Of a stretch of 64,000 nt of DNA, positions 1 to 64,000 are shown piece by piece. The stretch covers positions 3,017-67,016 of the forward strand of contig JAVYMA010000009.1 in the NCBI GenBank assembly GCA_038740345.1, in the 5' to 3' direction. Origin of the DNA: Methanomassiliicoccales archaeon (GTDB lineage Archaea > Thermoplasmatota > Thermoplasmata > Methanomassiliicoccales > UBA472). Under the pieces are notes generated by a model, which saw only the letters and a program-made list of their open reading frames with translations, had not been told where the DNA came from and did not search any database. The position numbers were made by a program, and so were the translations under genes. Each line of letters starts with the position of its first letter. Positions within the stretch are counted from its first letter, which is position 1.

Positions 1-17993: not shown

Positions 17994-19457
17994 TTATCCT
18001 AAAAATCCTCTTATATTGGCGGCTCGCAATATATCTTCTTCGAGGCCTCGATGCTGGCCCTTACTCAAAGCTTCCAGGATACGGGTAGAAATATCCTTAT
18101 GTACAGCGTCGATTCCCACATCTAATTCCAATCTTCTTATGGCGGCACCAACACCCTCGGGCAGCAATCTCAGTGAGTCTTGATTGAGGTATCTAAGCGC
18201 ATCCATCAAATTTGCATCGAAGCTCGGGCTCGACTCCCTTAAGAACTCTAAATCCTTCTCATTCAACGCATCTAATCCTAAAACTTCAGGCGGCAAGCCG
18301 ATGGAATACATGGCGCAGCAAAGGCTAATGGCTCGCGGCAGTCTGACGCCTTTCACGTTACGAGAATACCCGAACAAGCCGATATGCAGTTTTCTTTTAC
18401 GGCGGCGGGGTACGAACCTAGAGGCTTCGTTTATTAGTGGCGCCAGTCTAATAATTTGGTCCATATAGGATTTGGTTATCTTGTGTATTATAGCGCGTGC
18501 CCGCTCTTCATCTATGTCCCTTGGCTTCCCTCGATCTCTCTCTTTCACCTTTGCGATGCCTTCTCTGACCTCCTCATGCGGATGGTCATACTTGAAGGCC
18601 GATTGAACAGTGAAGGTCTGCACCGAGGGATATTCCTTCATGATGCGATCGACGGTTGAAGGCTTGAAATTTCCCCGGAAAGGCGCCGAACCTACACCGA
18701 TGATAGGGTATATGTGAACACCAATCCTCTCCTGTAGCTGGTGTAGTTTATTGAGGGCAACCATGTTCATCAACATTGAGGACACATAGCCATAATTCAT
18801 AGACGGGTCCGATCTGGCAAGGAAAACTCTCTGATACTCCAATTTCTTATCTTTCAAATACATTTCAGTTATGGTGTCCGCTGCAAGCATGTGTTCAAGA
18901 TCCTCAAAGAGCGGGATTACATTGATTTCTTCTGGTTGGAAATTGCCTATCCATTCTGCTATGGTTATATCTCCCTCTCGAAAAGGCCTGGTCTGCTTTC
19001 CCACCACGAAGTCGCGATAATATCGATACACCCTGTCCAAGCATCGCCAGGATGTGGTCATGGGAAGGATAACCTCGAACACAGGGGGGATATCGTCCTG
19101 ATAGAACATTCGGGCAGTATCAAATGACCTAGGTATGGATTCGAGGGTTTCAAGCAATATTTTCGCCTCGTCCCGCTCTACCGTAGGATTGGGGACACGA
19201 GGGGTAATAAACAAATCTTTCCCAAGTCTTTTCGATTGGAAGAAATTGGGATAGTTGGTGAGAAGTTTTTTCACTACGAAATCATCCACTTCCTTTCCTT
19301 CACAGTCCCACATCTGTTCCTCACACCCTAGGTGGGAAAAGACATAGTATGCCTCCTGCACTTCATCCTCCCCACCCATCTCAGGACTCTCCGCAAAGAA
19401 AGGTGGATTGACGTTATCTGGATGTTGTGTACTCATGCATCGTGGTATTCTCAACAT
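17994..19457 (-). CDS. ppcA: Archaeal-type phosphoenolpyruvate carboxylase
   Basis: The N-terminus MLRIPRCMSTQHPDNV is the hallmark of the short (about 490 aa) archaeal PEPC family. Length is 487 aa. Confidence 0.85.
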   Translation of the reverse strand: MLRIPRCMSTQHPDNVNPPFFAESPEMGGEDEVQEAYYVFSHLGCEEQMWDCEGKEVDDFVVKKLLTNYPNFFQSKRLGKDLFITPRVPNPTVERDEAKILLETLESIPRSFDTARMFYQDDIPPVFEVILPMTTSWRCLDRVYRYYRDFVVGKQTRPFREGDITIAEWIGNFQPEEINVIPLFEDLEHMLAADTITEMYLKDKKLEYQRVFLARSDPSMNYGYVSSMLMNMVALNKLHQLQERIGVHIYPIIGVGSAPFRGNFKPSTVDRIMKEYPSVQTFTVQSAFKYDHPHEEVREGIAKVKERDRGKPRDIDEERARAIIHKITKSYMDQIIRLAPLINEASRFVPRRRKRKLHIGLFGYSRNVKGVRLPRAISLCCAMYSIGLPPEVLGLDALNEKDLEFLRESSPSFDANLMDALRYLNQDSLRLLPEGVGAAIRRLELDVGIDAVHKDISTRILEALSKGQHRGLEEDILRAANIRGFLG

Positions 19458-19682
19458 TCTTCTCTCAGGGCCAACAAGAACTCTAAGATATTTTATTATT
19501 TAGTTTTCAGAAATATCCATTTGGTTGGCTTCTTGAAATTGATGTCGGTATGAATATTATTGATTTCCATTCAAAATCTTAAACTAGCTTACTTAAATCG
19601 GCGATATATTAGTAGATAGAGAGGAAAAGAGATTACGACAAGGCTCACAACGGACGCATGCGGACCGATAATTTTATGCAGT

Positions 19683-19931
19683 ATGCAACTTTCTCCATTT
19701 CTCATGGCTAACGTTTCACCTCAAGCAGAGAAATTGTTCAATGCGATGAAGCAATTTGGAGCTATTGGAGAAGAGAAAGCTATCAGCGCAGAGAAGGCCA
19801 CAACCCTTTCGAAGCTGCCAAAGGCGCAATGCATGAATGCCTTGCAGGATTTGGAGAAAAAGGGCGTGGTAAAGCTCAAGAAAAAGAATAATGTGGTGTC
19901 GTACTATCTGGCCAAGACTGAACTGCCGTAG
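19683..19931 (+). CDS. Small winged-helix-like protein, function unknown
   Basis: 82 aa. EKAISAEKATTLSKLPKAQCMNALQDLEKKGVVKLKKKNNVVSYYL looks like a wHTH recognition helix plus wing. An alternative ATG lies at 19704. Confidence 0.4.
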   Translation: MQLSPFLMANVSPQAEKLFNAMKQFGAIGEEKAISAEKATTLSKLPKAQCMNALQDLEKKGVVKLKKKNNVVSYYLAKTELP

Positions 19932-19978
19932 TGCGATAAATCCCATCTTTTTTCCTTGATAGTTGGTCTGGGTTAGGC

Positions 19979-20794
19979 CTATACCTTTGAGCCATAGGAG
20001 CGGACATGCTTCCAGGCTCGGTGGAGTTGTTCAAAGTGAGGATTCGTTTCATCGTAAATCTCAGGATCCTCTCGGTAAAATAGCTCCCGATCTTTTCCTA
20101 TAGGGCAAACTTTAATGCAGAAGCCACATGGAGAAGCGTATCTGCTCGCCAACTCCACGGCTCGGGCAGCGCAGGCAGATTTATCAGTCAGCCCTTTGGG
20201 ATAATCCTCTTCTTTTAGTGCATTCACCGGGCACGCATCCACGCAGCGCATGCACCTGATACAAAGCTGCTCCTTCATCATTTCATCGGCCGGGATGGCA
20301 GCGGAGGTGAGAACCGTTCCGAAGCGCACCCTGGGGCCATATTCCTTGGTCAGTAGCATATTATTGACGCCAAAGGTTCCTAAGCCTGCCAGGAAGGCAG
20401 CATGACGGTGAGAGAAGAAAACCAATGACCTTTCCTTCATCAATGAAATATGCCCATACCCATCTCTTGGAATGAATATAGATGCGAACCCTTCATGATT
20501 CAAAAAATTCGATAGGTGATAAGTGCACTGATCCAAAATGTCATTCACTGTCCTATAAAGTTGAAAATAATGTATGGAGGGGCTGGTCTCTACAACAGGA
20601 AGGGTTACCGGTAGGCCTACAACCACTGCGGAACGGGCTTCTGGGAAGATGAATTTGGGCCTAAATTCTTCAGGGACCCAGGGATGAAAGGGCGGATCAT
20701 TCCATCTATCAACATCTGCGATCCCCATCATTTCGATCCCAAGAGCATGGCATTTGTTTCGCAAAGCTTCTTTCAAACTTAAACTCATTAGCAC
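19979..20794 (-). CDS. 4Fe-4S cluster protein, epoxyqueuosine reductase (QueG)/reductive-dehalogenase-like
   Basis: Two ferredoxin-type motifs (CIRCMRCVDACP and CGFCIKVCP) are preceded by FSHRHAAFLAGLGTFGVNNMLLT, which resembles the QueG core. Confidence 0.5.
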   Translation of the reverse strand: MLMSLSLKEALRNKCHALGIEMMGIADVDRWNDPPFHPWVPEEFRPKFIFPEARSAVVVGLPVTLPVVETSPSIHYFQLYRTVNDILDQCTYHLSNFLNHEGFASIFIPRDGYGHISLMKERSLVFFSHRHAAFLAGLGTFGVNNMLLTKEYGPRVRFGTVLTSAAIPADEMMKEQLCIRCMRCVDACPVNALKEEDYPKGLTDKSACAARAVELASRYASPCGFCIKVCPIGKDRELFYREDPEIYDETNPHFEQLHRAWKHVRSYGSKV

Positions 20795-20996
20795 CCTTCC
20801 TTTTTTTATTAGATTTTGTTCAGTTGGTTATTATTTCTTTGCAATCAACCGTCGTAAATGCAAAAATTATTGCATATTATGGGGCATTTCTGTCCTTTCT
20901 CTATTTCCAGTATTTTCCCTTAATTTCTAAAATTCCATGAGGCATATTATTGAGTTTTCCGGTCTCTGGTTTAAATCCTTTCTCGGAGGGAAAATA

Positions 20997-22715
20997 ATGA
21001 GTTTAAGCATGCAAATGAAGGCGCTTCGGAACAAAGTCATAGCCCTGGTCGCGATCGTCGTTCTCGTGGCCACGGCCAGCTTGACTACTGCTCAGGAGGC
21101 GCAAACGAATCGATTTACGTACACTACAGCAGAGCCGGGATACGTGAAGAACCTAATTGTTATGATTCCAGATGGATGCGGCCCCACGCATATAACTGCC
21201 GCTAGATGGTACAAAGGTGGAGAGTTAGCCTTAGATCGAATGCCTTCAGGCATGATCCGCACCTATGGAGCCGATTCCATAATATCGGATTCTGCGCCTG
21301 CGGCAACGGCCATCGCCACTGGATATAAAACAAGCGATAAACATGTAGGCGTATTGCCTGGCCCAGTCACCATTTCGGGCTTGCCTCAGGTGCCAGAGAA
21401 CAAGCAATACAAACCAGTTGCAACTGTCCTTGAGGCCGCGAAGATGCGCGGCATGTCCGTGGGTATTGTCGCCACTTCCAATGTTCAGCACGCTACTCCT
21501 GCTGCCTTTACTTCCCATTGGCATGACCGTGGAAATTATAATGAGATAGGGGAGCAACAGGTGTATGCTGATATAGATGTAGTATTTGGAGGCGGTAAAC
21601 AATATCTGCTACCTGTTGCTGAAGGGGGAAAGCGTACTGACGGTGAGAACCTCATCGAGGTTCTGAAGGGGAGAGGATATACCTTTGTGGAGACGCGCGA
21701 GCAGCTTCTCTCGTTGAGTCCATCAAAGACCAAGGTGTGGGGGCTGTTCGCCAACGACGCCATGGCCCGAGATTTCGATCGCTCCCTGCCGGCGCACGCT
21801 CATGAACCCTCTTTGGCGGAGATGACTCAAATGGCGATTAGCATCCTTTCCAAGAACCCTCGCGGCTTCTTCTTGATGGTTGAGGGCAGCATGATCGACT
21901 GGTCATCACATGCTAATGATCCTGTGGGCGTCATCTCTGAGGTCTTAGCCTTTGACGCCGCCGTGAAGGTAGCCCTAGACTTTGCTGAGCAAAACAAAAG
22001 AACTCAGGTGCTTGCTTTCACCGATCATGGAAATGGAGGTATGTCCATTGGTTCTTCAAAGACCGACCACACCTATTCAAAGCTACCAGATGCTGCACTG
22101 GTCGTTCCATTGGCGAAAGCCAAACTGACCGGGACTGGACTTGGAGAGGTGATGGAAAAGAATGCGAATGCTAGCACCATACGGCAAATCATGGAACAAT
22201 ATTATGGTGTGCCTTCTAATGCCCTTACGGACGCGGACATCGTAGCCATAAGAGCAGCCAGGAATGTTTCGAGTGACCTGTCATACACGGTCGGTCCGAT
22301 AATCAGCAAACTATCAGTGATTGGATGGACTACCACTGGGCATACTGGTGAAGACGTGCCATTGTATTCATTCGGCCCCAACCGTCCTATAGGACTTTTT
22401 GAAAACACTGACCTAGCACGGATTGTAGAGAGTAACCTCCGTCTGAACCTGGCTAGCACTGACGAAAAGCTGTATGCCGAGGCATCCAGCCTCTTTGCCT
22501 CAATAGGAGCTACAATTAACATCATACCAGGCGCCAATGGCGTAATGCAAGTGGAGAAAGACGGGGCGACTCTTGCCATCTTCCACTTCGCAAAGGATGT
22601 AGCTATAGTGAATGGCCAGTGGCATACGATGAATGGCGTGGTGATATATTCACAGAAGACAGGTAAGGTGTACCTGCCTACAGAAGCGCTGAAGCTCGTT
22701 AAATTCGCGAGCTAA
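20997..22715 (+). CDS. Alkaline phosphatase (PhoA family), secreted
   Basis: The active-site block SDSAPAATAIATGYKT contains the DSA..ATA serine motif. The signal-like N-terminus is MSLSMQMKALRNKVIALVAIVVLVATASL, and the metal-site region is DWSSHAND...FTDHGNGG. The ORF is open from 20937. Confidence 0.85.
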   Translation: MSLSMQMKALRNKVIALVAIVVLVATASLTTAQEAQTNRFTYTTAEPGYVKNLIVMIPDGCGPTHITAARWYKGGELALDRMPSGMIRTYGADSIISDSAPAATAIATGYKTSDKHVGVLPGPVTISGLPQVPENKQYKPVATVLEAAKMRGMSVGIVATSNVQHATPAAFTSHWHDRGNYNEIGEQQVYADIDVVFGGGKQYLLPVAEGGKRTDGENLIEVLKGRGYTFVETREQLLSLSPSKTKVWGLFANDAMARDFDRSLPAHAHEPSLAEMTQMAISILSKNPRGFFLMVEGSMIDWSSHANDPVGVISEVLAFDAAVKVALDFAEQNKRTQVLAFTDHGNGGMSIGSSKTDHTYSKLPDAALVVPLAKAKLTGTGLGEVMEKNANASTIRQIMEQYYGVPSNALTDADIVAIRAARNVSSDLSYTVGPIISKLSVIGWTTTGHTGEDVPLYSFGPNRPIGLFENTDLARIVESNLRLNLASTDEKLYAEASSLFASIGATINIIPGANGVMQVEKDGATLAIFHFAKDVAIVNGQWHTMNGVVIYSQKTGKVYLPTEALKLVKFAS

Positions 22716-22758
22716 AACGCTAAACCTTTTAGGGGGGCGAAAGCCCCCTTGCACTTTT

Positions 22759-23799
22759 TTATGCTCCTCGGTACTTATCCTTAGGAACTCTAATCTCAAA
22801 CCTAGCGCCTTGGCCGTACTTTCCACTCTCTTTGATCGAGATCCCTGTGACGGAAAGTATCTCTCTCGCAAGGAACAACCCTCGGTCAGATTTAGGGGAA
22901 AGGCCTAGTTCAAAAATGCGCTCCTTCATGTCGGTAGGTATTCCTACACCATCGTCCTCGTATATGAGTAGCAGGTCTTCCTTGTCTTTCTCTGCTCTAA
23001 GGGAAACCCTTCTTACTCCATTTCCATGCTTCAGCGAATCATCTAGGAGATTATAGAATACCTTGACTAGCATGTGGTCAGCGAAGACCTCCACGCCATT
23101 AACTCGATTGACCATTTCCACATTCCCCAGCCCAAGCTTTAATGCGGCTTGTTCAAAGGCCGCCCTAACACTCTGCCATGAGGGCCCTCTGACTCCGATT
23201 TCCTCATAATCTCTGGTGAATTCCATGTCATTCTGTATAGATCTTAACATCTCAGACATCTTTTCCGCGTTCCTGCGACACTCCTCATCTGGGCATTTTC
23301 CTGCCTGCATACGCAAAGTTCCTTCTAAAACCATGAGCCGGTTGAGGATATCATGCCTGGTTATCTTGCTTAGGAGCCTAAGCTTGCGATTCGCCTGAAA
23401 TACGAACTCCTCCGCTCTTTTCCTCGCCTCGTTTTCTTTAGCTAGTTTCTCATTAACTTGTTTCAGGGCCGATTCATAGCGCAACCCTTCTTCTCGCAGA
23501 TATGCGACTATCAGAGGAATTATGATGAGGGGAAAAGCTCGAACCACATCATCAGTGAAAAGCCTGAGGTTCTGAGCTGCAAGGTCCGATGCCAGGAGAA
23601 CGATCACCAAAACGACCGCGACCAAAACCCCTTTTTTTCTCCACCAATAAGCTGCCAATATGGAAGGAATATAGAAAAAGTGGGTGAAAAGAGTGCCCTG
23701 TTCGAGGACCGTGTGGAAATACCAGGTTAGGAGAATAGCGGCTGCTATCAGGCCTGCTATTATGAATATTTTCTCTAAATCCTGGCTTTTTATTTTCAT
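22759..23799 (-). CDS. Membrane-bound sensor histidine kinase
   Basis: Four N-terminal TM helices are followed by a coiled coil, the H-box ITRHDILNRL, and an ATPase domain (LLDDSLKHG, YEDDGVGIP, GLFLAREI). No response regulator is adjacent. Confidence 0.8.
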   Translation of the reverse strand: MKIKSQDLEKIFIIAGLIAAAILLTWYFHTVLEQGTLFTHFFYIPSILAAYWWRKKGVLVAVVLVIVLLASDLAAQNLRLFTDDVVRAFPLIIIPLIVAYLREEGLRYESALKQVNEKLAKENEARKRAEEFVFQANRKLRLLSKITRHDILNRLMVLEGTLRMQAGKCPDEECRRNAEKMSEMLRSIQNDMEFTRDYEEIGVRGPSWQSVRAAFEQAALKLGLGNVEMVNRVNGVEVFADHMLVKVFYNLLDDSLKHGNGVRRVSLRAEKDKEDLLLIYEDDGVGIPTDMKERIFELGLSPKSDRGLFLAREILSVTGISIKESGKYGQGARFEIRVPKDKYRGA

Positions 23800-23864
23800 C
23801 CCCTCTAGCTATTTTATGTTGATTTATGAATGTTAAGCACTAATTTTCTAATATGATAAGCTGT

Positions 23865-24188
23865 CTAGCTCTGGTGCAAATGTTTGGCCAATACCTGCTC
23901 CAGTTTTTCAAGGGTAGGAACGCCACCGTATAGCTCGAGCTTTTGATTCACAAAGAGCGCTGGGGTCACTGCTTGTCCATACTTGTCGAAGAGCGGGATT
24001 ATATCTGACATGAAGCCATAGCGCCGCGACATCATGGCGTCCGTAGCATGAACCAGCTCGATATCAGCCTCGGCATGCAGTCTTTTTAGGGCCTCCTTTA
24101 TGCGCTCGAAATAGACTTTATCATGTGCGGCAAGCTTAGGGTTGCAGCAGGCGAATGAAAGCAAAGTGAGCCTCAACTTCTCAACCAT
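23865..24188 (-). CDS. ArsD-like thioredoxin-fold protein
   Basis: 107 aa. The N-terminal LLSFACCNPKL resembles the ArsD FDPAMCCSTGVCG motif but lacks the third Cys. The C-terminal TPALFVNQKLELYGGVPTLEKLEQVL fits a thioredoxin-fold tail. It overlaps the upstream ATPase gene by 8 nt. Confidence 0.45.
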   Translation of the reverse strand: MVEKLRLTLLSFACCNPKLAAHDKVYFERIKEALKRLHAEADIELVHATDAMMSRRYGFMSDIIPLFDKYGQAVTPALFVNQKLELYGGVPTLEKLEQVLAKHLHQS

Positions 24189-25113
24189 ACAGATGCCTCC
24201 CCACTTTTCTAAGATTTTCCACGCCGTATACGTCAGTCTCCATCATAGGCACATAGGTCTTGATCAGATTAGGGAAACGTCTGTCGATCTCCTCTAAATG
24301 CTTTTTTTGCGTCTCTCTCCTCTTCTCCAGAAACCAATTGCCCTGCAGGACTTCCAGAGGTATCACCTGATTCACAATAAGAGAGGGTACCATTATACCG
24401 AAGCTCTTCAGGTCATCAATGGCGCGGGATGTCTCTTCAATAGATAACTTTTCAGGTAAGGTGACGAGAGTAAAGGCGGAGACAGCTGCATCTGCCAAGC
24501 CCTTTACCGCCTTATCATATCTTTCCTTTTCCATGCTTAAATCTTGGATCATGTCCTCGTCATAAACGAATCCCAGGACCTCGGAGAGCTCCTTTCTGTT
24601 CCTTATTTGATTCGCTATATAACTAGACCAGTCGAAGGGCATGCTCAATTCTCGAAGAGTATGGCCGGTAGGGGCAGTGTCGAATACGAGCTTATCATGC
24701 TCGGTGTCCTGCATAAATGAAACGAACTGATCAAATGCTGCTATCTCTTCCGTGCAGGGTGTAGAGAGCAGCTCGCTGCCGAAAAGCGTGGAAAAACCCT
24801 CTAACATTCCAGTCATGCGGCTTTGGAACAGACCCATGGCCTTCTTGGGGTTGATATTCAATCCGCTCAAGCGGCAGGAGCAGTTAATGGGAGTGACCTC
24901 GGTCTCACTGATCCTCTGCTCGAAGGTGGCGGACAAGGAGACAGTTGGATCGGTAGCGATTATTAGCGTCTTATAGCCATTATCAGCCAACCAAAGGGCG
25001 GTTGCGGCGGCCATCGTCGTCTTTCCAACACCGCCCTTTCCGCCAAAGAATAAGAACCTTTTCTCTTTAACTAGGTCTATCATTTCTTTATACTCAGTCA
25101 TTGTACTCCTCAC
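24181..25113 (-). CDS. ArsA/Get3-family P-loop ATPase (single-domain)
   Basis: Carries the deviant Walker A FFGGKGGVGKTT and the family signature DTAPTGHTLREL. Length is 310 aa. Confidence 0.8.
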   Translation of the reverse strand: MRSTMTEYKEMIDLVKEKRFLFFGGKGGVGKTTMAAATALWLADNGYKTLIIATDPTVSLSATFEQRISETEVTPINCSCRLSGLNINPKKAMGLFQSRMTGMLEGFSTLFGSELLSTPCTEEIAAFDQFVSFMQDTEHDKLVFDTAPTGHTLRELSMPFDWSSYIANQIRNRKELSEVLGFVYDEDMIQDLSMEKERYDKAVKGLADAAVSAFTLVTLPEKLSIEETSRAIDDLKSFGIMVPSLIVNQVIPLEVLQGNWFLEKRRETQKKHLEEIDRRFPNLIKTYVPMMETDVYGVENLRKVGRHLYG

Positions 25114-25288
25114 ATCACACTCGTAATACCATAATGATTCTTACGATTACATTGGTCAAAGCGAATCAATGTTCTCTGATAGGTTGAAAGGGGCTTCGTC
25201 GTGACACCATCTTTCAATATTTGTTAATGCTTTGGATGCCTATGTCAAAGGGTTAAATTGTGAAGCGAGAGCTTTATGGCTCGACGCT

Positions 25289-25828
25289 TCAGAATGCGCG
25301 GAAGGCAGAACTCTTAGCCCCACAAACTGGACATACGTCTGGAGCTTCGCCCTCTACTGTCCAACCGCAAGTGGAGCATATTTGCACTTTTGCATCTCGC
25401 CAGTCCTTTCCCTGATCAACGAGCTCCTTTGCCTCTTCATACATTTTTTTGTGTACCTTTTCAGCTTTATAAGCCCACTCGAAAGAAGTATAAGCTATCT
25501 TCTCTCCTTGCAATTTCGCGGTCTCCATATAGACGGGGTACATCTCCTCCACCTCGAACTTCTCCCCTTCCACCGCTACAGCTAGGTTCTCGGCGGTTTT
25601 TCCCACTCCAAAAGGAGCTTCCGCTGCAACCGCTCCCATCTTCCGAGGCGAGCGTCTCATATGCCCGCTAGCATGAATCTCTTCCGCAAAGGCCACCGCA
25701 CGAAACAGTCGAGCTACGTTTTTGAATCCTTCCTTTTCTGCAGCATCAGCATATATCAAATATCTCATGTGAGCCATCGATTCCCCTGCATAGGCATTGT
25801 GCATGAATTGTTCCGTCATGGCGTGCAT
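25289..25828 (-). CDS. rbr: Rubrerythrin
   Basis: The diiron four-helix region (AYAGESMAHMRYLIYA...AEEIHA...EGEKFEVEEMYP) is followed by a C-terminal rubredoxin-like CSTCGW...CPVCGA. Confidence 0.9.
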   Translation of the reverse strand: MHAMTEQFMHNAYAGESMAHMRYLIYADAAEKEGFKNVARLFRAVAFAEEIHASGHMRRSPRKMGAVAAEAPFGVGKTAENLAVAVEGEKFEVEEMYPVYMETAKLQGEKIAYTSFEWAYKAEKVHKKMYEEAKELVDQGKDWRDAKVQICSTCGWTVEGEAPDVCPVCGAKSSAFRAF

Positions 25829-26268
25829 CTCGCAACCTCCAGTCTTCTTCCCCTCACTTAATGAACGAATATATAGAGCTTGTTTAATGAGTTTTGAAAT
25901 CCAGGAAATAAATTTCTTTTCAGAATTCCTTTATTATTTTATTGTTTCATTATTATATAATTTAACGGGCAGGAAAATCACAGCGAAACCTATTATTGAC
26001 TTCTGCCGTCAAAGCCCCTCACAAACAGATGTGGTTTTATTCATGATATGTCTGTCATCACAATTCACCACAATTTTCCATATTGATATAAGGATAATAT
26101 TAAACAGAAAGGGCAATTAAAAGGTATACAAAAAATATGAGCAATTATGCCAAGGTGATCTGAGAGAAGCCAATTTCACTCTAACTCTAACTCTATTGCT
26201 TCGAATGTAAAATTCTTGACTACGGTTATCTATCAGCGCTGTAAGCTCTATAAAACATCTCCATGAAT

Positions 26269-26288
26269 CGTTGACAAAAATGTCAACG
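26269..26288. promoter_or_regulatory. Perfect palindrome CGTTGACA-AAAA-TGTCAACG, candidate operator
   Basis: The 8-N4-8 inverted repeat was read directly. It lies about 15 nt upstream of a TATA-like GCTTTATCTTTT (26302-26313) and about 50 nt upstream of the beta-propeller ATG (26339). Confidence 0.4.
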
Positions 26289-26329
26289 CTGACGGAACTT
26301 TGCTTTATCTTTTCAAAAATAAATGTTAG

Positions 26330-28252
26330 TTGAAGAAGATGAAGCGAAGAATTACCATCACGGTTTCGGTTTTGATTGCGCTAGGACTAAGTCTAGCTGG
26401 CATCGTAACCTTGATCGGCGAGGAAGCGCAATCATCCATCAGTGAAACCTTCCCGGCCTTCAAGGATGTAGAAGATCTGAAGCGATATCTTCGCAGCTTT
26501 CAAAGGGAATGGACTGCATGGACATTAATGGCATCTGGAACCGCTGAGGATGCAGGAGGAGCGATAACTCATCATTCCCAAACGAATATCCAAGTGCAAG
26601 GAGTCGATGAGGCCGATATGGTCAAGACAGATGGCAAATATCTTTACATAGCTCAAGTTGACGCCATATCCATCGTCAAGGCTTATCCTCTTGATCAACT
26701 ATCAAATCATTCCTACATTGATATAAAAGAGATCTTGCACTTAGGGTCGAATGAATCCGCCCTCATTAACGGTATATTTCTGATGAGGGGCAGATTGGTG
26801 GCGGTGGTTTCCATCGTCACCTATCACCACCATCCACATGATTATAATTTGTTCTGGAGAGAAGAATCGAGCTCAGAAGGGGAATCACCATTAAGGGACA
26901 TGCCACAGGTTACATGTTATTGTAGTGGGATGGAGGAGCATTGTCTAGTGCTCTCTTTCTTCCTGCTCGACGGAATTCCTAATTTCTTGGGCTTCAAGGG
27001 AACATCTGGCCATTATGTGACCTCTAGAATGGTGGATGAAGTATTGTATTTGGTTACCCAACAATACGTATGGAGTGATACGAAGAATGTATCGATTCCT
27101 TGTTTATTCGAAAAGAACTCTGCCTCAGCCCTTGAGGCTAGCACGATTCGATATGATCCGGAGTGTAATGATCCCTATTCCTTCTTGAACGTATTGGCAG
27201 TTGATGTGATTAGTCTCGAGCACAGCCTAGAAAGCATATTAACTAGCTATTCCTCCCTTATCTACGTCTCCCCTAACTCATTATATCTCACTTTCCAGAA
27301 ATGGAAGGAGAAATACGCGAGTACAATCAACATTTTTCCTTTAAGAAGTGGGAATCAGCCAATAGCATCCATCAACGATCCTTCTTTCACATCGATTTAT
27401 AAGTTCAGTTTGCAAGGACTTAATGTTAAGTTCCAAGCGCGCGGGGATGTGCCGGGGCACCCGCTGAATCAGTTTTCTTTGGACGAGAGCAGGGGAATGC
27501 TCCGCGTGGCCACCACCCTGAGCTGGAGCAATCAGATGAGCAATGTGTACGTGCTTGATACCAATCTCAATGTTATTGGAAAGCTAGAAGGCTTAGCTCC
27601 TGAAGAGCGTATCTACGCTTGCCGCTACATCTGCAACACTCTTTACCTGGTGACCTTTAGGCAAATCGACCCGCTATGCGTAATTGATCTCACCGACCCC
27701 ATTCATCCCATACTCAAAGGAGAGCTCAAGGTGCCTGGTTTCTCATCTTACCTGCATCCTTTGGATTATGGCCGCCTTGCAGGATTAGGAATGGAGAACG
27801 GCTCCGTGAAGATTTCTCTGTTCGACGTCTCCAATCCTGAGCATCCTGAAGAGATCGATTCATTTCTGGTGGGAACATGGTCTTATTCAGAGGCGCTATG
27901 GGAACATAAGTTTGTTATCTACGATCCTAACTCAAAATTTCTTATGATTCCGATTAGCTTTTATTGTGAAGAAAGAGGGAAAATGCTCAATGAATTATGC
28001 ATCTTTGACTTCAGCCATGAAAATATAAAGCTTAAAGGAGCGATTTTACCTGAATCTGGAGAGCTCATCTTACGAGCTCAATTCATTGAGGACCATATTT
28101 ATGCCATAACTGATAGGGCTATTTACGTCCACTCCATGGAGGACCTTGCCTTAGAAGCCATGCTCATCTATCGTGAGCGAGTACAAGGAGGCCTGTCATG
28201 GCACGCATTCGAAATCGTGGCAGGAGGGTATCAGGGAAGCGATGATCGGTGA
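26330..28252 (+). CDS. Secreted beta-propeller domain protein (COG4880/Beta_propel-like)
   Basis: Starts with an N-terminal signal or anchor (ITITVSVLIALGLSLAGIV). The block TNIQVQGVDEADMVKTDGKYLYIAQ and the later LCVIDLTDP.HP...G.LKVPGFSSYLHP are typical of this family. TTG at 26330, ATG at 26339. Confidence 0.7.
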   Translation: MKKMKRRITITVSVLIALGLSLAGIVTLIGEEAQSSISETFPAFKDVEDLKRYLRSFQREWTAWTLMASGTAEDAGGAITHHSQTNIQVQGVDEADMVKTDGKYLYIAQVDAISIVKAYPLDQLSNHSYIDIKEILHLGSNESALINGIFLMRGRLVAVVSIVTYHHHPHDYNLFWREESSSEGESPLRDMPQVTCYCSGMEEHCLVLSFFLLDGIPNFLGFKGTSGHYVTSRMVDEVLYLVTQQYVWSDTKNVSIPCLFEKNSASALEASTIRYDPECNDPYSFLNVLAVDVISLEHSLESILTSYSSLIYVSPNSLYLTFQKWKEKYASTINIFPLRSGNQPIASINDPSFTSIYKFSLQGLNVKFQARGDVPGHPLNQFSLDESRGMLRVATTLSWSNQMSNVYVLDTNLNVIGKLEGLAPEERIYACRYICNTLYLVTFRQIDPLCVIDLTDPIHPILKGELKVPGFSSYLHPLDYGRLAGLGMENGSVKISLFDVSNPEHPEEIDSFLVGTWSYSEALWEHKFVIYDPNSKFLMIPISFYCEERGKMLNELCIFDFSHENIKLKGAILPESGELILRAQFIEDHIYAITDRAIYVHSMEDLALEAMLIYRERVQGGLSWHAFEIVAGGYQGSDDR

Positions 28253-28295
28253 AGGACAAGAAAAGAGGTTAAGCACAACCTATGCGCTTAACGAC

Positions 28296-28877
28296 ATGGG
28301 ACCGAAGATGAAGGTGGAATTGGACAAAAGGGCGCTTTTCGCTTTGGCTTCCGATAGTCGCATGGAGATACTGAAGGCGCTCCACCTCCAAAGGCGTACG
28401 CTCGCCCAGTTAGCCGAACATTTAGGCATAGACAAAGCGGCGGTGCACCGACACCTTAAGAAGCTGGAAGAAGGAGGTCTCGTTGTTCGTTATGAGGATC
28501 ACGGATTTGTCTATTATGGGTTGTCCTGGAAGGCTAGGGATGTGATATCCCCAGGGGAGAACACCAAAATAGTCATAATTTTCGGACTTTCTTTGCTTCT
28601 GGTCTGCTTCGCTGCCTTCTCGATTCTAATCGGGTCGGAAGGTTTCGGTCTTCAGGCAGGAGCCGATTACCTGACGCCTGAAACGCAGGCAGGTGGGGTT
28701 GATTCTCCACAAACTCCTTCTCAAATCACAATGGCATATGTGCTTGCAGGAGCATTTTCGATGGCGTTGAGTATCGTAATGATATATGCCGGCTTTAGGA
28801 AAATACTCAGACCTAAACAGAAATTTATATCGACAGGCGAAACCTCCCGACCGCCTACCGAACCCTTGTTTGATTAA
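28296..28877 (+). CDS. ArsR-family winged-helix regulator fused to two transmembrane helices
   Basis: The wHTH is FALASDSRMEILKALHLQRRTLAQLAEHLGIDKAAVHRHLKKLEEGGLV. It is followed by TM1 (IVIIFGLSLLLVCFAAFSILIG), a short Pro/Gln-rich loop, and TM2 (MAYVLAGAFSMALSIVMIYAGF). The start is placed at ATG 28296, after the upstream stop. Confidence 0.7.
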   Translation: MGPKMKVELDKRALFALASDSRMEILKALHLQRRTLAQLAEHLGIDKAAVHRHLKKLEEGGLVVRYEDHGFVYYGLSWKARDVISPGENTKIVIIFGLSLLLVCFAAFSILIGSEGFGLQAGADYLTPETQAGGVDSPQTPSQITMAYVLAGAFSMALSIVMIYAGFRKILRPKQKFISTGETSRPPTEPLFD

Positions 28878-28930
28878 CATTATAATATATTAATATATTT
28901 AATCAAACATAATGAATAGATGGTGCCGGG

Positions 28931-29686
28931 TTGAAGTGGCGCAACCATTTTGAGATAGCCATGGCCATCGCCGAAGAACTTCAGTTGCCTCCTAGGCTGA
29001 AAAATATCCTCAAATTAGCAATCATCCAGCCCGATAGAGAAGCGGAAAAGGTGCTCCGACTGAATATCAATTTTCTGCCTCATCGGAAGAGAGTCCGCCA
29101 CCATCGTCCTAGCAGGAGATTCTTGCGTCATCTGATCTGGAAAGCTAGGGAAGCCTTCCTCCAGGGGAGGGAAGAGGATGCCGTTTGGTGTTTAGGTCGT
29201 GCTCTTCACTATATTCATGATGGGAGCGTGGCCGCCGGTCCACTTTATGTGTTCCATCATCGCAGGGAAAAAGCTTTGGAAAAGAGGAGAGTGGATTTTC
29301 GCGCAGTAAGGATTGGGGCTGAACGCTCTCTGCCATCCCCTTTGTTCGTGGACATGTGCTTGCGTTTGATGAAGCCGAGGAGAGACCCCAAGGCATCGAT
29401 GTATCAGGCCTGCATGCTCTCCTCTGCGATATCGCACGCAGTCCTGGCTTGGCCATGCCCTCAACTTGGCTTGAGGTATGAGCTCAAGCAGGCGGAGAAA
29501 CGTCATAAGAAACTCATTCTTCCGCTCGCCTATGTGAGTTCATTTACCTCCTCTTTTTGCCTATTGATACTTGGCCAAGTACAGCTCTTACCTCTAACAG
29601 CTTTGTTAGCCCTGGGTATTTTGCGTCTCGACTCATCGTATTATTTTTACCAGAGGGAAGCGCAATGGTTCCAATTCGAACGTTAG
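28931..29686 (+). CDS. Hypothetical protein: helical His/Asp-rich N-domain (phospholipase C/P1-nuclease-like?) plus C-terminal TM helices
   Basis: 251 aa with a TTG start. GRALHYIHDGSVA resembles the LHY..D metal-site helix of the Zn-dependent PLC family, but weakly. The C-terminal hydrophobic stretch is LILPLAYVSSFTSSFCLLILGQVQLLPLTALLALGIL. Confidence 0.35.
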   Translation: MKWRNHFEIAMAIAEELQLPPRLKNILKLAIIQPDREAEKVLRLNINFLPHRKRVRHHRPSRRFLRHLIWKAREAFLQGREEDAVWCLGRALHYIHDGSVAAGPLYVFHHRREKALEKRRVDFRAVRIGAERSLPSPLFVDMCLRLMKPRRDPKASMYQACMLSSAISHAVLAWPCPQLGLRYELKQAEKRHKKLILPLAYVSSFTSSFCLLILGQVQLLPLTALLALGILRLDSSYYFYQREAQWFQFER

Positions 29687-29729
29687 AATGGGAGAACTTT
29701 TTAAGTTATATCGTTCTTAATTGTTTCAT

Positions 29730-31091
29730 ATGACCTCCGTCTCGGTGACATCAAGGGCGAGAGGTTTAGCAAAAGGATTGGAAAAAGGTAGATGCATCCT
29801 ACACTGGATGAGCAGGGATCAAAGGGTCTCAGATAACCCCTCTTTACTATTCGCAATTCTAAAGGGAAACGAACTCCGCCTACCCGTCATCTCCTGCTTC
29901 TGCCTCGTTCCCAATTACTTGGAGGCGACTATAAGACAATACAGCTTCATGTTAAAAGGGCTGCGCGAGGTAGAATCCAGCCTGTTAAAGCTGGGTGTGG
30001 GGTTCCGCTTATTGACAGGGAATCCAGGAGAGGAGCTGTCAATCCTGATTAAAGAAGAGGACGCTGCGGCCCTCATATGCGATTTTGATCCTCTAAGACC
30101 AAAACAGTCCTGGAAAAAAGAGGTTCTGGGCTCCAGTGAGCTTTCCGTCTACGAGGTGGATGCGCATAATATCGTTCCATGCTGGATAGCATCATTCAAG
30201 AGGGAATACTCTGCAGGAACATTTCGCCCCAAACTCAAAAGCCAGCTATCTCAATATTTCCTAGAGCCCTTGCCGACCTTATCTCCATCGGTGCCCTGGA
30301 AGGAAAACGACATGACAGATTGGGAACGGGCTGAGCGCTCCTTAAAAGTCGGTCGAAGCGTTAAGCCAGTAAACTGGATAATACCTGGCGAAGAAGCCAG
30401 TCGAAAGGCGCTCCATTCCTTCATAGAAAAGGGGCTAATAGGCTATGCGCGGAGGCGAAATAATCCTGAGATTGATGGGCAATCGAACCTTTCACCCTAT
30501 CTCCATTTTGGACAACTTTCGCCGCACAGGGTGGCTTGGGAGGTGACGAAGTCGTCAGCACCTGAAGAGGACAAATCCGCCTTCCTAGAAGAGCTTATAG
30601 TTAGAAGAGAGCTGGCGGACAACTTCTGCTTCTATTGCCCAAACTACGACTCCGTTGACTGCTTCCCTGAATGGGCGAGGGCTTCGCTGGAGAAGCATAG
30701 GCTCGATCGGCGGGAATATTCCTATGATGAGAAGGATTTGGAGGCGGGAAATACTCATGACCCCTTGTGGAATGCGGCGCAGAGGGAGATGGTCGTTCGG
30801 GGTAAGATGCATGGCTATCTGCGCATGTATTGGGCCAAGAAACTCTTGGAATGGTGCTCCAGCCCTGAGGAGGCGATGAGAGTGGCCATCCGTCTCAACG
30901 ACCGTTATGAATTGGATGGACGCGATCCTAATGGCTATGCGGGTATAGCATGGTCCATAGGTGGGGTCCATGACAGGCCATGGCCCTCTCGCCCCATATT
31001 CGGGAAAATACGTTACATGAGCCTTACTGGGGCCAGGGCGAAGTTCGATGTGGATGCTTATATCCACAGGGTCGAATCGCTTTCATTATAG
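29730..31091 (+). CDS. phr: Deoxyribodipyrimidine photolyase, class II (CPD photolyase)
   Basis: Contains the class II hallmarks HWMSRDQRVSDNPSLLFA, IRQYSFMLKGL, DAHNIVPCW, NLSPYLHFGQLS, GKMHGYLRMYWAKKLLEW and NDRYELDGRDPNGYAGIAWSIGGVHDRPW. Confidence 0.9.
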   Translation: MTSVSVTSRARGLAKGLEKGRCILHWMSRDQRVSDNPSLLFAILKGNELRLPVISCFCLVPNYLEATIRQYSFMLKGLREVESSLLKLGVGFRLLTGNPGEELSILIKEEDAAALICDFDPLRPKQSWKKEVLGSSELSVYEVDAHNIVPCWIASFKREYSAGTFRPKLKSQLSQYFLEPLPTLSPSVPWKENDMTDWERAERSLKVGRSVKPVNWIIPGEEASRKALHSFIEKGLIGYARRRNNPEIDGQSNLSPYLHFGQLSPHRVAWEVTKSSAPEEDKSAFLEELIVRRELADNFCFYCPNYDSVDCFPEWARASLEKHRLDRREYSYDEKDLEAGNTHDPLWNAAQREMVVRGKMHGYLRMYWAKKLLEWCSSPEEAMRVAIRLNDRYELDGRDPNGYAGIAWSIGGVHDRPWPSRPIFGKIRYMSLTGARAKFDVDAYIHRVESLSL

Positions 31092-32630
31092 ATCAATAGG
31101 CTCCGCGGGTCCAGGGTAGAGTACCCTGCCATTCTTCCATTTCGAGAAGGGATGAGGATTCTCGGTATGGACTGGAATAACCAGCTTTGGGTCTATCTCT
31201 TCCACAATCCTGAGAAGATCCTCCACAGAAGCATGGCCTGAGGCGTGGTAGCGATGATCGAAGACAGGCGTAGCTCTACCATCCATTACATCTATCCTGA
31301 AACCTTTGATGTTCATTCCGAATTTCTTTAACCATTGGTGCAAGCGCAAAAAGTCGATGACTTGCTCCTCATTATATATCTCGCTGCTTGAATAGATATA
31401 TGTGCCACCTATTGGCCCAATATCTAGCATGTTTCCCATATCATAGAATGAAAAAGCCAGTATATAGCGGCCGGGATCAGCTGATATCTCCTTAGGATCC
31501 ACGAGGGAATCAATCATCAGATCACGCGCAAAATTTTCAGCATTGCTCAAACTAGTTTTAAGAGCATCATAGGCTACAAGCCCCTCTAGATGGTTCTTCC
31601 CATCCGCACAGCCCAGGGCCCATAGATAATATATATCCTTGAAGGTCACGACCAATTGGCGATCGCTGGCAATTGCTATCGCCTTGAAAGTTTCCAGGCG
31701 CTCAAAATGCCGCGGTGAGAAGTCGGCAACAATCAACCCCTTCTCATTTTGGACGTCATGGAGGCATGTCTCCCTTACTGAAGCTTCGCTCACAATTTCT
31801 TCATGAGACCTGCTAGTGGTAGTACCCTCTATTATTAATACAACAGGGTCGAGGGATGCCGCCTTTCGCACAAAATCCCAGGTGCTATCCGCTTGAGTGC
31901 CATGGGAGCGAAGATCGCCCGTGTAAACAACATACCCTTTCTCTGTATTTATGGCATAGGCCGTGGAGCCGAATATGGAATGGTCCACAGGAAAGGATTC
32001 GAAATCTAGGTCCAACGTATCCTTATTAAATAGTCCTCCTCCTTCGATCACTTTGTTCTTGGCAGAGGATTTTGACCAAAGCTTCGTTAGGCTTGGCGCC
32101 CAGTCTTGTGTCAGAATTATGTCCCTACCATGATAGGCCTCGCGACTACCATATGATATCACCCTACCTTCCCGACTCCTTGAAGAACCTACATTGGTAT
32201 AGGCACATTGCGACTCGAAACCGCCCTGGTCCAAATCCCTCATGGCCTTCATGATGGCTGCTGTGATAGGAGAACAGACCATCGGAACCTCTAATGCCAG
32301 AAGCGCGGCATGCCCCATATGGTCCATGTGTGCGTGGGACACCATTATCGCAGCCAAGTCTAATTTCGGGGCCTTACTCAGATTCAGATCGTCAGGTATG
32401 ACATCATGGCGATAATTTTGTATGAAGGGCACAAGATGCATTTGGACATGGTCGTGAACCCCCCTACAGCTGCGGGGTTGAAGGAACTCTTGATAGTAGT
32501 CACCAAGCTTATGATAATTTATTCCGAAGTCAAGGAAAACACCTGTGCGTTTCCCCTTCTTTTCGAAGGAAAGATGTATCTTATTGCCTCCTATGCAGTC
32601 AGCACCATCGAAAACGATTAGGCGTGCCAA
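31086..32630 (-). CDS. MBL-fold beta-CASP hydrolase, RNase J-like
   Basis: Carries VSHAHMDHMGH (HxHxDH), VDHSIFGS, YTGDLR, and the beta-CASP C motif YHASGHASVEDLLRIVEEIDPKLVIPVHTE. Length is 514 aa. Confidence 0.65.
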   Translation of the reverse strand: MARLIVFDGADCIGGNKIHLSFEKKGKRTGVFLDFGINYHKLGDYYQEFLQPRSCRGVHDHVQMHLVPFIQNYRHDVIPDDLNLSKAPKLDLAAIMVSHAHMDHMGHAALLALEVPMVCSPITAAIMKAMRDLDQGGFESQCAYTNVGSSRSREGRVISYGSREAYHGRDIILTQDWAPSLTKLWSKSSAKNKVIEGGGLFNKDTLDLDFESFPVDHSIFGSTAYAINTEKGYVVYTGDLRSHGTQADSTWDFVRKAASLDPVVLIIEGTTTSRSHEEIVSEASVRETCLHDVQNEKGLIVADFSPRHFERLETFKAIAIASDRQLVVTFKDIYYLWALGCADGKNHLEGLVAYDALKTSLSNAENFARDLMIDSLVDPKEISADPGRYILAFSFYDMGNMLDIGPIGGTYIYSSSEIYNEEQVIDFLRLHQWLKKFGMNIKGFRIDVMDGRATPVFDHRYHASGHASVEDLLRIVEEIDPKLVIPVHTENPHPFSKWKNGRVLYPGPAEPIDL

Positions 32631-32807
32631 TATTCACCCACCTTCTCTAGACTCGACTCGTCCTTACATATCTGCCTTTTCTTGATACTTTTCATAGATA
32701 ATATCAACTCTATGGATACTGATACCGATTATTCATAGAATCGATTCTTTGCCTTGAAAGGATGAGCATGCTCATAGCCCTCTAAGGACTGAATGTAGTC
32801 AGTATTC

Positions 32808-33217
32808 ATGAGTATTCCACTAGTTCGCGATTGCATGCCTTTTAAGTGGGAACGAATCGAGCCCAGGACATGGTAATTTGAGCGATAGAACTCATGGTCG
32901 AGGATGATGTGGGAAGCGTCTTGGTCATAGACAAGGGTGGGCGCCTGGTTGGCATGTTCACGGAGCGTGATTCGCTTCGTCATTACTTCGACTCCCGTTC
33001 CAAATTCCTGTATCAAAGCGTGGACCAGGTAATGACCAGTCCCGTACTGACAATTACTCCAGACATGCCCTTGGAAGAAGGCCTTCCACTCCTGGCGCAA
33101 AGAAAAATCCATCATCTCTATGTATAAGACAAAGATGGCAGGGTGATTGGGTGCCTCGCATAGCAGGATCTTTTCCATTATTTCTCCATCGCGTTGAAAG
33201 GGATGAAATTCTTCTAG
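32808..33217 (+). pseudogene. Decayed CBS-pair domain gene (frameshift plus three in-frame stops)
   Basis: Frame 0 reads MSIPLVRDCMPFKWERIEPRTW*. Frame 2 then reads ...MVI(TGA)AIELMVEDDVGSVLVIDKGGRLVGMFTERD...VMTSPVLTITPDMPLEEGLPLLAQRKIHHLYV(TAA)DKDGRVIGCLA(TAG)QDLFHYFS. These are clear CBS repeats. Confidence 0.7.
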
Positions 33218-33316
33218 CCAGATTAGCCAGTAAGAAAGTGATCCTGTGTCACAAGGACGAAGCGGGGACCAACATTGTTATCTATCGGCATCCTGGTTCT
33301 TGACCTCATGGAGCAT

Positions 33317-34567
33317 ATGACCTTCGCCGAGAAGGTACTTTCGCGTGCCAGTGGTAGGCGTGCCCAAGCTGGAGAAATCGTAACGGCCAAGATAGACCTG
33401 GCCATGTCGCATGAGAACTCCCTTTTGGTGCTGAAGGCCTTTAAAGAGATGGGGGCTGAGAGCATCTGGGAACCGAAACGAGTAGTGATTCTCTTCGACC
33501 ATCGGGTGCCTGCTAGCACTATTAAGGCCGCTGAAGGGCACAAAATCGTACGCGAATTCGCACGCTCCTCAAAGCTGCCTTACTTCTATGACCTTCGGGA
33601 GGGGGTCTGCCATCAGGTGCTCCCGGAAAAAGGGCACATCATGCCGGGGATGCTGGTCGTAGGCACGGATTCGCATACCACCACTTACGGCGCTTTGGGC
33701 GCATTCTCCACTGGCATTGGCGCAACGGAAATGGCCTCAGTATGGGCCACAGGAGAGCTATGGCTCAGGGTTCCGGAGACGTTGCGGTTGGTGTTGAGCG
33801 GCCCCCTTCCTGCATGCACCTCCGCCAAAGACGTGGCCCTTAGGATAATCGGGGACCTTGGCGCGGACGGAGCAGATTATCAATGCGTGGAGTACGTTGG
33901 TCCAGTCGTTGATGGTTTTTCAATCTCCAGTCGTATGGTTCTTTCTAATATGAGCGTAGAGATGGGCGCCAAGGCAGGCATATGCTTTCCGGACAGGAAG
34001 ACGCTCGAATTCGTCTCCAGCCGTACCAATCTTCCTATCGAGCCAGTGTACTCCGATGTGGATGCCCCGGTAAGAGAGATAGTGGAGATGGATATGTCCT
34101 CTTTGGGGCCACAGGTGGCTCGACCTCAGGCCGTGGATAATGTGGTGGGAGTAGAGGAGGTCGTTGGGACACCTATCGATCAGGCATTCATTGGTTCTTG
34201 CACTAACGGCCGACTTGAAGATCTTCATGAGGCAGAGCGAGTCCTTCGCGGTCACAAGGTCTCGGAGTCGGTAAGGATGATCGTAGCTCCAGCATCCAAA
34301 GAAGTGTATTTGCTAGCCTTAGAAGATGGTACGTTGGCATCGCTTGCACGCTCAGGCGCTATCATCTTAAATCCTGGTTGCGGACCGTGCCTAGGAGCGC
34401 ATGAAGGACTCCTGGCTTCAGGTGAAAAGTGCATATCTACGACCAATCGCAATTTCAAAGGAAGAATGGGCTCTCCTCAGGCAGAGATATATTTAGCTTC
34501 GCCTGCTACCGTGGCCGCCAGCGCTATTAAAGGGGAGATCGCTGATCCCAGGGAGGTCCGCAAATGA
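33317..34567 (+). CDS. leuC: Aconitase-family dehydratase large subunit (3-isopropylmalate / homoaconitate dehydratase LeuC/HacA type)
   Basis: N-terminus MTFAEKVLS, then VGTDSHTTTYGALGAF, IGSCTNGRLEDL and NPGCGPCLG (the Fe-S ligand cysteines). The substrate cannot be assigned from sequence by eye. Confidence 0.85.
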   Translation: MTFAEKVLSRASGRRAQAGEIVTAKIDLAMSHENSLLVLKAFKEMGAESIWEPKRVVILFDHRVPASTIKAAEGHKIVREFARSSKLPYFYDLREGVCHQVLPEKGHIMPGMLVVGTDSHTTTYGALGAFSTGIGATEMASVWATGELWLRVPETLRLVLSGPLPACTSAKDVALRIIGDLGADGADYQCVEYVGPVVDGFSISSRMVLSNMSVEMGAKAGICFPDRKTLEFVSSRTNLPIEPVYSDVDAPVREIVEMDMSSLGPQVARPQAVDNVVGVEEVVGTPIDQAFIGSCTNGRLEDLHEAERVLRGHKVSESVRMIVAPASKEVYLLALEDGTLASLARSGAIILNPGCGPCLGAHEGLLASGEKCISTTNRNFKGRMGSPQAEIYLASPATVAASAIKGEIADPREVRK

Positions 34568-35064
34568 TAGAGGGGAGGGCTTGGAAGTTTGGAGACCACA
34601 TAAACACCGATTTGATAATACCGGGGAGGTACTTGGACGATCCCAGCCCAGCTAATCTGGCAGCTCATGTCATGGAAGACGCTGATCCAGATTTCCCTCG
34701 CTTAGTAAGAAAGGGGGATATCATCGTCGCGGGGCGTAACTTTGGCTGCGGCTCCAGCAGGGAGCAAGCGCCAATGGCTTTGAAGAGCGCAGGCGTCTCC
34801 GCCGTCGTGGCCGCCAGCTTCGCTCGGATTTTCTACCGCAACTGCATCAACTTGGGTTTGCCTGCGATAATCTGCCCGGAGGCCGTTTCTCTTGTCAGCA
34901 CTGGGGAGGTTATCGGCATCGACATGACCGGGGGGGAGATGAGGTTGGCTTCAGGGGAGAAGGTCCGCTTCAGACCCATTCCACAGTTTCTAATCGCTAT
35001 TTTAGATGCAGGAGGATTGGTGCCTTATACCAGAGAGAGGCTTAGGCAGGGGCAGAAAAGCTGA
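34564..35064 (+). CDS. leuD: Aconitase-family dehydratase small subunit (LeuD/HacB type)
   Basis: [15 protein letters not shown] and [14 protein letters not shown]. It has an ATGA start/stop overlap with the large subunit. Confidence 0.85.
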
Positions 35065-35176
35065 GGATGTTCTGATATTGGCTTTTGCCTGAATGAAGGC
35101 CAGCACCTTTCCTTAAACTGCAAAAAGCTTATAAGTAAAACGAAGATTAGGGGCTTTACCCCTTATTGGTGATTGT

Positions 35177-35350
35177 ATGAAGAAGTACACCAGATTCGAG
35201 AAGGCTCGCATCATTGGTGCTAGGGCCCTGCAGATCTCATTAGGTGCTCCAGTTCTCATCGATATACCAGAGGGTACTATCGATCCCATCGAGATTGCTC
35301 GCATGGAGTTCGATAGGCAGGTCATACCTATAGATGTCAAGAGGGATTGA
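35177..35350 (+). CDS. rpoK: DNA-directed RNA polymerase subunit K (Rpo6)
   Basis: A 57-aa ORF, too short for the supplied ORF track: [57 protein letters not shown]. This is the conserved Rpo6 core. It lies immediately upstream of rps2, as in many archaea. Confidence 0.85.
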
Positions 35351-35979
35351 TGGAAGGGTTGCTGATGAGCGAAGAGGAAAAAGTCGATTTGCTTGTACCA
35401 GAGGATGTATATCTCACGTCTGGCGTTCACATAGGCACACAGCAAAAGAGCGCCGATATGAAGCAGTTCATATTCAAGGTCAGGTCTGATGGCCTTTACG
35501 TCTTGGATGTGAAGCAGACGGACGCGCGCATTAGAACCGCCGCAAAGTTCTTGTCCCGTTATCCTCCCGAGAGGATAATGGTGGTCTCTGCTAGGCAATA
35601 TGGGCAGAAGCCGGTGAAGATGTTCACGAGTATAATCGGCGCAATGACCACCAAGGAAGGAAGGTTCATCCCTGGTTCGCTCACCAACCCCCGCCTTCCC
35701 CATTTCATCGAACCCGAGATATTACTGGTCACAGACCCAGCTGCTGACCAGCAAGCTATGGCCGAGGCGCTCAACATCGGGATCCCCATCATCGCCCTGT
35801 GCGATGCTAACAACGAGACGAGAAATGTCGATCTCGTCATTCCTACCAATAACAAAGGGCGCCGAGCCCTAGCTTGTGTTTACTGGCTGTTGACTAGGGA
35901 GATGCTGAAGGAGAAAAAGGTCATTACCAAGGACGAGGAATTCACCAGGACCATTGACGACTTCGAAGCGTCTTTATGA
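35350..35979 (+). CDS. rps2: 30S ribosomal protein S2 (uS2)
   Basis: [48 protein letters not shown]. The ATG overlaps the rpoK stop. Confidence 0.9.
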
Positions 35980-36039
35980 TCCGGTGACTTAGCCAAAAAC
36001 TCTTTATTCCTAATTTCCCTAGATTTTTCATTGGTCAGC

Positions 36040-36852
36040 ATGCGCTATCCCGCCGTTGCCGGCAAATTCTATTCGTCAAAGGAGAAAGCGCTTAGAGAGC
36101 AGATTGAGGAATCATTTCGCAGCAAGCTCGGGCCTGGAGAGATACCTTCCTTGGCTCAGGGCAGGGGAAATATTGTAGGAGGCGTCGTTCCACATGCGGG
36201 GTATGTGTTCTCGGGGCCTGTGGCTGCTCATGTGTATGCGGCTATTGCTAAAGAGGGGTTCCCCGAGACATTTGTGATAATAGGGCCTAACCATCATGGC
36301 TTGGGCTCCGGCGTGGCCATGACTTCGGAGGATTTTATGACCCCATTGGGTGTGTGCCAAGTGGATAAGGAGTTGGTAAGGCGACTACGTGGATTCGTTG
36401 ATGAGGATCCTTACGCTCATCAGCATGAGCATTCCGTGGAGGTGCAGGTGCCTTTTATACAATATTTCTCCAAAGAGGTGAAGTTCCTTCCCTTAACCAT
36501 GCTCTTCCAGGATTATGAGACTGCGAAGGAATTAGGGGCGAGGCTACGCACCGCCTGCAAGGATAAAGATGTAATCGTGCTAGCCTCCAGTGACTTCTCT
36601 CATTATGTCCCTAGGCATCAAGCGGAAAGCCAAGACCGAGCTGTCATAGAGAGAATCTTGGCACTAGATTCCCCTGGGGTGGAGCAGGTGGTAATCTCCA
36701 AGGACGTTTCCATGTGCGGGTACGGCCCTGTCATGGCTATGTTGGAAGCCGTCCAAGGCAGAAAGGCAGAGCTGCTGAAGTATGCTACCTCAGGAGACTT
36801 GCATCCCATGCAGGACGTGGTCGGCTATGCCGGAATAATCGTGCGCCGATAA
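36040..36852 (+). CDS. MEMO1-family protein (AmmeMemoRadiSam system protein B)
   Basis: MRYPAVAGKFYS...VVPHAGYVFSGPVAAHVY...HEHSVEVQVPF matches the family motifs. Confidence 0.8.
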   Translation: MRYPAVAGKFYSSKEKALREQIEESFRSKLGPGEIPSLAQGRGNIVGGVVPHAGYVFSGPVAAHVYAAIAKEGFPETFVIIGPNHHGLGSGVAMTSEDFMTPLGVCQVDKELVRRLRGFVDEDPYAHQHEHSVEVQVPFIQYFSKEVKFLPLTMLFQDYETAKELGARLRTACKDKDVIVLASSDFSHYVPRHQAESQDRAVIERILALDSPGVEQVVISKDVSMCGYGPVMAMLEAVQGRKAELLKYATSGDLHPMQDVVGYAGIIVRR

Positions 36853-36913
36853 ATATAGGAATTTTTAATAAGGCAAATCCTGTCCTGCCCTAAATGCGGA
36901 TAAGTGCGCGGGA

Positions 36914-37624
36914 ATGAAGGTTCCTATTGGCCATAAGGCCGAAATAGAAGCAAAGATCGCTGAGGCGGTGAATTCTAGGGCGCAGACTGATGAGATCATC
37001 AAAGGCTGGTGGGAACACCTTCCTGCGCTTGGAGTGATAGCAGGTCTCTCAGTATTGCTTTCACTTCTGCAACTGGTTCCAGGTGCTGGAGGTTTCATCT
37101 TAGGATACATTCTAATGTATACTGCTTTCTTCTGCATCACTGCTGTGTTGAATTTCAAACTCATTAGACGCCTGCGAGCTCACTTTGAACGAGAAAACAT
37201 CATCTGCCAAGAACTTATCACCACTGTAAGCGATAAGGAAAAGGCCAAGCACATCCAAGCACTGGCAGATGATGCCAAGATGACTGAGCGGTTACCTTCG
37301 TCTCTGTTCTCAGTGATGTCCGTTCTACCCTTGGTAGGGTTCATTTTCGAATTTTATTATCTCTATCATCTCACCCGCGCATCAGCTGTCCACCAATCCT
37401 GCTGGGATTCTCTGCTGCAAGAATATTCCAGGATGAACCAGAGCCATGCTGCTTATTGTAACTCAGGCAAGAGCGACGTACACCGGCACAGCTATGCATT
37501 CTGGGCCATCGCTTCGCTCATATTCTTTTTTCCGCTAGCTCTTTGGTATCGCTTCTTGATTCGCGATATGAATGAGCATTTCCATAGGCAATGGGCTTGG
37601 GAAGACCAATTACTAAAAGGGTGA
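36914..37624 (+). CDS. Hypothetical membrane protein
   Basis: 236-aa ORF with several hydrophobic helices. I recognise no family. Confidence 0.4.
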   Translation: MKVPIGHKAEIEAKIAEAVNSRAQTDEIIKGWWEHLPALGVIAGLSVLLSLLQLVPGAGGFILGYILMYTAFFCITAVLNFKLIRRLRAHFERENIICQELITTVSDKEKAKHIQALADDAKMTERLPSSLFSVMSVLPLVGFIFEFYYLYHLTRASAVHQSCWDSLLQEYSRMNQSHAAYCNSGKSDVHRHSYAFWAIASLIFFFPLALWYRFLIRDMNEHFHRQWAWEDQLLKG

Positions 37625-37681
37625 GATCTGATTCTTAATCAGAGGAAATATTTTCTCAACCTGGTTATATTTAGTTACTGC

Positions 37682-38209
37682 ATGCAACAAGAGTCAACAG
37701 GGCCGGCCTTTTGCGTTCGCTGTGGCGAATACTTACGTCCAGATACTTCCTTCTGTCCTCGATGTGGAGCTCAGACAACGAGTACGTCATTCTCTAGCTA
37801 TGCCTCCTCCAGCGCTCCGAATGTTCAACCCTTTCCCTCCGCTCAAGCTCGGACTAGAAGGCTCACCTGGGCTGGCATTCTCCTTCTCCTTTCAGGATTG
37901 GTCGGATTCGCCGTGGCCTCCATCGTCTTGTTAATGTCTGAGGAGATCATCGCCGAGGTGCAAGCCATCTATCAGGACCAGCTTCCGGACATGAACCCTA
38001 TTATCTTAGCCTTGGCCGCTTTCTGGTCAAGCGCTGGAGCCCTTTCAATTATCGGTGGCATTTGCGCTCTGAAGCGAAGATACTACCCTCTAGCTATCAT
38101 CGGCTCGGTGATGGCTCTCTTCACTGGAGGAATATTCTTGTTCGAGGGGTCGATTATGGGCATGGTGGCCTTGATACTACTTATAAGATCGCGCCCTGAG
38201 TTCAGATGA
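37682..38209 (+). CDS. Zinc-ribbon membrane protein, function unknown
   Basis: An N-terminal CVRCGEYLRPDTSFCPRCG ribbon is followed by a Ser-rich linker and 3-4 TM helices. Confidence 0.5.
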   Translation: MQQESTGPAFCVRCGEYLRPDTSFCPRCGAQTTSTSFSSYASSSAPNVQPFPSAQARTRRLTWAGILLLLSGLVGFAVASIVLLMSEEIIAEVQAIYQDQLPDMNPIILALAAFWSSAGALSIIGGICALKRRYYPLAIIGSVMALFTGGIFLFEGSIMGMVALILLIRSRPEFR

Positions 38210-39112
38210 TCAGATGCGCTTCATCCTTCCCAATACAGGCTCATATACCAACCCCTTATCAAGCAATGAATTGGTCACTTCCTCCAACTCCGTCCGGTCC
38301 ATTCCTATTCGCTTCACTTCCTCGATTATCTCATCCCAAGCCGCTCCCTTACCCGATTTGTCTAATTTGGTGATTATGGTCAATACTTTATCCTCTCGCG
38401 CCTGCTGAACCGCCTCTGCTTCTTCTTCATCCTCGATTTCCTCTGGGCGATCCACTTCTGCCGCGGCGATATCTGCTTCGGGCTCAGGTTGATATTCTGG
38501 AAGTAAGAATTTGAGCGCGTCCACAACCATGCCGCGATAGCGTTGAAGGTCGATATCCCGATAGAAGCTCAATGCCTTCACCGCTCCCTCTGCCAGCACG
38601 CGTGGGGCCCCGGACATAATCAAACCCTCTAGGCTTGGCTCAGCCATCTTTTTGGCCGCAGCCATAACGTCGATGCGGCGCAAGGTGGCCTTGCACGTCT
38701 CTAGAACCCAATAGTCCCTTTCCTTCGCCTCGACAACCCGTACCCTCTCTGGCCTTACCGATACGTACATCGTCCCCTCCTCAGGCGAATAGGTACGCAC
38801 CTTGCCAACTATAGCCACGAAGGCCGGCGGCTCCATTTTGGATAGGGTCGCGGTAGCCTCAGGCTGATATTGCCCAGAAGAGATGTAGAAATTGCCAGTC
38901 GGGTCTTGCAAGCGCCCTCTCCATAAGGGCTCATCACCTGTCCCTATATTGTCCAGATCCGTGAGCACGCCTACCAGGAACACTCGATTGAGCATGGCTC
39001 CTAGCGGAGAGACGATATACGAGGGCATCCTTTCCCCCTCTCCCTTAAGCTCCAAGCGGGATTGATTGTACTCAGCCGCGAAAATGCGCCAGGCAATCTC
39101 TCGACCTATCAT
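38210..39112 (-). CDS. RPA-associated protein (Rpap, COG3390-like OB-fold protein)
   Basis: REIAWRIFAAEYNQS...PSYIVSPLGAMLNRVFLVGVLTD...GQYQPEA...PPAFVAIVGKVRTY...SVRPE fits the euryarchaeal RPA-associated family. It has an acidic linker and a C-terminal wHTH-like tail, and overlaps rpa by 4 nt. Confidence 0.7.
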   Translation of the reverse strand: MIGREIAWRIFAAEYNQSRLELKGEGERMPSYIVSPLGAMLNRVFLVGVLTDLDNIGTGDEPLWRGRLQDPTGNFYISSGQYQPEATATLSKMEPPAFVAIVGKVRTYSPEEGTMYVSVRPERVRVVEAKERDYWVLETCKATLRRIDVMAAAKKMAEPSLEGLIMSGAPRVLAEGAVKALSFYRDIDLQRYRGMVVDALKFLLPEYQPEPEADIAAAEVDRPEEIEDEEEAEAVQQAREDKVLTIITKLDKSGKGAAWDEIIEEVKRIGMDRTELEEVTNSLLDKGLVYEPVLGRMKRI

Positions 39113-40437
39113 AGGGCACCCTCCATCTCAGCTAAAAGTCGAGTAGCTTCTTCTCTTACCTCTGGGATTGAGAGACTGGCTTCGGAGGCTATCATCATCA
39201 GGCCGTAATCGTCCTTTATAACATTCCCCCTTACCTCAATGGGCTTCGCAAGCATGCACTCCTCCACTTTTTCCAATACTGCTTCAGGGTCCATAGCTTC
39301 TTTAGCCATTTTCAAGGCCTGTTCCAATGTGATGCCCACTAGCCGTTCGGTGATTTCCTTGTTGAGGACGACAGTCAGCGTCCCAGTCCCATCATCCACT
39401 ACCGCTTTTATCCTGAGGTCATGGTGCCCCTCGACTTTGCCGTGTAAACGGCACAACTTGTTCTGTACCAATCTATTGCATTGGGGACACCTCTGAATGA
39501 GACCACTGCCCTTCTTTATGTCCACCACGATGCCTCTGACCAGCACATCGAATGCACCGCCCACCTTCTCCAATTGATCGATTTCCCTAACTCTGGGATT
39601 ACCTAAGCCAACATAGTTTTGCAATTGACCTTGAACTTTCTCAACTATGGCTCTTTCCCCGAAGCTCAACTGCGGTATCCCACGCCAAGAGCGCACATAA
39701 GCACCCTTTATGCGCAAAACGTCATCTGCTTTCAACTCGAAATCATGCCAGGATGAGAACTGAACGCTTCCCGTCTCGTCCACTAATACTCCAGAATAAA
39801 CCGTCCTTATGCCTTCCTGCGTCTCCACCTTTCTGCTCTCCACTCGCAAAACCTTTGCGGTGACGGTCACTCCACTCATCCCTTCTTGGAGTTCGGCGAT
39901 TTTCACTACCCTTGGTGAGGTCATAGATATATCCATGCCCTCAGGCAGATACATAGAATCCTGGGGATGCGCTTCGATTCTAGCTCTAGCTCCGAGATTG
40001 AGCTGCGGCTTCCCGTTCCACTCTTTTGAATAGGCGTTGCGCACCAGAAGCACTTGACCTTTCTCCAATGGGAACCGCTCTGCGTCCCATGCTGTGTATG
40101 GCAGGGTGCCCGTCTCATCTGCCATCAAACCATAAATAATCGTTCTTTTCTGTCCCTCTTGCTCTATCTCTTTACGATTTGCGGATATGACCTTCACTAA
40201 AAGATCTACGTTCTGCTCGTTTCCGGAGACCTCTGAAATCTTCTTGCGGGTTCCTTGACTAAGTTCATTGGGATCCCCGCCCAATTTGCGCACCACGGCA
40301 CGCTTAGCTGGCTCCAGCGATAATCTATAAAGGTTGAGGTAGGTCGCAAGCTCCCTTGCTATCTGTTCCTCGTCCGCTTTTTTCCCTAGCACCCGGGAAA
40401 TCTCTGCTATATGGGGTGCGAGCTCTTCTTTATCCAT
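39109..40437 (-). CDS. rpa: Replication protein A (single-stranded DNA-binding protein, multi-OB with zinc finger)
   Basis: 442 aa. It shows repeated OB-fold-like units (…LVRNAYSKEWNGKPQLNLG…, …IKGAYVRSWRGIPQLSFG…) and the zinc motif CPQCNRLVQNKLCRLHG. Confidence 0.8.
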   Translation of the reverse strand: MDKEELAPHIAEISRVLGKKADEEQIARELATYLNLYRLSLEPAKRAVVRKLGGDPNELSQGTRKKISEVSGNEQNVDLLVKVISANRKEIEQEGQKRTIIYGLMADETGTLPYTAWDAERFPLEKGQVLLVRNAYSKEWNGKPQLNLGARARIEAHPQDSMYLPEGMDISMTSPRVVKIAELQEGMSGVTVTAKVLRVESRKVETQEGIRTVYSGVLVDETGSVQFSSWHDFELKADDVLRIKGAYVRSWRGIPQLSFGERAIVEKVQGQLQNYVGLGNPRVREIDQLEKVGGAFDVLVRGIVVDIKKGSGLIQRCPQCNRLVQNKLCRLHGKVEGHHDLRIKAVVDDGTGTLTVVLNKEITERLVGITLEQALKMAKEAMDPEAVLEKVEECMLAKPIEVRGNVIKDDYGLMMIASEASLSIPEVREEATRLLAEMEGAL

Positions 40438-40546
40438 GGTTAAACCTCGTTGGCACTAGGCCAAGGAACCTTATCTAGGTTGACTTTAAAATTATCTTAC
40501 CCGGGGTGAATGAAAGTGCCTGTAAGGGAAGAGCGGGAGACAAGCC

Positions 40547-41143
40547 TCATTCGGTGAAAGTCTCGCCCCTTTCGTAATTCTCTTTGAGATGCTTTATTAT
40601 AATGTCCCGGTTGCGGCGCAAATGGCTTTCATACCAGGCCTTTACCACATCCCCCATCCTTTCGTGTATTTTGTCCAAATCGGCCTTGTTGACTGGCGCA
40701 TCATATATGACAAATTGAGCGAATATGCGTTTCCAGCCAGCATATTTATAATAATGTTCTCCTTCGCAATATTCGAATATCATGCGGATATGTGGCGTGG
40801 AATCCACCGAATAGTACCATACCTTTAAGGAGTCTCCCATACGCCCTTGATCGCTTGTCCTGTCAACCAGCTGAAGGCTGTTGACAGCCGCGAAATTGAA
40901 CCCCTCTTTAAAATGCCAGATATCTGGGTAGACCTCGAAAACGGCGAAGGACTCATGCGAAGGCTCCATCGTCATGTTCACATTTATCTTGCCAAAACGC
41001 ATCAGTATCTTCCAGAAGTCCTCAATCAAGGTCTTGTTCAGGAGTCTTTTCTGATTGTTTATCTCGGCCAGGTCCCTGGTGATGGACTCGGTCTGCTTCT
41101 GGAGCTCGGCATCTAGCTCCGCGAACCAATCCTTGTCTCCCAT
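40547..41143 (-). CDS. Hypothetical protein
   Basis: The ORF has its ATG at 41141-41143 (MGDKDWFAELDAELQK...). It has an N-terminal coiled coil and no recognised family. The longer ORF to 41311 adds a Cys-rich leader of doubtful coding value. Confidence 0.4.
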   Translation of the reverse strand: MGDKDWFAELDAELQKQTESITRDLAEINNQKRLLNKTLIEDFWKILMRFGKINVNMTMEPSHESFAVFEVYPDIWHFKEGFNFAAVNSLQLVDRTSDQGRMGDSLKVWYYSVDSTPHIRMIFEYCEGEHYYKYAGWKRIFAQFVIYDAPVNKADLDKIHERMGDVVKAWYESHLRRNRDIIIKHLKENYERGETFTE

Positions 41144-41329
41144 GTTCAAAATCCCCTTCCAATACTGAATGGGGATTATCCCTATTCGACCATAAAAAGA
41201 TTGCTGACAGGATAAACATGCTGGATAGGGGCGTTTATTACAGTTGGCTGCACAAGCTCCGCTTAATGATGTTTCGGCGTCTATTATTGGAGAACAAACC
41301 TTTTTCTGCACCGCTCATCATCTGTTGCC

Positions 41330-41839
41330 GTGGACATCATCGGCATATTGATGGGTTTCCTCCAATCCCTCGCGGACAATCCCTTGGAATATGCTCTAGT
41401 CCTATACTTATATGCCATAGCCACAGCTGTGATCTTGCCCGTGCCAGTAGAATTCGGATTGTTTCTGGCGCCTTCATTAGGTATACTGACAAAATCATTC
41501 ATAGTCGCCGCCGGCAAAGCCACGGGATGCGTCATAGTCTTCTATCTCGGTCTAAAGGTGGAGAAAGCCGTCTACAGATGGTCTCGGCGGTTCAAGTTTT
41601 TCGCTTGGTTCGTGGATCTCATGGAAAAATTCGTGGCCAAGACTTGGTATTTTGGGCTTTACATTCTCCTCAGCATTCCTATCATGACCGATACCGTACC
41701 AATATATCTCTTCTCTATTTTCAACAAGAATGGAGTGATGACGCCAGGTTACTTTACCATTGTTAATTTCTTGGCTGCGATAAACCGATGCATGATCGTA
41801 ATCTTTCTCGCGAAATACTTCGGCATCTACGTTGTGTGA
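41330..41839 (+). CDS. Small polytopic membrane protein (DedA/VTT-like?)
   Basis: 169 aa with 4-5 TM helices and a GTG start. The family assignment is tentative. Confidence 0.4.
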   Translation: MDIIGILMGFLQSLADNPLEYALVLYLYAIATAVILPVPVEFGLFLAPSLGILTKSFIVAAGKATGCVIVFYLGLKVEKAVYRWSRRFKFFAWFVDLMEKFVAKTWYFGLYILLSIPIMTDTVPIYLFSIFNKNGVMTPGYFTIVNFLAAINRCMIVIFLAKYFGIYVV

Positions 41840-41908
41840 GGCTACCGACTATAAGGTCCGTGGCCAGTGGAATGGTAATGTTTAAATCACGGAGGCGAAT
41901 ACTACGAT

Positions 41909-42979
41909 ATGGTCGAGAAGGAAAGAATTCTCAAGATACTTGAGGAGTACGATCGGTCTAAGATCACCATCGCAACTCTTTGCTCCCATTCCTCCATGCA
42001 AATTTTCAATGGTGCGCGCAAGGAAGGTTTCCGCACTTTGGGCATCGCAGTCACCCAGAACACCAAGTTCTATGATGCCTTCCCGTTGGCGAAACCAGAC
42101 GAGTTTCTTCGTCTTTCCACCTATCAAGAGCTCGTAGACAAGGCCGACGAGTTACTAGCCCGAAATGTGATCATAATACCACATGGCTCCTTCGTTGAGT
42201 ATATGGGGACAGACCGCTTTGAGTCCATGGCCGTTCCCACTTTCGGCAACAGAAGGGTGCTTGGATGGGAGTCCGACCGGGACAAGATGCGCGAATGGCT
42301 GGAGTCTGCAGGCATCGACATGCCCGCGAAAGTGGAGGATGCCAAGAAGATAGACCGTCCTGTTTTGGTGAAATATCACGGCGCCAAGGGCGGCAGAGGA
42401 TTCTTCATCGCCAAGGACTACCCTGAGTTCAAGATGGGCATAGACCTATCGCAGCCTTACACCATCCAGGAGTATATACTTGGAACTAGGTATTATCTGC
42501 ACTTCTTCCACTCTCCCATCAAGCAAGAAGGATACAGGGTAGAGGATGGCACGCTAGAATTGCTCTCCATGGACAGGCGGGATGAGAGTAACATAGATGA
42601 AATGTATAAATTGGGAGCTTCTGAGGAGCTCAAGCGCCTGGGATATTTCCCTACCTTCGTGGTCACAGGCAACGTGCCTGTGGTCATTCGAGAGTCCTTG
42701 TTGCCTAAGGTCTTCGAGATGGGAGAGCGAGTGGTGCGCCGCGCCAAAGAGCTCTTTGGAGGGATGATAGGGCCGTTCTGCCTGGAATCAATCGTCACCG
42801 ATCAGTTGCAGTTCAAGGTCTTCGAGATCTCCTCAAGAATAGTGGCTGGCAGCAATCCTTTCGTATCCGGCTCTCCCTACTCGGATCTGATTGAGCCTGG
42901 AATGTCCACAGGAAGGAGAATAGCGCGAGAGATACGCTTAGGTCTTGAAAGGGACATGCTGCATAAGATAATATCATGA
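41909..42979 (+). CDS. purP: 5-formaminoimidazole-4-carboxamide ribotide (FAICAR) synthetase PurP
   Basis: ILEEYDRSKITIATLCSHSSMQIFNGARKEGFRTLGI and the ATP-grasp core (VLVKYHGAKGGRGFF) match archaeal PurP. Confidence 0.85.
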   Translation: MVEKERILKILEEYDRSKITIATLCSHSSMQIFNGARKEGFRTLGIAVTQNTKFYDAFPLAKPDEFLRLSTYQELVDKADELLARNVIIIPHGSFVEYMGTDRFESMAVPTFGNRRVLGWESDRDKMREWLESAGIDMPAKVEDAKKIDRPVLVKYHGAKGGRGFFIAKDYPEFKMGIDLSQPYTIQEYILGTRYYLHFFHSPIKQEGYRVEDGTLELLSMDRRDESNIDEMYKLGASEELKRLGYFPTFVVTGNVPVVIRESLLPKVFEMGERVVRRAKELFGGMIGPFCLESIVTDQLQFKVFEISSRIVAGSNPFVSGSPYSDLIEPGMSTGRRIAREIRLGLERDMLHKIIS

Positions 42980-43632
42980 TATCCCTAGTGTTGGTAGACG
43001 CAGAGTTGGAGCGAATACCTGGTCATTGCCCTGCTCACTCAATGCCGAGGGTATGTGGTGTGGAGAAGGGGGACTTGGAGCAAGTGTTGGTTCTAGATAG
43101 CTACATTCACCGCCATATCCTAGAAGGATTGGAGAGCGGTTCGCGTCGTGGGCGGCCGGACATCGTGCATTCCTTCCTGCTTCTGGCTCAGGATTCACGC
43201 CCGCGGCGTGAAGGCTGGCTTAGATCCTATGTGCACACCCGAGCGGACGAGGTGATTCAGGTAGGCCCTGAATTCATGCCCGAGCGTAACTACATGTCTT
43301 TCCTCGCGCAGGTGAGTGAGCTGCTATCCCAGGGCACATGGGGGGAGGGGGAGAAGGGCATGAGCCTAAGGGAGAATCTGACCTTAACGGACTTGCTAAA
43401 GGAGCTAAATCCAGATCTGTGTGTAGCGCTTAGCCCCCATGGAGACTGCAAAGAGCCTAAGAAGGCTTTGAGGGGCGCTAAGGAAAAGCATTTGGCCATA
43501 TTGATAGGCGGATTCCCAGAGGGAGATTATCGCAGCCCGGTATATCAGCTCGCTGACGTAGTCCTCTCTTTGGGTGAAGAGCTTCTCACAGTGCCAGATG
43601 TCACATCACAGGTGCTTAAAGCCTTACCCTAA
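42976..43632 (+). CDS. nep1: rRNA small-subunit pseudouridine methyltransferase Nep1 (EMG1 family)
   Basis: LVLVDAELERIP...LDSYIHRH...GRPDIVHSFLLLAQDS. It has a 4-nt overlap with purP. Confidence 0.8.
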   Translation: MISLVLVDAELERIPGHCPAHSMPRVCGVEKGDLEQVLVLDSYIHRHILEGLESGSRRGRPDIVHSFLLLAQDSRPRREGWLRSYVHTRADEVIQVGPEFMPERNYMSFLAQVSELLSQGTWGEGEKGMSLRENLTLTDLLKELNPDLCVALSPHGDCKEPKKALRGAKEKHLAILIGGFPEGDYRSPVYQLADVVLSLGEELLTVPDVTSQVLKALP

Positions 43633-44541
43633 TCACCATCCTCGTTCCTGCAGGCGCTGCTCAGGCTTTATTGCGGAGATATCGATTCCCCTCATGGCCT
43701 CGCCAAGACCTTTTGATACCTCTGCGAGCACTTGAGGGTCATCGTAGTTAGTAACAGCCTCCACGATAGCCCTGGCTCTCTCCTCGGGGTTATCGGATTT
43801 GAAGATGCCAGACCCAACGAATACACCATCAGAGCCCAATTGCATCATCAACGCTGCATCGGCGGGTGTGGCTATGCCCCCCGCAGCGAAATTGATCACT
43901 GGTAGGCGCTGCATCTCAGCCACCTCCTTAACGAGATAAAGAGGGGCCTCGATCTTGCGCGCTATGGCCGTGAGTTCCTCTGGCTCTTTACCCTTGAGCT
44001 CACGAATCTGAGACATTATCATGCGCTGGTGCCTAACCGCTTCAATCACATTTCCTGTGCCGGCTTCACCTTTGGTGCGTATCATCGCTGCTCCTTCATC
44101 TATGCGCCTCAGCGCTTCGCCTAAATCCCTTGCCCCGCATACGAAGGGAACCCTGAATTTGCGCTTGTCCACATGGAAGAATGGATCTGCTGGAGTCAGA
44201 ACCTCAGACTCATCTATCATGTCCACTGACAGCGCCTCCAATATCTGCGCCTCCACGAAATGACCAATTCTGCATTTGGCCATTACAGGAATGGTGACGC
44301 TGTCCATAATCTCCAATATCTTCAGAGGGTCGGCCATCCTGGCCACGCCGCCCTGGGCGCGGATGTCGGCAGGCACTCTCTCCAAGGCCATTACCGCTAC
44401 CGCACCTGCGTCCTCAGCGATGCCCGCCTGTTCCGCATTGGTCACGTCCATGACCACCCCGCCCTGCTGCATCTTGGCGAATCCTCTCTTGACCAGCTCG
44501 GTGCCGAAGCGGAGCTTAGTCATGTCCAATTCGAAAGGCAT
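43633..44541 (-). CDS. pdxS: Pyridoxal 5'-phosphate synthase subunit PdxS
   Basis: [35 protein letters not shown]...[14 protein letters not shown]...[12 protein letters not shown]. No pdxT is adjacent. Confidence 0.92.
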
Positions 44542-44586
44542 GATTGGTCACCGAATTCTCTAATATTCATATCGTATAAGAACCTT

Positions 44587-44626
44587 GCATGTGATACATT
44601 TGAAAGTTGCACGTGAGACATTTAAG
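44587..44626. repeat. Imperfect 18-nt direct repeat (GCATGTGATACATTTGAA / GCACGTGAGACATTTAAG), 22-nt period
   Basis: 14 of 18 positions are identical, counted by hand. It lies in the pdxS / aminotransferase divergent intergenic region. Confidence 0.5.
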
Positions 44627-44712
44627 AGCATTACTTGGAGCTCAGCATTTTTTCTATTTTTCAATTCAGGGGACCAAAACTTCACTGCAAAGCCTAAAAT
44701 ACGCTCTCAAGC

Positions 44713-45879
44713 ATGGCCTCTGGGATGGTAGCAAGGCGCATGCAGCGCGTTCCAGAATCAGGAACGGTGCGCATATCTAATTTGGTCAGCAATTTGCGGT
44801 CTGAGGGCACTGACATCATCAATTTCTCGGTGGGAGAACCTGATTTCGATACACCTGACAACATAACCCAAGCTGCAATCAAAGCCCTCCAAGACCATTT
44901 CACGCATTACACTCCATCACCGGGGATACCCGAACTGCGCGCGGCGGTAGCGAATAAGTCAAGGAAAGAGAACGGCATCCCCTGCGAAGCGCAGCACGTC
45001 ATCATCACACCAACCAAGCACGCGCTTTTCATGGCCTTCCTCGCATTAGTGGATGAGGGGGACGAGGTAATTTTACCGGACCCATGTTGGGGGACCTTCG
45101 AGGCCTTAGTTCTTTTGGCTGGGGGCACACCAAAGTATGTGAAGGCCTTGCCTGAAAACGACTATAGGATTCTACCAGAAGATGTCGCAGAGGCCATAAC
45201 GCCTAAAACTCGAATGATTCTCAGCAACTCGCCATCCAATCCCTTGGGCTCGGTCCTGGAGGAGAGCGATGTGAAAGGCATATCTGATTTGGCCAAGGAT
45301 CACGATCTCCTTCTACTCTCGGATGAAACGTACGAGAAGATAATTTTCGAGGGGAAGCATCACAGTTTCGCCGCTCAACCAGGAATGTTCGAGCGCACTA
45401 TCACGGTCAACGGATTCTCCAAGACTTATGCCATGACAGGTTGGCGTCTAGGCTGGGTTATAGCTCCTCCAGACATCACCAAGGAGATTAACAAGCTGCA
45501 GACGCAATCGGTGACGAACGCCACCTCCTTCGCGCAAGTGGCTGGGGTGGAAGCTCTTTTAGGGCCCCAGAATTGCGTTAAGGCGATGGTCGATGAGTTC
45601 AGGGCTAGGCGGGACCTAGTTTACCAACTACTTTCGGAAATACCTCAGCTGAGCTGCCCTAGACCCAGGGGCGCTTTCTACATGTTCCCCAAATATTCCC
45701 TGGACATGAACTCAGAGGAGCTGACCATGTATCTGCTCCAAGAGGCTCATGTAGCTGTAACCCCCGGCTCTACCTTCGGTCCTTCTGGAGAAGGACACAT
45801 AAGAATCTCCTATGCGGCTAGCACGCAGCACCTAATCGAAGGAATGCAACGTATCAAAGAAGCGCTGGCTAAGGTCTAA
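44713..45879 (+). CDS. Class I/II pyridoxal-phosphate aminotransferase (aspartate aminotransferase-like)
   Basis: INFSVGEPDFDTP, NPLG, and the Lys motif NGFSKTYAMTGWRLGW. Confidence 0.85.
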   Translation: MASGMVARRMQRVPESGTVRISNLVSNLRSEGTDIINFSVGEPDFDTPDNITQAAIKALQDHFTHYTPSPGIPELRAAVANKSRKENGIPCEAQHVIITPTKHALFMAFLALVDEGDEVILPDPCWGTFEALVLLAGGTPKYVKALPENDYRILPEDVAEAITPKTRMILSNSPSNPLGSVLEESDVKGISDLAKDHDLLLLSDETYEKIIFEGKHHSFAAQPGMFERTITVNGFSKTYAMTGWRLGWVIAPPDITKEINKLQTQSVTNATSFAQVAGVEALLGPQNCVKAMVDEFRARRDLVYQLLSEIPQLSCPRPRGAFYMFPKYSLDMNSEELTMYLLQEAHVAVTPGSTFGPSGEGHIRISYAASTQHLIEGMQRIKEALAKV

Positions 45880-45880
45880 A

Positions 45881-46063
45881 TCAACGTTCCTCTGGAAGCA
45901 GCATATTGGGTATGGCATCCTCGATAGGGTAGTCTATTCTGCACCTGGGACAAGTGATTTCGCCTTCTATCACCTCTCCCCCCTCTTCCTTGATTACCTT
46001 TAGGTCCAAAGGATGATGCTTGCATTTAGGGCACGCTAATATTTGCATTAGGGACGGTTTCAT
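45881..46063 (-). CDS. trm112: Trm112-family zinc-ribbon protein
   Basis: 60 aa: LMQILACPKCKHHPL...ITCPRCRIDYPIEDAIPNMLL. Confidence 0.75.
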   Translation of the reverse strand: MKPSLMQILACPKCKHHPLDLKVIKEEGGEVIEGEITCPRCRIDYPIEDAIPNMLLPEER

Positions 46064-46185
46064 TTCGCCTCATTTTGGAATGCAGCCCTCACCATAAAAT
46101 ACTGTGCATACACCCACATTTTTATTATGTAAATGAGGAGAAAAGGGGGAGATGGATTAATTATTGCCTTGTGAGATTGCGGTCC

Positions 46186-47166
46186 ATGCTCAACACGGGG
46201 GTCATTGGCGTCGGTTCCATGGGCCAGAATCACGCTCGCATATATTCGGAGATATCCAACCTGATCGGCGTGTATGATGTTGATCGAGCACAATGTAAGA
46301 AAGTGGCGGAACGTTTCGGAGTGAAGGCCTTCGACTCCATCGAGAGCATTTTAGCTGAGACGGAAGCGGTCAGCGTATGCACCATAACTAGCAAGCATCA
46401 TGAGATTGCGCGAAGAACTATCCTGGCAGGGCGTCATCTTCTAGTGGAGAAACCGTTCACTGGAGATTCAAGTACCGCAGAAGAATTATGCACCTTGGCC
46501 GAGAGGCAGGGGGTGACTTTGGCTGCAGGTTTCGTGGAACGGTCCAACCCAGTAGTCTCGGCGGCTAGAGAAGCTCTGCGAGAGGGGCGCTTCGGTAAGG
46601 TTATAACTTTCGCTTCCAGGAGAGTGTCCTCCTTCCCTGCGAGGGTAAGGGATGTGGGAGTGGTGATGGACCTTGGTATTCACGATGTCGATGTGTTGAG
46701 ATACATGACAGGAATGGAGGCTCGGAGTGTTTACGCTTTAGGGGGAAGATTCAACAGCTCCTCCTTCGAGGACCATGCCAACCTGCTTTTGGAAATGGAG
46801 GGTGGCATCGTGGCCTTCGTGGAAGTTAATTGGCTCACGCCCATGAAGGTCCGCAAGGTATCGCTTACGTGCAGCGGAGGGTTCGTGCAGCTGGATTACA
46901 TGGATCAAAGTTTGGAGGTATCCTCCTCCACCACCAAGGACTTCGATATGGCAGATGCCTTCCGAGTGCCACTGGAGACAGACGTGCGTCGCATCTCCGT
47001 CAAGAAGGAGGAACCTCTAAAACGTGAGCTGGAGGATTTCTTAAGAGCGGCCAAGAGCGGAAGCCAACCCCGGGCGGGAGGAAGGGATGCGCTACAGGAT
47101 CTGCGCATCTGCGAAGCGGCAATAAGGTCCCTGCAATCAGGTCATAAGGTGGAGGTGCAGTGGTGA
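46186..47166 (+). CDS. Gfo/Idh/MocA-family NAD-dependent oxidoreductase (sugar dehydrogenase-like)
   Basis: The Rossmann N-terminus is MLNTGVIGVGSMGQNHARIY, followed by EKP. The start is placed at ATG 46186; the ORF is open from 46075. Confidence 0.75.
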   Translation: MLNTGVIGVGSMGQNHARIYSEISNLIGVYDVDRAQCKKVAERFGVKAFDSIESILAETEAVSVCTITSKHHEIARRTILAGRHLLVEKPFTGDSSTAEELCTLAERQGVTLAAGFVERSNPVVSAAREALREGRFGKVITFASRRVSSFPARVRDVGVVMDLGIHDVDVLRYMTGMEARSVYALGGRFNSSSFEDHANLLLEMEGGIVAFVEVNWLTPMKVRKVSLTCSGGFVQLDYMDQSLEVSSSTTKDFDMADAFRVPLETDVRRISVKKEEPLKRELEDFLRAAKSGSQPRAGGRDALQDLRICEAAIRSLQSGHKVEVQW

Positions 47167-48182
47167 GGTTCATCGATCTCCGCAGTGACACCGTCACTCT
47201 GCCCACGAAGGATATGATGCGAGCTATCCAGGAGGCGGAGTTAGGGGACGATGTGGCGAGAGAGGATCCCACGGTCAACCGACTAGAACGCATGGCGGCG
47301 GATCGCTTTGGAAAGGAGGCGGCGCTTTTAGTACCAAGCGGAACAGCGGGCAACTTGATTTCGGTGATGACACATTGTCGCCATGGGGATGAGATGTTCT
47401 GCGAAGCGGAGGCTCACATCTATTATTATGAGGTAGGAGGGATATCTTCAGTTGCAGGCGTCATTCCTCGTTTAATAAAAGGTGAGAGAGGGGTCTTCAC
47501 CGCAGAACAACTAGAAGCCAGTTTTAGAGGAAGAGAGCTGCATTATCCCAATCCCGCCTTGGTGGCTATAGAGAATACGCACAACCGGGCGGGGGGATGC
47601 TGCTGGACGCCCCGGCAAGTGGAGGAAGTGGCGGCCTCAGCCCATGATCGCGGTATGAAGGTCCACATAGATGGAGCAAGAATTTTCAACGCCTGCGTGG
47701 CCTTGGATGTGGGACCTAAGGATTTCGCGAGGCACGTGGACAGCATAACCTTCTGTCTCTCCAAAGGGCTGGCGTGTCCTGTAGGCTCGGTCATTGTCGG
47801 GGATAAGGACTTCATCGATCGAGCCAGGAAGAATCGGAAGATGCTAGGAGGGGGGATGAGACAGGCAGGCATTATCGCTGCTCCAGGCATAGTCGCCTTG
47901 GAGAGCATGGTGGAGCGCCTGAAAGAGGATCATGACAATGCAAAAGTTCTTGCTAGAGGGTTAGCGGAACACGGCTTAAGCGTCGACATGTCCACTGTTC
48001 AGACCAACATCGTCTTGGTGGATGTCTCCCCTATGAAAGCTAGTGATTATGTGTCTCAGGCTAAGAAGAAAGGTGTCCTGTGCTCTTCATTTGGAAAAAC
48101 GATTGTAAGGTTTGTTACTCATTATGGAATCACCCAGGAGGATGTAGAGGAAGCGCTAACCAGACTCGCTCCCACATCATAG
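47160..48182 (+). CDS. Low-specificity L-threonine aldolase (beta-eliminating lyase family)
   Basis: FIDLRSDTVTLPT...LGDDVAREDPTVNRLE...HIDGARIFNA...SKGL...GGGMRQAGIIAA. The start is GTG. Confidence 0.8.
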   Translation: MVRFIDLRSDTVTLPTKDMMRAIQEAELGDDVAREDPTVNRLERMAADRFGKEAALLVPSGTAGNLISVMTHCRHGDEMFCEAEAHIYYYEVGGISSVAGVIPRLIKGERGVFTAEQLEASFRGRELHYPNPALVAIENTHNRAGGCCWTPRQVEEVAASAHDRGMKVHIDGARIFNACVALDVGPKDFARHVDSITFCLSKGLACPVGSVIVGDKDFIDRARKNRKMLGGGMRQAGIIAAPGIVALESMVERLKEDHDNAKVLARGLAEHGLSVDMSTVQTNIVLVDVSPMKASDYVSQAKKKGVLCSSFGKTIVRFVTHYGITQEDVEEALTRLAPTS

Positions 48183-48264
48183 AAGTTTTTCTAATGAGGA
48201 ATCTCGCCCTTTTCGACAACACGCTGAAAAATCATTAAGTCAGGCAGCGCTATGCAGTGCTGTC

Positions 48265-49698
48265 ATGACGTCGAAATTACGGTCGTTGATATCGAAAAGG
48301 GGGCCTATCAAGAAAGTCGGCGTAGTGGGAATGGGATATGTAGGGATTCCTGCTGCTGTACTTTTCGCTGACGTTCCCCATTTCGAATTGGTGCTAGGAT
48401 TCCAGCGCGCCTCCAGTTCCTCGGGGCATAAAATAGACATGCTCAATCGGGGAGAGAGCCCCCTTAAAGGCAACGAGCCCGGTCTGGAGGAGCTCTTGAA
48501 AAAGGTGGTGGCGGCGCGTAAGTTCCAATGCACATCTGATTTCTCTAGGATTTCTGAGTTGGATGCGGTCACGCTGGCCATACAAACACCCTTCGCCAAT
48601 CCCAAGGATCTAGTTCCGGATTTCAGCGCTTTGAATGAGGGCCTCCGCAACGTAGGGCGCAATCTGAGAGAAGGGATGCTTGTGGTACTTGAGTCCACGG
48701 TTACGCCTGGGACAACTGAGGGAATGGCAAAGCAGTTATTGGAGGAGGAATCTGGATTGGTGGCTGGAGAAGACTTTGCTCTGGCGCACGCCCCAGAAAG
48801 GGTGATGGTCGGCCGGCTCATCAGGAACATTCGTGAGCACGATAGGATAGTGGGTGGGATAGACGAGGTCAGCACCGAACGTGCCGCAGAGCTATACGCT
48901 CCTGTGCTTACAAAAGGTAAGATAATCAAGATGACTGCCACCGCGGCCGAGGTGACCAAGACTGCCGAGAATACCTTCAGGGATCTGCAGATAGCAGCTG
49001 TCAATCAGTTGGCCTTGTATTGCGAGGCTATGGGGGTGAACGTCTATGATGTGAGGACGGGCATAGATAGTCTGAAGGGAGAAGGCGTCACACGTGCCAT
49101 ACTCTGGCCAGGTGCGGGGGTTGGGGGGCATTGCCTCACCAAGGACACTTATCATTTGGAGCGTGGGGTGAAGCTCAAGGGTGGTTTCCTAGACTATCCA
49201 GAGGGTTTAGAGTCTATCTACGTTTTGGCAAGGAAGGTGAATGACTTCATGCCGCGCCATATGTACAATTTGACGGTCAGGGCGTTGGAAAGAATCGGGA
49301 AGAAGCCCACAGGATCTAAGATTGCCATATTGGGTTGGGCGTTCATTCACGACTCAGATGATGCGAGGAATCCTCCCTCAGAGGCCTACCGGGATCTGTT
49401 GGTGCAGGCGGGAGCGAGGACATCAGTTCACGATCCGTACGTACCGAGCTATCCTGGTGTACCTTTGAGCAAAGATCTAGACGAGGTTGTGGAAGGAGCC
49501 GATGCCATTGCCATATTGACAGCTCATTCTCAGTATTACAGCCTGGAACCCTTGAAGCTCAAGCGTCTATCAGGTTGTCCCAATCCGGTTATAGTTGATG
49601 GGCGAAACGTGGTGGACCCTGACAAGTTCATTGAGGCAGGGTTCGTTTACAAAGGAATCGGACGAGGTGACAAGAACGACCACATCATCAAATTTTAA
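48265..49698 (+). CDS. Nucleotide-sugar 6-dehydrogenase (UDP-N-acetyl-D-mannosamine/glucosamine dehydrogenase, WecC/WbpA-like)
   Basis: KKVGVVGMGYVGIPAAVLFA (Rossmann), the catalytic Cys block GVGGHCLTKD, and a C-terminal UDP-binding domain. Confidence 0.8.
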   Translation: MTSKLRSLISKRGPIKKVGVVGMGYVGIPAAVLFADVPHFELVLGFQRASSSSGHKIDMLNRGESPLKGNEPGLEELLKKVVAARKFQCTSDFSRISELDAVTLAIQTPFANPKDLVPDFSALNEGLRNVGRNLREGMLVVLESTVTPGTTEGMAKQLLEEESGLVAGEDFALAHAPERVMVGRLIRNIREHDRIVGGIDEVSTERAAELYAPVLTKGKIIKMTATAAEVTKTAENTFRDLQIAAVNQLALYCEAMGVNVYDVRTGIDSLKGEGVTRAILWPGAGVGGHCLTKDTYHLERGVKLKGGFLDYPEGLESIYVLARKVNDFMPRHMYNLTVRALERIGKKPTGSKIAILGWAFIHDSDDARNPPSEAYRDLLVQAGARTSVHDPYVPSYPGVPLSKDLDEVVEGADAIAILTAHSQYYSLEPLKLKRLSGCPNPVIVDGRNVVDPDKFIEAGFVYKGIGRGDKNDHIIKF

Positions 49699-49855
49699 GG
49701 TGGACCTCAAGAGGTGATTCGTCGCAAAAATATTGGCTATCTCAACGCCCCTGGAAATCAATTTCTATCGGAACATTCACATAAAAGTTTGAGAAAGGTG
49801 AACATTCTAACTGCGTATTCTACCTCTTCTTACCACAGCTATAAGGGAAGTCGAA

Positions 49856-50804
49856 GTGTATAGAATGGCTAAATATCTGAGTTGGATAAGAGAGAACAAA
49901 GTGGCAAGGGCACTTTTCATCGCCATAATCTTGGTCTTTCTGCTGATCTTTTTCGCGGCATGGTTCGCGAGCGTTCCCTTAGGCTACAAGGCGGTGGTCA
50001 CGTCAGCTCCAGACGCGAAATACATCGGCATCACTTTGGATGAGCGATGGCACATAAACCCTTATTTCCTGCTCTGCAGCATAGAGCTCATCCGCTACAA
50101 TTCTCAAAGCGTGGAATTCATAGGGCAGGACTTAGCCGATGACAATTACGGTTCGATTGTCGTGCGCTCCAACGACAATTTAGAGGTATTCATGGTTTTA
50201 AGCGTGATCTATCACATCCCAGCGGATAAGGCGTCCAGCGTCAGGCTGAAATATGGAGATCATAAGCACACTATCTTGGAGCAAGATATGCAGCGCAGTG
50301 CCTAGAGGTATGGCAGCTCAATACAATGCCTTGGATATCATAGGAGAGAATCGCAATGCCGTGGAGCGCAGCATCAGAGATAACATCACCAGGCAATTGG
50401 CCGAGCATGATATCGTGGTGGAGCTCTTCTCTCTCAGGGATGTAAGGCCTGCAGACAGCGTAAGCAAGGCCATAGAAGATAAGAAAGTGGCTGAGCAATA
50501 CCTCATTACTGCAGCTTATCAGGCGCAGGCAAGAATAGTCTTAGCACAGGGCAATCTCACCGCCACCATAATAAATGCGAATGCTTCCGCACAAGCGCAG
50601 ATAATAAAGGCGTACGGCTCAGCTGTCGCCATTAAGCTTATAATGGAAATGTTCAAGCAGCAGGATCCCGATGCCAGCAATGTTACGCTTAACCACCTCA
50701 CTTGGTTGTACATCCAGGCCCTGAGCGATCCTAATTCTAACATAAAGTATATCATCGTCCCCCAGGGCAATGGCCTTCCCCTACTGCTACAAGTACAACC
50801 CTGA
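49856..50804 (+). pseudogene. SPFH/band-7 (prohibitin/stomatin-like) gene interrupted by a +1 frameshift near 50285-50300
   Basis: ORF 49856-50305 carries the TM anchor and the first SPFH half, ending ...LKYGDHKHTILEQDMQRSA*. It continues in the next frame as ...ICSAVPRGMAAQYNALDIIGENRNAVERSI...AIEDKKVAEQ (50253-50804). Confidence 0.6.
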
Positions 50805-51056
50805 GCCATTATGCTGCTATTTGCTCTGCGAAACGCTTTTCTCAACCTTCTTTTGCTCGTCCTAGCGGCGAATGAAATCCCCAGCTTTTTGCTACATCAG
50901 CAAATGTTTATATGAGGTGGCTTTTGATACTGGTGCGTCGGGCCAGTGTATATCATATCCAGGGCCAGAGGAGCAATTTGGTCCGTTATGCACGGCTCTA
51001 AGGGGCTTTGTGCCGAGAGTTCGGCGCGCCTCCAAACGGAACACGGGGGAAGACAA

Positions 51057-52121
51057 GTGGGTAACAGGCTATTCACAGTCGGACCAGTAGAGGTATTCGA
51101 GGACACCCTGAGGGCGATGAGCAAACCCATGATGATCCATCGCGGTAAGGAATATGCGCAATTGCAGTGCAGCATCGTGGAGAAGCTGCATAAGGTCCTT
51201 GATACGGATATGAATATATTCCTCATGCCTGCTTCCGCCACTGGCTTCCTCGAGGCATGTGTGCGTAGCGGCGTGCACGATCATATGATGTCGCTCACCA
51301 ATGGCTCCTTTGGCGATAGATGGGCGCAGATCGGCGTGGCGTGCGGCAAGACGGTCAAGCGTGTAGAGGTGGCCTGGGGCAAGGCTATTCGATGCGTGGA
51401 CGTGGCGGGTAAGCTAGAGCCCGCAACGGAAGCGGTGACTATAGTATCAAATGAGAGCTCCACCGGCGTGCTAAATCCTACCAAAGAACTCGTCAGATTG
51501 TTCAAAGCTGAGGGCGATCCCTTGATCTTCGTCGACGGTGTCACCTCAGTGGGAGCGGTGGACCTCAAGCTACGGGAGATGGAGATCGATGCCCTAGTGT
51601 TCGGATCCCAGAAGGCTCTGGCATTACCTCCAGGGTTGGCCATCATATGCTGTTCCGACCGATTGCTCAAGGTGGCAGAAAAAGTACAGGGGCGAGGCTA
51701 TTATATGGACCTCTTGGAATACAAGAAGGCCGCGGACAAGGATATGCCCTTGACCACGCCCCCCATCTCTTTAATGTATGGCCTCGACTATCAACTAGAT
51801 AAGATGTTGAAGGAGGGCATGGCCAACCGCTATGCGCGCCATCATGAGATGGCCGAGGCCACCAGGGCTTGGGCGCGGAAACGTTTCAAGCTTTTCGCAG
51901 AGAAAGGCTATGAGTCTGAGACCATAACCGTGATAGAATCCGGTGGCCTAGACTTCGCTAGGCTGGACAAGGAGCTGAAGGCGCGTGGCTTTGAGATATC
52001 TCCAGGCTATGGTAAGATAAAGGATTCGACCTTCCGCATAGGGCATATGGGAGATCTGACCATGAGGGACATGAATGACCTGTTCAAAGCCCTGGACGAG
52101 TCATTGGAGGCGATGCGATGA
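51057..52121 (+). CDS. Class V aminotransferase (archaeal phosphoserine / serine-glyoxylate aminotransferase-like)
   Basis: The GTG at 51057 is preceded by GGGGGA and gives MGNRLFTVGPVEVFEDTLRAM... The Lys block is FGSQKALALPPG. The gene overlaps serA by 4 nt. The ORF is open from 50946, but the extra 37 aa look non-homologous. Confidence 0.75.
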   Translation: MGNRLFTVGPVEVFEDTLRAMSKPMMIHRGKEYAQLQCSIVEKLHKVLDTDMNIFLMPASATGFLEACVRSGVHDHMMSLTNGSFGDRWAQIGVACGKTVKRVEVAWGKAIRCVDVAGKLEPATEAVTIVSNESSTGVLNPTKELVRLFKAEGDPLIFVDGVTSVGAVDLKLREMEIDALVFGSQKALALPPGLAIICCSDRLLKVAEKVQGRGYYMDLLEYKKAADKDMPLTTPPISLMYGLDYQLDKMLKEGMANRYARHHEMAEATRAWARKRFKLFAEKGYESETITVIESGGLDFARLDKELKARGFEISPGYGKIKDSTFRIGHMGDLTMRDMNDLFKALDESLEAMR

Positions 52122-53725
52122 AGGTGTTGGTCACAGATGAACTCTCTAAAGAGGGGCTTGAGATACTCACGAAGGACTCAAGTTTGCAGGTGGATGTAAG
52201 ACCAGGCATTCCTCATGAGGAGCTAATCAGGATAATCAGCGATTACGAGGCGTTGATCATCCGCTCAGGCACCAAGGTCACCAGGGAGGTGATCGAGGCG
52301 GGCAAGAAACTTAAGGTAGTGGGCCGAGCGGGCGTAGGGGTGGACAACGTAGACGTGGAAGCGGCGACGCGCAGGGGCGTGTTAGTCATGAACACACCCT
52401 TGGGAAATATCGTATCCGCGGCGGAGCATACCATGGCCATGATGCTATCATTAGCCCGCAAGATAGTATGGGCGGATGCTTCTTTAAAGAGTGGAAAATG
52501 GGAGAGATCCAAGTTCATTGGCACCGAGCTCAACGGGAAGACCTTGGGTATTGTGGGAGTTGGGCGCGTGGGAGCGGAGGTGGCCAAGCGAGCCCGCTCC
52601 TTCCAGATGAAGATGGTAGGCTACGACCCCTTTTTGCCAGCAGAGGCAGCGGTCAAGCTAGGTGTCAGGTTGATGCCGCTGGAGAAAGTCATCGAGGAGG
52701 CGGACATAATAACCATACATGCCCCGCTTACGCCAAGCACCAAGCACATGATAGGAAAAGAGCAATTCCGCCTGATGAAGCCGCACGTCCTGCTCATCAA
52801 CTGTGCTAGGGGAGGGATAGTGGATGAGGAGGCGTTGTACGAGGCCTTGAAGTCCAAGCGCATAGCTGGCGCGGCCTTGGATGTGTTCGAGAACGAGCCT
52901 CCCAAGGGATCTAAGCTCCTGGAATTGGATAACATAATCGTGACCCCCCACCTGGGAGCTAGCACCAAGGAAGCACAGGAGAAAGTATCGTTGGAGATGG
53001 CGGAGTGCGTCAAAGCCTTCCTGGTGGAAGGTAAGATTTCCAATGCTGTCAATGCACCCTTGGGAAGAGTGGAGCCAAAAGTGCTTCCGTATATACCCTT
53101 GGCCGAGACCTTGGCCTCCTTCGCCTTCCAGCTGGTCGACGGTCCGGTGAAGAAAATAGAGGTGGGCTACTTTGGAGAGCTAGCCCTATTGGACACCAAG
53201 ACCCTGAGCACTTCCGCCATAATCGGCGTCCTGAGCCATATAATCGGAGAGCAGCAAGTGAACATAGTTAATGCTTCGTACATAGCCAAAGAGAAAGGAA
53301 TTCAGATCACCGAGACCAGGAGCGAGGAGTCGCCTAGGTATGTAAATATGATCTCCGTCCGGATCCATTCCGATGGGGTCAGCCGTGAGGTGCGGGGGAC
53401 CGTCTTCCCTGGCACTCAGATGAGGCTATTGGGAGTGGATGAATATGACCTTGACATGCCAATTGAAGGAGATTTCCTCTTGACCAAGCATAATGACGTC
53501 CCCGGCATCATCGGCCGTGTAGGAACCGTATTAGGAGAGAATCACATCAACATCGCTCGCATGGGCGTCGGGCGCGAGACCAGAGGGGGGATGGCGATCA
53601 TGTTGGTGGCAGTGGATGATGTGGTCTCCAAGGAGGTTCTCGATTACATGCTCAAGCTCAAGGACTTCAAGGAGGCGCGCTTCATCCGCCTCTCCCAGAT
53701 GCGTCCTAAGTCCTACATCTCTTAA
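52118..53725 (+). CDS. serA: D-3-phosphoglycerate dehydrogenase (long form with ASB and ACT domains)
   Basis: MKVLVTD...GIVGVGRVGAEVAKRA...INCARGGIVDE...TPHLGAST, with a C-terminal ACT-like region. Length is 535 aa. Confidence 0.9.
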   Translation: MKVLVTDELSKEGLEILTKDSSLQVDVRPGIPHEELIRIISDYEALIIRSGTKVTREVIEAGKKLKVVGRAGVGVDNVDVEAATRRGVLVMNTPLGNIVSAAEHTMAMMLSLARKIVWADASLKSGKWERSKFIGTELNGKTLGIVGVGRVGAEVAKRARSFQMKMVGYDPFLPAEAAVKLGVRLMPLEKVIEEADIITIHAPLTPSTKHMIGKEQFRLMKPHVLLINCARGGIVDEEALYEALKSKRIAGAALDVFENEPPKGSKLLELDNIIVTPHLGASTKEAQEKVSLEMAECVKAFLVEGKISNAVNAPLGRVEPKVLPYIPLAETLASFAFQLVDGPVKKIEVGYFGELALLDTKTLSTSAIIGVLSHIIGEQQVNIVNASYIAKEKGIQITETRSEESPRYVNMISVRIHSDGVSREVRGTVFPGTQMRLLGVDEYDLDMPIEGDFLLTKHNDVPGIIGRVGTVLGENHINIARMGVGRETRGGMAIMLVAVDDVVSKEVLDYMLKLKDFKEARFIRLSQMRPKSYIS

Positions 53726-53872
53726 GAAAATAAGGGCGGTCCGAAAGGATGATGGGAATTTTAGGGAATGTACAAACATGCGAGGCAAGGCATTAATCGA
53801 CTGAGAGCGTATTGATATCGTCTTTGCCATATAGGCTCTGATACAGTCCACGTCAATGGAAGAGGTTGGCAA

Positions 53873-54745
53873 ATGGTAGATATGGTTAGCATAAAAGAGT
53901 TCATGGCATCGATCGGGACCGTCATGGGACTAGCCTTCGTAGTGTGCAGTATGCTATCCATGGGTTTCTCGCTCACCTTGCGGCAGATTCTTCAACCTTT
54001 GCGCGATTTCAGGATGGTAGCCTCGGCCTTACTGGTGAGTTTTGTCCTCGTTCCCCTGCTAGCCCTATTTCTCATCTGGGCTTTCCCCTTGCCAGAAGAC
54101 TTGGCCGCGGGGTTTCTGATCGTGGCATTCTGTGCTGGCTGTCCCTTCCTTCCCAAACTGGCTCATGTGGCTAAAGGGGACATGGCGCTGTCCGTTGGAC
54201 TCATGGTGTTGCTCATGATGGCTACCATCGTCTTGGCGCCGCTCGTTCTTCCATTGCTTATCGATGATCTGGATATTGGTGCATGGGAGCTGGCTCGCTC
54301 TTTGATCACACTCCTACTCCTCCCGCTTGCTTTCTCCCTTTTTGTAAAGGCTCGATATGGGGAGGTTGCCGACCGTCTGGCCCCCCTCATGGCCCAGGTG
54401 GCCAATTTCAGCTTGGCGATCCTCGTTATCGCGGTTTTCGTGGCCTATTTCGATTACCTAGCTAGCGTGATTGGCACCACCGCCATCTTGGTATCGCTCG
54501 TCTTCGCGCTGCTTGCCTTCGCCCTCGGCTGGGGCATGGGAGGACGGGACGTGAACAAGAAGAAGGTGCTGGCATTGGGGGCGGCCTACAGAAACGTCTC
54601 AGCCGCACTAGCCATAGGGGCAACCAGTTTCGAAGGGATAAATGAACTCGTCATGATACTGGTGGTTTCTCTCATGGGTATGGTTATCTTGATGCTTATC
54701 GGTGGTGAGCTAGCTAAGCGCTATCCAAGTGCAACACAGGGCTAG
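53873..54745 (+). CDS. Bile acid:sodium symporter (BASS/BART superfamily) transporter
   Basis: A 290-aa polytopic protein. GFSLTLRQI...LLVSFVLVPLLA...AGCPFLPKLAHVAKGDMALSVGLM fits the BASS pattern. Confidence 0.6.
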   Translation: MVDMVSIKEFMASIGTVMGLAFVVCSMLSMGFSLTLRQILQPLRDFRMVASALLVSFVLVPLLALFLIWAFPLPEDLAAGFLIVAFCAGCPFLPKLAHVAKGDMALSVGLMVLLMMATIVLAPLVLPLLIDDLDIGAWELARSLITLLLLPLAFSLFVKARYGEVADRLAPLMAQVANFSLAILVIAVFVAYFDYLASVIGTTAILVSLVFALLAFALGWGMGGRDVNKKKVLALGAAYRNVSAALAIGATSFEGINELVMILVVSLMGMVILMLIGGELAKRYPSATQG

Positions 54746-54757
54746 TTGAACTGACTA

Positions 54758-55066
54758 TTACATTGATGGATGGGCTCTGGAGAGCTTATCCTGGACGCTT
54801 CTGACCTTCTGCTCCATAGCATCCTTATGTCCGCCACGGTCATCCACCTCAATGCTAGTGACAACCCGGTTGCACATGGAGCGTACTTTATGATGGCATT
54901 TGCCGATAACTTCCATGACTTCATCCCATTCGCCTTCGATTATGGTGGCCATGGGCGTTAGCTGATATTTGAGTCCGCTCTCTTTTACGATCCGCACGCA
55001 CTCAGCGACATAACTTGATAGGCTTTCCCCTTTGCCGACGGGTATGACTTTAAATTGGGCGATCAT
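54758..55066 (-). CDS. MTH1187/YkoF-family (UPF0045) thiamine-binding-like protein
   Basis: MIAQFKVIPVGKGESLSSYVAECVRIVKESGLKYQLTPMATIIEGEWDEVMEVI is typical of the family. Confidence 0.75.
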   Translation of the reverse strand: MIAQFKVIPVGKGESLSSYVAECVRIVKESGLKYQLTPMATIIEGEWDEVMEVIGKCHHKVRSMCNRVVTSIEVDDRGGHKDAMEQKVRSVQDKLSRAHPSM

Positions 55067-55297
55067 GACAACTCACAATGTTATCTTCCCACACTCCTCC
55101 TATTAAATCCTTTTATGATTGCATCTCATGCACACTCTGCTCAGGAAAATAGATATGCCAGATTACCTGAAATGGATTAACATGTGTTATGTCTCTCGAC
55201 ACCAAATTATAAATACAAGATGTTGAATTGCGTAGGTCTATCTGACTCGCAAATCGCAATCGCATATGATTCATCTATAGGGGGGCCTGAGATTTAG

Positions 55298-55825
55298 ATG
55301 ATGTCCAAGAGCGCATCCGTTAAGGGCAATGGTTTTTCCAAGGAAAAGAAGGCAAATGGAAAGGCGTCCGGAAGCTCGGAGTTCGAGAAAGAAAGAAATG
55401 GGAAAAAGCAAGTAGACGACATTATGTTGGGGGAGAATGGTAAGTTCTTGACCCTGACTGTGGATGACCTTACCCAAGCAATAAAGACCAGCATCGATCA
55501 GGCGGGAATGCCTGAGGACCAGGCGAGGGCCATGGCCCAGCATGTGATGAATTTCTTCGGCTATTCTGAACGCATCATCGACAACATATTGGAGCCCGAG
55601 GATCGGGACGCCTTCTATATGCTCGAGGACACTGGTATCCTCACCACAGAAAGAGAGGAGACCACTCTATACGATGGGAGGGAGTGGAGGATTCACTATT
55701 GGCTTTTCAAGAAGGAAAGGATATATGAGCTCATTTCGGGCAATGGCCACTGCAACGGCGGAAATGATAATATGGAAACTTGTTACGATGAAGTGCCCGA
55801 AGAGATCTGGCGCAGAAACACCTAA
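55298..55825 (+). CDS. Hypothetical protein with Lys-rich disordered N-terminus
   Basis: A 175-aa ORF lying 85 nt upstream of xpd on the same strand. The core ...MNFFGYSERIIDNILEPEDRDAFYMLEDTGILT...EWRIHYWLF is not assignable by eye. Confidence 0.45.
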   Translation: MMSKSASVKGNGFSKEKKANGKASGSSEFEKERNGKKQVDDIMLGENGKFLTLTVDDLTQAIKTSIDQAGMPEDQARAMAQHVMNFFGYSERIIDNILEPEDRDAFYMLEDTGILTTEREETTLYDGREWRIHYWLFKKERIYELISGNGHCNGGNDNMETCYDEVPEEIWRRNT

Positions 55826-55909
55826 AACTTACCTTAGGATTGTTCAAAAGGACCATTTTCGCTCATCTCCGCGAAATTCTATTCTCATCCTACCTGCCTA
55901 TTTCATTAG

Positions 55910-57808
55910 ATGAAACTCTTCCCCTATCCACCTAGAAAGCATCAAAATGAGATTGTAGCATGCATTTTGTCGAGCCTGCGGGATAGAGGGCACATCGTGA
56001 TGGAGAGCGGGACGGGAACGGGGAAGACCGTTTGCGCCTTATCGGCTTCGCTGGAAGTGGCTTTAGCCGCAGGGCGTAAAGTAGTATACCTTACCAGGAC
56101 CAACTCTCAGCAGCGACAAGTCATCCTGGAGCTCCGCCGCATAAATTCTCAGGCTAAAATATTCGGATTGGGGGTGCAGGGGCGACAATCAACCTGTCCG
56201 CTCTTCTCCCGCGACCCGGAATTGAAGCAGGGGAACGCAGAGGAACTCTCCCGGCTATGTGGGGAGCGCAAGCGCAGATCCTTAACAGGAAAGGAAGGAG
56301 GCTGCCGTTTCTACGAAGCCATGCTGAGCTACCCTTTTGAAAGCATTCTGGAGTATTGTCAAAGAGAGTTGCCTACAGTGGAAGAGTTCTCCCAATATTG
56401 CGAATCGCTCGCCCTGTGTCCATATGAGTTGAACAAAGAGCTGCTGTCATATGCCACTGTTGTCACTGCTCCCTACGCCTATTTTTTCACCCCTTTCGTT
56501 AGAGAGTCTTTCATTGACAGGTTGAACGTCCCCCTCTCTGACATAATTATAGTGGTGGATGAAGCGCATAACCTCCCCGAATACGCTCGGGAATCCCGCT
56601 CTCTCCAGCTATCCAAAGCTTCCCTAATCATGGTGCAGAGGGAATTGGATGAGTATGGGGACCCAGAGGTTGCCGAGGGCGTGAGCATCAGGGATGTAGC
56701 CGAGCGTTTGCAAGTAATGTTGGAGGAAGCGGTTAAAGAATATGTCCTGGATGAGGATGGCCTGATACCTCCAGACCTGCTCACGGTGGGGCTCATGCAG
56801 GCTTTCGCCCTCACTTCTAGGCAATTGGGCATTGCCTGCAAGGCCATCATGACTCACGGAGAGATAATAAGAGAGAGCAAGAAGGAGCAAGGGCGATTGC
56901 CGCGCTCTTACATCTATTCATTAGGGGCGTTCCTAAGCCTCTGGCTCAAGTTGGATGAGGATTACTACGTCAAGCTTGTGGTGGGGGGCGATAATCCTCG
57001 CTTCGAAGCTTATTGTCTCGACCCGTCCTTAGCTTGTAGCTTCTTCCATGACTGCGCCGGCTCGCTTCACATGTCTGGAACCCTTGCCCCTTTACACGAA
57101 TACCGCGATTCCATAGGTCTACCAGAAGGTACCATTCTCCGCGCCTTTCCCTCACCATTCGATCCAGCAAATCGTCTGATTCTATACGCAGAGGATGTCA
57201 CCACGAAGTACGAGGACATGGTCAAGGATGAGGAGATATTAGTCCGAATGGAGGATTACGTCATTCGATGCTGCAATGCGCTAGACCGGAACACGGTGGT
57301 ATTCTTTCCCTCGTACGGATTGATGGACCGCTTCCTGTCCGATGGCGTTCTGGCGAAGATCCGGAAAAAGGTATTCGTGGAAGAAAGGGGCATGCCCCAA
57401 GCGGAACTTATGGAGTCAGTGGCAAGCTTCAAGATGCAGTCGGCGGAGGGGCAGGTGCTCTTCGCGGTGATGGGTGGAAGGGTGAGCGAAGGAATCGATT
57501 TTCCGGATAGGGAGCTGGAAGTCGCTCTTCTTGTAGGTATTCCATATCCTAAGCCAACGGCAAGACAGCGAGCGCTGCTGCACTATTACGAGATCAAGTT
57601 CGGAAAAGGTTGGGAGTACACGGTAAAGGTTCCGGCCGCTAGGAAGATAAAGCAGTGCATAGGACGACTCATCCGCAACGAGACGGATGTGGGAGCAGCG
57701 GTGATTTTTGATAAGAGAGCTAAGCATTTCGCTGATCAGCTGGAAATGCGGGTCGCTAACACTCTTCCTAATGACCTTTTGAGTTTCTTCTCCTTCAAAG
57801 GCCTTTAG
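55910..57808 (+). CDS. xpd: XPD/Rad3-family ATP-dependent 5'-3' DNA helicase with Fe-S domain
   Basis: FPYPPRKHQ, Walker A ESGTGTGKT, the DEAH box VVDEAHNL, an Fe-S Cys cluster (CPLF...CGER...CRFY...CPYE), and C-terminal motifs (FFPSY, GRVSEGIDF, QCIGRLIR). Confidence 0.88.
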   Translation: MKLFPYPPRKHQNEIVACILSSLRDRGHIVMESGTGTGKTVCALSASLEVALAAGRKVVYLTRTNSQQRQVILELRRINSQAKIFGLGVQGRQSTCPLFSRDPELKQGNAEELSRLCGERKRRSLTGKEGGCRFYEAMLSYPFESILEYCQRELPTVEEFSQYCESLALCPYELNKELLSYATVVTAPYAYFFTPFVRESFIDRLNVPLSDIIIVVDEAHNLPEYARESRSLQLSKASLIMVQRELDEYGDPEVAEGVSIRDVAERLQVMLEEAVKEYVLDEDGLIPPDLLTVGLMQAFALTSRQLGIACKAIMTHGEIIRESKKEQGRLPRSYIYSLGAFLSLWLKLDEDYYVKLVVGGDNPRFEAYCLDPSLACSFFHDCAGSLHMSGTLAPLHEYRDSIGLPEGTILRAFPSPFDPANRLILYAEDVTTKYEDMVKDEEILVRMEDYVIRCCNALDRNTVVFFPSYGLMDRFLSDGVLAKIRKKVFVEERGMPQAELMESVASFKMQSAEGQVLFAVMGGRVSEGIDFPDRELEVALLVGIPYPKPTARQRALLHYYEIKFGKGWEYTVKVPAARKIKQCIGRLIRNETDVGAAVIFDKRAKHFADQLEMRVANTLPNDLLSFFSFKGL

Positions 57809-57844
57809 CGAAAGGTTCTAAACGCCGCGTTGAAATCCTGAGGC

Positions 57845-58408
57845 GTGGACACGCTGACCTCCATAGCTTTGGGCATATGGGTGTTCTTGCCCGCCATGGT
57901 GCCAAACTCAGCGGCCGTGTTCTTCGGCGGAGGGTTGCCAATGGATATGGGGCGGACCTGGAGGGGAAAGCGCATCCTCGGCGACGGGAAGACATGGAGA
58001 GGTTTTCTCGGCGGTACGCTCACTGGCATCCTAGTGGGACTGATTCAGCTTCTGGTGGGGGATCTTTTAGGTTCGGAAGATTATTTAGGATTCGGACTGA
58101 TGCCTGAGGCTCTTCTAATAATCCTGGCCTTGGCCATAGGCTCCTTGTTGGGAGACTTAGGGGGGGCATTCGTAAAAAGGAGGCTAGGATTGGAGAGAGG
58201 CGCCAAGGTCACGGGTTTAGATCAATATGATTTCGTGGTGGGCGCTTTACTGCTAGCGCTGCTGGTGCAGCCTCAATGGATATCGGAAAGGTATTTGCAA
58301 GGTTTGGGGATTGTGGCCTTAGCCGTCCTCCTGTTGGTGGTGCCAGTGATCCATAGATTGGTGAACATAATCGGTTTCAAGAAGGGGTTGAAGAAGGAGC
58401 CTTGGTGA
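57845..58408 (+). CDS. carS: CDP-archaeol synthase (CarS, DUF46)
   Basis: FLPAMVPNSAAVFFGGGLPMDMG...RILGDGKTWRGFLGG is the CarS signature. It has 5 TM helices and a GTG start. Confidence 0.8.
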   Translation: MDTLTSIALGIWVFLPAMVPNSAAVFFGGGLPMDMGRTWRGKRILGDGKTWRGFLGGTLTGILVGLIQLLVGDLLGSEDYLGFGLMPEALLIILALAIGSLLGDLGGAFVKRRLGLERGAKVTGLDQYDFVVGALLLALLVQPQWISERYLQGLGIVALAVLLLVVPVIHRLVNIIGFKKGLKKEPW

Positions 58409-58409
58409 A

Positions 58410-58943
58410 ATGAGCAAGATGAGATTGAAGGAGATACTGAAGGAGTGTGGGGCGCTGGTGTACGGTGACTTCACCCTGGCCTCTGGGAAAAGGAGCAACT
58501 ATTACATCGACATAAAGAGGGCATCCACGGACCCCATGGTGTTGGCGGAGATAACCGAGGAGATGGCCGGCATGGTTTTGGCTAAGGAGCTGGCCTTCGA
58601 TCGCATAGCTGGGGTGGTGCTCGGTTCTGTGCCTCTGGCGGTAGCCCTTTCCCTTCGCACTGGAATTCCATACGTTATGGTGCGCAAGGAGCGCAAGGAT
58701 CATGGTACATCGAAGATGATCGAGGGGGACCTTAGACAGAACGATAGGGTTCTGGTGGTGGAAGATGTCGTGACTTCCGCCGCCTCTTCGACTCAGGCCA
58801 TTGAGGTATTGAGAGCTGCGGGGGCTAAGGTGGAAGCGGTCCTCACCGTGATCGATAGGCAGGAAGGTGGAATGGAGCGCTTGAGAGATTATGGCGTAGA
58901 GCTTTTTCCCTTGCTCACCGCCAAGGATCTGTTGGAGGCATGA
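58410..58943 (+). CDS. pyrE: Orotate phosphoribosyltransferase
   Basis: GDFTLASGKRSNYYID and the PRPP motif VLVVEDVVTSAAS. Confidence 0.88.
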   Translation: MSKMRLKEILKECGALVYGDFTLASGKRSNYYIDIKRASTDPMVLAEITEEMAGMVLAKELAFDRIAGVVLGSVPLAVALSLRTGIPYVMVRKERKDHGTSKMIEGDLRQNDRVLVVEDVVTSAASSTQAIEVLRAAGAKVEAVLTVIDRQEGGMERLRDYGVELFPLLTAKDLLEA

Positions 58944-58944
58944 T

Positions 58945-59481
58945 ATGTTGATAGATCTAGATTGCGATCTATGTCAACTTAAGCAGGGTCGCACAAAAGT
59001 GGTTGCACCGGCAGGAGATCTTTTCTCGCCTGTAGTTTTCGTAGGAGAAGCGCCAGGTGAAAAAGAGGACCTCTATGGTGTGCCTTTCGTAGGCCGCGCG
59101 GGCAAATTATTGGACCGAATACTGGAGGAGGAAAAGCTTCCCCGCGACAGTATCATGATAACGAATGTGGTGAAATGTCGGCCTCCGGGTAATCGGCGAC
59201 CAAAGCAAGAGGAGATTGAGGCTTGCCTTGCCTATTTGGAGGATGAGCTTAGGGGAAGGGAACTTATCGTGACCCTGGGCAAGACGGCATCTGAGTGCAT
59301 CCTGGGTCGAGACTTAAAGATGAAGGAAGTGGCGAATCAGATCTTCACCGTATCGCTGCGAGGGGAGAGGATAGATGTGATGCCAACTTATCATCCTTCA
59401 GCAGCGCTCAGGAACTTAGAGGCGAAAGAAGGTCTTCGGAACGCTATTAAAACCGTCAAGCAGAGGTTTCCCCACTTCTGA
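58945..59481 (+). CDS. udg: Uracil-DNA glycosylase, family 4
   Basis: CDLCQL...VVFVGEAPGEKEDLYGVPFVGRAGKLLD...KCRPPGNR...HPSA. Confidence 0.85.
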   Translation: MLIDLDCDLCQLKQGRTKVVAPAGDLFSPVVFVGEAPGEKEDLYGVPFVGRAGKLLDRILEEEKLPRDSIMITNVVKCRPPGNRRPKQEEIEACLAYLEDELRGRELIVTLGKTASECILGRDLKMKEVANQIFTVSLRGERIDVMPTYHPSAALRNLEAKEGLRNAIKTVKQRFPHF

Positions 59482-59493
59482 ACCTCTGGGGAA

Positions 59494-60165
59494 CTATGCT
59501 ATGAATCTCTTCCTCCACAGGAATTTGAAATTCTTCCATCCGTCCTTCCAAGAGGAGAGTTTTACCTCTCCCACTCTTTTTCTATACACGATAGGCACCT
59601 CTCGCGCCCTAAGATTGCGAAAAGCCTCTATCTTAATCTCTTCTGAGAAAGGCATCCCATCGTTGGTAAGATTCAACTTCTTTAGGCACTCCTTGCGGAA
59701 TACCCACATACCGCTTTGCGAGTCTTTGAACCTGACGTGGAAAAGGAGGCGAGCAGTGAATGTTAGCAATTTATTGCCAAAGCGATGCATTCCAGACATC
59801 GCCCCTTCTTCCATATTTGCGAAGCGATCCGTAGTTATGAAATCCAAGCCCTCTGAGAATAGCATCGCTACTAATCTGGGTATCTCTTCTGCAGGGTAGG
59901 TGCAGTCAGCGTCCAAGGTAGCAATAACCTCCCCTTGTGCCGCCTGGAAACCTGTTTTGTAGGCTCTTCCGTACCCCCTTCGCTGCTCCTCGATAACCTT
60001 CGCACCCTTGGACGCGGCGATCTCTTTAGTCCTGTCCTGTGAGATATCCACGATCAGCACCTCATAAGCATAGCTCGAAGTGCTCATCGCAGCGTTTATG
60101 GCGTCCATCACCGCTCCGATGGACTCCTCTTCGTTCATGGTCGGAATCACTATGCTTACCTTCAA
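59494..60165 (-). CDS. Family 2 glycosyltransferase (dolichyl-phosphate sugar synthase-like)
   Basis: VSIVIPTMNEEESIGAV...DADCTYP. I place the start at TTG 60163-60165, which is preceded by GGAGGA and avoids a 118-nt overlap with the upstream gene. The ORF is open to 60318. Confidence 0.75.
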   Translation of the reverse strand: MKVSIVIPTMNEEESIGAVMDAINAAMSTSSYAYEVLIVDISQDRTKEIAASKGAKVIEEQRRGYGRAYKTGFQAAQGEVIATLDADCTYPAEEIPRLVAMLFSEGLDFITTDRFANMEEGAMSGMHRFGNKLLTFTARLLFHVRFKDSQSGMWVFRKECLKKLNLTNDGMPFSEEIKIEAFRNLRAREVPIVYRKRVGEVKLSSWKDGWKNFKFLWRKRFIA

Positions 60166-60200
60166 TGGAGCACGTCCTCCATGCTTAACCAGAGACGCGG

Positions 60201-61025
60201 TTAAAATGTTTGCTTCTCCTGCACTCCCATGAGGCGCTTGGAATAGGGAGGCCTGGCGTCGAAAAGCTTGTAGCCCACGTATCCCATGAGCGCCACGGCC
60301 AGCCTGGTGAGTGACCAAAAAGTCATTCTCTGCTTGAACATGCGCATTGGATCATATTTATCCCATAGCCTCCCATGCTTCAAGGTGAGCTGCTTCCTAC
60401 CCACTCCATTCCAGAAAGCCTGTTTATAGAAACGATAGATGGTGGCTTTGGTACGATGGTAAACGATGGCGTTAGGATTATACACTATCTTGTAACCCGC
60501 ATCCGCAGCTCTATAGTTCAAATCTATGTCCTCAGCGGTGACAAACCAAGTGTCGAATCCCTTCACCTTCTCTATCACATCCCGTCGGAAGGCCTCGTTG
60601 GCGCTAGGATATGAGCAATCCACGCCTTTGTAATAGAGCTCGACCCTGTCCAACTCCTCCCATGCTTTCAGGCCGATGTTTATGCACTTGCCAGCTACAA
60701 TAGGCGCTCCCTCTTGAATCGTCTTGCGCAGCTCCTTTACCCAAAAGGGATTGGCTATGCAGTCACCACCCGTGAAGGCGATGATGTCCCCTGTGGCCTT
60801 GGAAATCCCGAAATTGGTGCTATGGCCACGCGAACCAGGCTCCACATATACTTTTATGAAAGGGTATCTCTGAGCATAACTTTGAGCGATCTCCAGCGTC
60901 CGATCCTTAGATTTTGCGTCCACTACTATGATCTCTAACGGCTGCTCCTGGACCACTAAGGAATCGAGCAAATCGGATATATTCTTCTCCTCATTCATCA
61001 CATTCAGGACTACGCTGACCAACAT
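60201..61025 (-). CDS. Family 2 glycosyltransferase
   Basis: MLVSVVLNVMNEEKNISDLLDSLVVQ...IIVVDAKSKDRT...GGDC is a GT-A fold N-terminus. Confidence 0.75.
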   Translation of the reverse strand: MLVSVVLNVMNEEKNISDLLDSLVVQEQPLEIIVVDAKSKDRTLEIAQSYAQRYPFIKVYVEPGSRGHSTNFGISKATGDIIAFTGGDCIANPFWVKELRKTIQEGAPIVAGKCINIGLKAWEELDRVELYYKGVDCSYPSANEAFRRDVIEKVKGFDTWFVTAEDIDLNYRAADAGYKIVYNPNAIVYHRTKATIYRFYKQAFWNGVGRKQLTLKHGRLWDKYDPMRMFKQRMTFWSLTRLAVALMGYVGYKLFDARPPYSKRLMGVQEKQTF

Positions 61026-61083
61026 CCTGACGCCTAATTCCCTAATTGAATTAATAAGTGTCGAGTGATGAGTGCTTATATGC

Positions 61084-62154
61084 TTAAAAACTCAATCTCC
61101 TCAGGCGAGAAACTATCCTCTTGGAGGCTCCAGGCGTTCCAAAGGGGTTTCCTTTAAACTTCTTCACCTTAAAGTCCTTGCTCAAGGCCTTAATTATTTT
61201 CTCAGGATCAGAGCCAACAAGGATGTTCATACCCCCCCTCAGCGTCTCGGGCCATTCCGTGGTGTCACGCATGGTAACGCATCTCACTCCGAGAAGGTAG
61301 CTCTCCTTTTGAATTCCCCCTGAGTCGGTGAGAATTACTCTTGCGTTCGACATTAGTCGTATCATATCCACATATCCCAAAGGATCGATAAGGCTCAGAT
61401 TACCTGGGAGATTGTGGATAAGTCCCTCGGTTTGCAAAGCCTTGCGCGTTCTAGGATGTACAGGAAAGATCACCCTCTCTTCAATTCGAGACAGGGCTGA
61501 AATTATCCTCCTGAGATTTTGTGGGTTATCCGTGTTCTGGGATCGATGCATGGTCATGGCGATGTATTTCCCCTTCTCTAAATTCAATGATTCTATCATG
61601 GGTGAGGGAGCTGCGGCAGCCTTTTTCGCCATGGCCAATGAGTCTACCATCACATCTCCAACCCTATAGACTCCTTTACGTATTCCCTCCTTTGAGAGAT
61701 TCTCCACCGCCCTTTCCGTGGGGGCGAAGAGCACAGATGATACGTGGTCTGTGAGCACTCTATTGATTTCTTCAGGCATCTTGCGGTCGTAGGAGCGCAA
61801 CCCTGCTTCGACATGACAAACTGGAATGTTTAATTTGGCTGCTGCTAACGCTCCTGCCAAGGTCGAATTTGTATCGCCGTAGACTATGACCAGCTTGGGT
61901 TTGACCTCGATTAAAGTCTTCTCGATGGCCTCCAGGGCTCTTCCAGTCTGCTCCCCATGGCTGCCGGAACCCACATTGAGGTTGTAATCTGGCTCCGGTA
62001 TCTGCAATTCATCGAAGAACACCTTGGACATCTCATAATCATAATGCTGACCGGTATGAATTAGAATCTCATGGTCTTTCTTTCTGATCTCTTTGGAGAG
62101 AGGGGCGCATTTTACAAATTGAGGTCTGGCGCCAACCACGGTAGCGATTCTCAC
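61084..62154 (-). CDS. wecB: UDP-N-acetylglucosamine 2-epimerase (non-hydrolysing, WecB/WbpI-like)
   Basis: MRIATVVGARPQFVKCAPL...HTGQHYDYEMS...GDTNSTLAGALAA...HVEAGLRS...DSGGIQKE. Confidence 0.88.
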   Translation of the reverse strand: MRIATVVGARPQFVKCAPLSKEIRKKDHEILIHTGQHYDYEMSKVFFDELQIPEPDYNLNVGSGSHGEQTGRALEAIEKTLIEVKPKLVIVYGDTNSTLAGALAAAKLNIPVCHVEAGLRSYDRKMPEEINRVLTDHVSSVLFAPTERAVENLSKEGIRKGVYRVGDVMVDSLAMAKKAAAAPSPMIESLNLEKGKYIAMTMHRSQNTDNPQNLRRIISALSRIEERVIFPVHPRTRKALQTEGLIHNLPGNLSLIDPLGYVDMIRLMSNARVILTDSGGIQKESYLLGVRCVTMRDTTEWPETLRGGMNILVGSDPEKIIKALSKDFKVKKFKGNPFGTPGASKRIVSRLRRLSF

Positions 62155-62249
62155 GCGCCGCTCATCAGATTCCTTCTATTTCTGGGTTATCCTTCAAAGG
62201 ATTCATCCAGAAAATATTTCGCGCACTTTCTAAGGACAAACCTTTAATC

Positions 62250-62756
62250 ATGGCGGGACTATGGACGAGACGCATGAATGAAGCTCCACAGAACTCAAAA
62301 TTCAAATTACTGGCAAAATTCTATTCCATCAATGACTGCGAGATAGGAGAAGGCACCATTGTCAGGGATTTTGTGAATTTATATGGATGTAAGATAGGTC
62401 GTGATTGCAAGATTGCGGCTTTTACCGAGATACAAAGAGGGGTTATTATTGGCGATAGGTGCAAGATAGAGGCCTTCGCCTTCATACCTTCTGGCGTTAC
62501 TATAGAGGACGAGGTCTTCATCGGTCCGCATGCGACCTTCACCAATGACCTGCATCCGCGCGCCGTGGGAGATTGGAGCATCACGCCCACACTGGTCAAA
62601 AAAGGAGCCTCGATCGGGGCTAATGCCACTATAGTGTGCGGCATCACCATAGGGGAAGGTGCCATGGTTGGAGCAGGTTCAGTTGTGACCAAAAACGTCC
62701 CGCCCAGAACCTTGGTGGTGGGTAATCCTGCTAGGGTCATCAAGAATCTAAGGTGA
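62250..62756 (+). CDS. Left-handed beta-helix (hexapeptide) acyltransferase, amino-sugar N-acetyltransferase (WbpD-like)
   Basis: Hexapeptide repeats run throughout (IGEGTIV, IGRDCKI, IGDRCKI, IGANATI, IGEGAMVGAGSVV). An alternative ATG lies at 62275. Confidence 0.7.
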   Translation: MAGLWTRRMNEAPQNSKFKLLAKFYSINDCEIGEGTIVRDFVNLYGCKIGRDCKIAAFTEIQRGVIIGDRCKIEAFAFIPSGVTIEDEVFIGPHATFTNDLHPRAVGDWSITPTLVKKGASIGANATIVCGITIGEGAMVGAGSVVTKNVPPRTLVVGNPARVIKNLR

Positions 62757-62764
62757 GAAGTGCG

Positions 62765-63862
62765 ATGAAAATACCGCTGTCGAGACCAGAAATGACGCCA
62801 GAGATGATCGAAGCCGCCGCTTCAGCATTGAGGAACGAGCGCTTAGTCATGGGAGAGAGCGTTAAGAAATTCGAGGAAGAGTTCGCCCGTTACATCGGCA
62901 CGGACTATGCCATTTCCTGTTCTTCAGGGACGAACGCGCTGCAGATGGCGCTCATAGCGGCGAAGGTCTGCGGCAAAGAGGTGCTTACTACCCCGTTCAC
63001 TTTCATAGCTAGCGCCAACGCAGTGATTCAAGCAGGCGCTATTCCGCGATTCTCAGATGTAAATGAGTTAGATTATAATTTGGACGTCATAAAATTGGTC
63101 AAGACGATTGGAAAAGATACAGCTGGAATCCTGCCAGTGCATCTCTATGGGCATCCAACGGACATGGATCCTGTGGTGGATATATGCAAAAAAAGAAAAC
63201 TCCTGCTGGTGGAGGACGCTTGCCAGGCTCATGGAGCTGTTTATAAAGGAAAAAAAGTAGGATCGATCGGCGATATGGGCTGCTTCTCCTTCTATCCCAC
63301 TAAGAATATGACGGTAGGAGGAGATGGAGGAATGATAACCACCAATGATGAGAAGTTAGCCAAGGAGTTGGCCAAGCTTAGGGACTGTGGGAGGGTCTCG
63401 CGCTACGTCCATGACGTCGTCGGCTACACTTCCAGGCTCAATTCATGCAATGCAGCCATCGGACTGATACAGCTAAGGAACTTGGACTCATATAACGAGA
63501 AAAGGCGAGAGTTGGCTAATCTTTATGCCAAGGAGCTGAAGGGACTCGAGAGTATACGTCTTCCTCCTTTAGGCGGGAGTGAAATCAGGCCAGTGTTCCA
63601 TCTTTTTGTGATTAGATGCCAAAGGCGCGATGATTTAGCAAAATACTTGGAGATGAGAGGGATCGAGGTAGGCGTCCATTATCCACTGCCTGTCCATCTG
63701 CAGCCGATATATCAGCAGATGTATGGGTATCGAGGGGGGGAGTTCCCCGTGAGCGAAAGGCTGGCTAAAGAATTGATGTCTCTTCCCATGTTCCCCTCAC
63801 TCACATCATCAGAAGTGAAGGAGATTTGCGACGTGATAAAAGAATTTTATTGGGGGTTATAG
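62765..63862 (+). CDS. DegT/DnrJ/EryC1/StrS-family PLP aminotransferase (WbpE-like)
   Basis: IPLSRPEMTPEMIEA..., CSSGTNALQMAL, DACQAHGA and SFYPTKNMT (the Lys motif). The ORF is open from GTG 62753. Confidence 0.85.
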   Translation: MKIPLSRPEMTPEMIEAAASALRNERLVMGESVKKFEEEFARYIGTDYAISCSSGTNALQMALIAAKVCGKEVLTTPFTFIASANAVIQAGAIPRFSDVNELDYNLDVIKLVKTIGKDTAGILPVHLYGHPTDMDPVVDICKKRKLLLVEDACQAHGAVYKGKKVGSIGDMGCFSFYPTKNMTVGGDGGMITTNDEKLAKELAKLRDCGRVSRYVHDVVGYTSRLNSCNAAIGLIQLRNLDSYNEKRRELANLYAKELKGLESIRLPPLGGSEIRPVFHLFVIRCQRRDDLAKYLEMRGIEVGVHYPLPVHLQPIYQQMYGYRGGEFPVSERLAKELMSLPMFPSLTSSEVKEICDVIKEFYWGL

Positions 63863-64000
63863 ATGCCGAAGTTCCAGGTAGGGGTTCTGGGAGTAGGGTA
63901 TTGGGGGCGCAAGATTGTGGAGGAATGGAGCGCCATTCCTAACGTTCAGGTGAAAGCGGTGTCTGACCTTTCTGATAGGAATTTAGAGATGGCTAGGGAA
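63863..64000 (+). CDS. Gfo/Idh/MocA-family oxidoreductase (WbpB-like), 3' end beyond window
   Basis: MPKFQVGVLGVGYWGRKIVEEW... is a Rossmann N-terminus. It starts 1 nt after the aminotransferase stop. Confidence 0.65.
   Translation, partial: MPKFQVGVLGVGYWGRKIVEEWSAIPNVQVKAVSDLSDRNLEMARE

Follow-up and report, generated by a model that had tools for sequence, protein, structure and literature searches.

A conserved two-gene cassette of a beta-propeller protein and a predicted membrane-anchored ArsR-type regulator in Methanomassiliicoccales and related Thermoplasmata

In bacteria, ToxR, TcpP and VtrA are transmembrane regulators that are encoded together with a partner in the periplasm (ToxS, TcpH and VtrC, respectively). 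The ToxS-type partner is singly anchored, beta-rich and located on the outer side of the membrane, where it stabilises the regulator or senses for it. In Bacillus subtilis, SdpR is an ArsR-type autorepressor that is sequestered at the membrane by the signal-transducing membrane protein SdpI. The bacterial transmembrane regulator class has been reviewed (PMC10269533), and transmembrane transcription regulators (TTRs) were catalogued by Demey et al. 2023, who counted about four per archaeal genome (PMC10269533). In the archaeon Sulfolobus acidocaldarius, ArnR and ArnR1 are membrane-bound one-component activators of the archaellum, and the ArnR boxes are inverted repeats, TCGAC-N5-GTCGA, at -43 to -84 (PMC6396743).

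This study was concerned with a locus within 64 kb of Methanomassiliicoccales MAG DNA, and this whole stretch is referred to as the window. Here a gene for a Beta_propel-family protein (gene 1) directly precedes a gene for a transmembrane transcription regulator (gene 2). The neighbourhood survey comprised 75 related loci (at most about 14.6 kb each) out of 185,579 species genomes, and the titles of these loci carried Thermoplasmata, Thermoplasmatota, Methanomassiliicoccales or broader euryarchaeal names, with no bacterial ones. The propeller gene was found directly upstream of the regulator gene in 69 of the 75 loci. Three of the six exceptions are cut by a contig end, and the other three have no propeller gene. 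The propeller stop codon and the conserved regulator start are separated by a short gap (median 62 nt), or the two genes overlap. No other conserved neighbour of the pair was identified in the 75 loci. These two genes are a cassette that is conserved across Methanomassiliicoccales and related Thermoplasmata. The initial annotation of this DNA had placed a membrane-tethered DNA-binding domain beside an extracytoplasmic partner and stated that no function was established for the pairing; the pairing is indeed a conserved one, and the literature yielded no published function for it.

The open reading frame of gene 1 spans 26330-28252 on the + strand (640 aa). The most likely start is the ATG at 26339 rather than the TTG at 26330, which is preferred because of the alignment with the closest relative and the promoter spacing, and gives a protein of 637 aa (26339..28252). 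Residues 82-606 of the product match the Pfam family Beta_propel (PF09826) with E = 4.5e-114, and an N-terminal hydrophobic helix covers residues 4-30, so the signal-anchored beta-propeller described initially was confirmed. In the AF2 model (pLDDT 80) the N-terminal helix covers residues 2-25 and the remainder is all-beta. The hydrophobic segment, a 23-residue helix, is present in all propeller homologues, which number more than 5,000 in 5.8 billion proteins. The propeller would thus be located on the outer face of the membrane, tethered by an uncleaved N-terminal anchor (N-in, C-out). Foldseek with this model returned only generic propellers, and the structure search gave no hint of a ligand. 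Many of the homologues carry the JGI label “inhibitor of cysteine peptidase,” an automatic name that deserves little weight. The propeller gene has a GC content of 45.0%, compared with a window mean of 50.0% (6th percentile among windows of equal size). Its AT-richness is minor and mild, and not marked as first annotated; a recount of 60-nt lines agreed with the earlier hand counts of 22/60 and 24/60 within this gene and changed a third, at 28441-28500, from 33/60 to 31/60.

Gene 2 (28242..28877, + strand) lies in an open reading frame at 28173-28877 that continues across the propeller stop codon at 28250-28252. The regulator would start either at the ATG at 28242, as in the NCBI gene call (211 aa, 100% identical over the query), or at the conserved MKVELDK at the ATG at 28308. 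The first of these gives an 11-nt overlap with the end of the propeller gene. The reading frame that is open from 28173 had been remarked upon earlier; it is a fact without special meaning, since the overlap is ordinary operon packing in another reading frame and not a fusion. The N-terminus of the product matches HTH_20 (2.4e-13) and HTH_5/ArsR (2e-11) in Pfam, and a profile search against PDB sequences returned the ArsR-type wHTH proteins PH1932, HlyU and NolR. The wHTH is followed by two hydrophobic segments with a 30-aa Gly/Pro/Gln-rich loop between them, and these matches and segments bear out the annotated fusion of an ArsR-type wHTH with two TM helices and a short external loop. On the + strand, the wHTH, wing and juxtamembrane motif are encoded at 28308-28565, TM1 at 28566-28634, the outside loop at 28635-28724, TM2 at 28725-28796 and a basic cytoplasmic tail (RKILRPKQK...) at 28797-28874.

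The regulator has 528 homologues in 5.8 billion proteins. In the family alignment its DNA-binding part is 81% identical, with no variation in the recognition helix (DKAAxxRHLK) or in the motif EDHGFVYYGLSWKARD..SPGENT. The membrane helices and the loop are variable, with identities of 16-32%, and the loop itself is 17% identical, 24-37 residues long, flexible and Gly/Ser-rich. Two juxtamembrane motifs are invariant or nearly so, SWKARD..SPGENT before TM1, in which the invariant SPGENT is at the cytoplasmic entry of TM1, and R..RPKQ after TM2. Positive residues come after TM2, and the wHTH must face the cytoplasm. Distant relatives share the wHTH-TM1-TM2 plan, and some of them have extracellular domains of about 450-700 aa between the membrane segments.

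The promoter of the cassette is at the right end of an AT-rich divergent intergenic region (25829..26338, 33% GC) between a rubrerythrin gene (- strand, Pfam-confirmed) and the propeller gene (+ strand). This is the AT-rich gap of 500 bp noted initially, which is real, and an Rfam search of the region gave no family match. It contains a palindrome, CGTTGAC-N6-GTCAACG, at 26269..26288 (core GTTGAC-N6-GTCAAC at 26270-26287), which reads CGTTGACA-aaaa-TGTCAACG in the window. With up to one mismatch the window has a single such site, and 0.02 would be expected by chance. The exact core is present in 48 of the 75 loci, once in each, always 30-110 nt upstream of the first cassette gene, and no further exact copy was found anywhere in these loci. 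With up to two mismatches the site is present in 64 of the 64 loci that have an intact upstream region. The palindrome, which had been singled out from the window alone, is therefore a strongly conserved operator. Its arms are conserved in sequence, its 6-nt spacer is free and mismatches in the arms (for example, ATTGAC) are uncompensated, a pattern which points to a protein-binding DNA site and not an RNA hairpin. In 51 of 57 loci the right arm is followed, 9-12 nt further on, by the start of an AT-rich octamer with the consensus T-W-x-ATATA (TTGATATA and TATAAATA are examples). In the window the TATA-box-like octamer is predicted from this family spacing to be TTGCTTTA at 26300..26307 (+ strand), 12 nt past the right arm. 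From the end of the octamer to the start codon there are 25 nt in the family (median) and 31 nt in the window. Relative to the predicted start of transcription, the operator would lie at about -62 to -45. What the loci show directly is the pairing of the two genes, the presence of the operator, its distance from the promoter and its association with the regulator gene.

Taken together, these features speak for a transmembrane transcription regulator that controls its own expression, comparable in style to ArnR or ToxR/ToxS. We consider it fairly probable that the cassette is a self-regulating two-gene operon, with a regulator dimer at the operator and the propeller as extracytoplasmic partner. 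The palindrome is the predicted binding site of this membrane-anchored wHTH dimer, as the invariant recognition helix matches the invariant half-site. The regulator would have its ArsR-type winged helix and a short basic tail in the cytoplasm, with a two-helix hairpin in the membrane and a short, flexible loop exposed outside. Its dimer would bind the operator without leaving the membrane and, through the conserved palindrome, would control the shared promoter and the transcription of both the propeller and regulator genes. The regulator is probably an activator, because an operator upstream of BRE/TATA, as with the ArnR boxes, favours activation (positive feedback). The sign of regulation is argued from position alone, and a site near BRE could also block TFB binding. 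Most likely the propeller would act in trans as the sensing surface missing from the regulator, a role modelled on ToxS, TcpH and VtrC, which serve ToxR, TcpP and VtrA. This suggestion comes from the large ectodomains of the distant relatives, compared with the short loop and the co-encoded ectodomain protein of the cassette. The earlier idea of a one-component signalling device has accordingly moved from a guess to a well-supported proposal through the conserved operator, with the exception of a signal from the propeller to the regulator, which we only infer and for which the loop is poorly conserved.

The propeller would be either a partner or a cargo of the regulator. As mere cargo, its expression would be controlled by the regulator, which would receive nothing back and would take its input from the membrane state, from its own insertion or turnover, or from a cytoplasmic ligand at the conserved juxtamembrane motifs. 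We regard this as unlikely, although a realistic possibility, for several reasons on both sides. First, the short, unconserved outside loop contrasts with the cytoplasmic juxtamembrane motifs, and the loop and membrane helices offer no conserved surface on which a propeller could dock. Secondly, the three loci without a propeller (L026, L034 and L036) retain the regulator and have the operator and TATA box directly before its gene, with an ABC transporter after it. Third, two metagenome contigs have the same operator and TATA box before a different secreted, multi-pass protein, and the distant regulator relatives have other surface proteins (PKD-domain proteins) and no propellers as neighbours. 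However, the pairing is nearly universal in the core family, and genes joined so tightly in one operon tend to encode physical or functional partners rather than a mere target. In addition, the large ectodomains between the membrane segments of the relatives suggest ancestral sensing on the outside.

Control by proteolysis is improbable. The regulator would then be stored in the membrane until a cut in the loop and/or TM1 set the wHTH free to act in the cytoplasm, with the propeller either protecting the cleavage site or laying it open. Parallels would be SREBP, which likewise forms a hairpin with a short loop on the luminal side, or bacterial anti-sigma factors. The N-terminal DNA-binding domain, the two membrane helices and the flexible loop of 24-37 residues fit this topology, and the invariant SPGENT at the entry of TM1 and, with little weight, the automatic peptidase-inhibitor labels are also in agreement with it. 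However, no protease gene is among the conserved neighbours in the 75 loci and the loop has no conserved residue that would define a cleavage site. Known membrane-bound regulators, including the archaeal ArnR, act without release (PMC6396743, PMC10269533).

It is very improbable that the palindrome belongs to another factor, or is a structural element, and that the gene 2 wHTH plays no part in DNA binding at this promoter. Many archaeal regulators recognise palindromes, but this one tracks the regulator gene even after loss of the propeller, is present as a single site in each locus, with no other copy in the 75 loci, and has the half-sites that match the recognition helix, while the uncompensated arm mismatches speak against an RNA structure.

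The initial annotation had included a third gene (gene 3, 28931..29686, + strand, 251 aa) in one envelope module with the propeller and the regulator. Its product has a Zn-phospholipase-C/P1-nuclease-like helical domain and a C-terminal TM hairpin (residues 195-231), and the alignment shows invariant W3, H6, D35, H57, H58, H93, D97, H109 and E113, in keeping with the His/Asp-rich helical N-domain and hydrophobic C-terminus described earlier. In Foldseek, each of the top 17 PDB hits of its AF2 model (pLDDT 87) was a Zn-dependent phospholipase C; the E-values were weak, starting at 0.018, and the Pfam match to Zn_dep_PLPC was only E = 0.089. All three genes point the same way and follow one another directly in the window, as they do in five related loci (L001, L002, L003, L006 and L010). 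However, gene 3 is present in just 16 of the 75 loci, where other genes intervene and the median distance to the regulator is 1.8 kb; it is beside the regulator only in the closest relatives and 1-6 kb away elsewhere. In half of its 16 loci it immediately precedes a photolyase gene. Only 15 homologues exist in the 5.8 billion proteins, far fewer than for the regulator and the propeller, and all are from Methanomassiliicoccales where an organism is named. A perfect 11-bp inverted repeat (TGTTTGATTAA / TTAATCAAACA, 28867..28909) spans the regulator stop codon and an AT-rich spacer, and both set gene 3 apart from the regulator gene. The repeat may indicate where the cassette transcript ends, where the gene 3 promoter region lies, or both. 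The operator search in the window found none in front of gene 3. Gene 3 was judged to be outside the cassette because only the closest relatives have it next to the regulator. The survey that had been suggested for the trio thus kept the propeller and regulator (69 and 75 of the 75 loci) as conserved neighbours and not gene 3, so synteny largely refutes the three-gene module, and joint action of the gene 3 product with the other two is the least credible reading of all.

The cassette resembles several known systems. SdpR also has an ArsR-type wHTH, an autoregulated two-gene operon and an activity tied to the membrane, but it is soluble and captured by a separate multi-pass protein, whereas the regulator has its anchor fused. 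The SdpR model was the second-best NCBIfam match of the regulator, with a score of 38.8 that is far below the cut-off of 100. The soluble metal-sensing repressors of the ArsR/SmtB family resemble the regulator in their DNA-binding domain, in both fold and sequence signature (PH1932, HlyU and NolR are the closest structures); dimers on palindromic operators are expected and autoregulation is common in that family. However, the DNA-binding domain of the regulator has no cysteine and no alpha-5 helix for the usual metal sites, the membrane hairpin replaces the C-terminal dimerisation helix, and the score against the NCBI ArsR/SmtB family model (45.9) is below the cut-off of 55.

In ToxR/ToxS, TcpP/TcpH and VtrA/VtrC, as in the cassette, a membrane-resident regulator shares an operon with a singly anchored, beta-rich outside protein. 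Those regulators combine an OmpR-type wHTH with one membrane helix and a folded domain in the periplasm, whereas the cassette has an ArsR-type wHTH, a two-helix hairpin and only a flexible loop outside. Its partner, a beta-propeller of more than 500 residues, is much larger than those of the ToxS type, the gene order is reversed and the domain of life is different. No sequence relationship between the cassette and these systems was found, and none is expected.

ArnR, compared here by description and not by sequence, is likewise archaeal, with an N-terminal HTH and two transmembrane helices as anchor. It acts from the membrane, as proposed for the regulator, and its inverted repeats are also upstream of BRE/TATA (-43 to -84, compared with about -62 to -45 here). 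However, ArnR has a HAMP-like and a cytoplasmic sensing domain between its HTH and its membrane helices, where the regulator has only a handful of residues between wing and TM1. ArnR also targets another operon (flaB), whereas the site here is in the regulator's own promoter, and it has no co-encoded ectodomain partner. ArnR belongs to Thermoproteota and the cassette to Thermoplasmatota.

The regulator has the DNA-binding domain and at least one membrane segment that define the TTR class. HTH_20, ArsR and Thermoplasmata are not mentioned in the main text of Demey et al. 2023 (PMC10269533), and that census does not describe this regulator family, its propeller partner or its operator. With this cassette, gene control from the membrane of an archaeon can be studied in a simple and testable setting.

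The genes for the Beta_propel-family protein (the propeller) and for the ArsR-type winged helix-turn-helix (wHTH) protein with two transmembrane (TM) segments (the regulator) form a two-gene cassette preceded by a palindromic operator, and we are nearly certain that both the cassette and the operator are real, conserved features. All three co-directional genes described in the initial annotation were found as open reading frames on the forward strand, namely the propeller at 26330-28252, the regulator at 28173-28877 and a 251-aa protein, gene 3, at 28931-29686. The AT-rich gap reported before them was recovered as an intergenic region of 510 bp with 33% GC, which divides the three ORFs from a divergently transcribed rubrerythrin gene. 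The proposal that the three genes make up a single envelope module did not hold. One genome per species, 185,579 species in all, was scanned with signature peptides of the regulator, which gave 75 loci. Their titles name Thermoplasmata, Thermoplasmatota, Methanomassiliicoccales or a broader euryarchaeal group, and none is bacterial. The flanks of these loci were searched with the window proteins and by all-versus-all clustering of the flanking ORFs. Conservation across the loci was confined to the regulator, present in all 75, and the propeller, present in 69; gene 3 occurred in 16. Wherever it was found, the propeller lies directly upstream of the regulator on the same strand; three of the six remaining loci end at a contig edge and three have lost the propeller. 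The other large flanking clusters were artefacts of overlapping frames, and no further real family occurs in more than about 21 of the 75 loci.

The three loci without a propeller (L026, L034 and L036) share one gene order, which is a 309-aa protein, the operator, the regulator, an ABC ATPase and an ABC permease. The same 309-aa gene is found upstream of the propeller in L012, L020, L021 and L035. It is common to both arrangements, and thus the propeller was lost from the ancestral one. In these three loci the operator-regulator unit is followed directly by the genes for the ABC transporter ATPase and an ABC-2-type permease (6858-9715 in L034), and the transporter may have been placed under the control of the regulator.

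The cassette is conserved across Methanomassiliicoccales, the order containing the gut methanogens; loci L029, L037, L042, L072 and L075, which have it, come from Methanomassiliicoccus sp. MAGs. A literature search found no publication on the Beta_propel family, the regulator family, the pairing of the two or the operator; work on archaeal hgcAB regulation, which the search also returned, is unrelated to the cassette. With the PADLOC models, gene 2 (the regulator) gave only generic wHTH matches (the HTH parts of Csa3/CasR) and genes 1 and 3 gave none; the cassette is no known PADLOC defence system. An Rfam search of the region matched no family, and a scan for sigma-70 promoters and intrinsic terminators, whose models are not applicable to archaea, gave counts at or below chance.

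The operator was identified from the related loci. A search for exact inverted repeats within 200 nt of the propeller genes, on their upstream side, gave one element, (C)GTTGAC-N6-GTCAAC(G), again and again. Of the 75 loci, 48 contain a single exact copy of the 12-base pattern GTTGAC-N6-GTCAAC, in every case before the cassette. In 64 loci no contig end interrupts the upstream region, and each of these has the operator with at most two mismatches: the site is exact in 48, has one mismatch (mostly ATTGAC) in 14 and has two in 2. Every one of the 11 loci that lack it is cut off upstream. The 64-kb window contains a single match when one mismatch is allowed, where 0.02 would be expected; allowing two mismatches adds one match, at chance level, within the photolyase gene. 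The window copy is CGTTGACA-aaaa-TGTCAACG at 26269-26288, a palindrome already singled out in the initial annotation, which is present and proved to be conserved in the related loci as a predicted operator. The inner A/T of its arms belongs to the free spacer, and the conserved core is GTTGAC-N6-GTCAAC. The pattern TGACA...TGTCA, taken from the 8-bp arms in the window, was rejected as a conserved motif after an exact search of the relatives found nothing.

The operator arms are kept as sequence, the six central bases vary freely and mismatches in one arm are not compensated in the other. An RNA stem is thus disfavoured, and these features argue for a DNA site bound by a protein. In the loci without a propeller, the operator and the TATA box lie directly before the regulator gene, which indicates that the operator travels with the regulator. 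The DNA-binding part of the regulator has 81% identity to that of the window across 22 homologues, and its recognition helix, DKAAxxRHLK, is invariant. An invariant reading head together with an invariant half-site is what would be predicted for an autoregulator, and from these sequences it is quite probable that the regulator binds the operator. Palindromes were also seen upstream of two distant regulator relatives. In L082 (4083-4100) this is TGCCAA-N6-TTGGCA, with the same 6-N6-6 geometry as the operator, and in L079 (542-569) it is a different palindrome, TTTTCGTTTGGTA-N2-TACCAAACAAAAA; both are single cases and may be due to chance.

When the promoters were aligned on the operator, an AT-rich octamer with the consensus T-W-x-ATATA was found (for example, TTGATATA or TATAAATA), which starts 9-12 nt past the right operator arm in 51 of 57 loci and is flanked by GC-rich positions. 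The median distance from the end of the octamer to the start codon is 25 nt (interquartile range 23-30). In archaeal promoters the TATA box is centred near -26. Thus, the spacing implies leaderless or nearly leaderless transcripts, with the operator at about -62 to -45. The TATA-like octamer of the window is TTGCTTTA (26300-26307), and 31 nt separate it from the ATG at 26339, the same spacing as in L007, the nearest relative. This agreement favours the ATG at 26339 over the TTG at 26330, and the former is most likely the start of the propeller gene.

The position of the operator also bears on the sign of regulation. Archaeal regulators bound upstream of BRE/TATA are mostly activators. One precedent is ArnR of Sulfolobus, a membrane-bound activator whose boxes are inverted repeats, TCGAC-N5-GTCGA, at -43 to -84 (PMC6396743). 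The operator position and the ArnR precedent favour positive autoregulation. Repression from a site this close to BRE could also occur, and, arguing from operator position alone, we lean slightly toward the regulator being an activator.

The description of the regulator as an ArsR-type wHTH with two TM helices and a Pro/Gln-rich loop was borne out. The protein matched the Pfam families HTH_20 (50.3 bits, cut-off 27, E = 2.4e-13) and HTH_5 (44 bits, cut-off 22, E = 2e-11), and a profile search against PDB sequences returned PH1932, HlyU and NolR. Two hydrophobic segments, with peak window-averaged hydropathy values of 2.85 and 1.99, and a 30-residue Gly/Pro/Gln-rich loop were found; the C-terminus consists of the TM pair and then a 26-residue basic tail. 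This architecture is retained in 24 of 24 aligned homologues. The score against the NCBIfam HTH_metalloreg model, 45.9 bits, is below the cut-off of 55. As read from its sequence, the core (residues 1-86) contains no cysteine, and TM1 follows directly after the wing with no alpha-5 helix. Thus the usual ArsR/SmtB metal sites are absent, and the regulator is predicted to have an ArsR-type fold and is not a demonstrable metalloregulator. Across 22 homologues, identity is 32% in TM1, 17% in the loop and 16% in TM2. The cytoplasmic juxtamembrane motifs, SWKARD..SPGENT before TM1 and R..RPKQ after TM2, are invariant or nearly so.

The regulator starts at the ATG at 28242 or at the codon of the conserved MKVELDK, 28308. 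The initial annotation drew attention to a regulator frame that stays open back across the propeller stop. The open frame is present and has no further meaning, because the propeller and the regulator are in different frames; this is ordinary operon packing. In the related loci the conserved regulator start lies a median of 62 nt (range 4-118) past the propeller stop, and many gene calls overlap as they do in the window. The propeller gene had also been called markedly AT-rich, and here the bias was found in the direction claimed but it is slight, with 45% GC against 50%, the 6th percentile of equal-size windows; two of the three GC counts made by hand on 60-nt lines were right and one was off by two. 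Horizontal transfer was rejected as a cause of the AT-richness, since the deviation is small and the gene is syntenic in all relatives.

The propeller itself is a full-length match to Pfam Beta_propel (PF09826; COG4880), as had been proposed, with E = 4.5e-114 and 382.5 bits against a cut-off of 22.4; residues 82-606 span profile positions 1-495 of 495. The proposed signal anchor corresponds to an N-terminal hydrophobic helix at residues 4-30. A hydrophobic segment is present at the N-terminus of every propeller homologue examined. It is about 23 residues long and forms a helix in the model, which favours an uncleaved anchor; the predicted anchor fits better than a cleaved signal peptide. The anchor or juxtamembrane helix has the pattern LPxFxSYxxLxxFL. 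The AF2 model (pLDDT 80) is a propeller, all-beta past residue 95. In Foldseek searches of the model against the PDB, all matches were to generic propellers of eukaryotes, such as DDB1 and WD40 proteins, none had a TM-score above 0.33 and none gave a functional lead, and a PDB sequence search gave no relevant match.

Several other observations concern the propeller and its homologues. A His/Cys-rich loop, YHHHPHD ... CYC ... EEHC, which includes a 9-residue insertion, is encoded at 26825-26938 (residues ~163-200). It is absent from the aligned homologues and model confidence is low there; it could be a lineage-specific metal site. Many of the homologues carry the JGI automatic name 'inhibitor of cysteine peptidase', which looks like annotation carry-over. 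In the Pfam search of the window propeller, only Beta_propel was above the curated threshold and no peptidase-inhibitor family came up. Bacterial Beta_propel homologues were found in the plasmid collection at L077 3758-7819 (Pseudoalteromonas) and L076 3671-6399 (Acetoanaerobium). By our own reading of the ORFs, one of these is a lipoprotein that adjoins a pair of genes for a histidine kinase and an OmpR-type response regulator, and the other is followed by a small wHTH-like ORF. These cases are anecdotal and hint that the propeller family may be tied more widely to envelope signalling.

The relation between the two proteins was approached through the wider regulator family. An exhaustive profile search with the regulator gave 22 clusters (at 50% identity) at E <= 1e-30, which are the core family, and 872 at E <= 1e-10. 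The distant relatives examined keep the wHTH-TM1-TM2 plan. Four of them (P0314, P0349, P0357 and P0398) have extracellular regions of ~450-700 residues after the first membrane segment, and three of these terminate with a second membrane segment. The outside loop of the core family has 24-37 residues, and a separate ectodomain protein is co-encoded. As far as sequence comparison goes, the superfamily looks like a group of outside-sensing one-component regulators, with the wHTH-hairpin scaffold as a general design of this kind in these archaea, in which the ectodomain would have been reduced to a loop in the core family. The contexts of four distant relatives contained no propeller pairing, and therefore the pairing cannot be generalised beyond the core family; two of the four have PKD-domain surface proteins encoded nearby.

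What mainly argues for a sensor acting in trans is this presence of large ectodomains in the relatives, together with a short loop and a co-encoded ectodomain protein here. The argument is suggestive and not decisive, because no conserved docking site is present in the loop. The propeller evolves much faster than the regulator, as seen from the identity to the nearest non-identical homologue (49% for the propeller versus 88% for the regulator). We consider modulation of the regulator by the propeller possible, at somewhat less than even chances. A more elaborate reading would be that the hairpin-anchored wHTH is stored at the membrane, the loop or TM1 is cut once the propeller detects an envelope or extracellular cue, and the freed domain activates its own operon and further GTTGAC-N6-GTCAAC targets. 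In that case the cassette would be the counterpart, in Archaea, of regulated membrane release, a reading that we consider improbable. We know of no archaeal membrane-tethered transcription factor that has been shown to be activated by proteolysis.

Further targets of the regulator were looked for by scanning metagenomes with the operator-plus-TATA pattern, which gave 80 loci. Of these, 27 contained the cassette and 3 more contained truncated propeller N-termini; about 50 were unrelated background, roughly at the chance level for the size of the collection. The only further candidate came from L091 and L150, in which the operator and TATA box (L091 5050-5087 and L150 6480-6517, both on the reverse strand) are 33-34 nt upstream of genes (3625-5016 and about 5048-6478, respectively) for homologous proteins of 463-466 aa. 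Both proteins carry a signal peptide and have membrane segments at the C-terminus, and neither matched a Pfam family. The flanks and spacer of the two loci have diverged and the arms and TATA box are intact, which suggests that the regulator may control further envelope genes in some lineages. This gene is a candidate second target in the regulon, and a NosD-like beta-helix surface protein is encoded near it.

Gene 3 was judged to be a neighbour and not a member of the cassette for several reasons. First, it adjoins the regulator only in the closest relatives and is 1-6 kb away in the other loci that contain it. Secondly, only 15 homologues were found in a collection of 5.8 billion proteins. 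Third, an AT-rich stretch divides it from the regulator gene. This stretch is TATA-like and is enclosed by a perfect 11-bp inverted repeat, TGTTTGATTAA / TTAATCAAACA (28867-28909), which spans the regulator stop codon and might act as a terminator or belong to the gene 3 promoter region. The description of gene 3 as a His/Asp-rich helical protein resembling zinc-dependent phospholipase C was supported in part. The AF2 model (pLDDT 87) is helical with a C-terminal hydrophobic hairpin. The match to Pfam Zn_dep_PLPC (PF00882) is below threshold (13.2 bits, cut-off 26.8, E = 0.089), and a PDB sequence search gave no relevant match. In a Foldseek search of the PDB, the top 17 matches were zinc-dependent phospholipases C and a P1-type nuclease ranked 22; these matches are weak (E = 0.018-1.0, no TM-score above 0.44). 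The residues found to be invariant (W3, H6, D35, H57, H58, H93, D97, H109 and E113) fit the zinc-ligand pattern of the superfamily. Membership of gene 3 in the zinc-phospholipase C/P1 nuclease superfamily is thus plausible.

Gene 3 is restricted to Methanomassiliicoccales. In half of its 16 loci a photolyase gene comes directly after it. This arrangement is seen in the window, with the photolyase gene at 29721-31091, and in seven of the other loci with gene 3 (L001, L002, L010, L017, L043, L050 and L075). This pairing of a membrane-anchored phosphodiesterase-like protein with a photolyase is unexplained. On the other side of the cassette, the reverse strand at 22759-25828 encodes a HATPase_c histidine-kinase-like membrane protein, a 107-aa thioredoxin-fold protein, an ArsA-type ATPase and the rubrerythrin. 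The ArsA gene and the small thioredoxin-fold gene are syntenic with the cassette in ~12-13 related loci and the rubrerythrin gene in ~11; none of the genes in this block is kept across the whole cassette family. Two tRNA genes in the window, at 8998-9094 (forward strand) and 12498-12602 (reverse strand), are 97 and 105 nt long, far above the standard length, an indication of archaeal introns; a third tRNA gene (17477-17551) has the usual length.

The cassette bears on the question of how membrane-bound regulators reach DNA and receive signals. It has two genes, one promoter and one sharp operator at a fixed distance from TATA, and it lacks a cytoplasmic sensor domain. As a type of system it is no surprise, but it is uncommonly simple and lends itself to direct tests. 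With the predicted operator, DNA binding and in vitro transcription can be assayed immediately, and the regulon of any complete genome can be computed. The cassette also provides a first functional entry to Beta_propel (PF09826/COG4880), a large family that is uncharacterised.

From the conserved operator linked to its gene, the regulator would act on transcription from the membrane. It falls within the class of transmembrane transcription regulators (TTRs), defined by a DNA-binding domain and at least one TM segment in one polypeptide, whose members are widespread in archaea at about four per genome (PMC10269533). The regulator shares the winged helix with ArsR/SmtB proteins but lacks their metal site. 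ArnR was the only characterised archaeal membrane-bound transcription regulator found in the literature. It consists of an HTH, HAMP-like and sensing domains and two C-terminal TM helices (PMC6396743), whereas the regulator has no domain between the wing and TM1 and no HAMP match in the Pfam search. Both have inverted repeats upstream of BRE/TATA, a likeness of layout and not evidence of homology. ToxR-like receptors have an OmpR-type wHTH (Trans_reg_C), a single TM helix and a folded periplasmic domain, whereas the regulator has two TM segments and an unconserved loop; Trans_reg_C was not among the best 25 of the 44 Pfam matches listed for the regulator search. The regulator belongs to neither group: a HAMP or sensor domain is absent, the wHTH is not of the OmpR type and the protein is not single-pass. 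By analogy, it is most like ArnR in layout and most like ToxR/ToxS, TcpP/TcpH and VtrA/VtrC in operon logic. If the propeller proves to be the sensor, the cassette would be an archaeal equivalent of a ToxR/ToxS-type split receptor.
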